DNA of 64,000 nt from a virus. Taxonomy: Duplodnaviria > Caudoviricetes. The stretch lies in IMG/VR virus record IMGVR_UViG_3300032303_000488, positions 1-64,000 of that record; one strand, given 5' to 3'. The stretch's first letter is position 1. Each line of letters begins with the position of its first letter. Shown piece after piece: positions 1-64,000 of this stretch. A program made the position numbers and the translations under genes. The notes beneath the pieces were generated by a model, which searched no databases, had not been told where the DNA came from, and worked only from the letters and a program-made list of their open reading frames with translations.

Positions 1-96
1 TAGCCTTATCAAGTATAACTTTGTAATCCTAGAAGATGAGATGTTAGAGCAAGCATCACAGATGTTCTAATGTCAGTGGTCTACCCTATAATAGAA

Positions 97-122
97 ACCT
101 AACAGAAAGAGAAAACCCTATG
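97..122 (+). promoter_or_regulatory. Conserved leader AACCTA-N2-GAAAGAG-W-AAACCC(T)ATG, downstream of a TATAAT at 87-92
   Basis: Near-identical leader at 1302-1326 and a partial copy at 1871-1889, each ending in a start codon. Confidence 0.65.
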
Positions 123-353
123 AGAAAATACTATGTAGAAATCCAAGTAAATTACTGTGGAGAGATTGAAGCAAATAGCGAAGCAGAAGCAGAGCAGTTG
201 GCTTGGTCTTCCTACTATGGCGATAACGCTACCCTACAATACGACAGCGTTGAAGACATTAGAGTAGATGAAATGCCACATTGCGAAGAATGCGACAATC
301 CAGAAGAAGATTGCGAATGCGAACCAGAAGAAGAAGACGAAGAAGATGAGTGA
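120..353 (+). CDS. Small acidic hypothetical protein with C-terminal Cys cluster
   Basis: ORF with SD-like leader; CEEC...CEC motif; Glu/Asp-rich tail. Confidence 0.75.
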   Translation: MRKYYVEIQVNYCGEIEANSEAEAEQLAWSSYYGDNATLQYDSVEDIRVDEMPHCEECDNPEEDCECEPEEEDEEDE

Positions 354-696
354 TTGTGAATGCGACAGAGTAGAATGTCCAAAACATCACGGAAGTTTTG
401 ATTGTCATTCATTTTGCGACATCTGCGAAGGTAATCAAGATTACTGCCCTACCCACGATGAATGGGAAGCAGAACAAGCAAACATTTATCTAACTATGTA
501 TAAAGAGAGAGAAGAAGACATGAATAAAACTATGTTGGAAGAACACAGAGAAGAACTAGCAATACTAGAAAACGAACTACACACAAAGTCATTGAGCAGA
601 TTTGCTATTGCTTGTTTGGAAGGTCGCATTAGCGATTTGGATAGTATGATTGCTCAGGACGAATACTGGGAGAAGCAGGAAAAGAAGTATGCGTAA
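346..696 (+). CDS. Cys/His-rich hypothetical protein
   Basis: Start revised to ATG at 346 (MSDCECD...), overlapping the upstream stop; CxC, CxxHH, CxxxCxxC motifs. Confidence 0.65.
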   Translation: MSDCECDRVECPKHHGSFDCHSFCDICEGNQDYCPTHDEWEAEQANIYLTMYKEREEDMNKTMLEEHREELAILENELHTKSLSRFAIACLEGRISDLDSMIAQDEYWEKQEKKYA

Positions 697-916
697 GATT
701 TATAAAGCCAGTATCACTATGGAAGTCTATCCTGACGAGAATGGTCTAATGGATTGGGAAGATGGCTACGATACAGAAAACCCAGAAGAGAACAGAAGTG
801 AAGAAGAACTATTAGACTTTGCTCGTAGTGAATTGCTAGAGTGTTTGTTCAATGGTCTAAAGTATAACGACATCGCAGAGATGATTACTGTGGAAGTGGT
901 GGAAGAAGATGACTGA
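689..916 (+). CDS. Acidic hypothetical protein
   Basis: Start revised to ATG 689 (MRKIYK), overlapping the previous stop. Confidence 0.7.
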   Translation: MRKIYKASITMEVYPDENGLMDWEDGYDTENPEENRSEEELLDFARSELLECLFNGLKYNDIAEMITVEVVEEDD

Positions 917-1079
917 CAAAGAAATCGTCCTGTCTATGATTGATGGTTTCAAAAAAGTCAAGGGTATAAATCAAATGCCTACTCTAGAAGTATTGAAACT
1001 AATAGAGATGAGACTAAAGCGTGAAGATGAGTTCAATGAATTTGTTACACATGCTAGAGAAGTTTTGGCTGACATATAG
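909..1079 (+). CDS. Hypothetical protein (56 aa, not in ORF track)
   Basis: MTDKEIVLSMIDG...; overlaps upstream gene end and is followed by a hairpin. Confidence 0.6.
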   Translation: MTDKEIVLSMIDGFKKVKGINQMPTLEVLKLIEMRLKREDEFNEFVTHAREVLADI

Positions 1080-1092
1080 GGATAATAGGGGA

Positions 1093-1124
1093 CCAGGGTG
1101 GTTGGAGCAATCTGACTGCCCTGG
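1093..1124 (+). terminator. GC-rich hairpin, probable terminator
   Basis: CCAGGG...CCCTGG stem right after ORF stop. Confidence 0.55.
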
Positions 1125-1173
1125 ATTTCTGCCGACCAGGTTTACATAATAATTTTATTAGTCATTACAATTC

Positions 1174-1257
1174 ATTACGATGTTATAATAATTTCCCCAA
1201 ATAGTTATGTAAACTAACAGTCAGCCTGGTTGATTACGAAGTGATAACATTTTCCCC
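1174..1257. repeat. Pair of bipartite boxes ATTACGA-N11-TTTCCCC, 59 bp apart
   Basis: Copies start at 1174 and 1233; the same pair and spacing recur at 3574/3633. Confidence 0.75.
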
Positions 1258-1323
1258 GAAATGCTTGTATTTACGAACGGTATCCTGTATCATAGATATA
1301 TAACCTAGAGAAAGAGTAAACCC

Positions 1324-1872
1324 ATGCATACTATGCAATACCTAGCAACAGAATTAGAACTTGATTTACAAGATGAATATACAGACAAAGAACTTGCTGC
1401 TTTGGCACAAGAGCAGGTAGGCAGTTGGCTCAACATAGAAGCAGATAGCAATGGCTTCATTGGTGACTGGTCTGACTGGCATGCTATTGGTGGTAGGTGG
1501 TCTGATGTTCCTGTCCTTATCTACAACGATGACAATGCCTGTTCATTCTTAGAAGCATTAGACAATGTAGATAAGCAACAGTTAGATGAGTTCAACAAAT
1601 ATTTTGCTGAGTTTGATTTCCCTACTATCAATGCTGTTATGACTAAGTATTCTAACGGAGATACCCTTGAATTTGGTGAGATTTACGAAGCCAACATTCC
1701 TAGCCTGTCAAGTGCTTTGAAGATTATGCGTGGCTACTGGAACTACGACAGTGGTTTCTTTGACACTGGCGACTGCACAGTAAAAACTGAATACCTGAGA
1801 AAAAAACTGGGTATTGACAAAACACAGTATCGTAGTGTATACTGTTTAGTGCCAGTAGATTTCCACTTCTAA
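1324..1872 (+). CDS. Acidic hypothetical phage protein (DWxxIGGRW motif)
   Basis: 182-aa ORF with the conserved leader. Confidence 0.8.
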   Translation: MHTMQYLATELELDLQDEYTDKELAALAQEQVGSWLNIEADSNGFIGDWSDWHAIGGRWSDVPVLIYNDDNACSFLEALDNVDKQQLDEFNKYFAEFDFPTINAVMTKYSNGDTLEFGEIYEANIPSLSSALKIMRGYWNYDSGFFDTGDCTVKTEYLRKKLGIDKTQYRSVYCLVPVDFHF

Positions 1873-1886
1873 GAGAAAGAAACCCT

Positions 1887-2036
1887 ATGATAAAAATACT
1901 AGCAAAACCTGAAAGCCTTGTAGATGAACTCTACGAGATTATGGATATGGTTGGCAACATACCACACCCTATGGCAGATGATGTGTATAGTTATATAAAC
2001 CAACTTCTACTAGCAACGGTGGTAGATGATGACTGA
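1887..2036 (+). CDS. Hypothetical protein (49 aa, not in ORF track)
   Basis: MIKILAKPESL... preceded by AAGAGAAAGAAACCCT leader. Confidence 0.6.
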   Translation: MIKILAKPESLVDELYEIMDMVGNIPHPMADDVYSYINQLLLATVVDDD

Positions 2037-2394
2037 GATTACTGAAAGCGAATGGTCTGCTAAGTATAGACCTATCAAAAACCATTTAGTTAAAGATGAT
2101 ACTACATCATTTGAGACCTATGGTGAAGAACTAGACTTTGTTTGTCAGCAACCACACTCTACCGTATGGACTGAGATGGATGGTGACGAAGGTGTTTACA
2201 TTGTTCAAGGTTACCATCTGGCTAATCGTATTCAATACTATATTACTGAGATACCGTGGGATGACAGCGATGACATCTTTGTAACCATCTGTAAATTTGT
2301 AACATGCGAATGCGTAGATGAAGATGGCGAAGGTAAACAAGATTGTGAAACATGTTATGGAGATGGGACCTATACAGATTGGAGTATGGACTAG
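2026..2394 (+). CDS. Acidic hypothetical protein with C-terminal CEC...CxxC
   Basis: ORF coupled to neighbours. Confidence 0.75.
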   Translation: MMTEITESEWSAKYRPIKNHLVKDDTTSFETYGEELDFVCQQPHSTVWTEMDGDEGVYIVQGYHLANRIQYYITEIPWDDSDDIFVTICKFVTCECVDEDGEGKQDCETCYGDGTYTDWSMD

Positions 2395-2534
2395 TGGCTA
2401 AGTCAGAACTAGAACAAATTGGTTGGGAAGATGCTATTAATTATGTTCTTGACATTATCAAAGATATGAAGTATAATGATAACCTTAGTTGGAATAATGA
2501 AACCTTAGAAGAACTGGAGCAACGAATAGTATGA
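2394..2534 (+). CDS. Hypothetical protein
   Basis: GTG start overlapping the upstream TAG. Confidence 0.55.
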   Translation: MAKSELEQIGWEDAINYVLDIIKDMKYNDNLSWNNETLEELEQRIV

Positions 2535-2908
2535 CAAAGTATTGGGATATAAATGTTTGGTTTGTAGATTTTGGACAGGACGAAAATGGTATCAATCAAT
2601 GGGAAGATGTAATCACTCTTAATCCTTCTTTATATATATTAGATGGAGAAGCGGTTACGCATGTCTATACAGGAATCCTTTATAAGTGTAACATCAACGA
2701 GACTGCAAAGATACGAGCGTTCCGTAGTGAACTAGAATACGGTACTGACTGGTGGGACTTTAGGGACGAACTGTATGCCCTTGAAATCAGCAAGGACATA
2801 AACGACTTCCTGAATGACCTACCTGACCCCTACAGCATAAACATCGAAGGTCAAGACTCTCTATATGAGATAGATAGTATAAGTAAACTTCACAACTTAG
2901 TGGGTTGA
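2531..2908 (+). CDS. Hypothetical protein
   Basis: 125-aa ORF; ATG overlaps the upstream stop. Confidence 0.75.
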   Translation: MTKYWDINVWFVDFGQDENGINQWEDVITLNPSLYILDGEAVTHVYTGILYKCNINETAKIRAFRSELEYGTDWWDFRDELYALEISKDINDFLNDLPDPYSINIEGQDSLYEIDSISKLHNLVG

Positions 2909-2963
2909 GAACACTCCCTACTAACGACTAGAACAGTTAGGGGTTTCTGTGTCTAGTCAACCA

Positions 2964-2998
2964 GGGGAAGCATAGGTAATTGCTACTTGTGCTTCCCC
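2964..2998 (+). terminator. Long hairpin, probable intrinsic terminator
   Basis: GGGGAAGCA...TGCTTCCCC stem followed by AACATTTTT. Confidence 0.65.
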
Positions 2999-3039
2999 AA
3001 CATTTTTGGTATAATAGAGCATAAGAGAATAGAGAAATA

Positions 3040-3240
3040 ATGCGTAAGAAGATAATTACAAAGGAAGAAAAGTTAGCAAAGATAATCCTAGATAAACTAG
3101 CAGACTTGACACTAGACTTGGAAATGGTGGGGTATTACATAGCCTACAATGTCAGGGGTGTCCTGTATAATAGATTTACAATCATCAGTGAAACAGCAGA
3201 CCAAGAAAGAGAAAAACAAAATGTCAGAAACAACATTTAG
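3040..3240 (+). CDS. Hypothetical protein
   Basis: Downstream of TGGTATAAT (3007-3015). Confidence 0.7.
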   Translation: MRKKIITKEEKLAKIILDKLADLTLDLEMVGYYIAYNVRGVLYNRFTIISETADQEREKQNVRNNI

Positions 3241-3490
3241 CAACAAGGTAGCAATCTTGGCTGACCTATGGATTGGCTATGGTCAAGATGAAAGTTTTGA
3301 AGACTTCTTTCAATACAACGACTTAGGACTACCATTGGCATACGCCTTAGACAACGACATTGTTGTAGCAAACGATAAGACAAGTGGTTTTATTGAAGAG
3401 ACATTTGCTTTATTGCTCGCTGGGCTAGAACAGGAAGACACTGGCTTTGAAAGTCTAAATGCTTTACTAGACTTACCAGAACAAGAATAA
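3221..3490 (+). CDS. Acidic hypothetical protein
   Basis: Start revised to ATG 3221 (MSETTF) after a purine-rich leader. Confidence 0.7.
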   Translation: MSETTFSNKVAILADLWIGYGQDESFEDFFQYNDLGLPLAYALDNDIVVANDKTSGFIEETFALLLAGLEQEDTGFESLNALLDLPEQE

Positions 3491-3495
3491 CAGGA

Positions 3496-3516
3496 TGCCC
3501 CTATTGACATGGGGGC
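3496..3516 (+). terminator. Hairpin after the last left-arm gene
   Basis: GCCCC-TATTGACAT-GGGGGC. Confidence 0.5.
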
Positions 3517-3560
3517 TATCTTGTGCCGACCAATGTTATCAAACTGTTATAAAACAACTA

Positions 3561-3589
3561 TTGACAAATTGACATTACGATGGTATAAT
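3561..3589 (+). promoter_or_regulatory. Consensus housekeeping-sigma promoter with no downstream ORF
   Basis: TTGACA-17 bp-TATAAT with TG extension. Confidence 0.75.
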
Positions 3590-3836
3590 ATTTTTCCCCA
3601 AAATCCATATATCTCAAACAAACTTATTTGACATTACGAACATAGCATACTTTTCCCTATTTGTCAAGAGGTGTGTATGTATTTACTATACTAGGGATTA
3701 GTCTATGCTTTACGAATACCCCCCGAAGGGGCTGGCTCTGCCAGGGTATCTAAACTATCATTGATATCAAATTCCCCTAGTATAAGTATAAACATATAGT
3801 TGCGTAGGGTATTACGAAGGGCTATTTATTTTTCCC
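3574..3836. repeat. Three bipartite ATTACGA-N11/13-TTTCCC boxes
   Basis: Copies at 3574, 3633 and 3811; TTGACATTACGA is identical at 3569 and 3628. Confidence 0.7.
3639..3667 (-). promoter_or_regulatory. Leftward promoter facing the 3561 promoter
   Basis: TTGACA-17 bp-TATGTT with TG extension on the minus strand. Confidence 0.5.
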
Positions 3837-4065
3837 AAAAAAGGATATGTTTATATCTATTTATTTAATTTTATATACATTTATTGTAACAATTTGATAA
3901 AAACACTTGACAAATTGCACAAAATATGATAGAGGTATTTGAGTATAGGGGGCTAGGGAATTTGGATAATGATTAAGAGTTTTATTATACATATGCTCAA
4001 TTACACATATAATTTTTCTCCACTTTGCTCCACTATGATATCTGTTTATATCAGTAAGATTTATC

Positions 4066-4140
4066 TGTGGATAACTATGTGTATAACCCTGTGGATAACT
4101 ATGTTATTTCTTTATTTTTGGAGGGTATTTGTGTGTATAA
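4066..4140 (-). other. DnaA-box array (candidate replication origin element)
   Basis: TTATCCACA at 4066-4074 and 4090-4098, TTATACACA at 4078-4086 and 4132-4140 (minus strand); first three have 12-bp spacing. Confidence 0.75.
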
Positions 4141-4356
4141 CTATCTGATTGTGTGTCTGTGGGAAAGAGTGTTTTCTTTCTATTCAGAGAAAATCCCATT
4201 ATGTGTTTGTTTGTTTGTAAGCCAATACCAAATCCCCATTTCCAGAATGCAATCTTGATTGGTGATTGTTTGTTTGGTCCTTTACTTAGGATTCTGTATT
4301 TGTATGTGTGTACATATCTGCTCATGTGTTATTCTTTCTACTAGGTTTAGTTTATA

Positions 4357-4614
4357 CTAGGGATTATGAAGGTCTCTTTTGATACCCCATTTTTTATAGC
4401 CAATGATGGCTAAATCAATCAATGCAAGTGTGGCTGTAAAAGGTAGAATATATAACCCTATCAATAGGATATAGTATCCAATAAATCCCTGTAAGCCATT
4501 AGCCAACCACATAATAAAAGATATGATGGCACCTACCATCCAAAGCAGATATCCAGTAATTGGTATCTTAATTAGATTAGTCCATATACTACGAATTATT
4601 TGTTGTGTCTTCAT
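4357..4614 (-). CDS. Small membrane protein
   Basis: Start revised to MKTQQ; two hydrophobic segments. Confidence 0.7.
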   Translation of the reverse strand: MKTQQIIRSIWTNLIKIPITGYLLWMVGAIISFIMWLANGLQGFIGYYILLIGLYILPFTATLALIDLAIIGYKKWGIKRDLHNP

Positions 4615-4615
4615 T

Positions 4616-4780
4616 CTATTCCCCGAAATTTTTAATATCAGCAATATAATCAATGATTGGTGGATAATCTATGTGTACATCGTCCAATATCTTTAGGATA
4701 CGCTGTCTCTCTGCCTGAATACCCTTTTCATAATCAGGTAACTCATGCAGTTCTGCATCTAAATCCTTTAATCTGCCCAT
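4616..4780 (-). CDS. Hypothetical protein
   Basis: Start revised to MGRLKD, preceded by GGAG. Confidence 0.65.
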   Translation of the reverse strand: MGRLKDLDAELHELPDYEKGIQAERQRILKILDDVHIDYPPIIDYIADIKNFGE

Positions 4781-5007
4781 CCAACTAACTCCTTTTCTTC
4801 TTCGTGGCTCTTTACGATAGGTAAAATATCTTTCACCTCTATCGGTGTTTCCTGTAACCAATCAATCTTCTCAATATGACTAGACAACAAATCTATAATC
4901 TGATTCTTCTGCTCAACCATACCTGCCTCATAGCCATGCTCCCAGCCCTTATCATATCCGTGCTGAACTAACTTAACTCGCCAATTTAGAAATCTTGGTA
5001 ACTTCAT
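4768..5007 (-). CDS. Hypothetical protein with GxxxG repeat
   Basis: MKLPRF...GYDKGWEHGYEAG; GGAG SD. Confidence 0.65.
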   Translation of the reverse strand: MKLPRFLNWRVKLVQHGYDKGWEHGYEAGMVEQKNQIIDLLSSHIEKIDWLQETPIEVKDILPIVKSHEEEKELVGWAD

Positions 5008-5503
5008 GGTTCTCCTTAAATAGTGGGTCATGTGTAACCCAGTAGTACTTACAAGGTTCTTTACGCTCAGGGCAACAAGGATTACTTGTAGCCAAAGCAT
5101 CATGGAACTCAAAATAATAGATAGGGTCTTTAGTATATAGATTAGCCTTATGTGTAGTAGTTAATCTATCCATTGCGAATGGGTTTGTATACCACTTAGG
5201 TTTTGCATACCCCCAATCATTGCCAGCATACGCCTTAAGTTCATTAAGATTAGCAAGGTTCTTATCAGTCTTAATGCCACGAACATCTGCTTCCTTAACC
5301 ATAAACATAGTATATAGCCACAACTGCCCCTCATGGTTACGCCACATCTTAACAGCAGGATGATTACGCCAAGCAGCAAAAGGGTCATCACTAGACAACA
5401 CCTTAAGAATCTGATAACACTCTAATACTTGTTTATTTAATCGTTTATTATCTAGGGTTTCGGCAGACTTCCAAAAGTCTTTATATGGTAAAAAGGTTTG
5501 CAT
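4973..5503 (-). CDS. Pyrimidine dimer DNA glycosylase / endonuclease V-like (MSMEG_6728-type)
   Basis: MQTFLPY...LDNKRLNKQVLECYQIL and HPAVKMW signatures. Confidence 0.8.
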   Translation of the reverse strand: MQTFLPYKDFWKSAETLDNKRLNKQVLECYQILKVLSSDDPFAAWRNHPAVKMWRNHEGQLWLYTMFMVKEADVRGIKTDKNLANLNELKAYAGNDWGYAKPKWYTNPFAMDRLTTTHKANLYTKDPIYYFEFHDALATSNPCCPERKEPCKYYWVTHDPLFKENHEVTKISKLAS

Positions 5504-5536
5504 ACGTTCCTATCGTTTAATGGACCTTGTATAACA

Positions 5537-5565
5537 ATTGTACAGGATAATCGCTTGCTTGTCAA
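5537..5565 (-). promoter_or_regulatory. Sigma70-type promoter for the glycosylase operon
   Basis: TTGACA-17 bp-TACAAT on the minus strand. Confidence 0.75.
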
Positions 5566-5635
5566 GCGTTAAGACCTCATATTTTCGCCCGATTTTACCC
5601 TTTACAAACTGAACTTTTGCTGGTATAATGAATAT

Positions 5636-6001
5636 ATGATTATATGCGACATTGATAATACCCTACTCCGTAATGGGACACAACCAATCCAAAAGACGAT
5701 TGATTATATAAATTCACTTAAAACTAGGGTAGTTATAGTTACAGGTAGAGAAAAAAGTCAGCGTTCTGAGACTGTAGATGCACTCAAGGCTGCTGGAGTA
5801 AAGTACAACTCTTTATTGATGAATCCTTATTCATATAAAGAATCAAATAAATGGAAAGCAGAAACTGCTGAAAAATTAAAAGAAGCAACTCTAGCCATTG
5901 ATGATAATGCTGGAGCAAGGTCTGCCTATTCAAAGGCTGGCATCAAGGCTATCCATCCTAACGATGTTCCAGATATGAAAAAGTTCTGGACAATTTCTTA
6001 G
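5636..6001 (+). CDS. HAD-superfamily phosphatase (PNKP phosphatase-like)
   Basis: DIDNT motif I, VTGR motif II, K, IDD motif IV. Confidence 0.8.
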   Translation: MIICDIDNTLLRNGTQPIQKTIDYINSLKTRVVIVTGREKSQRSETVDALKAAGVKYNSLLMNPYSYKESNKWKAETAEKLKEATLAIDDNAGARSAYSKAGIKAIHPNDVPDMKKFWTIS

Positions 6002-6020
6002 TTAGTGCTATAATAATTCT

Positions 6021-6212
6021 ATGCCGAATAAAACACGATTTGTAATTGACCCTGACCGTACCTATGTGGTTACGCTAGACGATGGCGATGAAGTAGAGGT
6101 AACTGGTCTTGACATTATACAAATGGGATACCATGTCCGAAAAACTCAAAAATTACTTCAGGCTTTTAGAGATTTAGAAGACAATGAAGAAAATGAATGG
6201 AGTTGGTTCTAA
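6021..6212 (+). CDS. Hypothetical protein
   Basis: TGCTATAAT 6 nt upstream of ATG. Confidence 0.7.
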   Translation: MPNKTRFVIDPDRTYVVTLDDGDEVEVTGLDIIQMGYHVRKTQKLLQAFRDLEDNEENEWSWF

Positions 6213-6397
6213 TGGCTAGATTACGATTAGCATTCTTGATTACATGGGGAACACTCTTTGCTTTATCTCAAATAGTATTACTTATTGTATTCTCTGCTTT
6301 TAATTACGAATCAGGGCTGGTGCTTGGTCTTGAATTCTTTACCGCTATTGTTACCGTAATCATAACAGCATTGATGTTGGTGAAGGAGGATATATAA
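6212..6397 (+). CDS. Two-TM membrane protein
   Basis: TAATG coupling; hydrophobic. Confidence 0.7.
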   Translation: MARLRLAFLITWGTLFALSQIVLLIVFSAFNYESGLVLGLEFFTAIVTVIITALMLVKEDI

Positions 6398-6504
6398 TGG
6401 CTAAAGCAAAAGGTGCAAGAAACAGCAATAGACAGAATGGTAAGGCTTCTAAGAAGCATCCACTCAAGTTTGACCCAATTAAGAGAAAGTTAGTTAGAGT
6501 ATGA
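6397..6504 (+). CDS. Small basic protein (35 aa, not in ORF track)
   Basis: MAKAKGARNSNRQNGK...; GGAGG SD; TAATG coupling. Confidence 0.65.
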   Translation: MAKAKGARNSNRQNGKASKKHPLKFDPIKRKLVRV

Positions 6505-6674
6505 TGGATAGAAAAACAAAGAGAGATAGCGAAAGACTATTAAAGAATCTTAAAAGCAAGGCTGTTAAAGATACGGAGAACTGGATTCTCACATTACAAT
6601 CACCACCAACCAAGAGCGAAGTCTTGGCATTTCAGGCTGGGTATATCTCGGGAACCAAACGTGCCAGCCAATAG
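6501..6674 (+). CDS. Hypothetical protein (57 aa, not in ORF track)
   Basis: MMDRKTKRDSERLL...; ATGA overlap. Confidence 0.6.
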   Translation: MMDRKTKRDSERLLKNLKSKAVKDTENWILTLQSPPTKSEVLAFQAGYISGTKRASQ

Positions 6675-7035
6675 TGATTTTGATATTGATTTAAAATTTG
6701 GTCAACAGGGCGAAGCAACAGTAGCCAATATTCTGTCCATTGAGACAGTAGAGGTTAAGCGTGATAAACGTTGGAAAGAAACAGGCAACCTATACATTGA
6801 AACTGAATGTTGGTATAATGCTTCTCAATCTTGGAAACCATCTGGTCTTAGTGTATCTAAGGCTACTCACTATGCGTTTGTTCTTGAAAATATGGTTGTC
6901 ATCATTACCACCGAAGATTTGAAGGCTGTTGTAGAAAAAAATGGCAAACCAATCGAATGTAAGATTGAACCAAACCCATCTAAAGGATACCTAATTAAAC
7001 TGTCACACATTGTGGAGCACCAAATTGGAAATTAG
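6661..7035 (+). CDS. PD-(D/E)XK nuclease-fold protein
   Basis: G-E helix followed by VEVKRD and TGNLYIE motifs. Confidence 0.55.
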   Translation: MPANSDFDIDLKFGQQGEATVANILSIETVEVKRDKRWKETGNLYIETECWYNASQSWKPSGLSVSKATHYAFVLENMVVIITTEDLKAVVEKNGKPIECKIEPNPSKGYLIKLSHIVEHQIGN

Positions 7036-7085
7036 AATTTGTGGGTTTTGCATGACAGGACATCATTGGAACTGTAAAAAGATTA

Positions 7086-7292
7086 TTACTTATTATGAGA
7101 AAACTTGGGTGTGCGATTGTCCTCATCCAGACGGTATTCTTCCTGACAAGGAATACAAAAATGAGTAGGGGCAAGAGGTCTAGGCAATCCACCCAGAACA
7201 ATCTCGTCTCGTCTAGCAGACTCAATCTGCTCAAACTTTGGAAATCCATAAACAATAAGAACAGTTTCCTGTTCACACAAAGAACACTTCAT
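7086..7292 (-). CDS. Zinc-ribbon protein
   Basis: CxxC...IVYGxP...LGG...CxxC; start revised to 7292, TGTTATACT 6 nt upstream. Confidence 0.7.
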   Translation of the reverse strand: MKCSLCEQETVLIVYGFPKFEQIESARRDEIVLGGLPRPLAPTHFCIPCQEEYRLDEDNRTPKFSHNK

Positions 7293-7329
7293 AGTATAAG
7301 TATAACATCGAATAAGGTATAATGTAAAT

Positions 7330-8022
7330 ATGAAAAATAAAATAGCAATTGTTCTGCCTGTTAGAGATGGTGGATTGGGAAGACACAATAGGCTTATTAG
7401 ATGTCTTGCTTCCTATAAAGAGATAACTGAAGGTTTATCAGATATACACTTACTACACGATGAAGATGAGTGTCACATATATCATCCAATTGCTGAACAA
7501 TACCCCAAAATAATTAACTACTGCATCCCTACAGGAATATCCCTTATGCAAAAAATAAACGTTCATGCCTTGGATATTGCAAGTAAATATAAGTATGTTG
7601 GTTTTGTTGGTGATGACATTGTTTTTAAAACACCATTTGAAAAAACTTTTATTGAACATCTATCTTCTGTAGATTATGGAATGGCATATGGAGATGATAT
7701 GGTTTGGGGTCAGGCATTAGCCACACATCCTTTTATCACTAGTAATGCTATAACTGCTGTTGGATTTTTTGGATGCCCTGCTGTAGAACACAACTATTTT
7801 GACAATTATTGGCAAGCAATATTTAGTTCATTAGACAAAATTGTATATTTGCCAGAGATTTTAATGGAACACGTTCACCCAATTGTTGGAAAAGAAGTTG
7901 CAGATAATATTTATAAAGAAATAGAAAATAAACTTCAATTAGACGAAATTAAATTCACAAGATATATGTCAAATAATTTAGTTGAAGATTTAGATAAAAT
8001 AAAAAATCTTGCAATAGACTAA
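7330..8022 (+). CDS. GT-A fold glycosyltransferase (family 2-like)
   Basis: IVLPVR N-terminus, FVGDD motif, C-terminal His; position in sugar cluster. Confidence 0.7.
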   Translation: MKNKIAIVLPVRDGGLGRHNRLIRCLASYKEITEGLSDIHLLHDEDECHIYHPIAEQYPKIINYCIPTGISLMQKINVHALDIASKYKYVGFVGDDIVFKTPFEKTFIEHLSSVDYGMAYGDDMVWGQALATHPFITSNAITAVGFFGCPAVEHNYFDNYWQAIFSSLDKIVYLPEILMEHVHPIVGKEVADNIYKEIENKLQLDEIKFTRYMSNNLVEDLDKIKNLAID

Positions 8023-8060
8023 CTATGTTATAATTGATTTATATAGAGAAAAGGATTTAT

Positions 8061-9074
8061 ATGAAAAAAGTATTAATTACTGGTGCTGGCGGATTTTGTG
8101 GGCATCATTTTATTGACCATTTTTTGGTTAACACCGATTGGGAAATTATTGGTATAGACAGTTGGAAACATAAAGGTGTTCCAGAACGTATTTTAGATAG
8201 CGTTCATTATCAAAACAACAAAGACCGTGTTACTATTGTAACTCACGACCTTACAGCACCACTGTCCGAAGTGCTACTTGAAAGACTAGAGGGGATTGAC
8301 TATGTTGTAAACTTAGCCAGCATGTCCCACGTTGACACATCAATTGATAATCCAGTATCATTCATTCAAAACAACGTTAGTCTAGTTTTAAATATGTTAG
8401 AACTTTCTAGAAAATTAAAACCTAAAAAGTTTATTCAGTTCTCTACTGACGAAGTATATGGACCAATGCTTGATGGCATTCCACATCCAGAATGGAACCC
8501 AATGATTCCTTCTAACCCCTACTCTGCTTCTAAAGCAGCACAAGAAGACATTGCAATCTCCTACTGGAGAACTTATGGCGTTCCACTAATCATTACTAAT
8601 ACAATGAACATCATTGGTGAGAGACAAGATGGGGAAAAATATTTGCCTAAGATTGTAAAGAATATTTTAGACAATGAAAGTTTAACTATTCATGCTCAGA
8701 ATAACACTCCTGGTAGTAGATTTTATCTTCACGCTAGAAATGCTGCAGATGCTATTATGTTTATTTTAAATAATGTTGAGCCTATTCAATATCCTCATTC
8801 CAATTTGCCAGAAAGACTAAACGTTGTTGGTAGAACAGAACTAAACAACCTAGACTTAGCAAAAATGGTTGCTAAAATTCTTGATAAAGAACTTAAATAT
8901 GAATTTATTGACGTTCATTCCGTAAGACCTGGGCATGACCTACGTTATGGTTTAGATGGTGCCAAACTAGAATCTCTTGGATACAGTTACCCTGTTGCTT
9001 TTGATGATAGTTTAAAGGCAACTGTTGAATGGATGGTTAAACCAGAGAATAGAAAATTTATTGAAAAGTTATGA
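8061..9074 (+). CDS. rmlB: NAD-dependent epimerase/dehydratase (dTDP-glucose 4,6-dehydratase-like)
   Basis: GAGGFCG, ASMSHVD, STDEVYG, YSASK, RPGHDLRY motifs. Confidence 0.85.
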   Translation: MKKVLITGAGGFCGHHFIDHFLVNTDWEIIGIDSWKHKGVPERILDSVHYQNNKDRVTIVTHDLTAPLSEVLLERLEGIDYVVNLASMSHVDTSIDNPVSFIQNNVSLVLNMLELSRKLKPKKFIQFSTDEVYGPMLDGIPHPEWNPMIPSNPYSASKAAQEDIAISYWRTYGVPLIITNTMNIIGERQDGEKYLPKIVKNILDNESLTIHAQNNTPGSRFYLHARNAADAIMFILNNVEPIQYPHSNLPERLNVVGRTELNNLDLAKMVAKILDKELKYEFIDVHSVRPGHDLRYGLDGAKLESLGYSYPVAFDDSLKATVEWMVKPENRKFIEKL

Positions 9075-9949
9075 CAACACATATTATAGGTGCTGGCATT
9101 GTTGGTCTAACAATTGCAAATTTAATAGATGATGATTGCATTATTTATGAACGAGAAGAAATTGGTGGGGCTTGCGTTGATAATGAAAACTATCAAAAGT
9201 TTGTGCACGTTATGCATACCGATTACGAAGATGTCTGGGAGTTTGTAAACAAATATACAGATGTAAAGCCACATGAGACACTTCTGAAATCATATGTTCG
9301 TGGAGAGTTGTTGCCATGGTATCCACCAGTAATGGATGAGCAAGTGTTTGAAGACCAGGTTCGTGGCTATTCTAAAAAGCAATGGCTATCTGACCCACCA
9401 CCAGAAGCGTTGGCTAGGATTAAGACAGACCCAGACGGTAAAGTATTCCATGATAAATATGAAGGTGTTCCAAACTATACTAAACTATTTAAGAATCTTT
9501 CCGAAGGCAAAACAATCATTGATAAAAGCATTAAGCATGGTGACTTACCAGAAGGGGATAAGATTATCCTAACTGGTGCTGTTGACGAGTACTTTGGATA
9601 TTGTTATGGAGAATTACCATATCGTGGTATGCGTTCTATTCACTTCCCATCCGAAGTAAGACTAGAGGCAGACTTCTATACCTTTAGTGATGAGAAGATT
9701 CCATTCCAAAGAATAATTGATTACGATAGACTTGGATATAAAGGTGGATGGATTGGCATAGAGATTGCTTGTGATGACAAACACTATCCAGTAAGAACAG
9801 AAGAGTCAGAAAAACTATATAACAAGTATGTTGAACTTGCTAAACAACATAACATTGGTCTTGTAGGAAGATTGGCTACATACAAATACATTGACTCAGA
9901 TGACGCTATCAAGCAAGCGTTTGATTTTGTAAAGGATAACTATGCCTAA
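9071..9949 (+). CDS. glf: UDP-galactopyranose mutase-like flavoprotein
   Basis: GAGIVG FAD motif, TGAVDEYFGYCYGELPYR, YP, GRLATYKY motifs; shorter than canonical enzymes. Confidence 0.8.
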   Translation: MTTHIIGAGIVGLTIANLIDDDCIIYEREEIGGACVDNENYQKFVHVMHTDYEDVWEFVNKYTDVKPHETLLKSYVRGELLPWYPPVMDEQVFEDQVRGYSKKQWLSDPPPEALARIKTDPDGKVFHDKYEGVPNYTKLFKNLSEGKTIIDKSIKHGDLPEGDKIILTGAVDEYFGYCYGELPYRGMRSIHFPSEVRLEADFYTFSDEKIPFQRIIDYDRLGYKGGWIGIEIACDDKHYPVRTEESEKLYNKYVELAKQHNIGLVGRLATYKYIDSDDAIKQAFDFVKDNYA

Positions 9950-10661
9950 GTCAGCAGTGTTTACTGTACAACATGATGAAGACTTCTACTTACCTATGTG
10001 GTTAAAGTATTACGAAGAGCACTTTGATACCCAGGATATTTATGTAGTCTCTCATAACTGTACTGATTTAACTAAAGATATATTAGATGCTGCAGAAAAA
10101 AGAGGAGTGAATGTTAAAAGAGTAAACACTGATGAAATATTTAATCATGCTTGGCTCACTGACCTAGTGCACTCATATCAAAGAAAACTATTAGATAGTT
10201 ATGACTATGTTCTTTTTGTTGACTGCGATGAGATTGTTGCTCCAGCCAACCAGTCTTTGAAAGATTTTATAAAAAATGCATCTGAAGTTGCCTATCGTTG
10301 TTCTGGATATGAAGTTATTCTTGACGGTATGGCTAGGAGTTATTCATATGACAAAACTCTGCTTACCAGCATTCCTTTAAATTATGTTTATGGATACCAT
10401 ACCGCTACCCCAGAATTTATTGCTAAAGATGAACTACATCTATATCATTTGCACAGACTGGATTATGAAAAGTCCTGGCAAAGAAATCTAAGACTTGCTC
10501 AAGAGAAGTGGGATAGAAAAGCAATCGCTGGTGGATTTAGTATTCAAAATCAACTAACAACAAAACAAGAGTTTGACAACTTTTTTTATGCAAACCAATC
10601 TGATGCCAAGCAATACACAGAAACATTGTTACAAATCCTAAACAAAATATACAAAGATTAG
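9942..10661 (+). CDS. GT-A glycosyltransferase (family 2/92-like)
   Basis: WLKYY..F..IYV..HNCTD and FVDCDE motifs. Confidence 0.75.
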   Translation: MPKSAVFTVQHDEDFYLPMWLKYYEEHFDTQDIYVVSHNCTDLTKDILDAAEKRGVNVKRVNTDEIFNHAWLTDLVHSYQRKLLDSYDYVLFVDCDEIVAPANQSLKDFIKNASEVAYRCSGYEVILDGMARSYSYDKTLLTSIPLNYVYGYHTATPEFIAKDELHLYHLHRLDYEKSWQRNLRLAQEKWDRKAIAGGFSIQNQLTTKQEFDNFFYANQSDAKQYTETLLQILNKIYKD

Positions 10662-10668
10662 GTCTTGG

Positions 10669-11352
10669 CTAATCATCTTTGGTTTTCTGCTTAACTAAAG
10701 ACAGCATTCGTTCTGGCGTTGATGCAGAATAATATAACCAGTAAAGTTCAATATTTCTAGTCTGATTGTAGTTGAATCCAGGGTCGTGTATCTGTGCTTC
10801 GTGTCCAAGACAATAGATGTATCCATCATGTTTAACTAACTTACTACCCTTAATGATTGTGTGTGCTAGTTCAAATGCCGCATCCTCTGGTCCCCATTGA
10901 AAAAATTTTTCATCCTGCCCACCAACACTCCACCAAGTTTCTGGTGTACAAACATAAATTCCACCATTTGATTCTGTGTATAATGTATGTTTAAGTAGTT
11001 TAATATCAGCACCATCAGAAAATTTTTGTGTCATCTCTTTGTCAAAGTATTTACATTTTCTATAAGGATTATGTACCATGTCATCTTTTTGACACTGCTG
11101 TATTGCTTCTAACAAAGGTTCAATTTCGGGTAGTGTATCTGCATCATTAATTATAATAACGTCACAGTGAGCCTCCTGTGCCCTTTTTACACCATCATTA
11201 CGACTGGCTGCAACATTCCAAAACTCTCCTGGTCTGTCGCTATAGAATATCTCAATGTCTGGTAGATTAGTTTTATACCAAAAAAGAACAGCCTCCAAAG
11301 GTTTTATCCTAGTAGGCTGCTCTCTCCATGGTATAACTAATCCTAGTTTCAT
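10669..11352 (-). CDS. Glycosyltransferase (GT2 with galactosyltransferase-like C-terminus)
   Basis: LVIPWR, RNDG, NDAD, GGQDEKFFQWGPED motifs. Confidence 0.8.
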   Translation of the reverse strand: MKLGLVIPWREQPTRIKPLEAVLFWYKTNLPDIEIFYSDRPGEFWNVAASRNDGVKRAQEAHCDVIIINDADTLPEIEPLLEAIQQCQKDDMVHNPYRKCKYFDKEMTQKFSDGADIKLLKHTLYTESNGGIYVCTPETWWSVGGQDEKFFQWGPEDAAFELAHTIIKGSKLVKHDGYIYCLGHEAQIHDPGFNYNQTRNIELYWLYYSASTPERMLSLVKQKTKDD

Positions 11353-11672
11353 TCCTCTTCATCACCAAGGATTGCCAACACGTTACCGCTAAATACTGAT
11401 ATGTAGTCATCTCCATCATGCTTAAACCTAATAGCGTTATTAGGATTGAACATAATCTTGTCTCCTACTTTTACGTCCATCTCTACACGAACGCCACTTC
11501 TTAATTGTCTACCTTCGCCTACTGCAAAAACAACACCAATATTCTTTGGCTTATCTGTTTCACTTTGGATAATCAATAGACCGCTGGCACTCTTCTCTGG
11601 CTCAGTACTTTTCTTTTCTACCCTGATGATGATAACATCTTCTGGTGCTTTAATCACGGTCCCACTCACCAT
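11349..11672 (-). CDS. groES: GroES-like co-chaperonin
   Basis: SASGLLI mobile loop, GVVFAVGEG, VKVGDKIMF. Confidence 0.9.
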   Translation of the reverse strand: MVSGTVIKAPEDVIIIRVEKKSTEPEKSASGLLIIQSETDKPKNIGVVFAVGEGRQLRSGVRVEMDVKVGDKIMFNPNNAIRFKHDGDDYISVFSGNVLAILGDEEE

Positions 11673-11934
11673 CTAAAACGAGTAATGCGATAATTGCGTA
11701 GTTTGCCATATCAATAAAAGAATCCCGAAGACTTTCATTTTCGGGGGCGACACCAGAATCATAAAGATTATTAATGCGAGCCAACTTGTCGTGTATGCGT
11801 ACCCTGAGTCCATTTATTGCTCCCCCTGGACTACCAGAAATATTCTTCGGTCCATAATCTTTGTGCTTTTTAAGAAGCAGTTTTTCTGCTTCATCGTATG
11901 TAATGCCTACTGCTTTAATAAAATCTGCATTCAT
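11650..11934 (-). CDS. Nucleotide modification associated domain 1 (DUF1599-like) protein
   Basis: KHKDYG...RIHDKLARI...DSFIDMANYAII. Confidence 0.75.
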   Translation of the reverse strand: MNADFIKAVGITYDEAEKLLLKKHKDYGPKNISGSPGGAINGLRVRIHDKLARINNLYDSGVAPENESLRDSFIDMANYAIIALLVLDGEWDRD

Positions 11935-11935
11935 T

Positions 11936-12106
11936 TTAATACTCCTCGTGTTCTACATTGTGTTTACTGTCCACATACTTGTGAATCTTGCGTAGTGTTC
12001 TAGCCTTTGTGAATCCGTATACGATTACTGCAAATACTGCATTCCAAAAGAATTCGGCAATGATATGGTCAACGCCAAATACTACATCTAATATACTGTG
12101 TTCCAT
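11936..12106 (-). CDS. Small membrane protein (not in ORF track)
   Basis: MEHSILDVVFG...; GAGGAG SD; coupled to neighbours. Confidence 0.65.
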   Translation of the reverse strand: MEHSILDVVFGVDHIIAEFFWNAVFAVIVYGFTKARTLRKIHKYVDSKHNVEHEEY

Positions 12107-12252
12107 TAGTGCTCCTCGCAGTTAATTATTGCTTGATTTTCATTGTTAGGATATTTATCCCAACAGTTTTCTTTAGGTAAGTTTGCTTGTACAATCATTG
12201 TAATAACTGTTGCAACAATAAAAATACCAGATATGATTATTAACCATACCAT
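12106..12252 (-). CDS. Small membrane protein (not in ORF track)
   Basis: MVWLIIISGIF...; one TM segment, TAATG coupling. Confidence 0.55.
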   Translation of the reverse strand: MVWLIIISGIFIVATVITMIVQANLPKENCWDKYPNNENQAIINCEEH

Positions 12253-12259
12253 GCCATCA

Positions 12260-12610
12260 TTACTTATTTGTTGTTTTGTCATTAGTTAACCATTCTACTA
12301 GTTTTGGATTATCTTTAAGTACCGCTAGTAATCCAATTTCATACATAGCAATAAAGTAATGCTCCCATGATTCAAAGTCATCTTCTTTAGTTGGTCTAGA
12401 CATACCATCGTAACTCATACGAACAGCATGTAGGATTTCGTGTAGCAGTGTAACCTGTTGCTTACCATTACCCAAGCCAGATGCAATTACAATAAGGTTC
12501 TTGCCATCCATGGTATAACCATAGGCACCATCATTGAGCATACCATCTTCTCTAGAATCACGTTCAACAACGTCAAACTTTTGTGGACCAATTTTAACTG
12601 ACTTAATCAT
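12260..12610 (-). CDS. Zincin-like metallopeptidase
   Basis: TLLHEILHA (HExxH). Confidence 0.7.
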   Translation of the reverse strand: MIKSVKIGPQKFDVVERDSREDGMLNDGAYGYTMDGKNLIVIASGLGNGKQQVTLLHEILHAVRMSYDGMSRPTKEDDFESWEHYFIAMYEIGLLAVLKDNPKLVEWLTNDKTTNK

Positions 12611-12861
12611 TACTTTACTTTCCTAATTAGACTAATGGATGCATTAAGACCTGCAAGAACTCCTGTGCTGTAATGCTGTTTATTTTTATTGATATCTTTT
12701 TGAAGAGCAGCAATAATTACTTTACGTTGTTCTGCAATTGCTTTCTTCCTGCCAGTTTCAAAGCCTTCACCCCAGCCCTTGTTATAGCCATCTTCATAGC
12801 CCTTGTCGTATTTACGTTTAAATGTGCGTTGTAGGCGTGTAGCCCAATCTGGTTTACTCAT
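12610..12861 (-). CDS. Hypothetical protein with GxxxG repeat
   Basis: KGYEDGYNKGWGEGFETG. Confidence 0.7.
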   Translation of the reverse strand: MSKPDWATRLQRTFKRKYDKGYEDGYNKGWGEGFETGRKKAIAEQRKVIIAALQKDINKNKQHYSTGVLAGLNASISLIRKVK

Positions 12862-12867
12862 ATATAT

Positions 12868-12896
12868 ATTTTACCGTATATGGCGGTATTTGTCAA
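12868..12896 (-). promoter_or_regulatory. Promoter for a leaderless transcript
   Basis: TTGACA-17 bp-TAAAAT, 6 nt before the ATG at 12861. Confidence 0.7.
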
Positions 12897-13141
12897 GCAA
12901 ATAGTGAAGAAAGTCTGGCTTCTGTTGCTGTTCCCTTATGGAAAATTTCTTTGCCATCCACCTTGCCAATAAAAGCAGGAACTCCCCGAATCCCTTGTTC
13001 CTGGAAAACGCTTACATCTTCGTCAGCATCATACTTAATATAAACAATGTCAGGATTATCTTTAAGAAACTTATCTAACACTGGTTGCATCTGTTTGCAT
13101 GGGTGACACCATGTAGCACTAAAATGAATTAATTCTTTCAT
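12893..13141 (-). CDS. Thioredoxin
   Basis: FSATWCHPCK active site, GIRGVP. Confidence 0.9.
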   Translation of the reverse strand: MKELIHFSATWCHPCKQMQPVLDKFLKDNPDIVYIKYDADEDVSVFQEQGIRGVPAFIGKVDGKEIFHKGTATEARLSSLFA

Positions 13142-13144
13142 TGT

Positions 13145-14398
13145 TTATCCTCTAAGAGATTTAAGTTTATGTCCAACAAGTGTGTCTGTTGGCTTACCGT
13201 CTTTGTATACCCTGACAACTGCGGCTGGGTCTTCTGGTGTTCCTGTTACTGTAAAGTCTGAGTTAGGAACATTGTATTTACCATTTCTAATAATTCTAAC
13301 AATCTTTCCTGTTGCTGTACCGCCAGAAGAATTCCAAGAAACCATGCTACCAACGCTACCACCCTTAGATACAGAAATTTCATCTCTAGAATAATCTTTA
13401 CCAAAATCAGCAAACAAAGCCTTATCTGCTTCTCTATTTGCAATGCCACGACTCCAAGAGAATCCAGCGTCACCGCCCCAAGCGTCCCACATAATTCTAC
13501 CGTTGCTTGGGTTACTTGTGTTGTTAAAGTCTTTGCCTTTTTTGTCTACCTCGTGTCTGGAGAAAAAAGAGTACATTCGTTTGACCACGCTAAGAGACAT
13601 TGAGCGTCCTGCTACGATATCTCTTGCTCTACCCCATCCTACAGGGGTTCCTGCACCAGTGGCTTTACCTTCTTCTTTCCAACGGATAGCACGAGCAGCA
13701 GCAGACTTCATTCCAGCAGTTGGAGAATATCCATCAGCCTTGTACATTTCTTCCATGTCCATTTCTGGCATACCGTCCTGTGGCTCCTGAACCTCTACGT
13801 CAAGTTCTGGAATTTTGTGTGCATCAGACATGAGCATTCCAATTGAATATGCTGTTGGACACCAATTTTCTTCGTCTTCTTCATACTCATAAATTCTAAC
13901 AGCCATTGCTGGATTTTCTGGTGTAGATTGAATAGCATATTCCGTACCTGGAACACCATACACTCCACCCTCAGTCATAACATGCTCAACAAGACCAACA
14001 ACAGCACCTTCTGTTGTCAACCCCATCACATAGTCACCCTCAACAATTCTTTCTGCCTTGTACATAGCACTAATAGATGTTCCACCACTAGAGAATGCAC
14101 CAGAAGCGTCTGAACCATTTCCTGGTTGATTCTTTGGTTTACGAATCTTAACTTTCTTTCCACCACGCATAGATGTTGGTGTCTTTACTCCAACATTTGG
14201 GTATGTTGGGTTTAAAGTAGACGATGGATTAACACTGTTAGGACCATCAGCCTTATCTGCTTCAGCAGCGTATAGAGCACGAACCTGTGCTGTTGCATCT
14301 GCTTCTGTCTTGTGGCAACCCATTACTTCGCCACCTTCTTTTACTACTGGATATCCCGAACATCCATTTGAATTTTGTGCTCCTACTGAATAAGGCAT
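13145..14398 (-). CDS. Multidomain protein with two HVA1/Tudor-like domains; probable head-associated protein
   Basis: Two related segments (...VMTEGGVYGVPGTEYAIQSTPENPAMAVRIY; ...IIRNGKYNVPNSDFTVTGTPEDPAAVVRVY) flank a GTPVGWGRA...AWGG domain. Confidence 0.55.
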   Translation of the reverse strand: MPYSVGAQNSNGCSGYPVVKEGGEVMGCHKTEADATAQVRALYAAEADKADGPNSVNPSSTLNPTYPNVGVKTPTSMRGGKKVKIRKPKNQPGNGSDASGAFSSGGTSISAMYKAERIVEGDYVMGLTTEGAVVGLVEHVMTEGGVYGVPGTEYAIQSTPENPAMAVRIYEYEEDEENWCPTAYSIGMLMSDAHKIPELDVEVQEPQDGMPEMDMEEMYKADGYSPTAGMKSAAARAIRWKEEGKATGAGTPVGWGRARDIVAGRSMSLSVVKRMYSFFSRHEVDKKGKDFNNTSNPSNGRIMWDAWGGDAGFSWSRGIANREADKALFADFGKDYSRDEISVSKGGSVGSMVSWNSSGGTATGKIVRIIRNGKYNVPNSDFTVTGTPEDPAAVVRVYKDGKPTDTLVGHKLKSLRG

Positions 14399-14853
14399 TA
14401 GTTTTTCATCTCCATTTCCATTTCGTGACTTACACGAATTTGCCAGCAGAATTTCTGCGAGGCTGTCTGACGGTCAGCAAGAAAATTTGCTAATCCGTAT
14501 TGTTTTGCTTTGTTAGCAAGTTCACTTGCCATAATCAAGGCTTCTATATGTGCCTCAATTGAAATATACAGGTCATGTAGCATAGCCTGTGGTTCGCCAA
14601 CAATTACTGGTTCTGGAACTGTTGACATGTCAAAAAAATCTGTTAATCTATATGGGGCATATTGTTTAAATATGCGAAGCCATTCTGCATATGTATCTGT
14701 TGCAGTATCGTAATCCTCATAGATTTTCTGAAAAAATTTGTGGTACTGTGAAAAATCATGTCCTTCTACATTCCAATGATATCCGTGTGCCTTAAATTTA
14801 AGGGCAATATTGTCTGCCAGTAGGGTTCTTAGTTGTGTTAGTAAATTTTCCAT
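14398..14853 (-). CDS. dps: Dps/ferritin-like protein
   Basis: AHGYHWNVEG..F...H..F...Y, D..AE ferroxidase motifs. Confidence 0.9.
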   Translation of the reverse strand: MENLLTQLRTLLADNIALKFKAHGYHWNVEGHDFSQYHKFFQKIYEDYDTATDTYAEWLRIFKQYAPYRLTDFFDMSTVPEPVIVGEPQAMLHDLYISIEAHIEALIMASELANKAKQYGLANFLADRQTASQKFCWQIRVSHEMEMEMKN

Positions 14854-14912
14854 TGTCTTATTATACCATATCTATTAGTGGGCAGTTTACCGTCATACCC
14901 AGGACTTCCGAC

Positions 14913-15317
14913 TTACTTAATAGTAATAGTCTTAGGCTTCTTTTCCTCTGGAACATTGATAACTAAATCAATAGTCAGAATACCATGCTTCAATTCAGCC
15001 TTAGCGACCTCAGCATATTCTGGTAGAGTGAAAGAACGAGTGAACTTACGACCAGCAATACCCTTGTAAACATAGCGGATATCCTCTGGTAGTTCTTTGT
15101 CTTCTTTTGTTTCACCAGCAACAGTCAAAACGTTCTTATCTGTTGTGATTGTAACGTCATCCTTTTCAAATCCTGCTAGAGCGAATTCAAGATACCATTC
15201 GTTCTTTTCCTTTGAGTGGATTACATTGTAAGGTGGGTATGTAGCCCTTGTTGGTTGTGCAAACATCTTATCAAATTCCTGACTAAGTGCTGCGAATGGG
15301 TCTGTATAGATTACCAT
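14913..15317 (-). CDS. Small heat-shock protein (Hsp20)
   Basis: YPPYNV, ALAGF, GIAGRKFTRSFTL, AELKHGILTI. Confidence 0.95.
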   Translation of the reverse strand: MVIYTDPFAALSQEFDKMFAQPTRATYPPYNVIHSKEKNEWYLEFALAGFEKDDVTITTDKNVLTVAGETKEDKELPEDIRYVYKGIAGRKFTRSFTLPEYAEVAKAELKHGILTIDLVINVPEEKKPKTITIK

Positions 15318-15384
15318 TTATATCATCTCCTTTTAAGCGAGTTATTTTTGTACCCCCAATTGGCAGGTACACATTTATTATAGC

Positions 15385-15413
15385 AAAAAAGGACAAGTCT
15401 TGCAACCTGTCCC
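15385..15413 (-). terminator. Intrinsic terminator
   Basis: GGACA...TGTCC stem followed by a T-run on the minus strand. Confidence 0.55.
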
Positions 15414-15429
15414 TTAATGCTTGTTAAGA

Positions 15430-15714
15430 TTACTTCTTTGTAACGGTCTTCTTAACTGTTACAGTCTTTTTAACTGGTGCCTTTGTTACCTTGACATCCT
15501 TTAGAGCCTCTGCAACAACTTCAGCAGATGGAACAATGCCAAATGCTTTGTCCTTTGGATTTACTGCTCTTGTTGCAACTGGTAGCAATGCAGCAACCAA
15601 AGACCATAGAAGAGTCTGTGGGTCTGTAATGCCAGCCAAGTATAGTGCTGCTACTGCGGATAGGATGCTACGCAAATATGATGCGAGCAGAGCCTTTAGT
15701 TGAGTTGTACTCAT
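15430..15714 (-). CDS. Holin-like two-TM membrane protein
   Basis: SYLRS...two TM helices...NPKDKAFG with basic tail. Confidence 0.5.
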   Translation of the reverse strand: MSTTQLKALLASYLRSILSAVAALYLAGITDPQTLLWSLVAALLPVATRAVNPKDKAFGIVPSAEVVAEALKDVKVTKAPVKKTVTVKKTVTKK

Positions 15715-15737
15715 TTTTGTTTCTCCTTGTTTAGTGC

Positions 15738-16172
15738 CTAGTTATTAGGCGTTTCGGTATTCTTTGGCAACACTGATTTTAGTTTATCGTATGCCTCAGA
15801 AATTTTTGTTATTGTTTCTGTATGAACTGTGTCACCAGCAGTTTTTCCATAGGTGTTAGCCCAGTTCAGCCTAGGTGCAATTTCTTCATCAAATTCTTTA
15901 AGAACCTTCTGAACTTCTTCAATGTATTCAAAAGCCCAGTCACGAGATTGTGAAATAAATTTAACAAAACCATCTGATTCAGATAGTTTTAATGTTGATA
16001 ATTCATTAGATATTTCTTCTATTTTCTGACCAAGAAAATGTTTATCCATTTCAGCCTGAATGTAGAGAGCAAGAATTTTTCTTTTTTGAAAGTTTGACTT
16101 TACCAATAGGTATAACAAAACAAGTATTGATATACCAATCAAAGAAAATATTATCAGACTAAAAATATCCAT
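15738..16172 (-). CDS. N-terminally anchored membrane protein
   Basis: N-terminal TM segment followed by helical region. Confidence 0.7.
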   Translation of the reverse strand: MDIFSLIIFSLIGISILVLLYLLVKSNFQKRKILALYIQAEMDKHFLGQKIEEISNELSTLKLSESDGFVKFISQSRDWAFEYIEEVQKVLKEFDEEIAPRLNWANTYGKTAGDTVHTETITKISEAYDKLKSVLPKNTETPNN

Positions 16173-16173
16173 C

Positions 16174-16407
16174 TTATTCTTCTATTGCTTCTCGTAAAAT
16201 CATAACTACTGCTCCGTGGTCTTCTAAAGTTTTCTTAACATTATTAATATATTCTACCACTGTTGGCTTATCTTTGTCAAGTAAGGTTGTTAAATCCCTT
16301 GGGTCAATCTGAATAGTTAGAAAGTTTTCATTTTCCAAAATAACTACACCAAAATTGTTTGGTGGCGTTATTGCTTTAAATGCAGTTGCCATTTCTGATG
16401 TGTACAT
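16174..16407 (-). CDS. Hypothetical protein
   Basis: ORF in operon. Confidence 0.75.
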   Translation of the reverse strand: MYTSEMATAFKAITPPNNFGVVILENENFLTIQIDPRDLTTLLDKDKPTVVEYINNVKKTLEDHGAVVMILREAIEE

Positions 16408-16698
16408 TTAATACTCCTTATCGTTTGTTAAATATTCCCAGGTATTAGCCCAGTCTTCTTTTGTTTTATGTCTGTTAAACTCTCTAGATATTTTACCTTT
16501 GTCTAAGTAAATGCCGCCCCATACTCCATATGCTTTTTGAGATACCCCAACTGCAAAACATGTACGAGCCATAGGACAAATAGAACATAAAGAATCTATT
16601 TCTTTTCTGACTTCAACATCTTGCTCATAAGTATCAAAGAATAGATTAACATCGTCACCTTTACATAAGGCTTCCTCTTTCCAATTTTCATTCGGCAT
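16408..16698 (-). CDS. whiB: WhiB-family Fe-S transcription factor
   Basis: ALC...CSICPMARTC and YGVWGG motifs. Confidence 0.9.
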   Translation of the reverse strand: MPNENWKEEALCKGDDVNLFFDTYEQDVEVRKEIDSLCSICPMARTCFAVGVSQKAYGVWGGIYLDKGKISREFNRHKTKEDWANTWEYLTNDKEY

Positions 16699-16909
16699 TC
16701 TTCTTTACCAAACTAGCAGGTATGTTCCAGCCATCGGTATTGGCATCAAAACGATTGGCAATATACCATACGTTGTTGATGAATTTGGCATTTGGTTTCA
16801 TCCAAGCCATGTCAGACTTTTTCAGTTCTAAAACTGTCCAGCCATCCCACGATAGAAACTTATTGTTTTCTACAATTGTTTCCATTTTATCTAGTGATTT
16901 AATTAACAT
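16688..16909 (-). CDS. Hypothetical protein
   Basis: Start revised to MLIKSL after GAGG. Confidence 0.7.
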   Translation of the reverse strand: MLIKSLDKMETIVENNKFLSWDGWTVLELKKSDMAWMKPNAKFINNVWYIANRFDANTDGWNIPASLVKKNAE

Positions 16910-16922
16910 AATCACCTCTCTA

Positions 16923-17273
16923 TTAGTAACGGTATACTCCAACCGTAACATCTTTTGCTTCTGCTAGTTCTACCAAGTCAGACACTGGCTCTTTTGGTTT
17001 ACTAAAATAAGCAAAATATTCAATGCTATGAATATTATCCTTAATCCAACTTGGTGGAATTTTAATTAGTTTAATCTTAATGCCACGAGCCTTTAGACTA
17101 CGTTCCGAAATATTTACAAACTCCATAGCCATATTATTAATATTCAATGGTCCAGCAGATGAAATAAGTATGTCAGTATCTTCTTCGGGTAGACTAGATA
17201 AAGCCACACCCATTGCTCTTAGGAACACGTTGTAATCATTGAAAGTTTTACTTCCCTGAATTCCCACTATCAT
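16923..17273 (-). CDS. Hypothetical protein (possible SLOG/YspA-like fold)
   Basis: IVGIQGSKTFNDY N-terminus. Confidence 0.55.
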   Translation of the reverse strand: MIVGIQGSKTFNDYNVFLRAMGVALSSLPEEDTDILISSAGPLNINNMAMEFVNISERSLKARGIKIKLIKIPPSWIKDNIHSIEYFAYFSKPKEPVSDLVELAEAKDVTVGVYRY

Positions 17274-17664
17274 CTTTATTTCCTTCTGTTAGTTTGTCTA
17301 CGATAAAAGTTATCTTATCTAATTCTACCTTATTAAGGCTATGTGTGTCAACTCTTTTTTTTGTATTTTCATCAACTGAACCGTCATCTAATTTTGCTGT
17401 AACTAAAAATCCATTTTCAATCCAATAAACATTGTCTGCCCAGAAAAATGCTCTAATAGAATTTTTCTTTACATGCTCTTTAGATTGAGTTCTAACTTCT
17501 GGTTCTGAACTAATCACATTAATTAAATAATTTCTAATTAGTTCAACTTTTCTGCTCTGTGTAAAAGTTGGAGTTCCGATTGTATGTTTAGTTATTTTTT
17601 TTAACATTACATTAAAAGTAAACAAGGATATTAAAGTTATAAAAGAACCTAAAAAATATTCCAT
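17248..17664 (-). CDS. N-terminally anchored hypothetical protein
   Basis: Hydrophobic N-terminus. Confidence 0.7.
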   Translation of the reverse strand: MEYFLGSFITLISLFTFNVMLKKITKHTIGTPTFTQSRKVELIRNYLINVISSEPEVRTQSKEHVKKNSIRAFFWADNVYWIENGFLVTAKLDDGSVDENTKKRVDTHSLNKVELDKITFIVDKLTEGNKDDSGNSGK

Positions 17665-17666
17665 AG

Positions 17667-17894
17667 TTAATCCTTTAGTTGTTCACGCTCATCAATTATT
17701 TGATAAGCAAATTTGGTCATTGCTTCCTGTGCTTTTTCATTTCTTAGAATACCCTCGTAATGATGAGCACAGAAAAGCAAATCCCCTGATGTTCCTAATG
17801 TTTGAACATAAGCCTGTGAACCACAGGCATCACATCTATCTAGTGCTGATAGTGTCCACTTCTTATCAATTTCTTCAATTAGGTTATTTGTCAT
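17667..17894 (-). CDS. Small zinc-binding protein
   Basis: DRCDAC...LLFCAHH; start revised to MTNNL after GGAGG. Confidence 0.7.
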   Translation of the reverse strand: MTNNLIEEIDKKWTLSALDRCDACGSQAYVQTLGTSGDLLFCAHHYEGILRNEKAQEAMTKFAYQIIDEREQLKD

Positions 17895-18060
17895 TTGAGT
17901 AAAATCCTCCACCATTAAATTTAATTGCTCCTACTGAGTATACTTTGTGCATTGCAATATTGCAAGCATTACAAAGTAATTCTTTATCAGCATCTTCAAA
18001 AGGTCTTACCTCTTGTGCAGTTTTTTCACAGTCTGGGCATTTAAAATTATAGGTAGGCAT
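17884..18060 (-). CDS. FmdB-type zinc-ribbon protein (not in ORF track)
   Basis: MPTYNFKCPDC...CNAC...FNGGGFY. Confidence 0.85.
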   Translation of the reverse strand: MPTYNFKCPDCEKTAQEVRPFEDADKELLCNACNIAMHKVYSVGAIKFNGGGFYSNDK

Positions 18061-18063
18061 ATT

Positions 18064-18528
18064 TTACTTTACTGAGTTTGCTAGAATGTGCTTTAGTGGG
18101 TCTACCAAGTCATCATATGCCGATAGGTGAATTGTTGGATTGCTCCAAGCCTTGTTAGCCTTACCAATGCTCAGGTGTAGGTGTGCTCCAGTTGAGAATT
18201 TACCTGATGGAGTTTTCTTTCCACCGCCAACTTTACCAATGATATCTCCAAGTTTAACTTTAGAGTCTTTCTTCAATGGTGACTGTTCTGCTAGGTGAGC
18301 GTATAGAACGAAGTGTCCGTCTTTTGCTGAATGAACTAGGAACCAACCTAGACCATCACTCCACTCATTAAGAAAAACTGTTCCATCAGTGATTGCTGGA
18401 ATTGGTGAAAGTTCCTTTGGACTCCAGTCCTGACCTCTGTGTGGTCTACCCTCACGATAAGGGGCTAGGTTTCCGAATTCATCTCCACGAGTTTTTGCTG
18501 GGAATGGTTCTTTATAAATTGCTGTCAT
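18064..18528 (-). CDS. M23-family peptidase, probable endolysin
   Basis: HRGQD, YAHL, STGAHLH; start revised to MTAIY after GAAAGGA. Confidence 0.85.
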   Translation of the reverse strand: MTAIYKEPFPAKTRGDEFGNLAPYREGRPHRGQDWSPKELSPIPAITDGTVFLNEWSDGLGWFLVHSAKDGHFVLYAHLAEQSPLKKDSKVKLGDIIGKVGGGKKTPSGKFSTGAHLHLSIGKANKAWSNPTIHLSAYDDLVDPLKHILANSVK

Positions 18529-18594
18529 AATTATACTTCCTTTCAAGATGTATTCTACGATTGCTCATAGTAATACTATTATAGCATTCATCAG

Positions 18595-18666
18595 AGCCAC
18601 CTAACAGATTTGAACTGTTGACCTCCATATTACAAGTATGGCACTCTACCGCTGAGTTAAGGTGGC
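18595..18666 (-). tRNA. tRNA-Thr(UGU)
   Basis: GCCACC acceptor stem, CCATA-CTTGTAA-TATGG anticodon arm, GTTCAAA T-loop; no encoded CCA. Confidence 0.9.
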
Positions 18667-18667
18667 A

Positions 18668-18744
18668 TGGCGACTCTGACCAGACTTGAACTGGCGGCTT
18701 CCACCGTGACAGGGTGGCACTCTGACCAACTGAGTTACAGAATC
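18668..18744 (-). tRNA. tRNA-Asp(GUC)
   Basis: CCACC-CTGTCAC-GGTGG anticodon arm; GTTCAAG; encoded CCA. Confidence 0.9.
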
Positions 18745-18749
18745 ATGCG

Positions 18750-18820
18750 AGCGTATGACAGGAATCGAACCTGCACCTCTAACTTGGAAGGATAGGGCAC
18801 TACCACTATGCAACATACGC
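18750..18820 (-). tRNA. tRNA-Gly(UCC)
   Basis: GCGTATG acceptor stem, CTTCCAA loop, GGTTCGATTCC; no encoded CCA. Confidence 0.9.
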
Positions 18821-18821
18821 T

Positions 18822-18897
18822 TGGCTGGGCATCCTGGGTTCGAACCAGGGACATTTCGATTAACAGTCGAACACTCTGCCAACTGAGTTAATGCCCA
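18822..18897 (-). tRNA. tRNA-Asn(GUU)
   Basis: TTCGA-CTGTTAA-TCGAA anticodon arm; GGTTCGAACCC; encoded CCA. Confidence 0.9.
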
Positions 18898-18908
18898 TCA
18901 CTATTTAA

Positions 18909-19142
18909 TTATACAGTGTAACCACTGTTTGTTGCTCGCCATACAGACGGAGCATGATTGTCTTCCACAGCCAACTTGGTTGTTTCATCTTCATACAATC
19001 TTAATACATGAATACATGCATCATCATAGTTCTCATCTTCTTCTGCGGTTGTAGGTATACCGTCATGGGTAGAACAAACAGCAGGACCAACCCATCCTTG
19101 TGTCAAACCATGTTGTAGCCATTCGTCAAAAGTCATTGACAT
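18909..19142 (-). CDS. Hypothetical phage protein
   Basis: Start revised to MSMTFDEW after GAAAGGGG. Confidence 0.75.
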   Translation of the reverse strand: MSMTFDEWLQHGLTQGWVGPAVCSTHDGIPTTAEEDENYDDACIHVLRLYEDETTKLAVEDNHAPSVWRATNSGYTV

Positions 19143-19169
19143 AGAAAAACCCCTTTCAGGTCTATATCT

Positions 19170-19198
19170 ATTATAGGGCACCGAAAGGGGTTTGTCAA
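19170..19198 (-). promoter_or_regulatory. Consensus promoter upstream of the hypothetical gene and tRNA cluster
   Basis: TTGACA-17 bp-TATAAT on the minus strand. Confidence 0.85.
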
Positions 19199-19199
19199 G

Positions 19200-19436
19200 T
19201 TATTTTTTTGCTGGAATGTTATCAACAAATGCTGCATTAATCTCGTCTTGAGTTAGTTTACCATCGTTTAGGTATCCACGAGACAAGTCTTCAATTACAT
19301 TTGCAATTCCCATAAATCCTGCTAGGATAGCAGTCTGGACTACATTGATTCCAATTACTGCACCTGCACCAATAGTAGCCAAAGCGGTTACCAAAAACAG
19401 AGCAAGCATACGCTTTGCAATCTTTAAAATATTCAT
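19200..19436 (-). CDS. Two-TM membrane protein
   Basis: Hydrophobic; GGAGG SD; TAATG coupling. Confidence 0.75.
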   Translation of the reverse strand: MNILKIAKRMLALFLVTALATIGAGAVIGINVVQTAILAGFMGIANVIEDLSRGYLNDGKLTQDEINAAFVDNIPAKK

Positions 19437-19615
19437 TAGTCTTCCTCCTTATCTTTTGGGTTTCTAAGTGGATAAGTAATCATCCATAGAACTGATGTTC
19501 CAATGATTGCATATCCTACAACTGTTTTTGCTGAACCCTCAAGGACCAGCCATGCTACAAACATACCAAGGAGTGTCCAGGCTTGACCGAGTAGGTCATT
19601 TAAAAATTTCTTCAT
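19436..19615 (-). CDS. Two-TM membrane protein (not in ORF track)
   Basis: MKKFLNDLLGQAWTLLGMF...; TAATG coupling on both sides. Confidence 0.75.
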   Translation of the reverse strand: MKKFLNDLLGQAWTLLGMFVAWLVLEGSAKTVVGYAIIGTSVLWMITYPLRNPKDKEED

Positions 19616-21546
19616 TAATCTTTCCTCCTTCTATATCCTGTGCTAGATGAACCACCTGTTGGTGCTCCACCTGCTGATGGTGATGCCATGAGTGCAGCAC
19701 CTGTTGCTGCGTTTACTGCTGCTCCAACAGCAACAACTGCTGTTACAACAATCTTTTTTGATTCTTCTCTTACTTTAGTAGACATGTCGGAACCAACGTT
19801 TCCCATAAAGTTAAGTGCACCAACCAAAGCCGCTGCTCCTGGAATGGCTGCAAGTTCTTCAGAAATTACAATGTCATCTGCTTGGGCTGCTACAAATAGA
19901 GCGTCAAGAGCCTGTTCATATTCTGGTGAACCTTGTTCTGAATTATTTAGGATTTCATTTGCTACAGATATAAGTTCTGCTACTTGTTCATTTGAAAGTG
20001 ATTGTGGGTCTACCGTGGCTATATCTACTGGTAACTCAGGTTGATTGGGTTCGGGGGACACTGGCGGCTCTGGTTCTGGTAGCGGTTCTGGGATAACTTC
20101 TGTTGGCTTTTCAACAGGTTCCTCGGTCTCCGTAGGTGTAGGTGCTGGCTCTTCATAAGGTGGAATGGAGTCAAGTTCTTGTTGGACTGCAACTAATTCC
20201 TCCTGTTTTGTTATTACATCCTGAGATGCTACTTCAATTATACCTGCTTTTTCTGTTTGAACTAACAAAGATGACTCATAATCCTGTTGTAGTTTGTCCC
20301 TATCTGATATTGCAAATAACAAAGTAGATTCTTTTTCATTCAAATCAATTTGTGCTATGCCTATTGGTATTAGCAATGCAGAGTCATTAATTAGTAGTGC
20401 ATTGGCATCCTCATCTGGAATAACTATAACTATATCTTCTTTTCTGTATCTAGTTTCTTCTCTAAATAAATTAATCTCATCATATACAGTTACTTCATCG
20501 TAAATTGTTTCCTCTGTGTACACAGTTACTTCTTGATATTTTACAACTGGCTGATAGATTGTTTCTGTTACTGTTGTTTCTCCAAACCAAGATGCAGGAA
20601 TAATTTGCATGTTGTCACCAGAAATTTTTGAATAAAGTTGTACCCATGCTCCACCACCATTTTCATAATAGTATAAAGTGGTAGGATAAAATATACCTGC
20701 TCTAATCCATACTTCTTGGGAGGTGCTACCACCTCCGCCTTTGTCACGCCAATCATTGATAAGGCTCATACCAGCAATAGTTAATTTAACTCCGTCATCT
20801 CCTGGAGCATAAAAACTATACCATCCATCTTGTGGAACCATTAGGTTTCCTTCAAACTTAACTAAAACGTCTTCAGTCTTTCCAGAATTTAAAACTTGAC
20901 CTCCACCCCATTGGAAATCAATGTTTGGTACGTTTTGAGTGGCTAACGGTGTCTCTTGTTCTGTTGGAAGTGGTGGGGCATTATTGTATCCCTGTCTATT
21001 ATATGAAATTGCTGTAAGTCCACCTGGAACTACCCTTGTAATTTCAATTGGCTCATAGTCCAAATAAGATTGTAGTTCTGTATGAGGCACAAGGATTGTT
21101 CTTGGAACTAACTCTGTTCTTGGAACTAATTCTGTATAAGGAACTTGAACTGTATAGGGAACATCAATAGTCTGTGTAATTTCTTTGTCAGGTCTCACCC
21201 AGTTAGGGTCTAAAATTAATTTTGTATTGTAATCATCTTTAGCCAAATCTAAACTTGCTTGTGCTTTAGTTACAAGTAGTTCTTTATTCTGTACATCTAT
21301 AATTTTGTTATCTAGGATTGTTTTATTTGACTCTACTATAGCATCAATGGTAGATTTATTATCTAATGCTACTTGATATGTTTCTTGAGCAAGAGTTAGT
21401 TTACTTTGAGCAGCATCAACTTTGCCTTGGGCTTCTGCAACTACTGCATCATACTCAGCCTTTGTTTCCGCAGAGGCTGTTGATGGAAAAAATAGACAGG
21501 AAAAGGCTAATAGTATTGCTAATAAAAATCTTTGGGGTTTATTAAT
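19615..21546 (-). CDS. Secreted, C-terminally anchored PA14-domain protein
   Basis: Frame extends 100 codons upstream of the tracked TTG to an ATT preceded by AAGGAG; signal peptide, PA14 motifs (GDDG, YYENGGGA), PE-rich linker, C-terminal hydrophobic anchor. Confidence 0.75.
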   Translation of the reverse strand: MNKPQRFLLAILLAFSCLFFPSTASAETKAEYDAVVAEAQGKVDAAQSKLTLAQETYQVALDNKSTIDAIVESNKTILDNKIIDVQNKELLVTKAQASLDLAKDDYNTKLILDPNWVRPDKEITQTIDVPYTVQVPYTELVPRTELVPRTILVPHTELQSYLDYEPIEITRVVPGGLTAISYNRQGYNNAPPLPTEQETPLATQNVPNIDFQWGGGQVLNSGKTEDVLVKFEGNLMVPQDGWYSFYAPGDDGVKLTIAGMSLINDWRDKGGGGSTSQEVWIRAGIFYPTTLYYYENGGGAWVQLYSKISGDNMQIIPASWFGETTVTETIYQPVVKYQEVTVYTEETIYDEVTVYDEINLFREETRYRKEDIVIVIPDEDANALLINDSALLIPIGIAQIDLNEKESTLLFAISDRDKLQQDYESSLLVQTEKAGIIEVASQDVITKQEELVAVQQELDSIPPYEEPAPTPTETEEPVEKPTEVIPEPLPEPEPPVSPEPNQPELPVDIATVDPQSLSNEQVAELISVANEILNNSEQGSPEYEQALDALFVAAQADDIVISEELAAIPGAAALVGALNFMGNVGSDMSTKVREESKKIVVTAVVAVGAAVNAATGAALMASPSAGGAPTGGSSSTGYRRRKD

Positions 21547-21590
21547 TTGTAGTCTCCTTGTTGGGAATGTCCAACAAAACTATTATACCA

Positions 21591-23387
21591 CTACATTATA
21601 TTTATGTTGAACTGTTTAAAGTATGCATCTAAATCTTTTTGCTCTGGTTTATTGCGTTGAATGATATTACGCTTGTCAAACTCATGCATTTCTTCCGTTG
21701 GTTTTCTGTCACGAAATGTATGTATTTCTACCATCTGATTCATGTCTTTTACAGTGTGAGAGATAGCACCAAAGATAGCACCGCATACAGCATCTGCAAG
21801 GTCCTTAGAGGACTTTCTAGGGTGGTCTACACGATTACCCCTCATAATTTTTAATTCTGTTAATTCTTCAAACAGCAACTCTATGGCTGGCATAGCAAGT
21901 CTTTCTTCGTAAACAAGCATAGCCATATCTTCATAGTGTTTCTTGGCAACAGATACAGTCTCAGTCTTTATACCAACAGACTTTAATTCATTTTGAATAT
22001 CAAACGATTGCCAACGGTCAAACGATACCATACCCAAATCAAATCCAAGTCTCCTCAAGTTCTGAATCCATTGCTTTACCTCTGAAAGGTTAACAGGACC
22101 TTCAACTTTTGGTTCCCAATATACTACTGCATCTACCACTACGATAGGCATTACTTGGGCATAATCTTTAACTACCTGCACATTTACCCATTTTTCAACG
22201 TGAGCAATAGCCACAGCACATTTGTCGTGGCGTTGTGCAAGGTCAGCATGGACAAAGTATTTTTTATCTGGGTCTGGTTTAAATGATTCCATAAAACTTT
22301 TATTAGAATCAATGGGGTTTACAATTGTCATACAAGCACGAACTTTTTCCTGTTGCTTAAAGAAAGCGTCAGAGGCGTAGGTGGGGACACAAGCAAAACG
22401 CATCATGGCATCTCCCAGGTCTGTATAGAACGCTAATTTAAAGTCATCAATTTTACGAGTAGGATTTACCACCCATGTAGGTCTTTTAATAGCAAACATT
22501 CCTGGAAATTTATAAGACAAAATATTATCTTCTTCCCATTCAATATCTAGGCTATTTCCATCTGCATCTTCTGGCAAATCTGCATTCATAATAAACTTAT
22601 GTTTCTTTATTACCACTTCTTTTTCGGCAATAACTGAGTCATACCTTTGGCTAATAAAGTCCCCAGGATAGCGTGGAAAAGAAAGTAGTGCTACTTTGCC
22701 TAAGTCTGGAAAACGACTGTCTACGGAGGCACGGAAGGCTTTATAGATGTTGTCTGCGGTTTTTCCTTGGTCATTTCCAGTTCCAACTTCATTAGCAAAA
22801 CCAGAAATTTCATCCAGCACTGCCAGAATAAGGTTTAGACCTTCGTGAGACTCTCGTTCTGAGTGTCCAGAATAAACAGTAATAGCATTATTAAACTCAA
22901 TGCTATCTACTTTTGCATAATATTTACCAGCGAACCAAGGTGAACGCTCAATTTTGTTTTTGAAGCCCTTAAAAAAAACGTTCTTAGCCTGTTGTGCGTT
23001 AACAGCAATGTTGATAATATCAATAGCGTCTCCAGTAGGTTTGCCAAAATAACGAGCAGGGTCTTTAAGACAAAGTAATTTATAAACAATATAGGAACAA
23101 GCGACAGTAGAAACAAAATCCTTACCAGAACCTTTTCCAAGTTGTAGGATTACTTCATTCTTTGTATATTTTTTGTAGTATCTACGACCTTCTTCTTCAC
23201 CAAGTAGTTCTATAACCTCTTCTAGTCTATAAATTTGTGACATTGCTTCAACAATGTCATACTGAATTTGAGATAGTGGTGGCTGTTGCAAATAGTCTTC
23301 ACCTTCAACAAATGTTTTAACATCTACTGGTATCTCTGCAAAAACGTTGCTCTTTAGTACCTCAAGAAAATCATTGAACATTGACAA
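21591..23387 (-). CDS. terL: Terminase large subunit
   Basis: GKGSGK Walker A, AVLDE Walker B, RuvC-like nuclease (HADLA, DRWQS, DLADA). Confidence 0.9.
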   Translation of the reverse strand: MSMFNDFLEVLKSNVFAEIPVDVKTFVEGEDYLQQPPLSQIQYDIVEAMSQIYRLEEVIELLGEEEGRRYYKKYTKNEVILQLGKGSGKDFVSTVACSYIVYKLLCLKDPARYFGKPTGDAIDIINIAVNAQQAKNVFFKGFKNKIERSPWFAGKYYAKVDSIEFNNAITVYSGHSERESHEGLNLILAVLDEISGFANEVGTGNDQGKTADNIYKAFRASVDSRFPDLGKVALLSFPRYPGDFISQRYDSVIAEKEVVIKKHKFIMNADLPEDADGNSLDIEWEEDNILSYKFPGMFAIKRPTWVVNPTRKIDDFKLAFYTDLGDAMMRFACVPTYASDAFFKQQEKVRACMTIVNPIDSNKSFMESFKPDPDKKYFVHADLAQRHDKCAVAIAHVEKWVNVQVVKDYAQVMPIVVVDAVVYWEPKVEGPVNLSEVKQWIQNLRRLGFDLGMVSFDRWQSFDIQNELKSVGIKTETVSVAKKHYEDMAMLVYEERLAMPAIELLFEELTELKIMRGNRVDHPRKSSKDLADAVCGAIFGAISHTVKDMNQMVEIHTFRDRKPTEEMHEFDKRNIIQRNKPEQKDLDAYFKQFNINIM

Positions 23388-23904
23388 TGGTTATAACCTC
23401 TTGCTCTTTTGATACCTGCGAAAGCCTACGCATAATCTCGTCACGAATCTGTGGATACTCACTTGCAATATCTCTAAGAATACCAACAAGTACATCTTGT
23501 TTGTGTTCAATGTTTAGCATCTCTTCTGCCAGTTCTTTATTCTCAAGTAGACCAGCCTTTTGTAGCATGTCTATACGTTTGCTTTCAATATCCATAACAA
23601 GTTTAATTGCGGCAGTCTTGGCACCAAGATTAGCAACAGTGGTAGCATCATCCATAACTTCGTATGCTTTACTAATTAGTTTGTTATAGTGTGTGTCTGC
23701 ACCAACCAATGCTTCCTTTGCCCTAGCACGAATAGCAGCATTGTCAGAAGCCATTACACGCCACTGATTAATGTGGGCTACAACTTTTTGACGTGGTAGT
23801 GCAAGTGCTTTAGAAATTTGGGTAGGTTCTTCACCTTGGAGGTACTTCTCCACAACCTTATTCATCTCATCAAGATGTTCAACCGTTAATTCTTCAATCG
23901 ACAT
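23371..23904 (-). CDS. Probable terminase small subunit
   Basis: N-terminal HTH-like segment plus helical body, directly upstream of terL. Confidence 0.55.
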   Translation of the reverse strand: MSIEELTVEHLDEMNKVVEKYLQGEEPTQISKALALPRQKVVAHINQWRVMASDNAAIRARAKEALVGADTHYNKLISKAYEVMDDATTVANLGAKTAAIKLVMDIESKRIDMLQKAGLLENKELAEEMLNIEHKQDVLVGILRDIASEYPQIRDEIMRRLSQVSKEQEVITIVNVQ

Positions 23905-24181
23905 TTTTCTTTGGTCTTCCTCGTTTTGTTGGAATTCTTTTTATCCTATCTGGAGTAAAAGAACGCCATATAGTAGGCTTTGCTTTTTGCATTTCAAAGC
24001 AGTCTACCCAAACTTTACCAGTTTCTGTATTGGTAACAAGACTTTCAAACATAAACTTTACGCCATGTTCCCCATCTATCTTAATGATATCACCTTTAGC
24101 AATAGTAAAATTGCCGATTTCTAGGCTATCTTCTTTGTCAAATTTTGTTTGAATTTGTTTAACTAATTTTACTTTTTTCAT
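23894..24181 (-). CDS. Hypothetical protein (SH3-like beta-rich)
   Basis: ORF coupled in operon. Confidence 0.7.
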   Translation of the reverse strand: MKKVKLVKQIQTKFDKEDSLEIGNFTIAKGDIIKIDGEHGVKFMFESLVTNTETGKVWVDCFEMQKAKPTIWRSFTPDRIKRIPTKRGRPKKNVD

Positions 24182-24333
24182 CTTTTTGACTTCCTTAACT
24201 TAAACTTGGCTAAATAAACATAGACTGTTTCTACGCTAGTGCCACACTCTAAAGCAATTTGCTCTGGAGTTTTTTTATCTACATGGAATCTTTTGCGAAG
24301 CCACGCCTCATTGGTATAAAATTTATTAGCCAT
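24178..24333 (-). CDS. Small HTH DNA-binding protein
   Basis: MANKFY...PEQIALECGTSVETVYVYL. Confidence 0.7.
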   Translation of the reverse strand: MANKFYTNEAWLRKRFHVDKKTPEQIALECGTSVETVYVYLAKFKLRKSKR

Positions 24334-24908
24334 CAGTATCCAAACGCCTTGTCCCAATTTTTTAAAGCCCAATGACCAATAGCACAAGCATCTGCAACAT
24401 CGTCATCATCTAATTGTTTATCATAGTTTATATTAACAAAATTAATTGTTTTTTGTTTTCGAATACTTCGTTCTTCATTCTTAAACCAAGACACAGATTT
24501 TCCTGGATTCTTTTTCTGTATCTCGTGTTTTTCTTCTTTGGTTATCTTCTTGTTGCCAATAAAGTTCTGCCATGTCATAGGTGAGACTGAGCCAATCCTC
24601 TTTACCCCAGCCATAGATGCAGCACCAAGCAATGCTCCCTGAACCATAGCCAACTGAGCGGCAGTCTTAGGACTGTTCATAAAGACTGTGTGTTCAATTA
24701 TAATAGTATCAAAATCAAACTTATCAAAGAAGGCTTTTGTTTTCTTAGCAGCATCCATAACCTTGTCATAGGTAGACACGCCCTCAAACTTAATCTTGCC
24801 ACAAGCAATAATTTTATTATCGTCAAAGATGGCAAACGCTAGGCTGTTTGTGCTGGCATCAATAGCACAGAATCGTTTTGGTTTTTTAGTCAAGTTTAGT
24901 TTTACCAT
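24333..24908 (-). CDS. RuvC-like Holliday junction resolvase
   Basis: AIDASTNSLAF, IIIE, DDVADACAI. Confidence 0.8.
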   Translation of the reverse strand: MVKLNLTKKPKRFCAIDASTNSLAFAIFDDNKIIACGKIKFEGVSTYDKVMDAAKKTKAFFDKFDFDTIIIEHTVFMNSPKTAAQLAMVQGALLGAASMAGVKRIGSVSPMTWQNFIGNKKITKEEKHEIQKKNPGKSVSWFKNEERSIRKQKTINFVNINYDKQLDDDDVADACAIGHWALKNWDKAFGY

Positions 24909-25185
24909 TTAGGATATCCTTAATCTCTTTAAGAGTGTCTTTAACGTCATCTGGATTTACCTCACAATTTTGACAAATAGTTTCCTCGGTGTAGATTGAC
25001 AATTGTTTGTTACAAGATTTACAAAGTCTGACTTTTCCAACACGCTTCTTTACCTTATCCTTTAAATATTTTTCAGCAATCTTTTCTCTAGTTGCTTGTT
25101 CCCTGCATTCAGCAGAGCAGTATATCTGATAAGATAGTTTAGTTTGAAATTGCTTATCGCACCAATTACAGTGTTTGTTCTTCAT
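24886..25185 (-). CDS. Zinc-finger protein
   Basis: CxxC...YCSAEC...CxxC...CxxC. Confidence 0.75.
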   Translation of the reverse strand: MKNKHCNWCDKQFQTKLSYQIYCSAECREQATREKIAEKYLKDKVKKRVGKVRLCKSCNKQLSIYTEETICQNCEVNPDDVKDTLKEIKDILNGKTKLD

Positions 25186-25975
25186 TTAAAGGCTCCAGAG
25201 ATTTAATTTTTATCTCTCCAGAACCTGCAGAAGCACAAGCCGCTTGTATAGGGCATGTCTTGCATATCTTTGAATTAGAACGATAATTTTTCTCTGGCAG
25301 GGTTTTATCTTCCCAAGCCTTTCGAACATTCCTCATCCACTCAAAAGTGTTCTCTACCCACTCGTACATGTACTGATTTAATTCTACAGGAAAAATCAAC
25401 AGTTCGTGATTGTTCTTGTTTTCATAAATCAGGATTGCTTTGCTTCTATTAAGAATCTTCATGTAAATAAGCAACTGGACCATATGCCCTAGTTTTGGCT
25501 TACCTGCACTTTTGCGATACTCAAATCCTTCATTCGGCATTGTCTTAATCTCACCAAGTAACTCTTGGTCTTCCCAATTAAGAATAACATCCCCATAGCC
25601 AAAGATTGGTGGGCTGTCGTATGTTACCTTGAATTCCGAATCTACAAGCAGACCAGGGACATTACCCATTGCTGTTTGAATTCTTTCGTGTGCCTTTGTA
25701 CCAGCAGTCATGTTCGCACCGCCATAAGCATCAGCATTGTCTGTAAAGTTTGCACCCTCAAAGGCTAGATACCAATAGCGTGGACATTCTCCATGAGAGA
25801 ATGCTATTGTGCTAGGTGCAAATGTTTTCTTTGTTTGAAACTTATCTACACGATTGACAGTATAACCAGAGTTAATCTTTTCAATCAATGCTTCTTTGTC
25901 AAGGAATGAAGGTTTTGAATTTGGATTCGCATCAATCTTCTTGAGCATCACTTGTTGCAATAAATTTTTAGCCAT
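25166..25975 (-). CDS. Cas4-like / PD-(D/E)XK exonuclease
   Basis: CPR, GYGD..EIKT, QLLIY and C-terminal CxxCxxxxxC Fe-S cysteines. Confidence 0.8.
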   Translation of the reverse strand: MAKNLLQQVMLKKIDANPNSKPSFLDKEALIEKINSGYTVNRVDKFQTKKTFAPSTIAFSHGECPRYWYLAFEGANFTDNADAYGGANMTAGTKAHERIQTAMGNVPGLLVDSEFKVTYDSPPIFGYGDVILNWEDQELLGEIKTMPNEGFEYRKSAGKPKLGHMVQLLIYMKILNRSKAILIYENKNNHELLIFPVELNQYMYEWVENTFEWMRNVRKAWEDKTLPEKNYRSNSKICKTCPIQAACASAGSGEIKIKSLEPLNEEQTL

Positions 25976-25981
25976 GATAAT

Positions 25982-26287
25982 TTAGCGAGTAATATATTTA
26001 AGAGCCGATACGAGGTTGTTAATAGCCTCTGCAGCGGTGTAGTAAATATTCTTTTTCGCTCTGTCTCCTTTATCTACGTTAGTAAGCCATGTGGCTTTGA
26101 AAGACATCTTCGCAGCAATTGCTTGCAAACGAACGATTTCTACTTGTGCAACGTTAAGTGGAATGTCTGGCTTAAGAATTACCTTAGCAATAAAGGTAAG
26201 AGCAGTAGTCAGTTCTTCATCATTCATAAAGTCAGCAATCTCTGTAAGACCATTGACCTGTTCAATTGTTGTCTGTGTTTGTTCCAT
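25982..26287 (-). CDS. Helical hypothetical protein
   Basis: ORF with AAGGA SD and upstream TATAAT. Confidence 0.8.
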   Translation of the reverse strand: MEQTQTTIEQVNGLTEIADFMNDEELTTALTFIAKVILKPDIPLNVAQVEIVRLQAIAAKMSFKATWLTNVDKGDRAKKNIYYTAAEAINNLVSALKYITR

Positions 26288-26313
26288 TTTGTTTCCTTAA
26301 TGTTATAGTTCTA

Positions 26314-26613
26314 TTATACACTATCAGGTGGTAATAGGTCAAGTATCATCTCTAGCAAAGACAACTCAATGACTGCTAGTCTTGTTTTGATTCCAGTATC
26401 GCCAAGGACAACTACAATTGCTGGGTTATTGTTATTACGAATAGCATCTGTAGTTGCCTTAGCCCAAACATCTTTATTTAGGGTAAAGGACTTGCCAACC
26501 TCTTTGAAGTCAACAGTAAACCCTTCCCAAGAAGCATCGCCCTTGTGAGTACCCCTGCCAGAGTTCTTGTGCTGTTTAGCACCAATACGCTTACTCTCGC
26601 TTCTCTCGCTCAT
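26314..26613 (-). CDS. PD-(D/E)XK resolvase-like protein
   Basis: SE helix, SGRG..KGD, VDFKE. Confidence 0.6.
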   Translation of the reverse strand: MSERSESKRIGAKQHKNSGRGTHKGDASWEGFTVDFKEVGKSFTLNKDVWAKATTDAIRNNNNPAIVVVLGDTGIKTRLAVIELSLLEMILDLLPPDSV

Positions 26614-26773
26614 AGTCTTTCTTCTTATTGTTTTTTAAACTAACCTCATTTAAATGTTTGTCTGGACACATCCAAGTTATTAATTTGTCTGATGGATATA
26701 CTCTTACAGACTTTACTTCTACCCTGCATGTATGACAAGGAAACTTACCTGGGTAGACTGTGTATTTACCCAC
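26591..26773 (-). CDS. Small zinc-binding protein
   Basis: GTG start (MGKYTV); CxxC...CxxxH. Confidence 0.6.
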   Translation of the reverse strand: MGKYTVYPGKFPCHTCRVEVKSVRVYPSDKLITWMCPDKHLNEVSLKNNKKKDYEREKRE

Positions 26774-27773
26774 GAACAACCCTAGCCTTAATATCATCTT
26801 GTAGGTCCAAGTCTTCACGAACACGAGCCACAAACTTATCTCTACCCTGTAATTTAGTTCCATCTGGTAGGATATACCAAGCACCTGTGCGTTCTACAAT
26901 ACCCATCATCTCTGCAGTATCAACCAAATCACCAATGCTATCAATGCCAACATCGCCTCGGAAATAAAAATCGTATTCTCCAGATTGGAATGCTGGCGAT
27001 GTCTTGCTAAATTGAATCTCCCAACGAATCTTCCTACCAACTTTTTCCTCAATGAGTTTATCGCCAACTGCAATCTTGCCTTTAATTGCTTGATTGTCTG
27101 ATTCGGAAGAGAATAACTTGATAACCGTTGATGAATAAAACTTAGTAGCCTGACCACCTGAAGGCTGTTGACTAGTATACATAGCAGAAATATTGTTACG
27201 AGATTGCGAGATAAGAACCATAAGGGTTGGCTTAACTTTGTTATTAGCATAATTAAGCATTTTCCAAGCGTTACTAAAATCTCTAGACTCCGCACCAATC
27301 TGTTTAGTATTTTCCAATTGTTTAAGTTCATCAGTATCCTTTTCAAAATAGATAGCAGGTAGCAGTGATGTAATTGAATCAATTACAATCAAGTCTACCC
27401 CTGCGTTCATTAGGTTAGTTCCCACATCAACCATCTCATTAATAGTTCTGGCTTGTGACACAATAAGTTTATCTGTGTCTACCCCAAGTCTTTTAGCCCA
27501 GTCTTCAGAGTAAGCCATCTCTGCATCAATCCAAGCACACAACTTGCCTTCTTCCTGAGCCAGAGCAACCATCTGTAGACAAAGTGAAGACTTAGCAGAA
27601 GACTTGCTTCCCCAAACCAATACCTGTCTGCCCATAGGTAGTCCACCATTAAGTGCACGGTTAAGTCCAAAACTAGGGGTAGCCTGATATTCTGTTTTAA
27701 ATCCAACACCATTAGTCAAACGCTTACGAATGCGTGGGTCTAGTGCTGCCATTGCTTCTTCTATAGTTGTCAT
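26766..27773 (-). CDS. recA: RecA-family recombinase
   Basis: TPSFGLNRAL.GGLP.GR, variant Walker A, WIDAE, VIDSI, GGQATKFYSS. Confidence 0.9.
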   Translation of the reverse strand: MTTIEEAMAALDPRIRKRLTNGVGFKTEYQATPSFGLNRALNGGLPMGRQVLVWGSKSSAKSSLCLQMVALAQEEGKLCAWIDAEMAYSEDWAKRLGVDTDKLIVSQARTINEMVDVGTNLMNAGVDLIVIDSITSLLPAIYFEKDTDELKQLENTKQIGAESRDFSNAWKMLNYANNKVKPTLMVLISQSRNNISAMYTSQQPSGGQATKFYSSTVIKLFSSESDNQAIKGKIAVGDKLIEEKVGRKIRWEIQFSKTSPAFQSGEYDFYFRGDVGIDSIGDLVDTAEMMGIVERTGAWYILPDGTKLQGRDKFVARVREDLDLQDDIKARVVRG

Positions 27774-28111
27774 TAGAAACGAACCCCATGTCTTTCTGGT
27801 CTAGACTTATTGTAGCCAGTCTTCTTTTCAAAAGCATCGTCAAGGCTACCATTGACATACTCAAACTCACGGAGACCTGCGTACAAGTCAAGAGTGCGAA
27901 TAATAATGTCAGCCATTTCATCTGCTACTTCTTCTGGTCCTTTGGACTTTCGAATTGCTTCCATAACCTCTACCGTTTCTGACACAATCATCATTAGTTG
28001 TTTAGTCATAAATATATCCAAGGATTCTTTATCATCATTGTTATAGGCAATGCCCCAAAAACCCTTTTCTACTGCGGTTTCGTGCAGTTCTTTTGCTACT
28101 TCATCAAACAT
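27773..28111 (-). CDS. MazG-like nucleotide pyrophosphohydrolase
   Basis: SETVEVMEA...EEVADEMADIII acidic motifs. Confidence 0.8.
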   Translation of the reverse strand: MFDEVAKELHETAVEKGFWGIAYNNDDKESLDIFMTKQLMMIVSETVEVMEAIRKSKGPEEVADEMADIIIRTLDLYAGLREFEYVNGSLDDAFEKKTGYNKSRPERHGVRF

Positions 28112-31100
28112 TTTCTACATCTTCCATAATTGTTGTTCCATCTTTAGTTTTACCTAAAGAGAATTTATACACATTTCCTTCATCAATCTTCATGTAAGCC
28201 CTTGGGAATGCTGTTGGAAATACTGTTACGCTGTGCATATCACGATTAGTGTCTGCCAGTACGAGAGAAGCCATTTTCTTACCAGCCTTAGTTACCCTTG
28301 GCTTAAATGACACTACAAATAGTTCATCATCTTTATATGGCAACTGACGATAGTTAAGAATTTTAATTAGCCCAGACAAATTACCTTTAGTTTCATCTGC
28401 TGGAATAGCAGTAACAATTCTATTATCACTTGCAAGAACTATATAAGTCTTCCCTGCTTCAATAGTTGTGTTTGCTTCATCAAAGATTCCAGTGCTACCA
28501 GTTTTATCTAGTAGTTCTACTCTTGACCAGCCATCACCACGCTTGATGTTCTTAATCATCCCCATCAAAATGTATGCACCCTTTTCTTCATACTCTTCCA
28601 CGTCATTAATGAATGCGTGATAGTGTTGTGGAATAGATGTATTAAACTCTGGTAGATTAAGATACTCATAAAGGTTCTCACGAACTTCTTCATCGTTTCT
28701 AGGTTGGTCTTCAAAAGTAGCGGCTCCTACAAGGCGTAGAGCCTGTAATGCACGACTGTTAACACCATTGCCCTTACCAAATGTAAACTCTTCTAGTTCT
28801 TTGTAAGAACCAAAAGGTCTAGCGGCAAGATACTTATTAGCAATGTTATCACTAATAAACTTGATAGATGATAGTCCAAATCGAATTCCTTTACCCTCGA
28901 TTTTAAAATCAACATCTGATTCGTTGATGTGTGGTAAACGAACAGGAATACCCATACGTTTTGCTTCAATCAAATACTCAGTACGAGCATCTTTATCACT
29001 TTCATTCTTGAGCAATGAATACATAAACTCAATAGGATAATTGTGTTTTAACCATGCAGTCCAATAAGAAACTGTTGAATAAGCCACAGCGTGAGATTTG
29101 TTAAACGAGTATCCAGCGTGGGCTTCAAAGTCATGCCAAAGGTCTTGAGCAGCATTTGGAGTTAAGAATCTAGAAGCACCAGCAACGAACTTGTCTTTAA
29201 ACACGTCAAACTCTTTAGCATCTTTCTTCTTACCAATAATCTTACGAACCTTATCCGCTTCAGCCATTGTCATTCCACCAAGTTCCACACAGGCAAGCAT
29301 AACTTGTTCCTGATATAGAATACATCCATAGGTTTCTTGTGTGAATGCTTTTAGCACTTCGTGTTTGTAATCAATGTTTTGCTTACCATGTTTACGAGCA
29401 ACATAATCTTTACCAATTGTGTTCATAGCACCTGGACGAACCAAGGCATTAGAGGCAGCAAGTTCTGAAAAGTTTTTGATACCCATCTTAACAAGCAAGT
29501 TAGTGTATGGTGTTGCTTCACATTGGAATACGCCCTTGGTATAACCATCAGAAAGCATGCGATATACATTTGCATCTTTCATATCTAGTTTATATAAGTC
29601 AACATCAGTACCAGTACGCTCCTTGATGATAGCCAAAGTATCTTGAATAACAGATAGAGTTTTAAGACCCAAAGCATCAATCTTAATTAGACCAATGCGT
29701 TCTGCCTCTTCCATGTCTACTGCTACTACTGGAATACGTTCCTTGCTACCTGGAGTTGTTCTAGTCTCTAGTGGTGCATACTTAAAGATAGGTTCTTTAG
29801 CAGTAACCACACCAGCAGCGTGAATACCAGTACCACGAATACGACCACGCATTTGTTCACCATAAAGTTCAATCTCTGGATACTTCTCACGGAACTCCTG
29901 AGTAGACTTAGACCTTAAATAATCATCCCAGTCATCAACCAGTTTAAGAACCTTGTTCACATCTGGTAGTGGAATGTTTAACACACGAGCAATATCTCTA
30001 ATCATACCTTTACCCTTAAACTCAAGGAACGTAGCAATAGAAGCAACGTGTCTATACTGTCTAACTAAATAATCTTTAACATCCTCACGTCTTGAATCTT
30101 GAATATCTGTATCAATATCTGGAAAGTCATTACGTTCTGGATTGATAAAACGGAAGAACAGAAGACCATGCTCGATAGGGTCAATGTCAGTAATGCCCAA
30201 TGCATAACAAACTAAAGAACCAGCAGAAGAACCACGACCTGGACCAACCATAATGCGTTCTTTCTTAGCCCAGTTAATCATGTTACGAACAACTAGGAAG
30301 TAAGGAGCAAAGTTTTTATCCTTGATGATTTGTAGTTCTTCTTCAGCCCTAATGTGATATGCAGGGTCAGCACCTACACCACGAGCAATCAGACCCTCCA
30401 TAGCAAGTTCATAAAGTTCTTGGTCTGGATTCTGATACTGTGCTGGTAGTAAGTCTAGGTGGTCTTTGATATTGTAATCTTCAACCTTGTTCATAATCTC
30501 AATAGTATTATCATACATATCTTGTCTTACAATGCCCTGAGATTCCATAGAATTATGCATCTCTTCATCAGAGAGTAGGTGTATTTCATAATCTCTAAAT
30601 GTAATCTGGCGGTCTGCACCATACAAGTAGTCCAACTTATCCATAAGGTTGTCATACTTTTGACTACCAGCAAAGTTTGCATCTTTCTGAACTTTGTTTG
30701 AATAAGTGTTTAGAATTAGTTTAAGTTCCTGAATCTCACGTTGTTCTGGTCCAGCATGATGGCAGTCAGGAGTAACGATAGGCTTGATACCAAACTCATC
30801 TGCAAGAGCAAGAATAGTTTTATTAATTTCTGGTGGATTATGTGGCATAACTTCAATGTAGTAGTCATCGCCAAATGTTTTCTTAGCCCACTGCAAATGT
30901 TCTTTTGCAGCAGCAAGGTCATCTGCTTCAATTGCTTTAGCAAGGAAACCAGACAGACATCCAGAAGTAATGATAAGACCTTCTTTATATTTTTCTAGAG
31001 ATTCCCAATCCATACGAGGCTTCTTATAGAAACCCTCAGTCCAAGCAATCTCATTTAGTTTGTTTAGATTCTCTAGACCTTTTTCATTCTTTGCAAGAAT

Positions 31101-31385
31101 AATTAAGTGATTGTATACAGGGTTTAGTGGTGTGTCTTCACGTTCTGCCTTATCTCTTTGGTCAAAGCGGTCTTGTGCAATATATCCTTCAACACCAAGA
31201 ATTGGTTTAATGCCCTTTTCAATAGCGGCACGATACATTTCACGATGTCCAGATAGCGAACCGTGGTCTGTGATTGCGATGGCTGGCATTCCAATTTCAA
31301 TTGCCCTGTCCACATATTCTTGTGGTGTTGCTATTCCATCAAATAGCGAGTAGTGAGTGTGAACGTGCAGTCCAGCATAACTCAT
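28104..31385 (-). CDS. dnaE: DNA polymerase III alpha subunit
   Basis: LHVHTHYS PHP domain, GRGSSAGSL, FPDIDTD, YSFNKSHA. Confidence 0.97.
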   Translation of the reverse strand: MSYAGLHVHTHYSLFDGIATPQEYVDRAIEIGMPAIAITDHGSLSGHREMYRAAIEKGIKPILGVEGYIAQDRFDQRDKAEREDTPLNPVYNHLIILAKNEKGLENLNKLNEIAWTEGFYKKPRMDWESLEKYKEGLIITSGCLSGFLAKAIEADDLAAAKEHLQWAKKTFGDDYYIEVMPHNPPEINKTILALADEFGIKPIVTPDCHHAGPEQREIQELKLILNTYSNKVQKDANFAGSQKYDNLMDKLDYLYGADRQITFRDYEIHLLSDEEMHNSMESQGIVRQDMYDNTIEIMNKVEDYNIKDHLDLLPAQYQNPDQELYELAMEGLIARGVGADPAYHIRAEEELQIIKDKNFAPYFLVVRNMINWAKKERIMVGPGRGSSAGSLVCYALGITDIDPIEHGLLFFRFINPERNDFPDIDTDIQDSRREDVKDYLVRQYRHVASIATFLEFKGKGMIRDIARVLNIPLPDVNKVLKLVDDWDDYLRSKSTQEFREKYPEIELYGEQMRGRIRGTGIHAAGVVTAKEPIFKYAPLETRTTPGSKERIPVVAVDMEEAERIGLIKIDALGLKTLSVIQDTLAIIKERTGTDVDLYKLDMKDANVYRMLSDGYTKGVFQCEATPYTNLLVKMGIKNFSELAASNALVRPGAMNTIGKDYVARKHGKQNIDYKHEVLKAFTQETYGCILYQEQVMLACVELGGMTMAEADKVRKIIGKKKDAKEFDVFKDKFVAGASRFLTPNAAQDLWHDFEAHAGYSFNKSHAVAYSTVSYWTAWLKHNYPIEFMYSLLKNESDKDARTEYLIEAKRMGIPVRLPHINESDVDFKIEGKGIRFGLSSIKFISDNIANKYLAARPFGSYKELEEFTFGKGNGVNSRALQALRLVGAATFEDQPRNDEEVRENLYEYLNLPEFNTSIPQHYHAFINDVEEYEEKGAYILMGMIKNIKRGDGWSRVELLDKTGSTGIFDEANTTIEAGKTYIVLASDNRIVTAIPADETKGNLSGLIKILNYRQLPYKDDELFVVSFKPRVTKAGKKMASLVLADTNRDMHSVTVFPTAFPRAYMKIDEGNVYKFSLGKTKDGTTIMEDVENV

Positions 31386-31415
31386 ATAAAATTTTCCTTA
31401 AGTTAGAGATGAAGA

Positions 31416-31447
31416 ATGGGGGCAGAGAGCGAATCGTCTACCCCCAT
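31416..31447 (-). terminator. Hairpin terminator after ssb
   Basis: ATGGGGG...CCCCCAT inverted repeat. Confidence 0.65.
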
Positions 31448-31458
31448 TACATTTATTT

Positions 31459-32112
31459 TTACCAGTCAGTGTTGCTGGATGTTAGAGATGGAGCATCAAA
31501 ACCGAAGTAGAAATTCTCCTGCTCTGCATAAGCCACTTCACGAACAACCTTTTCTAGGTTAAATGGCTCAATGCCATCAAACTTGAAAGGTTCTGTGTCT
31601 GGCTTAGTTGGAAGCAATGTGTAATTGGTTTCAGTTCCCTGACCATTACGCTTAATCTTCCACTCTAGGTTTGAGATTGAGCCAGTCTCAATTGCATACT
31701 CACGGAGATTTCCGAAAGCAGACTGCTTTGAGATACCTTGTGACCATACAGCCACATAAGGTGCTTCAGTACCATCATCAATGATGACGTTACCATACCA
31801 GCGAAGACGTGAACGCCATCCGCCCTTTGGTTCTTTACGACCCATTTCACAACCGTAGCAACGACCCTCAGAGTCAATTGTACAAACTGCCTTACGCTTG
31901 TAATCCTTTGGATTAGTGTGTTCTGCGATTACCACAGATAGACCACGACTTTCATCGTAGTTTGCTGAATCTGTATCAAGTTCTTCAACAAAGCGAACTC
32001 TTGCAGATTGTCCGTCAGCCAGTTTTACCCAGCGAACTTTTTGACCATTGTTTTCATATTTTGGCTTATCCATTAATGCACCGATATCTTTTAGCCCTTT
32101 AATTACGCTCAT
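31459..32112 (-). CDS. Single-stranded DNA-binding protein (gp32-like)
   Basis: Cys cluster, KIKRNGQGTETNY, position in replication module. Confidence 0.7.
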   Translation of the reverse strand: MSVIKGLKDIGALMDKPKYENNGQKVRWVKLADGQSARVRFVEELDTDSANYDESRGLSVVIAEHTNPKDYKRKAVCTIDSEGRCYGCEMGRKEPKGGWRSRLRWYGNVIIDDGTEAPYVAVWSQGISKQSAFGNLREYAIETGSISNLEWKIKRNGQGTETNYTLLPTKPDTEPFKFDGIEPFNLEKVVREVAYAEQENFYFGFDAPSLTSSNTDW

Positions 32113-32142
32113 AATTTCTCCTTATGTTTTCTTAGCGGTATA

Positions 32143-33087
32143 CTAGTTTAGCATACTAGCGATAGTTTTGTCAAACGATTCGTCAATATTTTTTATTGCT
32201 TCATCTGACATATCACCAATATCCTTGTATTGTTTATCTATTTTAATTACGTTAACACGAGAGCCAAGACGTTCAACTATCTTATCTTTCATATTACCGC
32301 CAGCCTCATCATTATCAGCAATAACGATTATGTTATTGAAATATTTTCCGAGCAGGTCTGTTTGAAAATTGGATACGTTTGCACCCAATGTTGCTACCGC
32401 AGGAAAACCACACTGGTCTAAACGGATAGCATCAAATGATGATTCAACTACATAAACTTTGCCAGCAGTCTTGACACGATGTATGTTAAATAAAGTTTTT
32501 GCTTTTGGTAGTCCTGGGGTATTTTTAAACTCTTTACCCTCAATAGAACGACCAACAAATCCCACAGCAATACCATCTGGGGAATGTACAGGTATCGTTA
32601 CCATATCTTGCTTTTCTGAAAAACCAAGTTGAAACTTATTGATAGATGTTTGATTAATTAATCTGCCATCATAGTATCTAGTTGCTCTTGCAGATTCTAA
32701 TGCTTGCTGATTTAATCTTTTAATCTGCAATTCATCATATGGGATATAGTCTGGTTTCTCTACAAGTGTTTGATTAATCTGATATGACAAATCAATTTCA
32801 GTTTCTTTAGACTTGATGTAACGAACAGATTCAAAATAACTACGAGCAGATGTATGCATAATTAAAGCAACTAAGTCGCACACATGGTGACAAGAAAAGC
32901 AAAAGAATAGACCAGAACTTTTATCTACTTCACCAGCAGGTGAGCGATAGTTATTGTGGAAAGGACAAAATATAATGTAATCAGAATCTACTTCCGATTC
33001 GATTGTGATGCCTGACCCTGCGATAACTCGCTTAATTTGTTCTTTTGAGTAGGAACCATTTGTGTTCCGTCTATTCCTATTATCCAT
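32143..33087 (-). CDS. DNA primase (zinc finger + TOPRIM)
   Basis: CPFH...CFSC, VVESSFD, IADNDEAG. Confidence 0.9.
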   Translation of the reverse strand: MDNRNRRNTNGSYSKEQIKRVIAGSGITIESEVDSDYIIFCPFHNNYRSPAGEVDKSSGLFFCFSCHHVCDLVALIMHTSARSYFESVRYIKSKETEIDLSYQINQTLVEKPDYIPYDELQIKRLNQQALESARATRYYDGRLINQTSINKFQLGFSEKQDMVTIPVHSPDGIAVGFVGRSIEGKEFKNTPGLPKAKTLFNIHRVKTAGKVYVVESSFDAIRLDQCGFPAVATLGANVSNFQTDLLGKYFNNIIVIADNDEAGGNMKDKIVERLGSRVNVIKIDKQYKDIGDMSDEAIKNIDESFDKTIASMLN

Positions 33088-33332
33088 AATGCTTTATTCT
33101 TTCCTATGTATGTACCATATACTGTTAATGTAAATTCGTAGTAATCTTTTTCGTTATTATATTTTATCGTAAACTGTGGGTCTATGTCAAGTCTTGGCAC
33201 ATACCCCAATTCACACATCTCAAGTCCTTTGAGTCTCACAAGTTCTAAACGAAGTCTACCAATTGCGGCATCATTCTTAATGATTCCGTCAAACGTAAAG
33301 TTCTTAATAGGTTTGTGATATATATTCTCCAC
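32988..33332 (-). CDS. Hypothetical protein
   Basis: GTG start 5 nt downstream of TATAAT. Confidence 0.7.
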   Translation of the reverse strand: MENIYHKPIKNFTFDGIIKNDAAIGRLRLELVRLKGLEMCELGYVPRLDIDPQFTIKYNNEKDYYEFTLTVYGTYIGKNKALWIIGIDGTQMVPTQKNKLSELSQGQASQSNRK

Positions 33333-33344
33333 ACTCTATTATAA

Positions 33345-34565
33345 CTAGTTATCTTCAAAATCCTTATAACGATAGTAACCTTTGTCAAAATCAACCTGAA
33401 CCAAGAATTCTCCCATAAACCCATTACGGTTCTTACGGAACACACACTCTAGAATGTCTGAGTTGGTGGCACGACCAAGAGCAAGAACCCAGTCAGCATC
33501 GTACGCAATTTGGCGTGACCAAGCAGTTTGACCAAGAGTAGGAACTGTATCTAACTTAGTAACGTCATCTGGTGTAGCAGAAGAGATAGCAATAATAGGA
33601 ATCTCTTCACCAATAGACATCAATTTAAGTTCACGAGAAAGGTTCTTCATACGAACAGTTTCATTATCTGATTTTTGATTTGGAGACATCAACTGTAGGT
33701 AGTCTACAACAACTAGGTCAGGTTTGTACTGGTCAATTTTACCACGAATAACTGATGGCGTTACTTCCCCACCGTTATCATTAGAGATGATATGGAACTC
33801 TGGTTTACCAGCAAGTTCCTTGGAGTGCCAACGCTTTAGGTCATTAATATCTACTTGACCATTGCTTAGTTTACGATGTGACCAAAGACCCTCACCCATG
33901 ATAGCAAACACACGGTTACGAACTTCTGTTTCTGACATTTCAAGTGAGATGATTAGCGGTGACTTGCCTTGCTTCCATGCCTGTACCGCCATGTAAAGTG
34001 CAAACCAAGACTTACCAATACCTGGATAGGCAAGGAACACACCCAACTGACCTGGAGTAATACCAGCAGGAAGATAGTTATCAAATCCTGGCAAACCAGT
34101 CTTAATACCAATTGAACCTAGTTCATTTTGACGAGCAAGGTTTTCAAAGTAAGCAACAGCAGAATCGATATCAGTGGCATCAATGTCACGGATAACTGCT
34201 GTGTTCTTTTTTAGTTCCGATGTCTTCTGGATTAAATCTTCTAGTGCTTTAGTGCCCTGACCTGCTTGAACATCTGAAGCGGTAGTTCTAAGAACATCCT
34301 TTAGACTATCATTTAAAAACTCAGCCTGTAGTTCTTCTAAGTGATACTTTGTAGCACCAATGTCATCAACAGGAATAAAATCACGGAACTTGTCTACTAC
34401 CAAAGATACTGGTGGCACTGTACTATTGGCTTCGGAATAATTGCGGATAAAATTCCAAATATCATTGTGAGTTCTTAGGATGTTTTCAACATTTGCTTGT
34501 AGCAAAACGTGTACTTGCTTGTCTGCTAATACAGCAGAGATTAGTTTTGATTCTGTATTATTCAC
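33345..34565 (-). CDS. dnaB: DnaB-like replicative helicase
   Basis: AYPGIGKS, ISLEMS, VVDYLQLM, IAYDAD. Confidence 0.93.
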   Translation of the reverse strand: MNNTESKLISAVLADKQVHVLLQANVENILRTHNDIWNFIRNYSEANSTVPPVSLVVDKFRDFIPVDDIGATKYHLEELQAEFLNDSLKDVLRTTASDVQAGQGTKALEDLIQKTSELKKNTAVIRDIDATDIDSAVAYFENLARQNELGSIGIKTGLPGFDNYLPAGITPGQLGVFLAYPGIGKSWFALYMAVQAWKQGKSPLIISLEMSETEVRNRVFAIMGEGLWSHRKLSNGQVDINDLKRWHSKELAGKPEFHIISNDNGGEVTPSVIRGKIDQYKPDLVVVDYLQLMSPNQKSDNETVRMKNLSRELKLMSIGEEIPIIAISSATPDDVTKLDTVPTLGQTAWSRQIAYDADWVLALGRATNSDILECVFRKNRNGFMGEFLVQVDFDKGYYRYKDFEDN

Positions 34566-34866
34566 TTAGCCATTCCTTTGCCTTGAGCCTACGTTCTGCT
34601 CGTTCTTTGTTGTCTTGTTGTACTTGTTTACGTTTGTAAACAATGTGGTCTGCATAATTTGCAAAATATTTCCATGATGGATTTTCTGACACATCAAAAT
34701 AATATTCTAGCAGGTCATAGCATTCAGGAATACCATAGGAAGCAATTAGGGCATCTGCTGCCCACTGCTCTACATTTAAATTTAGGGATGGCTTTTCTTC
34801 GTACTTTGCAGTATGTAGTTTACTGTAGCGACTAAGCAAAGCCATACGGTCTTTGCGTTCAGCCAT
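34558..34866 (-). CDS. Hypothetical protein (possible helicase partner)
   Basis: Coupled upstream of helicase. Confidence 0.75.
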   Translation of the reverse strand: MAERKDRMALLSRYSKLHTAKYEEKPSLNLNVEQWAADALIASYGIPECYDLLEYYFDVSENPSWKYFANYADHIVYKRKQVQQDNKERAERRLKAKEWLSE

Positions 34867-35075
34867 TACTTATTCTCTGTCTCTTCTACAGATTCCTTGA
34901 CCTTTTCAGCCAATCTCTGTTCAACAAATGCATAGACACGTTCAAATGCTTCGCCAGTTGTTTCTCCATTACGCTTACTATCTGATACAGATAAGTCAAT
35001 GCGGAGTGATTGGAAGTTACCTAGATTAAGCGTATAGCCTAATCCTACTGTAACCTTAGTGTCATCGTTATTCAT
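34866..35075 (-). CDS. Small hypothetical protein
   Basis: KVTVGLGYTLNLGNFQSLRID; TAATG coupling. Confidence 0.75.
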   Translation of the reverse strand: MNNDDTKVTVGLGYTLNLGNFQSLRIDLSVSDSKRNGETTGEAFERVYAFVEQRLAEKVKESVEETENK

Positions 35076-35095
35076 ACCCTATGTCCTTTCAAGAA

Positions 35096-35626
35096 CTAAA
35101 TTGATTCATTCCAGATAGGCACAAACCTGCCATCTTCTGTCTTTGTATAAACCAGTATACCATCGCCCATACGCCTTGTCAACTCTTGTCTGGTAGGTGT
35201 TACATCGTTGGTTATTAGTTTATCTTTTCTTGGTCTACCGTGGTGATAGGAAGCAAGTATATCACGAATTTCCTTTACCTGTGATTCGGAATAGTAAGAA
35301 CGGACCTGCCAAGCCCTCTCTCCGCCCTTCTGTGACCCCATAGGGAAGGGAATAATGCCTTTTAGCATTAATGCTGGCATATATTTTTTATGCCTGTTAA
35401 CAAGGCTTGCAGCCTCTCCTACAGTATATGCTCTTTCCCTAGTTTTCTTAAAATCACTAACTAAACAACTTTCAATCTGGTCTTTTATAATATTATAAAC
35501 AGACATTATTCCATTGGAGTTATTCATGTGATATACACGAACAAGGTCTCCATTCAAAAACCATACTTTTTTATTCCCTGGAATAATGGGCGAGGAGTTA
35601 TATTGCTCCATTGTTTGAGCAGCCAT
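35096..35626 (-). CDS. Putative DNA-binding regulator (MerR-like wHTH)
   Basis: YTVGEAASLVNR...YYSESQV pattern. Confidence 0.55.
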   Translation of the reverse strand: MAAQTMEQYNSSPIIPGNKKVWFLNGDLVRVYHMNNSNGIMSVYNIIKDQIESCLVSDFKKTRERAYTVGEAASLVNRHKKYMPALMLKGIIPFPMGSQKGGERAWQVRSYYSESQVKEIRDILASYHHGRPRKDKLITNDVTPTRQELTRRMGDGILVYTKTEDGRFVPIWNESI

Positions 35627-35628
35627 GA

Positions 35629-36102
35629 CTATAGTTTGGCTAAACCAATTGCTAAAACATTGACACGATACTTTATTGTTGGCTTATCTTTATCTGAGTC
35701 TAGAACAACAGCAATAGTTGCCTTGTCAGTAGTTACGTTACTAACAACAACACCGTTTAATAATGTTGATGCAGTGCTTCCTGTACCAGTTATAGAGTCT
35801 GTTTCGATTGTTGCAAAAACTAAGGGTGGGGCAAGAAAATCTGTTTTTTTGTCTTTTCCAAAAGTAACATCTTTTGTATATCTTGATGTCTCAGTTGCAC
35901 TCAATGTTTGAGTTACTTCTAGTTGTGTTGTTGCAAAAATAAAACCACCAAAATAAGTTGTAATTGATTTCTTAGTGCTTGTATTATATATTGTTGCTGC
36001 AGCATTTGAAAATTTATCACCAATAGTGTTTATTTCATCCACTACCTGTCCTAGAAATATCTGGTCAATTAGCGTGTTTGAGCCTGGTTTTTGTAATGTC
36101 AT
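35629..36102 (-). CDS. Tail-associated protein
   Basis: Beta-rich, ends VNVLAIG; end of tail module. Confidence 0.55.
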   Translation of the reverse strand: MTLQKPGSNTLIDQIFLGQVVDEINTIGDKFSNAAATIYNTSTKKSITTYFGGFIFATTQLEVTQTLSATETSRYTKDVTFGKDKKTDFLAPPLVFATIETDSITGTGSTASTLLNGVVVSNVTTDKATIAVVLDSDKDKPTIKYRVNVLAIGLAKL

Positions 36103-36109
36103 AGTATTA

Positions 36110-36847
36110 TTATACCACCAAACCAGAGTCTAAGATTGGTAATGTTGAGATAGCATCTGATTGAATTAGCAAAGCATTAGTATTTACAACTTTTATATTT
36201 GTTGGTACTGTAACAGCAACCTTAACAAAATTAGCAATCTTGTTAGTCTTTCCAGCAGTTGTTATTGGTCCTGGATTAGAACCCATATTTAAAACAAGTG
36301 TTGAACCAGTTGTTCCAGACTGGGCAACCCAAGTTCCATTATATCCACTAGGAGTTATTCCAGAAAGAACAACTCGCTGCCCAGAAGTAATGCCATGAGT
36401 AACTACTGTTGTAAATGTTATGTTTGTAGTTCCAGTTGGTGTTTGAACGCCAATAGGCACAAATGGAGTATCAATATAATAGTTATTTGATGTAACCGTA
36501 TCTTCATATGTAAAACTTGTGTACGCTCCTCCATTGTTGTAAGACCAACTAAAGTATATGTCAAATTTATTAGTTGGAAAAGAGTTGGGGGTGGTCCATT
36601 TTACATTCATGCCAACGCCACCAGACTCTACAGAACTTGCAGAAATTGATGGAGAAAAACCAGTTAGAACATTAGCAATACTTCCTTGCGTTACCTGATT
36701 CACTCCAGACCATTGTGTAAGGGCTTCACCTTCACCTGTTACTAATCTATATTTAAAAAAATAGTCTAAGTTAGAAGAACTGTTTTTAATAACTGCAACA
36801 GAATTGTCAAATATATTAAAACTACTTGTAACAATATTATCAGCCAT
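36110..36847 (-). CDS. Minor tail / fibre-associated protein
   Basis: S/T/G-rich beta protein with a TxxxHG...V...G..P.GYNG module. Confidence 0.6.
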   Translation of the reverse strand: MADNIVTSSFNIFDNSVAVIKNSSSNLDYFFKYRLVTGEGEALTQWSGVNQVTQGSIANVLTGFSPSISASSVESGGVGMNVKWTTPNSFPTNKFDIYFSWSYNNGGAYTSFTYEDTVTSNNYYIDTPFVPIGVQTPTGTTNITFTTVVTHGITSGQRVVLSGITPSGYNGTWVAQSGTTGSTLVLNMGSNPGPITTAGKTNKIANFVKVAVTVPTNIKVVNTNALLIQSDAISTLPILDSGLVV

Positions 36848-37983
36848 TATAAAACATCCACCATATAACTAAATTCAATAAAACTTGAAGTGTTGTCTGA
36901 TTTTAAAATTGGCAAAGAGTCTGAGGTTTTCATAACCGTGTATGCTGTAAGACCATATACGTTGCTAAATGATGAAACATTTTCTAACCTTAATGCGTCT
37001 AGTGCTACATAAAAATCTCCTGCTGTTGCTGGAGAAGTTCCAGTTACCGAAACATAAATTTTAATAGTAGTAACTTTATCCCAAGAAAATGTTCCTGTTT
37101 TAAATAGTTCATTTATTTTTTTCTTAACTACAACATATCTATTATTTGTAAAATCCCATTGACCAGCAGATACCCCATTATCTAAATTAACAACAAAACT
37201 TGCGTATTGTGGACTAGCACCGTCAGTATTTGCAAATTGAACAAGTATTTTAACATTGCTTGGAACGTGTGTGCTCCCAATACCGCCTCTGTTTATTACA
37301 GTAAACGCCAACCGAATTTCATCCTCTGATGAGTTTTTAGTTAAATCTATTGTTTGTGTTGCTAAATGTATGTGGTCTCCTGAAGTGATGCTTAGGTCTG
37401 TGCCACTTACTGCAAGAATAGAAGAATCTCCCCTAACAAAAATTGTTCTATCAAAGAACCTTGGTCTTTCGTGTCTAGTAAGTCTATCTGGATTTTCTAA
37501 GTTATCAAATAATCCATTATTTGAATTTGTATAAAATACTTTATCGCCTATAGTAATTGCATTTGATGAACTATTAAAAATACCAGTAAGGTACAGAGGA
37601 ACAGGAACTATTGTTGATGATACATGAGACTCCCAAAGTTCATTAGAATCAAAAAATATTAATGACTGACTATCTAATCCAGTGGGTTTTGGATTATTTT
37701 CAGAAGGGTATACCCCAATTTCTGTTATTTCATATCTTTCTTCTGTTGGAAGTTCTGCTGTAAGTACTATCTTGGTTGTTCCAGAATCTGTTAATACACT
37801 TCTAGAAATAATTGGAACCCTGAGTGTCTCAAAGTCAAGGGATGTTTTTGTAGAATAATCTCCAAATACTCCGCCCGAAGCAAGAGGTTTTGGTCCACAA
37901 CCAATAGCCAAATATGAGGCGTACGAGTCTGTTTGTCCAACTAGGTACTTACCAATAATTTGTTTTCCAGTATTTGTAATCAT
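36847..37983 (-). CDS. Minor tail protein
   Basis: MITNTGK..IGKYL N-terminus typical of tail-tip proteins; position. Confidence 0.65.
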   Translation of the reverse strand: MITNTGKQIIGKYLVGQTDSYASYLAIGCGPKPLASGGVFGDYSTKTSLDFETLRVPIISRSVLTDSGTTKIVLTAELPTEERYEITEIGVYPSENNPKPTGLDSQSLIFFDSNELWESHVSSTIVPVPLYLTGIFNSSSNAITIGDKVFYTNSNNGLFDNLENPDRLTRHERPRFFDRTIFVRGDSSILAVSGTDLSITSGDHIHLATQTIDLTKNSSEDEIRLAFTVINRGGIGSTHVPSNVKILVQFANTDGASPQYASFVVNLDNGVSAGQWDFTNNRYVVVKKKINELFKTGTFSWDKVTTIKIYVSVTGTSPATAGDFYVALDALRLENVSSFSNVYGLTAYTVMKTSDSLPILKSDNTSSFIEFSYMVDVL

Positions 37984-37992
37984 AATAATCTC

Positions 37993-38673
37993 CTAATATA
38001 TTGTATCATTTTTAACGTAATTTGGTGCAAAAGTCTCCACTTGAAGTTTATACGATTGCTCTGTTTCAGAAATTGGAATGCTTACCGTTACCACAGAATT
38101 TGTCAATAAAGCACTATAAGATGTAAGATTATTTTGAAAATATGAGAAATTTCCTTTTTGTAATTTAATTATTTCTGTTGGTAAATAAAAATTTTTAGAA
38201 TCAACAATGTCTAAAATATTGTTGTTTAACACAGCATTATTTGTATAAAAATTTTGTCTATGAGCAACCTGTAAAATTTCATTTCCAGTCAAACTTTTAA
38301 GGCTAAGGGCTGCTTCAATTGCATAGTCTGGTTGTCCGTCAAAGAATGCGTATGTAAATATTGATGTGTCTGCTGTTTTTGTAGAAACCGCAGTTGTGGT
38401 AGTTGTGGTAGTGCTAGTAGTAGTAGTGGCTGAAGTTACAATTGGGTTTGGAATTATTGGAACACATCGAAGAGTTACGCTATCTATGTAACCACCAACA
38501 ATCTGTCCAGGAGCAAATTGACTTGCAGTTGCTGGAGAAAATGTTGGTCCACGACCCAGTTGTGTTCTTAGAACAGGACCATAGGGTGTGTTTACATATT
38601 TTGATGGTTTTGGTGCTTTAATTGATGGTGGAACTTCTGTTGTGTCGACTCCCCAATTTTCCCATTCTGGCAT
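37993..38673 (-). CDS. Minor tail protein with Thr-rich linker
   Basis: Poly-Thr tract; position. Confidence 0.6.
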   Translation of the reverse strand: MPEWENWGVDTTEVPPSIKAPKPSKYVNTPYGPVLRTQLGRGPTFSPATASQFAPGQIVGGYIDSVTLRCVPIIPNPIVTSATTTTSTTTTTTTAVSTKTADTSIFTYAFFDGQPDYAIEAALSLKSLTGNEILQVAHRQNFYTNNAVLNNNILDIVDSKNFYLPTEIIKLQKGNFSYFQNNLTSYSALLTNSVVTVSIPISETEQSYKLQVETFAPNYVKNDTIY

Positions 38674-41600
38674 TATGATACCTCACTTAAATATATAATT
38701 GTTGAAGGACCAGTTTCTGCTGTTTGATGCTCAATAGCATACACAACAAAGTTGTTGTCGGTTACAGTGTTAGGCAAAGTTTTGTTTGTGTCATAAGAAA
38801 ACTTAACTAAATCACCTAATTGAATAATTGGCATACCAAATATTTCAACAGCAACTGCTTTTCTAGGTTTAGATATTCTAGTAATTATATATTCCATTAA
38901 TTCTTTTGCAGTATCTTCACTTTGAATATACGGAGAATCAATTGCAAAGGCTTTATTGCCATATGTAACTCTATTATTTTTAATATCTGTGTATGTATTT
39001 TTATATACCTGCGAAGTATAATCACTGTTTGAAGAAAAATTACTACGATTAGTGTAAAATCCATCTACCGTTAATTCTCTTGCAATTTCTTCTGTATAGG
39101 CAACTCCAACAATGTTTAAAGTTGTGTCAATACTATCTCCGTTACCTAACCCCAAAGCAAAGTCAGAAGTATTAAAAACTAAAAATTCTGCACGATAGGG
39201 TGTGCTGTTATATCCAGCAATTAAGTATTGTGCAAGTGCTGCTGGTTGCGGTGCTATTTTAGAACGTAATGCTGGATATGCTTTATCAAATTTAACGTTA
39301 AGATATGCACACTCTCTCATAATTGTTCCAAACTCTTCGTAGTAAATGCTATTCTCAGGAATTTCAGAAGGGGATAGACTAGATAAAAATCCTGTTCTTA
39401 CTAGGGAGTTTACAGAATATTGGCTATAACTTAAATTTGAAGTTTTGTCGCCATTAAAAATTTCTGAAGATGCTTTAACTTCTGATGCCGCTGGCTTTTT
39501 CTTTAAAGTTTTTATAGCATAAACATTGTTAAACATTACTTGAGAAGAACCTCTTGTAAACAAAGATATGTTTTGAGATATTCCGTTTGTTACTGGTTCC
39601 TTATCTTGAACAGTTCCAAGAAGTCCACCATTAAAATAAAGAGATACTCTCCAATCTTTATTATTTATTTTATTAACTTTAATTCCTAAATCATAAATTG
39701 AATCTTCTGTTGAGTCTTGCAACTTTTTTACTTTAGAAGCAAACTTGCCAGAATCAACTAAAATATTTTGAAATCCTGAATAAAGAACTGTTGGTTTTAA
39801 TATACCACCTACAAGGTTTAGTCTATAAAAAAGAATTGTTTTTGTATCTATAGAATCTGTGATTATAAAATTTTTAGTATCTGCATAATTTAAAGCAACT
39901 ATTTCGTAGTAGTATCCTTCACCAGAGGTGTTTGTTAATATTCCAATTCCTCCAGATTCTCCATTAACTGGACCACTTAGATTTGTAGAAGTGTATAGTG
40001 GATAACTTCCAGAAAGTTTTTGTTTATCTAATTTGTTTCCTTTTTCATCAGTTTCTTGTGGTGTACCTAGCAACCTTAGTGTAGTGCCAAATATATCATA
40101 GGCTACAGTTGTTCCCAAATCTTTTTTTACATAATTTATTGATGGACCATTGTTAGATTTAACTGAAAAATTTGGTCCAGACAATAAAAGTGCAGATGCT
40201 TGTAAAGAACCCGAATGCTCATAATTTTTTGTGTTTACGTTGTATTTTGGTAAACTTAAAAAGTTTTTAATTGTTGTTTTTGGTGGCTTCATTTTAGTAT
40301 TTTTTAAATTTGTTTTATTAGCAACTATATCATTTGTAATTGTTGAAGATGTTTTGGAATTAAAAAGATATTGCCAATCTGTAACTAATGGTTCTATAGG
40401 GTTTTTCCAATTATAATCTAATTCTTTTTCAGTTGCTGTATGGTCTGTAATAGTTGTGCCAAATTGTCCACGACCATGTTTTGCAATTGTATTTTCTACA
40501 TATGTTCCGTCAGAGTTATATTTTGGTTCTGCATAGATTCTAATTATTCCAGTAGGATACATTTTTTGATTAAGAGATAACTCAGAATAGTATTTGATGT
40601 AGTCGTTATCATTTTGAATCCATACTTTTTGATTTCCAGCACTATATTGTATGGCATCATATCTAATAATTTCTCCATTTGCATAAAGATATCCGCTTGG
40701 TCTAGCCATCCAATAAACATTATCTCCAAAATCTATTTCATTATATTTAATTTCTTGATTAACAACTTTTGGTATTGACGTTGTTAATTTTGATGCCAAT
40801 GGCATTGCAGTTAAAACATATCCATTTGCAGTTATGTCTTCTCCATTTGGAGATTTAATTATTTTTTCTTGTCTATCATTTATTGACCACAAAACTACCT
40901 GCTCATAAGATAAGTATTTTTCTTTATCTAATAAACTTTCCGATGATACTTGATTTGATTGTTTTTTAATATAACGATTATAATAAGTTATTTTTCCATC
41001 ATTATAAATATCATTTGATTGTGATGATATGTTTATAATATTTGTTTTTTTGGTACCAGTGTCAAAACCGTAAATTGTAGTATTATAGTCTCTATCTGCT
41101 GGGCTGTCTGGTACTAAATATTTTTTGCTCATAACGATAAAGTTGTTTGACTCGTCAAAGAACATGGTTGTTTGTGTTGCAATGGCAATGTCCTGCAGAA
41201 CCTGCATAACTGTTTTGTTTGGTGAAATAAAGAAATTAGGAATAACGGTATCTTGCTCATCATTTAATCTTTTAAATGAATAATTAGAAAAACCAATTGA
41301 GTCTAATAATGTTGCAATAATATAACTTGTTGAGGCATTTGTTAAAAATATTTCTGGGGCTATTTGAGATTCAAGTTGAAATACAAAATCTCTTAATGTT
41401 ATTTTTAAATTTCTGTTAGAGTCATCATATTGAGGAAAACCATCTGCATACATTGTTTTTAAAGGAACATGATAGTCTTTATAACTATTGTCTGTTTGTT
41501 TTACTTTAGATATGGTTTCATAGAATTTTAATTGCAAATTTTTGGTAACAAAACTAAATTGCAAGTCATTTCCACTATAGGTATTTAATAAACTGTTTTC

Positions 41601-43010
41601 ATTATTTTGATTAAATACTGCGTTGTAGTCAAAGATAGACAATTCTCCGTTAGATGCTAGTAGTTGTCCTACTGGTAGAGAACTTACCCCTAAGTCTGAT
41701 GCATATTTTTTTAATGAGAATGAAGATGTTACATCTGTTAAGTCTACCGCCAATCTTGGAGAAAGTTCTATGAGGTCAAATATTGTTCTTTTATTTTTCA
41801 TGCTAGTTACAACAATTCTTAAACCATTTACATATTCAAACTCTCTGTATGTTAAAATATCATTTTCTGTATAACTTGGTGTCAAACTTTTGTCTAATTC
41901 TTTTAGAAACAATTGAGCATTTGATATTGAATCTTCGCTTCTATACCACCCATAAGTTGGAGTTATTGCAACATAATTACTCAAGGTTGTCAAACTTGTT
42001 CCACCATTATGAATATAAATAGTTCCTTTGTCCGTGTTTGATGATTTAACTAAGTATGATTGTCCAGCAAAAGTTTCTCCAGTCATGCTCGGTAGTGAGG
42101 ATGTTGAAGCCAGTGTCCCAAGCAGTAAAAATTTATCTTTATAGGTTGTAAGAATTTCTGAATTTGTTAATCCGTAAGAAAGTTCAAAGTATCCGTCCCA
42201 ACCAGCATCTAAAGTAAACTGGTCTGAAGTTGTAGAATAAATGTCTACCCAAGTATTACTGCTATTTAATTTTTGAACTTTCCAGGACAGTGGGGTAGAT
42301 TTATAATTAACGGTAGAGTTAATAAAAAATGGGTCTTTGTTTGTAGGACTAGCAGGACTAATCAATGCCCCACTATCAATAGTACTCACATTTGTCTGAA
42401 GTTTTATAACAACTTTATTTGTTGGAATTTGATTTTTATAAACTACAAAAGGTGCTGCGTCTTGGATTAGAGAAGGACTGTCGGATGTTGAAATACCAAA
42501 ATCAATATTTCCACTAGTTCTAAATGATGACCAATATTTAAAATTGTCATTTTTACCTGCTGGATAATATCTTGGTCTTGCAAAGATACTGCTTGAATAT
42601 GCTGGCAAGATGTATTTTCCATTTTCCCTTCCCCTTAATTTATTAATTCCAGAACGTGGTCTAAATTTTTTGAAACAATCTTCTAAAGACATTAAGTTTT
42701 TTTGTCTTTCGTTTGATGACAAAAAATTTACTGGTGTTGCACTTTCATTTGTATAGCCACCATCGATTGTAGTATCGTAATCTGTAAAACCATACCAAGT
42801 TCTATTTGCAACTAAAGTGTTTTCGTCTTCAAATACCCAAGTATTTGGAAGAGTGTTTGCAGGACTACCAGAAGTTGGTCTATTTTTATAGTTACCAATT
42901 GATTTAATATTTTCAAAAATATTTAAATTCCATTCGGCAAGTACTTTGCTTTTTGTTTCAATGGATGCCGATTCTTGCAGATGATTTGTTAAAGCGGTAT
43001 TGGTATACAC
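38673..43010 (-). CDS. Large tail-tip / baseplate hub-type protein
   Basis: About 1445 aa; start revised to GTG overlapping the upstream TAG; C-terminal IDSPYIQS...GMPIIQLGD pattern. Confidence 0.7.
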   Translation of the reverse strand: MYTNTALTNHLQESASIETKSKVLAEWNLNIFENIKSIGNYKNRPTSGSPANTLPNTWVFEDENTLVANRTWYGFTDYDTTIDGGYTNESATPVNFLSSNERQKNLMSLEDCFKKFRPRSGINKLRGRENGKYILPAYSSSIFARPRYYPAGKNDNFKYWSSFRTSGNIDFGISTSDSPSLIQDAAPFVVYKNQIPTNKVVIKLQTNVSTIDSGALISPASPTNKDPFFINSTVNYKSTPLSWKVQKLNSSNTWVDIYSTTSDQFTLDAGWDGYFELSYGLTNSEILTTYKDKFLLLGTLASTSSLPSMTGETFAGQSYLVKSSNTDKGTIYIHNGGTSLTTLSNYVAITPTYGWYRSEDSISNAQLFLKELDKSLTPSYTENDILTYREFEYVNGLRIVVTSMKNKRTIFDLIELSPRLAVDLTDVTSSFSLKKYASDLGVSSLPVGQLLASNGELSIFDYNAVFNQNNENSLLNTYSGNDLQFSFVTKNLQLKFYETISKVKQTDNSYKDYHVPLKTMYADGFPQYDDSNRNLKITLRDFVFQLESQIAPEIFLTNASTSYIIATLLDSIGFSNYSFKRLNDEQDTVIPNFFISPNKTVMQVLQDIAIATQTTMFFDESNNFIVMSKKYLVPDSPADRDYNTTIYGFDTGTKKTNIINISSQSNDIYNDGKITYYNRYIKKQSNQVSSESLLDKEKYLSYEQVVLWSINDRQEKIIKSPNGEDITANGYVLTAMPLASKLTTSIPKVVNQEIKYNEIDFGDNVYWMARPSGYLYANGEIIRYDAIQYSAGNQKVWIQNDNDYIKYYSELSLNQKMYPTGIIRIYAEPKYNSDGTYVENTIAKHGRGQFGTTITDHTATEKELDYNWKNPIEPLVTDWQYLFNSKTSSTITNDIVANKTNLKNTKMKPPKTTIKNFLSLPKYNVNTKNYEHSGSLQASALLLSGPNFSVKSNNGPSINYVKKDLGTTVAYDIFGTTLRLLGTPQETDEKGNKLDKQKLSGSYPLYTSTNLSGPVNGESGGIGILTNTSGEGYYYEIVALNYADTKNFIITDSIDTKTILFYRLNLVGGILKPTVLYSGFQNILVDSGKFASKVKKLQDSTEDSIYDLGIKVNKINNKDWRVSLYFNGGLLGTVQDKEPVTNGISQNISLFTRGSSQVMFNNVYAIKTLKKKPAASEVKASSEIFNGDKTSNLSYSQYSVNSLVRTGFLSSLSPSEIPENSIYYEEFGTIMRECAYLNVKFDKAYPALRSKIAPQPAALAQYLIAGYNSTPYRAEFLVFNTSDFALGLGNGDSIDTTLNIVGVAYTEEIARELTVDGFYTNRSNFSSNSDYTSQVYKNTYTDIKNNRVTYGNKAFAIDSPYIQSEDTAKELMEYIITRISKPRKAVAVEIFGMPIIQLGDLVKFSYDTNKTLPNTVTDNNFVVYAIEHQTAETGPSTIIYLSEVS

Positions 43011-43624
43011 TATGCTTCCTCCAGCGTCATAGAGATGTTCCACATGTCAAAGTTAGTACCCCCACGTTTTTGAACACTCCAAGTAAAATCTGTAATATAC
43101 ATTTCTAAAACTTCTTGATATTGAGCCAAATGCGTATAAGCAGCATCATTTCTGCCAAACTCATTAAACTTATCGTACGCTAAGAAAACATAAAAAGTTC
43201 CATAATGTTTTTCATACCAATCCAACAGTTCAACACCGCCAGCACCCCCATCTACCGTGTTTTTATCTACAAGGCTGGTTGGAAGACCTGTTGTTGTATC
43301 TATATTTGGGTCAGCACTGAATGACCTTGATGGCAACATATCCCAAGATACTGACAATGTTCTTTTGTCTGCAATCCAGTAAGAACGCATACGACCATTA
43401 ACCATACGTTGACGATTTTCAATTCTTTGTACTCCAAAATCAAGGGAACTTCTGCTGTGGTCTGACAAAACTATAAAACTACCAGTGTCATTTAAAGAAT
43501 TATTAATTTCATATCCAGAAGGAACATATGAGCCACCAGATAGTTCTCCTGCGTCCTCGGAAAAAAGAATAGCCTGTGGTCTAGCATACTGCTTTCTAGC
43601 ATTCATGTATGTTGAATTGGTCAT
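43010..43624 (-). CDS. Distal tail (Dit-like) protein
   Basis: Immediately downstream of the tape measure gene. Confidence 0.6.
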   Translation of the reverse strand: MTNSTYMNARKQYARPQAILFSEDAGELSGGSYVPSGYEINNSLNDTGSFIVLSDHSRSSLDFGVQRIENRQRMVNGRMRSYWIADKRTLSVSWDMLPSRSFSADPNIDTTTGLPTSLVDKNTVDGGAGGVELLDWYEKHYGTFYVFLAYDKFNEFGRNDAAYTHLAQYQEVLEMYITDFTWSVQKRGGTNFDMWNISMTLEEA

Positions 43625-46600
43625 CCGTTCAATCCTCTTATTCTTCCATTGTCAATCTGTCTAATCTTAGTCATTACCGCATTTGCTATCTGGTCTGGGT
43701 TTGAATTAGAACTTACATTGACGTTTATTTCATATGTGTTACTATTATACACTGAATCTCCTGCTACCGCTGATACTCCGCCCACAAGTCCACCATCTGC
43801 ATATCCATTAATCTTGTTAAGAGTTCCTGAACCAATTCTATCCACCGCTGACTTCTTAATAACAAATTCTCCTGGAGTAAGCATAGCAGGAACTGTATCT
43901 GTTCCCATAGCAAATCCACCATTTGCATATCCACCTTGGGCAAGGTATGAAGGAACCATTCCTCCACGAGAAAATCCTCCAAAGAATTTACCATTAAGAA
44001 CCATTCCACCATTAGCATATTGTGTAGGAGCAGGTTCTGGATTAGGCATAACAAATCCACCAGTGGCATATCTATTTGGGAAGAGTCTACCAAAAAGATT
44101 TTTCATAGGTGCTTTAGAATCTTTAGAAGGAAGCACCGAATCAATAAACTGTTTACCAGGATTTACTGTAATGCCTATTCCCTTAATACCCAACGAATCA
44201 AGTAACGCTTTCAATGCAGCCTTTCGTTCTGCCAAATCTGCTGCAATTTTTTCTACAGCCTGTGGTCCAAATCTATCAGTAGGATTTAGCATAATGGATT
44301 CTATATCTTTTACAGTAAATCCTCCAGGAAGATGTGCCTCAATATATGGGAAACTTGCTGGAGTCTTGATACCAGGAATTTCTTTACGCATAATATTTTG
44401 AGTAGATTCAAGAAGTCCGTGCATTGTTGGGTATGTTGAGAATATTGATGATAATTTTTGCACACCTGGATTTCTTTGTCCTAGTCTGAGTGCTTGGTCC
44501 CAAATTGAAAGACTATCTCCCATAGAAACTGTTGCCTTACCCAAAGTGCTAGGCTTTAGTTTTATGGTGTTGTCTCCATATCTCTGAACGTATCTACTAA
44601 ACGGATTTACAAGTTGATTAAAATTATTGATTGCCTGTTGAGAAGGAGTTTGCTTACCACGATTCCAAATAGAACCTTCGGTCATAAGCATGTCTTCTTT
44701 TGTTGTCAGGAATCCGTATGCTGGTGTTTGCTTTGAAGTAGCATTTGCAGGAATACCCATCATGTTTTGTTCAACTGCTATTCTGTTCATTAGACTATCT
44801 GAGGTAGAACTTCTAATACCAGGAACTCTCATGTTGCCATAGAAGTTATCCTTAAGCATGTTGTGCAGTGCGTCATTGGAAAGATTAAACCCTAATGTTG
44901 GTGTAAGTTTTTTAACCTTGCTGGCAATTCCCTGTGTTCCACTAACCATACCAACACCTGATTCATAGAATTTATCCGCCCAAGTTCCCAAAGCCGCCAA
45001 AGCATTTTTACCACCACGAATACCCAAACCTGTTTTAAGAAAATTACCTACTACTCCCAAACCTTTTCCAGCAAATTTTGCTAAAGAACCACCAAAGGCT
45101 CCAAGTGGTGCAAGAAGTGCATTTAGAATACCTCCGCCAACATCACCTTGACCAAAAGCGGTAGCAGAATCTCCTGCAAGCATTCCAGCACCAATACCTG
45201 GAGTAAAATATGCGGCAGTTCTTCCAAATTCCATAAGACCAGAGTCATCGTGTGCCAAAGCCCATCGTTGTCTTCTTACTACAGGGTCTTCTATTTTTAG
45301 CCATTCACCATTATTCCAAGGCTCGTCAAAGAAACTTGATGGATGCCATTTGCCATAAGCATCTAAACCTCCAGGGTCTCTAGGCTTAGGCTTAGGTTTA
45401 CCACCATCTTTGTATCCAACCAAACCACCATTGGCAAATTTTTGCATTGGATTTTTTGATGCATTTTGAAGTCTATAGAATAAGTCTCTCAAACCACCAG
45501 TCATACCAGATTGCATATCTCCAGTTTTTGCTGTCAGATTCATAAATTTTGCTAGTTCTGGATTATTTTTAATCATATCCTGAATAAGAGGATTTGTTTT
45601 AGCATTAATTGCAGCAATATTGATAGGGTCTAATCCACTCTTTTTTAAATCAAAACCTAACATGTTTGCTATTTTATTTATTTGTGGTGTAAGACTCTTT
45701 TTATGTGTTAGACTATCTGTAAATTTAGATGATTGGAATCCTCCAAAAAAATATGCATCTTTAAAATCTGCTGCACTTATTTCAGAAAGTCCATTCTTTT
45801 TAAGAATGTCATTTGTTTGACGTAAATTAAATCCTGAAGATTTCATGGCTTCTACAATGCTTGATGTTCTTTGTGCAAGTTCTTTAGTAAATAGATAGTC
45901 TACAGAATCTTGTCCTTCTGCAGTTAATGATGTAATTCCTAAATCAATATTTTCAAATCTTTTTGTTTTTTTATTAAACAAAATATTCATTCCATGAGTA
46001 TCACTATTACCTAAAAGTGCATTTGTTGGTAATGCTTCATCAATATATTTTCTTAACGCTTTAGCAAGGGTGTTAGCACCCTCAACTTTATTTGGTGCAT
46101 CATTAATATATTTTCTTAACCATCCTTGTGAAGAAGGAATTAGGTCTGGAATAATCTTACTTCCAACAGTTGTTCTATTAAGCATTTGAAGTTTTGGTCC
46201 ACCCAAACCTAATTTAGCCCAAATAGTTGAACCAATGAATTCTCCTGTTGTTTCAACAGTAGTGTCTGGTCTTTTTACATAATACTTTTCTCCATTAATT
46301 ATTCTATATGCACCAGGGGTTGCTCCTTCTGCCTCATTCAACAAATGTGTTGGAGTTATCTTTAAACCTTTTTTGGGTGTCTTTAATACTAGAGGGAATC
46401 CAAATGCTTGTGCTGCTTTTTTACCTACTCCCTTTACCGCCCCAGGCACAGCAGCAAAAGCATAATCTATTGGGTCTGTTGGGTCAAATATAAAATCTTT
46501 ATAGAATTGACTTGTATTCTTTGCACCAGTCTTAATTGTTTTTGCAGCGGTATTATTTAGATAAGCACTAGGATTTCCACCACCAGCATAAGTACCATTA

Positions 46601-49600
46601 ATTAATCCTTGAAGCCAACCCATAGGGTCCAAGAATGGGTTAGGTGCACCTGTATCTCTTTTTACCATTCCTCCAGGAGCATATCCGACCATGCCACCAT
46701 TGGCAAAAAGTTTAGTCATGTTTCCAAGTAGACCACCCATTCCATTTCCACCATACATGTGATTTTCTATTAGAGAAATTGGTGCTCCCCCTCCAGTATA
46801 TAGTGGTTTCTTTTTCTTAGGGAATATTCTAGGAATACCAGATTTAGGTGGGAATGGCTCTTTACTTCCTGGAATCCAAATTCTAGAATTTCTGTATAGT
46901 CTACGTTCCTTACCAGTTTCTGGGTCAATGTTTGACTTAAGAATTCTTGACCACCAAGAACCAACTTCCATTCCGCCAGGAAGTGTGCTTTCTGCTGTAG
47001 ACCAATAACTTTCTCCGTGACTTACAACCCACCTACCCTTTTCATCCCATTGTGGTGCAGGGCGTGGACCAATATATCCACCATCTGCATAGCCATTGTA
47101 GCCACCATTTTTAAAGTGACGAACCATACCTCCATCTGCATATTTTGGAGTATTTGGAGATAATGTTGGATGTAAATTTACAACATTAGGATTAGTATAA
47201 TATGAATTCCAGGCTTTTTCCTGAGCCTTATCAGTAAACATTGATTTCTTTGTAAGTAAATTTGTATTTAGTCCAAGTGTTTTAAATCCTTCTGCTACTT
47301 TGTCTGGTCCCCAAAGTCTAGACATAGCACTTGCTAAGATTTTTGCTTCTGCTTTATCTAATCCATTATAATTTCCATACATCTTATTAGCAATAAGATT
47401 ATTTCTTGCAGACAAATCTTTTCTACCAGGAATAAATCCAGTCCAATAATTATCTTGTGCAATTTTATCAATATATGGGACACCTAATCTTCTAGATTCA
47501 ATCAAGGCTTTGTAATATTTTATTGTTCCAGCAACCGAAGTAAAAGACGCACTTTCATTTGTTCCATCTTTAAAGTCAACCAATGACCTTTGTCCCTTAA
47601 CGTGGCTAGGTCCTCTTCCATTATACCAACCCTTGTTTGCGTCACCAAGATTATATCCAAACAATGATTTTTCAAAGAAATTGTGTGAGTAATTATACCA
47701 TCTTGGGTCATCTGCTCTGGTTATTGGTTTTGCTAAATCATCTAACGTATATGGCTTGGGCTTAGGCTTCTTTTTAAACTTATCCACCATACCGCCAGCG
47801 GCAAACCCTAGCCTATCTGCTTGGTTTAATTTATCGAGGGTATTTACACCAATAGTCTTTACAGCATTTGCTCTAATAACATATTCTCCATTAGAAAGCA
47901 TTGCTGGAATACTGTCGCTTGTTCCGCTACCTGGACCTGTAATGTGACCGCCAATTGCTGCTTTAGGAACTAGTTTTCCATCTACAACATCATAGCCTGG
48001 AAGATATTTCAGTTGTGCTTTTTGTTTATTTGCTATAAATTGTAAAGGATTGTTCCAAAATTCTGAATTAAAAATATCACCTATACCACCCAATTGTTGC
48101 ATAGTAATATTAAATCCAGCATCCAGATAACCATTAAAATCTTTTTTATTTAATCCTTTTTCAACAACTGGTGCTGTTCCTGCTTGAACTGGTGTATTAG
48201 TTGTAAGTTGAGATGTTAGGTCAGCAATGCTTGCAGATAAATCATTAACAGAATTTGACAATCCTGCTTGACTATCTTGTAATGGTTTTATTTCTGCTTT
48301 TCTAGCATCGTCTAAACCTGTTTTTTGATTATCCAAAGAAGCCTGAATATCATTGTTTTGAATGTTTATTGCTGCCGTAGCCGCAGCAGCAATATCTCCT
48401 CTATTTAATGCTTCTGCAAGCGTTAGTTGTCCTTGTTGAGATTTTGCAATTTGTTCATTTAATGTTTTTAATTTTTCAATTTGAGAAATACGTTTATCAT
48501 ATCTATCATTAATTTTACCTTCAAGTGCTTGAATATCTTCTGTTTGGTTTTGAATTCCTGTAAGTTGTTTCTTTTTTTCATTTATTTTACTATTAATTAT
48601 GTCTTGTTTTTTAATTGCATTGTTAATATTTTTTTCTTGTTGTATTCTTTGCTTATCTCCACCGAATTCTAGGGTATTTAGAATATCCTGAGTTAATGTA
48701 ACGCCTTTAAGCATTGCTTCTCCAACCAGTTCTTGTTCTGCCAAAGTTAAGTTTTTTATGGCTTCTGCAGCCTTTGCTGCTTCTGGACCTAAACTTGCAA
48801 GAGCAGCGTTAAAAAATTCTATTCCTGTTGCATTTGGCATTTTATTTGTAATAGCAATTAATTGTTCATACTCGATATTAAATGTTTTTGTACTAATTGT
48901 TCCAGTTTGCAATTGTCCAGACAATCCACTAAGGTATGAACCAAAAGTTGCTGCATTTGCTTTTAGTTGTTCTAGATTCTGTTGGTCACGGAATACTGGT
49001 GTGTCTAAGAATCCCTCTCCCTTGCCAGTTATCTGGTCAGCAATAGTACTTCCATTATTTGACCAGTAACCTCCAAATTCTTTTGTAAAGTTTTTTGCTG
49101 CTTGCTGTGCATTTTGCTTTAATGCTGCCTGACCCTTTGGGTCATTTAGAGAGAATATGTTTTCTGAAATGCTTATCTTTTCTTTTCCTGCTTCATTCTT
49201 AATGGCATCAATAATTGCTTTAACCTGTTCTTTTTCCATACCCTGACCATATAGGTCAACGGCAAGAGCCTTCAAAGCATTTGTAACTTCAACATCAGAT
49301 AGGCTCTTTAGTTTTTCAGCCTGTGGTTTATACACTTCTTTAAACTGGTCACTGGCTTGGAATTGTTTTGCAATAGATGCTTGTGCTTGTGTCTGGTCGC
49401 TACCAGTTATTTGCATTGCACGAACACCAGTAAGTTTAATATCTGTTCCAAAGAAATCATTTATTTTTGTCAATTTATCTTGAGTAATTTTTAAAGTTTC
49501 TGTAACTGCTGAATATGCATCTGCATTTTTCTTAATAAGTGGAAGAATAATTTTATCGAATGCTTCGTATGCTGTAATTGCTAAACCTACATATGGAATC

Positions 49601-52600
49601 AATTTACCAAATAAAGGAATAAGTCTTCCAACAACAGGACCAAGATTTTTAAACATTCCAAGAACACCAGTAACCATAGATGCCATACCAGCAATTTGTC
49701 CTGCTTCTCCTGGAAGAACCATGGAAGCCATACCAAGACCCATAGATGTTCCAAACATTCTTCCTTGAAATTTTCCTGGGTCCATCTTTGAAACATTTAC
49801 TCCAGCACTAGTAAAGAAATTGTTATATTTAGTTGACATTTTACCAAGACGTGATTTTTGGAATTTTGTTGCTGGGTTGGGACCATACATTGTTCCAGTC
49901 ATAGGTGTTTCAGTTTTTGGATAATATGACTGAGTTACAGGGTCATAACCCATATCTGCAATTACTCTTCTATTTGTGTTATTTGGAATAAGTATATTCT
50001 GTGACTGTGAACCTGCTGGGGTAATAAAAGCACCCTCACTTATTACACGTCTTGCTCCTGTTGCTACTGCACGACCAACTTGTTCTCCAGCATTTTCTGC
50101 CTGAGAAACACTAGCATCAATTCCCTTGATAGCACCCTTACCAATATTTTGTCCAGACTCTTCTGCAATTTTTGATGGAGATGCTTGCTTAGTAGCATCT
50201 TTTACTCCCTGAACAATTGACTCTTCAGTTTGTGTTTTTATTTGAACACCAACTGATTTTAATGCTGTTTTTGCAGAATTTGAAAGATTTGGATTTGCGG
50301 CAAGTGCTTCCATGCTTTGATATTTAGGTTCATTAAAATGTCCTAATTGGAAGTCTTTTCCAGATTGTCCAGTCATTCTTTCATATAGTGTTTTTGCACC
50401 TCCACCTAAAGATAAGTATCCACGAACACCAGTGCTACCCAAAGAGTATATTGATTTTCTTGCTCTTTCTAAGAACTTTCCTCCTGCACGTCTTGGCATA
50501 GTTGGCATGCTTCCATAAAAATCTTCTGATAATCCTAAAGTTCTTGATAATGCAAGTTTTTCTGCATCTGTTGTAGCCAATTGTAATGCTTCTTTTTCTA
50601 CAAATTTTGCAGCAGATATTCTAGCAAGACGCATTCTTTCTTCTGTATTTTGAATATTTGCAAATGTTGTTTCAAATTCTGAATTTATTTTATTTGTAAA
50701 TACTTTAAAAATATTTTCATATTTAGCATAGATTGGGTCAAATAACCCCTTAGCAACTGATGCTTGACTTGGTTTAATTCCCATTGACTCACCTATACGG
50801 AGTGCACCAAAACTTAATATTTGTGCAGGGTCTCTAATTAGACTTGCATTTTTAGACATGTTTTCTCTTGCATCTTGAAGTCTTAGTCCATATTCTGCAT
50901 ATGTTGGAACCTCTCCTGGCTTACCCTGTCTGAATCCAGGAATATTTCCAGATACTAATTGATTTATAAAATGTGGATTTCTTGCTACTACCGAAGCAGG
51001 AATAATGGCTTCACCATTAGATACCTTGGCTAAAATAGAATCACTAGTACCTGTTCCAGGACCAGAAATAATACCACCAGTGGCATATTTTCTAATAGGT
51101 CCTCTAGGTGTGATTGGAACATTAAAACCTCTCTGTGCGGCTACAGAACGCTCATAGGCTGCTGTTAGCATGTCTACTGCTGCCGCTTCGGATGTAAATG
51201 TTTGCTTTAGTTTAGAGTGAACTTGGTCAAGAGATGATGCGATAGCAGCAGCATTAATTTGTTCCTGAGTCATATAGTTTACTTGTTCACCAAGACTTAG
51301 AGATGATTTACCAGTTTTATTAAAGATATCTTTAACAAGGGCAAAACCCTTAATTACGTTTGCCACAGCATTAGCAATAAGACCAAATGACATAAGTAGA
51401 ACTGGACCAACAATACCAGCAACAGCAACAAACTTAACTATAAATCCTTTAACTCCTTCGCCAAGACCATTAAAGTTTTTTAATACTTCTGAACCAAAAT
51501 TAATTAATGGCGTGATAGCCTTCATAAATTGTTCACCAACAGGTGCTAATTGTGCTTGAAAATCAGCAATAGCCTTTTGAAACTTATATAGCGGTGATTC
51601 TGAAATTTTGTTTAATTCTTTTTGTGATAGCATGGCTAGTTCAAGGCTACTTTGTCCTGCTAACCTTAATACCTCGGATGCTTGGCTACCTTGAGCAATA
51701 ACGTTTTTAAACAATGTGGACATACGAGCAAATTGAAATTTACCAAATAGTTGTTCAATTGCTCTTGCTCTATTTAATGGGTCTAGAGTATCTAATGCTT
51801 GAGCAAAATCTACTACTGTTTTCTTTAGGTCACCTTTATCTTTTTCAACAATTCCCTTGATGTTAATACCAAATCCAGAAAGCATTTTGCTTGCAGTATT
51901 AGTAGGATTAATTAAAGATGCTAAACCAGATTTCAGTGCGTTGGCACCTTCTGACGCATTAATACCACCTTCTTTCATTGCTGTTAGGAAGAAAGCAAGG
52001 TCTTTGACATCTCCACCTAGTTGTTGAATAACAGGAGCAGCCTTTGGAATGGCTGTTGTCATATCATCAATATTAAGAACTGTTTGGTTTTCAACAGCGT
52101 TCAGGAAGTTAATGTTTTTTGCAAGGTCTTTACTAGAGATATTGAAAGCATTAGTTAAAGATATAGTTGTTTGCAAAGCCTTCTGTTGGTCTACCCCACC
52201 AAGAACTGAAAGTTTTGTAGCACTGTTTACTTGAGCAAGTAGGTCTGCACCTTTTTTACCAGTTGCGGCTGCTGATGCAGCCATATCCATACTATCTTTT
52301 ACTGCTACACCATACTTAGTGTATTCTAAAGCAAGTTGCTTTATTTGCTCAACCATCTTATTTGTTTCAGCAGTGGTTGTTCCTAAATCTCCATATACAC
52401 GCTTAAGTTTAATAGAGGCTTCTTCAATTTGCTGATAGGCTTTCATTGCAGCCCCACCCATAATTGAAAGTGGGATAGTGAAACCAACCATCAACTGGCG
52501 ACCAGCCCATTGGGTATTCTTACCAAAGTTCAATAGGTTTGTTGAACCTTGTTTTAAAAGTTGATTTAATAACTGTTGACGTTGTGCGGCTATCTGTGTT

Positions 52601-53073
52601 TTTGTTCCAAGATTTTGCATATCAAGTGCAAGTGGTCTAACCTTGATTGCTTGCATTGCACCATTAGCATCACGACCAAGTTTAATATATTGTGATTGTA
52701 GGTCTTTTACTCTTTCACGAGCAACCTTGTTAATGGTTTCAAATTCAGATTTAAATAATTTACTAAATGTTTTAGATGCTCCACCAGCATATCTAAAATA
52801 CTCACCCATTGTGAGTTTGTTCTTTTCGAGGGAGTGGGTGAATTGTTCGGCAGTAGTTCTAACCTTAACCATACTTGCACTAAATGCACCAGTAGAGTTA
52901 ATTGAGTTTATAAGATTTTGTTGTAAGTTCCTGGAGTCAGCAGCGGACGCTGCCCCCATCTTTGCCATTTGTGTATGGAAGGCTGAGATTTGATTTTGAA
53001 GTAATCTGATACTGTCCATTGCGGAAGCAGTATCAATATTAATTCTAATATTGGATTGGATATCATCAGCCAT
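43621..53073 (-). CDS. Tape measure protein with multiple inserted cargo domains
   Basis: N-terminal TMP core (ASEGANALKSGL), long helical stretches, GPGxGTSDSI and GTDTVPAMLTPGE motifs, repeated (Y/F)AxGG motifs. Confidence 0.9.
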   Translation of the reverse strand: MADDIQSNIRINIDTASAMDSIRLLQNQISAFHTQMAKMGAASAADSRNLQQNLINSINSTGAFSASMVKVRTTAEQFTHSLEKNKLTMGEYFRYAGGASKTFSKLFKSEFETINKVARERVKDLQSQYIKLGRDANGAMQAIKVRPLALDMQNLGTKTQIAAQRQQLLNQLLKQGSTNLLNFGKNTQWAGRQLMVGFTIPLSIMGGAAMKAYQQIEEASIKLKRVYGDLGTTTAETNKMVEQIKQLALEYTKYGVAVKDSMDMAASAAATGKKGADLLAQVNSATKLSVLGGVDQQKALQTTISLTNAFNISSKDLAKNINFLNAVENQTVLNIDDMTTAIPKAAPVIQQLGGDVKDLAFFLTAMKEGGINASEGANALKSGLASLINPTNTASKMLSGFGINIKGIVEKDKGDLKKTVVDFAQALDTLDPLNRARAIEQLFGKFQFARMSTLFKNVIAQGSQASEVLRLAGQSSLELAMLSQKELNKISESPLYKFQKAIADFQAQLAPVGEQFMKAITPLINFGSEVLKNFNGLGEGVKGFIVKFVAVAGIVGPVLLMSFGLIANAVANVIKGFALVKDIFNKTGKSSLSLGEQVNYMTQEQINAAAIASSLDQVHSKLKQTFTSEAAAVDMLTAAYERSVAAQRGFNVPITPRGPIRKYATGGIISGPGTGTSDSILAKVSNGEAIIPASVVARNPHFINQLVSGNIPGFRQGKPGEVPTYAEYGLRLQDARENMSKNASLIRDPAQILSFGALRIGESMGIKPSQASVAKGLFDPIYAKYENIFKVFTNKINSEFETTFANIQNTEERMRLARISAAKFVEKEALQLATTDAEKLALSRTLGLSEDFYGSMPTMPRRAGGKFLERARKSIYSLGSTGVRGYLSLGGGAKTLYERMTGQSGKDFQLGHFNEPKYQSMEALAANPNLSNSAKTALKSVGVQIKTQTEESIVQGVKDATKQASPSKIAEESGQNIGKGAIKGIDASVSQAENAGEQVGRAVATGARRVISEGAFITPAGSQSQNILIPNNTNRRVIADMGYDPVTQSYYPKTETPMTGTMYGPNPATKFQKSRLGKMSTKYNNFFTSAGVNVSKMDPGKFQGRMFGTSMGLGMASMVLPGEAGQIAGMASMVTGVLGMFKNLGPVVGRLIPLFGKLIPYVGLAITAYEAFDKIILPLIKKNADAYSAVTETLKITQDKLTKINDFFGTDIKLTGVRAMQITGSDQTQAQASIAKQFQASDQFKEVYKPQAEKLKSLSDVEVTNALKALAVDLYGQGMEKEQVKAIIDAIKNEAGKEKISISENIFSLNDPKGQAALKQNAQQAAKNFTKEFGGYWSNNGSTIADQITGKGEGFLDTPVFRDQQNLEQLKANAATFGSYLSGLSGQLQTGTISTKTFNIEYEQLIAITNKMPNATGIEFFNAALASLGPEAAKAAEAIKNLTLAEQELVGEAMLKGVTLTQDILNTLEFGGDKQRIQQEKNINNAIKKQDIINSKINEKKKQLTGIQNQTEDIQALEGKINDRYDKRISQIEKLKTLNEQIAKSQQGQLTLAEALNRGDIAAAATAAINIQNNDIQASLDNQKTGLDDARKAEIKPLQDSQAGLSNSVNDLSASIADLTSQLTTNTPVQAGTAPVVEKGLNKKDFNGYLDAGFNITMQQLGGIGDIFNSEFWNNPLQFIANKQKAQLKYLPGYDVVDGKLVPKAAIGGHITGPGSGTSDSIPAMLSNGEYVIRANAVKTIGVNTLDKLNQADRLGFAAGGMVDKFKKKPKPKPYTLDDLAKPITRADDPRWYNYSHNFFEKSLFGYNLGDANKGWYNGRGPSHVKGQRSLVDFKDGTNESASFTSVAGTIKYYKALIESRRLGVPYIDKIAQDNYWTGFIPGRKDLSARNNLIANKMYGNYNGLDKAEAKILASAMSRLWGPDKVAEGFKTLGLNTNLLTKKSMFTDKAQEKAWNSYYTNPNVVNLHPTLSPNTPKYADGGMVRHFKNGGYNGYADGGYIGPRPAPQWDEKGRWVVSHGESYWSTAESTLPGGMEVGSWWSRILKSNIDPETGKERRLYRNSRIWIPGSKEPFPPKSGIPRIFPKKKKPLYTGGGAPISLIENHMYGGNGMGGLLGNMTKLFANGGMVGYAPGGMVKRDTGAPNPFLDPMGWLQGLINGTYAGGGNPSAYLNNTAAKTIKTGAKNTSQFYKDFIFDPTDPIDYAFAAVPGAVKGVGKKAAQAFGFPLVLKTPKKGLKITPTHLLNEAEGATPGAYRIINGEKYYVKRPDTTVETTGEFIGSTIWAKLGLGGPKLQMLNRTTVGSKIIPDLIPSSQGWLRKYINDAPNKVEGANTLAKALRKYIDEALPTNALLGNSDTHGMNILFNKKTKRFENIDLGITSLTAEGQDSVDYLFTKELAQRTSSIVEAMKSSGFNLRQTNDILKKNGLSEISAADFKDAYFFGGFQSSKFTDSLTHKKSLTPQINKIANMLGFDLKKSGLDPINIAAINAKTNPLIQDMIKNNPELAKFMNLTAKTGDMQSGMTGGLRDLFYRLQNASKNPMQKFANGGLVGYKDGGKPKPKPRDPGGLDAYGKWHPSSFFDEPWNNGEWLKIEDPVVRRQRWALAHDDSGLMEFGRTAAYFTPGIGAGMLAGDSATAFGQGDVGGGILNALLAPLGAFGGSLAKFAGKGLGVVGNFLKTGLGIRGGKNALAALGTWADKFYESGVGMVSGTQGIASKVKKLTPTLGFNLSNDALHNMLKDNFYGNMRVPGIRSSTSDSLMNRIAVEQNMMGIPANATSKQTPAYGFLTTKEDMLMTEGSIWNRGKQTPSQQAINNFNQLVNPFSRYVQRYGDNTIKLKPSTLGKATVSMGDSLSIWDQALRLGQRNPGVQKLSSIFSTYPTMHGLLESTQNIMRKEIPGIKTPASFPYIEAHLPGGFTVKDIESIMLNPTDRFGPQAVEKIAADLAERKAALKALLDSLGIKGIGITVNPGKQFIDSVLPSKDSKAPMKNLFGRLFPNRYATGGFVMPNPEPAPTQYANGGMVLNGKFFGGFSRGGMVPSYLAQGGYANGGFAMGTDTVPAMLTPGEFVIKKSAVDRIGSGTLNKINGYADGGLVGGVSAVAGDSVYNSNTYEINVNVSSNSNPDQIANAVMTKIRQIDNGRIRGLNG

Positions 53074-53100
53074 CCATTAACACCTCTTTATTTATTTGTA

Positions 53101-53418
53101 TTAGATGAGACCACCGAGGGCGGAATCTCCTAATTTAATGCCAGATGCTTCTTCCACAATTTTGTAGACAGTCGGTAAGTCTAGAAGGTCTTCTAGTGCC
53201 TTAAGGTCTGTTGCAATTTCTGGCTTATACTGCTTAAGAGCGATTTGTACACACTCCATTAGCAAGTTCATTGACTTGTCATTGTCATCAGCAACTTTTG
53301 AGATTTCATCAAACTTTTTCATAAAATCACGAAGAAGAGAAATCTTTAATGGTCTGATGTCAACAGTTGTTCCATCAATAAGAGTAATTGTCTTCTCTTC
53401 ATTAATAGTTGTTGTCAT
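53101..53418 (-). CDS. Tail assembly chaperone, short form
   Basis: Between major tail and TMP genes; own TGTTATAAT and AAGGAGG; paralogous to the N-half of 53458-54180. Confidence 0.7.
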   Translation of the reverse strand: MTTTINEEKTITLIDGTTVDIRPLKISLLRDFMKKFDEISKVADDNDKSMNLLMECVQIALKQYKPEIATDLKALEDLLDLPTVYKIVEEASGIKLGDSALGGLI

Positions 53419-53457
53419 TTGTCCTCCTTATAAGGTCATAAATAAATTATAACATAA

Positions 53458-54180
53458 TTAAGCAATGTCGTTTACAACTTCGTAACCTAATCCGTGACCA
53501 ATTCCAAATCCTGCTTGCTGGGCTTTGACTCCTTGTAGGGCTGTAATATCATTTGGATTTCCACTACCGATACCGCTTGCTTTTGCGGCTACCCTTGCTT
53601 TCATGGCTTCCCAGGGGTCCTCTTCTTGCTTGCCACTTGCTTCATCTAAATCAATTCCTTTAAGAGATGCGGTAAATTTTTTATCCTGATACTCCATCTC
53701 TCTTTTTTGCTCAAGGATTGACATTAATTCTGCCAAACATATAGAAGATTCTAGTTCATCATAGTTCTTCCAAATACCTAAAAGAAAAGCCTCAGATTCT
53801 AATTTATTTAAATCTAAATCATCCCATCCAGACTTAGAAGATGACTCTTCATTTACTTGTTTTTGTTCTTCTTGAACTTCATCTGATTCTTCGCTATCCA
53901 TCTTAATTCCACCAGCATACTCCACAATTTTGTACATAGTTTTTAAATCAAATGTGTCTTCAAATTTATCTATAGTATCAATTTCTGGATAAAACTGTTT
54001 CATTGACACAGTGGCGGCTTTTGTAAGAATTTCAACAATTTCATGCTCATCTTTTGCATTTTTTACTAAATTGAATTCTTCCATAAATTGTCTCATATAC
54101 TTTATTTTAAGTGGAGATATCTCTATCTGTTTTCCATAGATTGTATAAACATGATTCATATCATATATTTTTGTAGGCAT
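53458..54180 (-). CDS. Tail assembly chaperone, long (G+T-like) form
   Basis: N-half aligns with 53101-53418; acidic linker then extra C-terminal domain. Confidence 0.7.
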   Translation of the reverse strand: MPTKIYDMNHVYTIYGKQIEISPLKIKYMRQFMEEFNLVKNAKDEHEIVEILTKAATVSMKQFYPEIDTIDKFEDTFDLKTMYKIVEYAGGIKMDSEESDEVQEEQKQVNEESSSKSGWDDLDLNKLESEAFLLGIWKNYDELESSICLAELMSILEQKREMEYQDKKFTASLKGIDLDEASGKQEEDPWEAMKARVAAKASGIGSGNPNDITALQGVKAQQAGFGIGHGLGYEVVNDIA

Positions 54181-54200
54181 AGTCTATTATACCAAAAGAA

Positions 54201-54226
54201 ACTGCCCCAGGAATCCCTAGGGCAGT
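54201..54226 (-). terminator. Hairpin terminator after major tail gene
   Basis: ACTGCCC...GGGCAGT followed by TTCTTTT on the minus strand. Confidence 0.65.
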
Positions 54227-54254
54227 CTCATCAGTATTAAGTTGTTATTTAGTT

Positions 54255-54977
54255 TTAGTAACTACGGTCAACAATCTTTCCATACGCACCATTTGAGTCT
54301 GGTAGTAGACGGAATTCAACGTCAAACATAGTTGCAGAATCACGCTTTGCAGAAACTGTTACGTTTTGAACCGAAACAGCCTTGTAAGCAATGTAGATAC
54401 GCTCGTGATTATCTGTTGTTAGTGTTGCACCTTCTGGGGCTGCACCAACAGCAATAATTCCACGCTCTACTGGATATTCTCCTAGGTTACCAGAAACGAT
54501 ATCGATGTATCCGCTGTCATTGTTTGCAACACCAGTAACTGCTCCAGTTGTTGTTGGAGGAGTTGATAGACCAGTGTCTGACCATGTAGGGATTACTGTT
54601 GCATTCCCAGTTGTAGCATACTTCTGAGTAATTGCCATCAATAAGTTTTCTAGAGTTCCTTCTGCTAGAGAAGTTTTCATTGTTACTGTCATTCCAGACT
54701 TGAACAGACGTGCTGTGTCTAGAAGTTGGTCAACCTGAACGTCTCCAAATGTTGGTGTAAATGTTAGGTCTAGACCGTTTCCAGTATATCCAACATTTCT
54801 TACCAAAGAGTCGTAGCGGTTGCTCAAAGTCTGCTTGTAAGATTCTCCAGTAACTGTTTTTGGAAGACTGTTTGTTACTGAATCTCCAATTGCACCTGCT
54901 GTTCTTGAAACGAACAATGCTGCGGCACCAACTACGATATTGCTAGATGTACCTCTTGTATAATTTGCATTTGCCAT
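54255..54977 (-). CDS. Major tail (tube) protein
   Basis: VGYTGNGL.LTF.P...V.VDQL...TSLAE.TLENL tube-protein pattern; position. Confidence 0.85.
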   Translation of the reverse strand: MANANYTRGTSSNIVVGAAALFVSRTAGAIGDSVTNSLPKTVTGESYKQTLSNRYDSLVRNVGYTGNGLDLTFTPTFGDVQVDQLLDTARLFKSGMTVTMKTSLAEGTLENLLMAITQKYATTGNATVIPTWSDTGLSTPPTTTGAVTGVANNDSGYIDIVSGNLGEYPVERGIIAVGAAPEGATLTTDNHERIYIAYKAVSVQNVTVSAKRDSATMFDVEFRLLPDSNGAYGKIVDRSY

Positions 54978-55048
54978 ATTTTTTTCACCTCTTTTTCTTT
55001 TAAAAAATATATGGGCTTGTGTTTCCTCTATATAATTATAACAGCCTT

Positions 55049-55573
55049 TTATGGTTGTTCTAATAAATGATAATCATAGTAAATAATGATTTTATTGCCA
55101 GCATAAGTCCTTGCGGTTCCAAAGTTAACAATATCTCTAGTTTCTTGTAGTTGAAATACCTTGAAATAATGAAACTTAAAATTTGGTTGAAGGATTTCAT
55201 TTTCAACAAATAACTGCCCTTTTTGTAGGCACCATTTATTAATCTCTTCTGCTGTTTCATCTTCACGGTCCATAAGTCTTAGCGTTTGCTCAGTTACTTT
55301 TACCATATTTACTACAGAATTTTCAGCAGTAGCATAAAAATAATAAAGGACTTGTTCACATTTAACATGTGGAAATGGATTTCTTCGCATTCTAATCATG
55401 CGGTCGTATGTTGCCATAACTCCGCTTGTTGGAAAATATTCTGTTAAATCATTTAGAGTAGATGGCACCGAAGGAAAGAATGGCATTGTTTCAAAGCCCA
55501 ATCCTTCTAATTTTTCTTGAAGATAAGCGTTTACCCACAATACTGGGGTATTTAAAATTGATGTTTTAGACAC
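55049..55573 (-). CDS. Tail terminator / completion protein
   Basis: Position upstream of major tail gene. Confidence 0.55.
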   Translation of the reverse strand: MSKTSILNTPVLWVNAYLQEKLEGLGFETMPFFPSVPSTLNDLTEYFPTSGVMATYDRMIRMRRNPFPHVKCEQVLYYFYATAENSVVNMVKVTEQTLRLMDREDETAEEINKWCLQKGQLFVENEILQPNFKFHYFKVFQLQETRDIVNFGTARTYAGNKIIIYYDYHLLEQP

Positions 55574-56246
55574 TTAAATCACCTGCCTTTGCAATCCAAT
55601 TATACCCTACTTCAATACCTTTTGCTTTACCTCCAGTTTTACCAGCCTTAAAATTATCTTTATATGCTTTAGCATTACTGAGATGTTGAGTTATTCCTGT
55701 TAGGTCTAAAACAGATTGCCTAAAGTGTTCTTTAAAAAATAAATCAAATAGACGTTCAAACGAACCCATGACGTGAGTACCACCTGGATGTTCTATTGTT
55801 ACTGCATTTGGCGTAAAAACTTGTTCCCCATCTACATTAAACGTAAGAACACTTGCATTTGTAGGTGATATGGTTACTGGCAATCCTCTTTCCATAATTT
55901 TTGCTTTGTCATAAAATGGTTGATTAGAACCATTACTAACACTAATAGATTGAGTAAAAGTACCATTAAAAGAAATCCCCCCCTCACGAACTATATAATT
56001 TATATCAAATAGTCTTGCTCCAGGATTACCAACCTGATACCATTCATATATGTGATGATACATTTGTTGGTCTACCCTGGCTTGCTGGTCAACAAAGTTT
56101 TTAAATATTTCTACAGCACTATTAGCGACACCATCCGAAAGTTTTTTATTACCTAATACTGCACCCTGAAGAAAACCTTCTGAATATCCTGTTATATTCA
56201 TTAAATCTTTAAAAAATATTTTATCATCAAATTTTATAGATATCAT
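55566..56246 (-). CDS. Neck / tail completion protein
   Basis: Position in head-tail module. Confidence 0.55.
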   Translation of the reverse strand: MISIKFDDKIFFKDLMNITGYSEGFLQGAVLGNKKLSDGVANSAVEIFKNFVDQQARVDQQMYHHIYEWYQVGNPGARLFDINYIVREGGISFNGTFTQSISVSNGSNQPFYDKAKIMERGLPVTISPTNASVLTFNVDGEQVFTPNAVTIEHPGGTHVMGSFERLFDLFFKEHFRQSVLDLTGITQHLSNAKAYKDNFKAGKTGGKAKGIEVGYNWIAKAGDLSV

Positions 56247-56686
56247 AGGTCTGCCGCCTGGTTTTCAGAACGTCTAACTAAAACTTTGTAGTATTCAACC
56301 ATTCCAAATGGTCCAACAACTGGATTAAGGGATGCAATTTCAAATACTGTAGATTTCCCTTTTCTAATACCAGAAGACTCATTATAAATAAAATTACCAG
56401 ACTTATCTCTAATATTAGCAATAATAATATTGGTAATAGAATATGAATCATTAGAACTTGCGGTTAAATCATTTCTAACTCTACCAATAAGCAAATTATC
56501 TAATTCAAGTTTATTTTCTGAATTTACGTCTTGCTTAGTTTTTCTTCCTGCTGGATTAAAGAAACATGCAATTGTTCTATCTAGAACCCATGTCTTTTTT
56601 GTATTTCCATAACCACCTGTTTCTACAATAGGATAGTAAATATCAGCAAGTAGTGGGTATGTAAAATCTGTAGTTTCGCATATCAT
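56243..56686 (-). CDS. Head closure (stopper) protein
   Basis: Beta-rich, about 150 aa; position. Confidence 0.6.
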   Translation of the reverse strand: MICETTDFTYPLLADIYYPIVETGGYGNTKKTWVLDRTIACFFNPAGRKTKQDVNSENKLELDNLLIGRVRNDLTASSNDSYSITNIIIANIRDKSGNFIYNESSGIRKGKSTVFEIASLNPVVGPFGMVEYYKVLVRRSENQAADL

Positions 56687-57843
56687 TATAGTATTGCTGG
56701 CTTGAATACATTACCCTTATAGTTGTTAAGAATCTTATCAACAAGCATATTGCCAGTTCCCTCCAAAAATTGTGGAGCAAATTTAATATCAAATTGGTCT
56801 GTACTATACTGTGTAACAAATCGTTTGTAGTAGTCATTTGTTCCGCATTTTAGTTCTTCAATAAGGATTGTTGCAGCCCTTTCTACATCTGGCGGAATAG
56901 TTTTATATCCAGCATCCAGGATAAAAGTATAGTCAAATCCTTCTGTAAAAGCAACATATCCATTTCTTGCTCCAGAATATACCCCAAGGTCTCCAGATGC
57001 CACTGGGAGTCTTAGTGGTGTTGATTCATTTCTATTGTATATTCCGTTTGCCTCTACTCTAGCAATGGCAGAATTGTCTAACAATGTCTTGTATTCGTAT
57101 TCCCAGGTTCTAAGAACTGTTCCTGCAGTAGAGATGTTTCCTGTTGTTGAGTTTGCAAAACTAAAAGATGTAGTTGTTGGAACTGCTGTAATAGTGAACA
57201 TGCCACGATATCCTGTTGGAATAACTGTAGAGATAGTTACTACGTCTCCAACTTCGTATCCGTGAGCAATGGCGGTAGTTAGGGTTACAGTTCCAGATGA
57301 TATTGTTGGAGTTTGTGTTGCAATGGTAATAGCAACATCTTCTCCATTATAAATAAGAACATTGTTCTCATATACTTTTAAAACTTTATTGACATTATGC
57401 CAAATTGGAAAGTAGTCTCCGCCCTGTCCTTCTTTTATAATGACTAATTTGTGATTATAAAAAGCATCTCCGTTTGCAGAATGGTCTAAAATGTAACCAT
57501 CCATAATTGACCTTGCAATAATTTCCCATTTTTTATACTCGGCAATTTCATCTATAGTTGTTGCTAAAATATTTGGATTAACATATGGACGATAAATGCT
57601 TAGGTTATCATCTACAACAACTTCCCCACTTGAGTCAGTTACTTTAAACAAAAACTCACGGTCAAACTGTATTTTTGAGCGTGGCAAAACATATGATACT
57701 TGCTTATTTGCATCTGACGTAAGTGTTGATGTTTCATATGAGTGGTCCACCAAATCCTCTACATAAACAGAATATGCAGTATTTGCTGCTGGCACATCCC
57801 ACTTAGTTGTAATTGGATATGGCGGAACCCTCAAGACTTCCAT
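56686..57843 (-). CDS. Head-tail adaptor with inserted beta module
   Basis: AGYKTIPPDVERAATILI adaptor motif. Confidence 0.65.
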   Translation of the reverse strand: MEVLRVPPYPITTKWDVPAANTAYSVYVEDLVDHSYETSTLTSDANKQVSYVLPRSKIQFDREFLFKVTDSSGEVVVDDNLSIYRPYVNPNILATTIDEIAEYKKWEIIARSIMDGYILDHSANGDAFYNHKLVIIKEGQGGDYFPIWHNVNKVLKVYENNVLIYNGEDVAITIATQTPTISSGTVTLTTAIAHGYEVGDVVTISTVIPTGYRGMFTITAVPTTTSFSFANSTTGNISTAGTVLRTWEYEYKTLLDNSAIARVEANGIYNRNESTPLRLPVASGDLGVYSGARNGYVAFTEGFDYTFILDAGYKTIPPDVERAATILIEELKCGTNDYYKRFVTQYSTDQFDIKFAPQFLEGTGNMLVDKILNNYKGNVFKPAIL

Positions 57844-58227
57844 TTAGGCAAATGCCTCCGCCACTTCTTCTGGAGTGCATAGGCGAACGCCTTTTTGTGC
57901 TACCCAAAAGTCTACATACCTTTTTGGAACGATGTTGTAACCAACATTAATCTTTCCAAAGCCGTCTGCATATACGTTGCGTGTTGAAAATAGTGCAACT
58001 TTTGTTGTTGCTGAATCTACTACAACTTCTTTCTTTTCTACCTTTGCTTTTTCAGCATTTGTAGTTGTTGAACCCATTACGCCATCTGCATTGAATCCCA
58101 ATGTAGGAACGTCTTTCTTAGATTCTGGTGTTACAATAACCTTTTCCTCAACTACTTCTACTACTGTTTCTGCAACTGCATCTTCAATAATAGGTTTTGA
58201 GATAGGTGTGTTTTTTATTTCAGCCAT
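57844..58227 (-). CDS. Hypothetical head-associated protein
   Basis: AAGGAGG SD and TGGTATAAT upstream. Confidence 0.75.
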   Translation of the reverse strand: MAEIKNTPISKPIIEDAVAETVVEVVEEKVIVTPESKKDVPTLGFNADGVMGSTTTNAEKAKVEKKEVVVDSATTKVALFSTRNVYADGFGKINVGYNIVPKRYVDFWVAQKGVRLCTPEEVAEAFA

Positions 58228-58276
58228 GATAAATCCTCCTTAGATTTATTTTAATTATACCAGATAAATATAGAAA

Positions 58277-58304
58277 GGGGGTAGAGAAATTAATCCCTAC
58301 CCCC
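58277..58304 (-). terminator. Hairpin terminator after major capsid gene
   Basis: GGGGGTAG...CTACCCCC. Confidence 0.7.
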
Positions 58305-58329
58305 ATTCAAGTGTAACACTAAACAGAGA

Positions 58330-59490
58330 TTAGTCTGTTGTTGCGTCTGCGAATGCTACTGCATCTAGTTCTTCCCAGGCAAGCCCGAAACGAACGAAGA
58401 CAGTATATTCTACTGTATCCTTCTTAGGAACGTAGAAACGGTTCACAGTGATATCTCTCTGGAAGCCCCAAATACGGTTCTGTGGGAACGTTAAATCAAC
58501 GAATCCTGCAGGGTAGTAAGGAACTTCAAGAACAGGTACACCTAGAACACGAGTCTGACGTGCTTCTCCAAAAGTCTGGTTTGCACCACCTAGGAACTCT
58601 CCACGAGAACCTTCGGTAGAACCGATGTTAGCAATAACTGTACCATTGTTCTTAACAATGTTGGCAAATGTATCTGTACCAGCATAGAACTTTAGTCCGT
58701 TAGTGATAGCACGGTATCTACGAGGCATAGCCAAGATAAGTGCTTGCATTCTTTCAGTTGTCCAATCAGTGAACGCTACGTTAGACCCAACTAGAGTTGA
58801 GTTGATAACTTCGTGTGCACTTCCAAGGTTGTTTCCAGTTGTGTTTGGACTAGTCTTTTCCAAGTTAATGAATCCATTCATAATGCTTAGGAACGAACCT
58901 GTTGAACCGTCACCATTGATGGCTAGGTCTTCGATGTCGTTACCGAAAGCATTAGTCATTAGACGAACTAAGTGGTCTTCTAGAGCAGCACCCTCGATGT
59001 TATCTTCGAGTGACTCTGCGGAGACTTCCCAGTCTAGACGAATCTTCTTGGTAGTTAGTTCAACCTTAGAGAAGGTAGCACCAGTATTGGTATAAGTTGA
59101 AACACCCTGGCTTGCAGCACGAATAACACGGTCTCCCACGTTAATCTTCTCCAATTCCATTGTGTTTGCTCTCATTGTAACTCTGCGACCGTCTTTTGCA
59201 AGTGTGGTTGCGTCCCAAACATAATCGATAAATCGTCTTGCCTGTTCAGGGCGTAGGATACCAGTACCTGGGTAAGTCGGACTTGCAGTGGCAGATGGAT
59301 TGACTCCATTCTGACCTGTTGTTACACCAAAGTTAGCGGTTGGGCTGTTACCCATGTAAGTACCGTGCTCTGAGAAAGAGCCTGTACCTGACGAAACGCT
59401 TGCTGATGTACCGAAAGCACCTTCAGCATTTGGGTATCCAGAAACTGGAGACGCACCTGAAGGCATATTTTTGATAATTTCTTCTGACAT
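58330..59490 (-). CDS. Major capsid protein (HK97 fold)
   Basis: GILRPEQARRFID, SLEDNIEG...FGNDIEDLAINGD; start revised to ATG after GGAGG. Confidence 0.9.
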   Translation of the reverse strand: MSEEIIKNMPSGASPVSGYPNAEGAFGTSASVSSGTGSFSEHGTYMGNSPTANFGVTTGQNGVNPSATASPTYPGTGILRPEQARRFIDYVWDATTLAKDGRRVTMRANTMELEKINVGDRVIRAASQGVSTYTNTGATFSKVELTTKKIRLDWEVSAESLEDNIEGAALEDHLVRLMTNAFGNDIEDLAINGDGSTGSFLSIMNGFINLEKTSPNTTGNNLGSAHEVINSTLVGSNVAFTDWTTERMQALILAMPRRYRAITNGLKFYAGTDTFANIVKNNGTVIANIGSTEGSRGEFLGGANQTFGEARQTRVLGVPVLEVPYYPAGFVDLTFPQNRIWGFQRDITVNRFYVPKKDTVEYTVFVRFGLAWEELDAVAFADATTD

Positions 59491-59515
59491 TTTATTTTTC
59501 ACCTCCTAAGTGAGT

Positions 59516-60766
59516 TTATTTTAGTAAATCGGATGTTGTGAGGAAACTTCCGCCCCATACTGATTTTTCCACCAGTACTGGTTCCTGAATGACCTCACCG
59601 AGGTCACCAGACTTGCGGAAAGCGGTGTCTGCTTCAACAGCATCGATACGCTTTCCAAGATTGCCAAAGCCTGTTTCTGCATCTGCAACCTGTGCGGTTA
59701 CAAATCCAACTGACTTCTTTAGTTCAGCAACTTCTGCTACTAGTGATGCATTTGCATCTGCTAGTGACTTTACGATTGCTGCAATGTCGCTAAAGGCTGT
59801 TGTAACTGTTGTGCCTAGTTCTGTAACTGCCTTAGCAATTACTTCCTCTGAACCTGGAACAACATCTTCTACAACTTCTTCTACATGTGCTGGCTCGGCT
59901 ACTAGAGCCTCTTCAACAACTTCTTCTGTAGCAGGAGTGTCAACTACAACTTCTGCCTCTGGAACGACATCTACTGATTCAACGTTTACGTTTTCATCGG
60001 TCATGTTATCATTCTCCTTTTTAATAGTCTTAGAAGTATTAATGCCTTTAGCACTATCTACTAAGAACTTTATCATGTTAAGTTTGTCAGCATCTGACTT
60101 CTCAACAAAACCTATATTCTGCATACTTGCACCAGTAACTGGGCTAGTTGCAGATTCTTCTTCTGTGATTGTTACCAATCCTGATTCTTTGTCCCAGAAT
60201 ACATTTTCTAGAACTGCATCGGTACCCTCGCCTGTAATAGTATTAACACCGTTTACTTTTTCAACAGATAGGATGTTTGCAAACTGATTTGCTGGACTAT
60301 CAACAAGGGATAACTCAACCAAGTCATAGTCTTTAATAATTCTAATAGCGGAATCGCTTTTTTCGTCATAGCCATCATCCCACTTGTTCATCTTGCCACC
60401 AATAGAGAATCCAGTAAGTGTGCCATCTAAAACCTTTTCCCAAGTGTCTTGTGCACCTTTTGAAACATAAGCAGATACATATACACCCTGATAAAACTTC
60501 TTTGTTTCTGGGTCAAAATATTTATCTTCCTTAAATGCTACCATCTTGCCTACTGCTTTTGGCTGGTGCATTTCACGGATGTTACCACGGAACTTAGAGA
60601 AGGCTGATACGGATGCTTCTGGGGTAACGATATCGTTTTGCTTGTCAATATTATCAAGCGTGGCAAATCCAGATACAATTCTACGTTCTGCATCTATCTT
60701 TGTGAGAGGCATAGAAATACGAACATTATTTCCGTCAATGTCAAAATGTGCTTTCTGAATACTCAT
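59516..60766 (-). CDS. Prohead protease fused to scaffold
   Basis: REMH, GFSIGG, ELSLVDSPAN; acidic helical C-terminus. Confidence 0.9.
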   Translation of the reverse strand: MSIQKAHFDIDGNNVRISMPLTKIDAERRIVSGFATLDNIDKQNDIVTPEASVSAFSKFRGNIREMHQPKAVGKMVAFKEDKYFDPETKKFYQGVYVSAYVSKGAQDTWEKVLDGTLTGFSIGGKMNKWDDGYDEKSDSAIRIIKDYDLVELSLVDSPANQFANILSVEKVNGVNTITGEGTDAVLENVFWDKESGLVTITEEESATSPVTGASMQNIGFVEKSDADKLNMIKFLVDSAKGINTSKTIKKENDNMTDENVNVESVDVVPEAEVVVDTPATEEVVEEALVAEPAHVEEVVEDVVPGSEEVIAKAVTELGTTVTTAFSDIAAIVKSLADANASLVAEVAELKKSVGFVTAQVADAETGFGNLGKRIDAVEADTAFRKSGDLGEVIQEPVLVEKSVWGGSFLTTSDLLK

Positions 60767-60824
60767 AGTATTAATTATAGCCCCTTTTTATAAAAGTGTT
60801 ATGGAATTGTTATTATACCACTTT

Positions 60825-62423
60825 TTAAGAGGAGCGTCTCCCCTCGCCTTGAGCATTCCTACCTGCAGTTGTTGCTGTGTTGTCAGCCTGTGCTTGTTGG
60901 CGTTGGGCATCACGCTCTCTGTTCCCTGCATTGTTAGCGTTTGAGTCTGCTGCTTGGCGAGCAGTAGGCTGAATCATTGAGTCACTTTCTTCACGCTCTG
61001 GAAGATTAAGAAGTTCACGAGCCTCATTAGGAACCATAATCTGGTTCTTAACATAGTTAGTAAGAATCTGTGACTGAGCCAATTCGTCAGTAAGTGTAAG
61101 TTCGTTAAACTTGAATTCTAAAACATCTGTCTTTTCACGAATAATTTTATTAAGAATCTTTTCAAGATTGCGTTGTGCTGGTCTTGCTACCTGCTCTTTG
61201 AATGTTCTGTCTTGTGCTAGTGAGTCAGCAATTGATGATGAACTGCTACCACCAAGTTTTGAAAGTGGTACTTGGTGAGCAACAAGAATATCGTCACGGT
61301 TCTGGTCACGGTATTTTGAAAATGAGCCTTCCTGAACACCATTTTCAATTGGTTCCATCTTGAACTCAACCTTATTGCTATCTGAATCTCCTGGCAATGG
61401 GATGTAAAGAGTTCTGTGTGACTGACCCTTTAGACCAGTCTGTAAGAAACGGAACAACTTGTCCTCTGCCTCTTGGGTAAGTTGTGCACCCTTAAGAGTT
61501 ACGATATAGCGAGGAACAGCCTTATTGTTGAAGTAGTCAATGTTGTATTGTGATGCAAGCATGTCTCCTAGCAGAGATGGCATAGCAGCCATAATGTCTG
61601 GCACACCATAGAAAGTGTTTAATGGAGAGTATTCTTTAATGTGAATAATCTCGTTTGGTCGTGGGTCTTCAGTAATGTAGTTTACGTTCTTTGCTCCAAA
61701 ATTACGGAAGTAAACAACTTTTTGAGCAATAATTTGAACATATCCATCACGAAGTCTGCGTACACGCATTGTGGATGCTGGAATGTGACCAATGTAGCCA
61801 ATCTCTCCAGTAGTTGTTCTTCCAACTTCAATGTATCCGTTCCCCATTGCGTGTACATCAGTAAATACTTTTTCGAGAACAGAAGAGAATGATTCGTCTT
61901 GGTTTAGCCCTTCTATCCAATCTCTAAGTTGGACCTTAAGCCTTTCAATTCTGTTTCTGGCACGAGCCATCTGGTCTGCTGATGCAGCCTCTAGTTTAAG
62001 ATTTGTTCTATCGGATACAATAAAATCATAGCCAAGACCAACTGTGTTTTCAACTTTTGCATCAATAGCAGCGTGATTAGCAAATGATGTGTCATAATAA
62101 TTTGCAAGTTCGTAAAGATTGTATGGTGGGGTAATTACGTCAAACAATGCGTATGCATTACGAAATACAATACCTGGATTAATTGCATTTGACCTTGCCC
62201 CATTTGTGCCCATTTGGATTGCTCCAGCAGACTCAAGGTAGGCATCGTCACCCAAAGATTTAGATAGTCTAGAACTCCTACGCTTAAAATTGGTTTGCAT
62301 ACCAGCAAGTCCCTTTAGTTCATCCCAAGACTTTACAAATGGGTCCATAGAAGCAAACTCATTTACAATTTCTTGAGCCTCGTCTAAACGAGCAGGTGTA
62401 TTTGCATATTCATAGTAACTCAC
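60825..62423 (-). CDS. Portal protein
   Basis: MGNGYIE, HIPASTMR, YGVPD, YFNNKAVP motifs. Confidence 0.9.
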   Translation of the reverse strand: MSYYEYANTPARLDEAQEIVNEFASMDPFVKSWDELKGLAGMQTNFKRRSSRLSKSLGDDAYLESAGAIQMGTNGARSNAINPGIVFRNAYALFDVITPPYNLYELANYYDTSFANHAAIDAKVENTVGLGYDFIVSDRTNLKLEAASADQMARARNRIERLKVQLRDWIEGLNQDESFSSVLEKVFTDVHAMGNGYIEVGRTTTGEIGYIGHIPASTMRVRRLRDGYVQIIAQKVVYFRNFGAKNVNYITEDPRPNEIIHIKEYSPLNTFYGVPDIMAAMPSLLGDMLASQYNIDYFNNKAVPRYIVTLKGAQLTQEAEDKLFRFLQTGLKGQSHRTLYIPLPGDSDSNKVEFKMEPIENGVQEGSFSKYRDQNRDDILVAHQVPLSKLGGSSSSSIADSLAQDRTFKEQVARPAQRNLEKILNKIIREKTDVLEFKFNELTLTDELAQSQILTNYVKNQIMVPNEARELLNLPEREESDSMIQPTARQAADSNANNAGNRERDAQRQQAQADNTATTAGRNAQGEGRRSS

Positions 62424-62824
62424 TAGTCTTCACTTCCAAATTCTAGTTGTGTCTTTTTTGCTGCAATTAAAGCCCCAAGGTCTGTTTCTGACGGAATGTA
62501 TCCTTGAGCCATACGGTCAATTTGTTCGCTATACTCTTCGTCAGATACCTTGCGAACATTTGCATAAAATAAAGGCTGACCATCAGGGAATCCTAGCCAT
62601 CTTGCTTCATTGCGAAGAAGAGTAACTCTGGATTCATCGCCACGCATTGAGTCAATGCTTAGGGCATTTCCGCTGTCATCTGTTAAAACCTTGCCAGAGC
62701 GTAATTGCCAAACGTAAATTCCATAGTCTGAAAAAGGTTCTTCTATGAGAGAAACCTTTGTTTTTCCAATTTGGTTGGGCATGACTTGACCAATATCTTT
62801 TGTAGTATCTATATTCATAACCAC
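62423..62824 (-). CDS. Hypothetical protein
   Basis: TGGTATACT immediately upstream. Confidence 0.75.
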   Translation of the reverse strand: MVMNIDTTKDIGQVMPNQIGKTKVSLIEEPFSDYGIYVWQLRSGKVLTDDSGNALSIDSMRGDESRVTLLRNEARWLGFPDGQPLFYANVRKVSDEEYSEQIDRMAQGYIPSETDLGALIAAKKTQLEFGSED

Positions 62825-62836
62825 TAGTATACCACA

Positions 62837-64000
62837 TTATGCAATGTCAAGTGTAATTGTGTTCTTTTGTATGTCCATATAGCCAATATATTTATATCCA
62901 TTAAATTCTATGTTTTTGATATTTGAAGAAGTGTCTACTAATATCTTGTTTGTGCCAGTGTATGTTTTAAAAATTTCTTTCATTCCATTATCGTAAACCT
63001 TATAATACTCCGAAAGGCTGCTAGATTTCCAAGTTGTTAATGCATTCCAAAGACCATTATCTACATCGTTCCAGTTAACAATTGTGATTTTTTGAGAACT
63101 ATTTTCAGAGTCAAGTCCATAAAATGAAATATTGTCTAACAAAATATTTGATGTTATTTTAATTTTGCTAAGTGACTCTGAAACATCTATTGGATTTAAG
63201 AAAGATAGACCTAAAAAGTTCCATTCATCTAACTCTATAACTGGGCTTGCAACAATTTTACCGTTTAAGTAATATATTGGAATATTTGTAGTAGAATTCG
63301 TGTATATGTAGCCTTTAGTGTTTGAGGCATTTATTGACTTTAAATAAAATGAGATTGTTTCATTTTTAGAAGTTATTTCAAATACTTTGACGGCTGTTGT
63401 TGGAAATTCTTTAATGTCTGCTAATAAAGACATCTGTATAGAATTAATTTTGATGTTTAAGGATGGGTTTCCTATTTCAAAAAATATACCCCTGTCTTGT
63501 GCCGAATCGTAATTTCCACAAAATCTTATTCCAGAATGCCTTGTTAGGTATAAATAGGGTGTGCTTTGCTTATAAACTAAATATGGGTTTTTACTTTTAT
63601 AGTTGTATTTTCCACCAGAATAAATGTATGGATATAAGTCTACAGAATACTTTGTTCCAATTGGATTATATTTTGTTCCTTCTGGATTTTGTTCTGTTGC
63701 AACAGTTGGAGCATAATCTAAAGTTTTTGCAGCAATCTGAAAATGCCTAATCTCGTATGGTTTTAGGTTAACTGCTTTATCGTTTAATTCTATGTGGAAT
63801 ACAATTGCCCACTTGTCCCAATCTAGCCCTGTATTTGCTAGTGTTGGTGGGTAAACAATCATACCATTTACAAATTCATATTTAGATGCCTCATCTGGCG
63901 TATTGGCATCAATTAATCTATTTTCATTTGCTAGAATTGTTGATGCAAATTCTGAAATATTTTTTATTGCACCATTAGACAATCTTTGAAATGTAAGATA
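62837..64000 (-). CDS. C-terminal part of a large virion/tail protein (truncated by window edge)
   Basis: Frame stays open to position 64000; LamG-like YYLNG..V...WNFLGL segment. Confidence 0.7.
   Translation of the reverse strand, partial: YLTFQRLSNGAIKNISEFASTILANENRLIDANTPDEASKYEFVNGMIVYPPTLANTGLDWDKWAIVFHIELNDKAVNLKPYEIRHFQIAAKTLDYAPTVATEQNPEGTKYNPIGTKYSVDLYPYIYSGGKYNYKSKNPYLVYKQSTPYLYLTRHSGIRFCGNYDSAQDRGIFFEIGNPSLNIKINSIQMSLLADIKEFPTTAVKVFEITSKNETISFYLKSINASNTKGYIYTNSTTNIPIYYLNGKIVASPVIELDEWNFLGLSFLNPIDVSESLSKIKITSNILLDNISFYGLDSENSSQKITIVNWNDVDNGLWNALTTWKSSSLSEYYKVYDNGMKEIFKTYTGTNKILVDTSSNIKNIEFNGYKYIGYMDIQKNTITLDIA

Follow-up and report, generated by a model that had tools for sequence, protein, structure and literature searches.

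The giant tape measure protein (TMP) of an uncultured, actinophage-like siphovirus contains a predicted atypical protein-kinase-like domain, which is carried together with an adaptor module in a cassette lying between conserved junction motifs. As a whole, we consider it probable that this modular TMP carries an interchangeable adaptor and kinase cassette, whose kinase may enter the host early in infection. The window analyzed here is the 64,000-nucleotide stretch at positions 1 to 64,000 of IMG/VR record IMGVR_UViG_3300032303_000488. Within it, positions 45412-46707 (minus strand) encode aa 2123-2554 of the TMP, comprising the ~100-aa adaptor followed by a kinase-like domain of ~320 aa (Table 1).

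The carrier, P0001, is a TP901-family tape measure protein, based on a PhageMin_Tail domain (Pfam PF10145, aa 247-444, E value of 8e-26) and on its location, with the tail chaperones on one side and the distal/minor tail genes on the other. It also matches PHROG TMP families, and its relatives carry the source name "TP901 family phage tail tape measure protein." The gene order (portal, protease, capsid, major tail, two chaperones, TMP, and minor tail proteins) is identical in Streptomyces phage Angela, the closest cultured relative, and Streptomyces phages are nearest for both the portal and the TMP core. The host is assigned from this phage similarity alone, and the GC content of the window (37%) lies far from that of Streptomyces. 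At least 592 related TMPs are present in IMG/VR, and lengths across the lineage range from 1136 to 4233 aa.

Table 1. Features of the TMP gene and its kinase cassette (positions in the window; roles of kinase features are predicted)
Feature	Position	Strand	Remarks
TMP gene P0001	43621..53073	minus	one unbroken ORF, 3150 aa
Upstream junction motif FANGGMVGY, aa 2123-2131	46681..46707	minus	left end of L012 identity block here
Second copy, YAPGGMV, after upstream junction motif	46663-46683	minus	
Adaptor ("pre-cargo") module, aa 2123-2224, ~100 aa	46402..46707	minus	core pattern GGNPS...FDPxDPxDY...PG
Recombination unit, block of 93% nt identity with L012	45425..46691	minus	blastn; unrelated sequence on both sides
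Predicted atypical protein-kinase-like domain, aa 2225-2545	45439..46401	minus	
G-x-x-P-G, aa 2250-2254, candidate nucleotide-binding loop	46312..46326	minus	before first N-lobe hairpin; putative role
Lys2267, putative beta3 ATP-anchoring Lys in Y-V-K (YYVKRP)	46273..46275	minus	invariant; end of model strand 48-53
Glu2278, putative alphaC Glu (GEF)	46240..46242	minus	invariant; within model helix 58-73
Predicted catalytic loop G-N-S-D-T-H-G-M-N, aa 2355-2363 (Asp2358, His2360, Asn2363)	45985..46011	minus	G, N, D, H, N invariant
N-I-D-L-G, aa 2375-2379, DFG-equivalent, putative metal-binding Asp2377 (45943-45945)	45937..45951	minus	N, D, G invariant
Predicted helical C-terminal subdomain of kinase module, ~aa 2391-2540	45454..45903	minus	model helices 177-326
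Downstream junction motif FANGGLVGY, aa 2546-2554	45412..45438	minus	right end of L012 identity block here

An AlphaFold2 model of the kinase domain reached a pTM of 0.82; a single-sequence prediction was uninformative (pLDDT of 35.6). The model shows a bilobal protein-kinase-like (PKL) fold, with an N-lobe beta-sheet and helix C and a helical C-lobe, and its elements follow the order of a kinase core: Lys hairpin, Glu helix, two strands, helices, catalytic loop, two strands, and D-L-G. Foldseek retrieved 25 matches from the PDB at an E value of ≤1e-3, and those among the matches listed were all kinases. The top matches by Foldseek and VIA-align were likewise exclusively kinases (HipA, CtkA, PI4KIIalpha, Vps34, ATM/Tel1, and actin-fragmin kinase), with the protein kinases HipA and CtkA receiving structural scores equal to those of the PI-kinases. 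Alignments to Vps34, PI4K, and ATM (model residues 1-340) include the predicted C-terminal subdomain. The model thus agrees with the first-pass annotation, which had proposed a HipA/PI3-PI4-kinase-like fold, and the cassette domain very probably adopts a PKL fold.

The residues characteristic of this fold (K2267, E2278, D2358/H2360/N2363, and D2377) lie on the expected elements of the model, and the YYVKRP, GEF, catalytic D-x-H-x-x-N, and IDLG motifs pointed out beforehand were all located where they had been placed. The catalytic Asp2358 (codon 46000-46002) is contained in LLGNSDTHGMNILF. In the candidate nucleotide-binding loop, G36, P39, and G40 are invariant, and the segment precedes model strands 40-45 and 48-53. 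N-I-D-L-G falls just after model strand 158-161 and aligns with the I-D-L-G of Tel1; a divergent member (L023) reads L-D-F-G. Across 11 aligned relatives, with identities down to 27-30%, the Lys, the Glu, G-N-x-D-x-H-x-x-N, and N-x-D-x-G are invariant, and the same catalytic residues are retained in every full carrier examined (15/15). The kinase is also under purifying selection (dN/dS of 0.28-0.54). Chance resemblance to kinase motifs was rejected on the basis of this invariance and the kinase fold. Judged from its sequence, the predicted domain is likely to be an active ATP-dependent phosphotransferase.

Recurrent sequence-level matches were all below threshold and were limited to PI3_PI4_kinase and to the catalytic and DFG loops of PIKK proteins. 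Five of 11 family members matched PF00454 (PI3_PI4_kinase) at 14.4 to 21.1 bits against a cutoff of 27.1, at profile positions 101-188 only. These partial matches cover the catalytic/DFG segment, to which profile matches to Tel1, ATM, and TOR also correspond; the window's own kinase sequence gave no match to PF00454 at an E value of ≤10. The catalytic loop aligned with Tel1, ATM, and TOR, with PF00454 positions 140-172, and with E. coli HipA. Both G-N-x-D-x-H-x-x-N and D-L-G are spaced as in PF00454, with the Arg of D-R-H absent. HipA_C (PF07804) did not match the kinase domain family; one member matched HipA_2 (PF20613; E value of 0.022), and NCBIfam YjjJ gave an E value of 0.12. Comparison with E. 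coli HipA by hhalign yielded 18 columns (catalytic loop only) at a probability of 0.2%, which is not significant. Direct searches with the 432-aa segment retrieved nothing from Pfam, PHROG, or the PDB (phmmer) and no NCBIfam match reaching threshold, and the whole TMP retrieved nothing from the PDB by sequence. ESM Atlas provided weak leads only (0.86 to unnamed clusters and 0.84 to a LepB_N cluster) and nothing for the module after the kinase. With every sequence model in Pfam, NCBIfam, PHROG, and the PDB falling short of threshold, the kinase constitutes a new sequence family; structurally, it lies between HipA, CtkA, and the PI3/PI4-kinases.

The first-pass annotation had described the cassette as bounded by a pair of 26-nt repeats. 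These are present (46682-46707 and 45413-45438, 23/26 identical), and on both strands of the window only those two sites match within 3 mismatches. As a pair, however, they are not unique: they encode the peptide motif [FY]-A-x-G-G-[MLIFY]-[VI], which occurs in at least 14 copies in P0001. They are the closest pair of junction copies at the DNA level (23/27, versus ≤21/27 for any other pair). Being part of this junction family, the two repeats were rejected as a cassette-specific insertion scar. The kinase module ends at a junction motif in most carriers examined. The region ahead of the kinase, previously taken for a Gly/Ala-rich hydrophobic linker, is in fact a conserved module of the TMPs that also occurs without the kinase: this adaptor was matched separately in P0006, P0008, P0012, and P0014, where a different sequence follows it. 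The adaptor matched nothing in Pfam or PHROG. A foreign origin of the cassette by base composition was rejected (GC3 of 0.14 in the kinase and 0.16-0.27 in the rest of the TMP).

Comparison of related TMPs indicates how the cassette moves. In L012, the 93% nucleotide identity to P0001 extends precisely from repeat to repeat, with nothing outside. L017 represents the empty-site allele, with a single junction at the place occupied by ~790 aa in P0001, while P0006 retains the adaptor but holds another cargo of ~290 aa in the same slot and P0002 has the kinase and the next module in swapped order. Identities of the N-terminal core and the kinase are incongruent (83% versus 46% for P0004; 71% versus 69% for P0002). 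The unit that moves is the adaptor plus the kinase, and we conclude with high confidence that cassettes are exchanged at the junctions. Given the identity block ending at junctions, the empty site, the alternative cargo behind the same adaptor, and the permuted order, the TMP has the architecture of polymorphic/polyvalent effectors, in which a conserved carrier has its cargo swapped at conserved boundaries. The recombination between repeats that had been suggested at the outset is supported by the limits of the L012 block, by the one-junction allele L017, and by the variable position of the cassette. Nor is the cassette present unchanged in all relatives, as the kinase was found in one of 59 complete related TMPs and was absent from the other 58.

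Among the billions of proteins searched, the kinase family numbers ~20 members, every one inside a giant TMP, and no cellular homologue was detected. In other TMPs, the cassette occupies fractional positions from 0.18 to 0.90. A tblastn search of 50,697 phage genomes with the 432-aa segment gave no match, placing the domain in no cultured phage, and a repeat with a divergent member at an E value of ≤10 again retrieved nothing from phage genomes. When stand-alone relatives (129-615 aa) or relatives of intermediate size were sought with a profile, contig-end TMP fragments were all that came back, and a metagenome scan added just two loci. In the literature, we found no description of a TMP that contains a kinase.

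In the mechanism that we propose, the [FY]-A-x-G-G-[MLI]-V junction motifs recurring along the TMP are very probably the points where recombination between phages adds, removes, replaces, and reorders cassettes. At infection, the TMP would leave the tail and cross the envelope, and the cassette would regain its fold once on the cytoplasmic side, with access to ATP. The kinase would then phosphorylate a host target ahead of any phage gene expression, in host takeover or counter-defense. This course of exit, crossing, refolding, and phosphorylation is modeled on siphovirus TMP behavior, and we take it seriously while stopping just short of favoring it. The TMP is thought to form a conduit across the envelope (PMC7824862). 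The kinase cassette may reach the host interior before the DNA does. Three copies of a 37-kDa domain do not fit in folded form inside a siphovirus tail tube; unfolded storage and refolding after ejection must be assumed. Since TMPs can be proteolytically processed, the cassette might also be missing from the mature virion. Our first guess at the substrate is protein (Ser/Thr), as for HipA, CtkA, and T7 gp0.7. A broader version, which we regard as rather doubtful, makes the TMP of this widespread lineage a programmable multi-effector injector with serial enzyme cassettes (kinase, HAD phosphatase, and others). The junction would then be an exchange site and perhaps a release or unfolding signal, and the kinase, made beforehand, would need only seconds after the phage adsorbs to phosphorylate a host protein or a phosphoinositide of the membrane, ahead of phage transcription.

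The same fold and delivery could instead serve a lipid or small-molecule substrate, such as phosphatidylinositol of an actinobacterial membrane or a cell-envelope precursor, with the enzyme acting at the entry site in the manner of a PI kinase or an aminoglycoside/choline kinase. PI3_PI4_kinase provides the sole recurrent sequence matches, but the protein kinases HipA and CtkA score just as well structurally, the D-R-H motif lacks its Arg, and the segment behind D-L-G is acidic or neutral rather than basic, a basic activation loop being typical of PI kinases. Actinobacteria make phosphatidylinositol, the TMP is expected to touch the membrane, and the portal and TMP core are nearest Streptomyces phages; against this stand the manner of host assignment and the GC content noted above. 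On balance, a lipid or small-molecule substrate appears unlikely.

It is more improbable still that the kinase acts in the producing cell, either phosphorylating tail or TMP components during assembly or being cleaved off before packaging as a late intracellular enzyme. ATP is at hand there, some TMPs are processed (e.g., lambda gpH), and the junction motifs could, speculatively, be processing sites, yet neither a protease site nor a signal for separate expression was identified. The range of TMP lengths in the lineage is hard to square with every residue acting purely as a ruler; however, patchy, swappable cargo is typical of conflict effectors and not of assembly factors, and other TMP-embedded enzymes, such as the M23-like peptidase of the Angela TMP, work at entry. 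A pseudokinase, or a structural filler serving TMP length or protein-protein contacts, has in its favor the presence of RNase L, IRAK3, and MLKL pseudokinases among the structural neighbors. We consider this very improbable, as all catalytic residues are invariant among relatives otherwise 27-34% identical, and a filler would not retain the Lys, the Glu, D-x-H-x-x-N, and D-L-G. Moreover, the TMP can do without the cassette, given its absence from L017 and from nearly all complete relatives.

If active, the kinase would be a new kind of TMP cargo, as known TMP enzymes attack the cell wall. An ATP-dependent kinase in this location would imply that a portion of the TMP gets as far as the cytoplasmic side and acts there as an effector, which bears on the fate of the TMP while a siphovirus delivers its genome. 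The family adds a new branch of atypical kinases near HipA, CtkA, and PI3/4K. The junction-motif cassettes offer a sequence-defined rule for the exchange of virion-borne cargo between phages, and the related IMG/VR TMPs are a source for mining further cargo domains.

Among known kinases, the HipA/HipT toxins (Shewanella HipA 4pu4/4pu5, E. coli HipA 5k98, and HipT 7ab3) lack a significant sequence relationship to the TMP kinase. The N-terminal subdomain of HipA is unmatched, the aligned range of its chain beginning at residue 115. HipA forms a toxin-antitoxin pair with HipB, whereas the TMP kinase is embedded in a virion protein with no HipB-type partner: the domain lies inside the TMP ORF, and the neighbors are tail chaperones and minor tail proteins. 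PI3/PI4-kinase and PIKK domains (PF00454; PI4KIIalpha 4pla, Vps34, and ATM/Tel1) have the D-R-H Arg, where the TMP family has Thr, Ala, or Ser, and the TMP kinase is far smaller and lacks accessory domains of the helical or C2 kind. CtkA of Helicobacter pylori (3akj) and actin-fragmin kinase (1cja) are free-standing and share no detectable sequence homology with it.

Enzymes embedded in TMPs have precedent in the muralytic motifs of mycobacteriophage TMPs, and the Angela TMP carries an M23-like peptidase at its C terminus. As with the TMP kinase, these catalytic domains lie within the TMP, placed for action at entry; to our knowledge, known TMP enzymes have cell-wall targets outside the cytoplasm and do not need ATP. 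The Angela TMP, unlike P0001, has no junction motifs. T7 gp0.7, a phage protein kinase with host proteins as its targets at an early stage of infection (as cited in PMC5512222), is a functional precedent, but it is expressed from an early gene after entry, does not belong to the virion, and is unrelated in sequence. Neighbors of the model in BFVD include kinase-like folds in large, virion-associated, multidomain actinophage proteins. Entry along with the DNA has been proposed for polyvalent phage proteins that carry kinase, ART, and GNAT domains (Iyer et al. 2017, PMC5512222); their kinases form a truncated Ser/Thr/Tyr-kinase group without the C-terminal subdomain, and tape measure proteins are unmentioned in that report (PMC5512222). 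Together with MuF polymorphic toxins, polyvalent proteins resemble the cassette TMP in their multiple domains and in swappable cargo thought to enter with DNA. The contractile injection system (CIS) effector Sle1 of Actinobacteria similarly pairs a carrier resembling a TMP with a functional domain that can be exchanged (Nagakubo et al. 2026, PMC13277306). In contrast to all three, the carrier described here is a bona fide siphovirus TMP, with several cargo cassettes in series and a dedicated junction motif.

The tape measure protein (TMP) encoded in the window, which is part of an 82,993-bp IMG/VR virus record, contains, as an exchangeable cassette, a domain of kinase fold whose catalytic residues are intact (see table for coordinates). 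We take the 3150-aa ORF product to be the TMP because Pfam PhageMin_Tail matched at aa 247-444 (E 8e-26), many PHROG TMP families also match the protein, and its gene follows the portal, protease, major capsid, major tail, and two chaperone genes and is itself followed by the minor tail genes, an order identical to that of Streptomyces phage Angela (Stanwilliamsviridae). The closest cultured portal (43% identity) and the closest cultured TMP core (29% identity) both belong to Angela's phage group. The 2105-aa TMP of Angela (L015, ON970591.1), that of the closest cultured relative, ends in an M23-like peptidase segment; a Pfam search recognised no muralytic domain in the window's TMP. Angela's TMP lacks the junction motif [FY]-A-x-G-G-[MLIFY]-[VI], while the window's TMP has at least 14 copies. 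Upstream of the TMP gene, phrog_10504 is matched both by the 105-aa ORF and by the N-terminal ~100 aa of the 240-aa ORF; thus, the tail-chaperone pair looks like two separate genes with a common N-terminal domain and not a frameshift product.

Features of the tape measure gene and its surroundings (window coordinates; aa positions refer to the TMP)
Feature	Position	Strand	Remarks
TMP gene, 3150 aa	43621..53073	-	single ORF; Pfam, PHROG, gene order
Cassette interval	45413-46707	-	aa 2123-2554 of TMP
TMP modules between junctions	43624-45411, aa 2555-3150; 46708-47799, aa 1759-2122	-	without significant Pfam match
Gly/Ala-rich hydrophobic stretch	45004-45216, about aa 2620-2690	-	start of module after kinase
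Longer-motif copies	aa 663-692, 1705-1733, 3049-3072 of TMP (43621-53073)	-	each opens with junction-like A-x-G-G
Tail-chaperone ORF, 105 aa	53101-53418	-	phrog_10504 match
Tail-chaperone ORF, 240 aa	53458-54180	-	first ~100 aa match phrog_10504

Every kinase motif quoted in the first-pass annotation was found in the TMP translation where that annotation had placed it, including Y-V-K (Lys2267) and G-E-F (Glu2278). The segment G-N-S-D-T-H-G-M-N carries Asp2358 (codon 46000-46002), and N-I-D-L-G carries Asp2377. Direct sequence searches with the window's own kinase copy were empty (Pfam, PHROG, NCBIfam, and PDB). The domain is described here from an alignment (A2) of 11 sequences, 27-95% identical, for which the relatives' DNA was collected; adding 2214 to its module numbering gives TMP numbering. 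The invariant positions are G36, P39, G40, G47, Y51, K53, E64, G75, S91, Y129, N137, G141, N142, D144, H146, N149, N161, D163, and G165. That the catalytic residues are all invariant at 27% identity, together with a dN/dS of 0.28-0.54 for the module, argues for an active enzyme and not a pseudokinase.

The kinase fold that had been proposed was borne out by structure prediction. AlphaFold2 run with the A2 alignment gave a model with a pLDDT of 78 and a pTM of 0.82 (the single-sequence run gave a pLDDT of 36). In this model, a hairpin ending in the Lys is followed by the Glu-bearing helix, two strands, and helices, then by the G-N-x-D-x-H-x-x-N loop, two short strands, D-L-G, and a helical C-terminal part; the predicted order of elements is that of the kinase core. 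The top rows of a Foldseek search against the PDB were all kinases, with E values from 2.5e-4 (PI3K delta/gamma, PRPK, RNase L, CtkA, PI4KB, Tel1, and IRAK1). Because these rows lie within one Z unit of each other, the domain is not assignable to one branch. PF00454 matched 5 of the 11 members below threshold (14-21 bits versus a cutoff of 27.1), always in the catalytic-loop/DFG segment. The best true PDB matches of the family profile fell on that segment in Tel1, ATM, and TOR (E 0.06-1.5), and hhalign aligned the module's loop with that of Escherichia coli HipA, although not significantly. We therefore filed the module as a new sequence family of the protein-kinase-like superfamily, among its atypical HipA/CtkA/PI3-4K-like members; it belongs to neither PF00454 nor the HipA families.

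When 1.84 billion cluster representatives were searched in full with the cassette (HMMER), no more than 14 proteins were retrieved, each a giant TMP-like protein or a piece of one. The cassette's first ~100 residues (aa 2123-2224) and last ~320 (aa 2225-2545) matched independently: the TMP-like proteins P0006, P0008, P0012, and P0014 contain the first module only, and P0007, P0009, P0010, P0011, and P0013 the second only. Because it occurs without the kinase in four proteins, the first module is a conserved adaptor that precedes varied cargo in different TMPs; it had previously been described as a Gly/Ala-rich linker, but is more than a simple linker. A Gly/Ala-rich hydrophobic stretch lies shortly after the cassette, as it does after the kinase in P0003, and may insert into membranes or form a glycine zipper. 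In P0007 (JGI sample 3300045366), a HAD-superfamily acid phosphatase (aa 372-537; PF03767, E 5e-17; weak HAD_PNKP) directly precedes the kinase module (aa 560-872), placing phosphatase and kinase in adjoining cassettes. Further along P0006, aa 2898-2933 gave a weak GNAT acetyltransferase match (E 0.004, below cutoff).

The two 26-nt repeats flanking the cassette are indeed present; 23 of their 26 positions agree, and nowhere else in the window is there a match with three or fewer mismatches. They are not a unique pair at the peptide level, as they encode 2 of the at least 14 junction motifs along the TMP; among these copies, they are the most alike in DNA (23/27 versus at most 21/27 for others). 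Comparison with other loci supports the proposal that recombination occurred at these repeats. A lake metagenome contig (L012, Ga0114963_10000642) matches the window at 93% nucleotide identity over 1283 nt (45425-46691 of the window), a block that begins within the upstream repeat and ends within the downstream one, with flanking similarity gone on both sides; there, the cassette comes directly after the counterpart of the aa 1757 junction, and the module behind it is a different one. An empty site, which the first-pass annotation had suggested seeking, was found in L017, whose 2506-aa TMP aligns with aa 1-1795 and then aa 2546-2973, a single junction replacing ~790 aa (two other modules, adaptor, and kinase). 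In P0006, a 79% identical adaptor is followed by a different cargo of ~290 aa in the kinase slot (aa 2046-2331) and then by the same next module as in the window. P0002 has the kinase cassette after that next module, the window before it.

The kinase occupies positions from 0.18 to 0.90 of TMP length in the roughly 20 carriers, most of which have a junction motif closing it. Identities of the N-terminal core and kinase are incongruent (83% versus 46% for P0004; 71% versus 69% for P0002). The core has at least 592 IMG/VR relatives; of the 80 best loci, 59 include the 3' end of the TMP gene (TMPs of 1136-3790 aa), and of these one contains a kinase and none the adaptor. Thus, far from being unchanged in all relatives, the cassette is rare and patchy. 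The single kinase (L023, IMGVR_UViG_3300021956_000013; TMP aa 2725-2945) is a divergent relative that scores 49 bits against the family HMM; its motifs are G-N-L-D-V-H-T-G-N and a canonical L-D-F-G, and the N-terminal core of its TMP shares 70% identity with that of the window. Base composition gives no sign that the cassette is foreign. At the sequence level, the cassette behaves as a recombination unit bounded by junction motifs, and the comparative evidence confirms the reading of the TMP as a multi-cassette array.

For the remaining modules (aa 2555-3150 and 1759-2122), Pfam gave nothing significant, and PHROG retrieved C-terminal TMP motifs only, plus a weak phrog_8314 match; an ESM Atlas search with aa 2700-3001 gave no lead. 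A longer motif, G-G-x-[IV]-x-G-P-G-[ST]-G-T-S-D-S-I-x-A-x-[LV]-S-N-G-E-x-[IV]-I, occurs three times in the TMP, the third copy being degenerate, and its region matches many PHROG TMP families. Around aa 1707-1763, the window and L012 share 86% DNA identity.

TMPs are generally viewed as envelope conduits expelled at infection (PMC7824862). The domain is probably catalytically active. The expelled TMP would form a conduit through the envelope; because a kinase needs ATP, its kinase part would have to arrive on the cytoplasmic side and regain its fold, and it would then modify a host target ahead of phage gene expression. A protein is the first candidate substrate and a lipid, phosphatidylinositol of an actinobacterial host, the second; such a host is suggested by phage similarity alone (window GC 37%).

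Virion-borne swappable phage effectors and TMP-embedded enzymes are already known kinds. One precedent is the polyvalent phage proteins, which bear kinase, ART, and GNAT domains and whose entry alongside the DNA has been proposed (PMC5512222); TMPs go unmentioned in that study, and the kinases it describes form a different, truncated group. Our literature search found no paper describing a kinase within a TMP, and tblastn against 50,697 phage genomes found the domain in no cultured phage. The best viral structural neighbours of the predicted model in BFVD are large multidomain actinophage proteins (A0A4D6E245 of Gordonia phage GodonK, 1479 aa; A0A6J5PWC9; and A0A6B9L6W7 of Mycobacterium phage Onyinye, 1340 aa); annotations among the neighbours include ADP-ribosyltransferase, portal fusion, head-morphogenesis fusion, and PI3K/PI4K-domain protein, and tblastn detected no sequence similarity to these entries. 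These neighbours provide a precedent among large actinophage proteins, and TMP-related CIS effectors in Actinobacteria likewise have exchangeable functional domains (PMC13277306). Relative to these systems, what appears new is a TMP cargo that is a kinase-fold domain, and one of a new sequence family.
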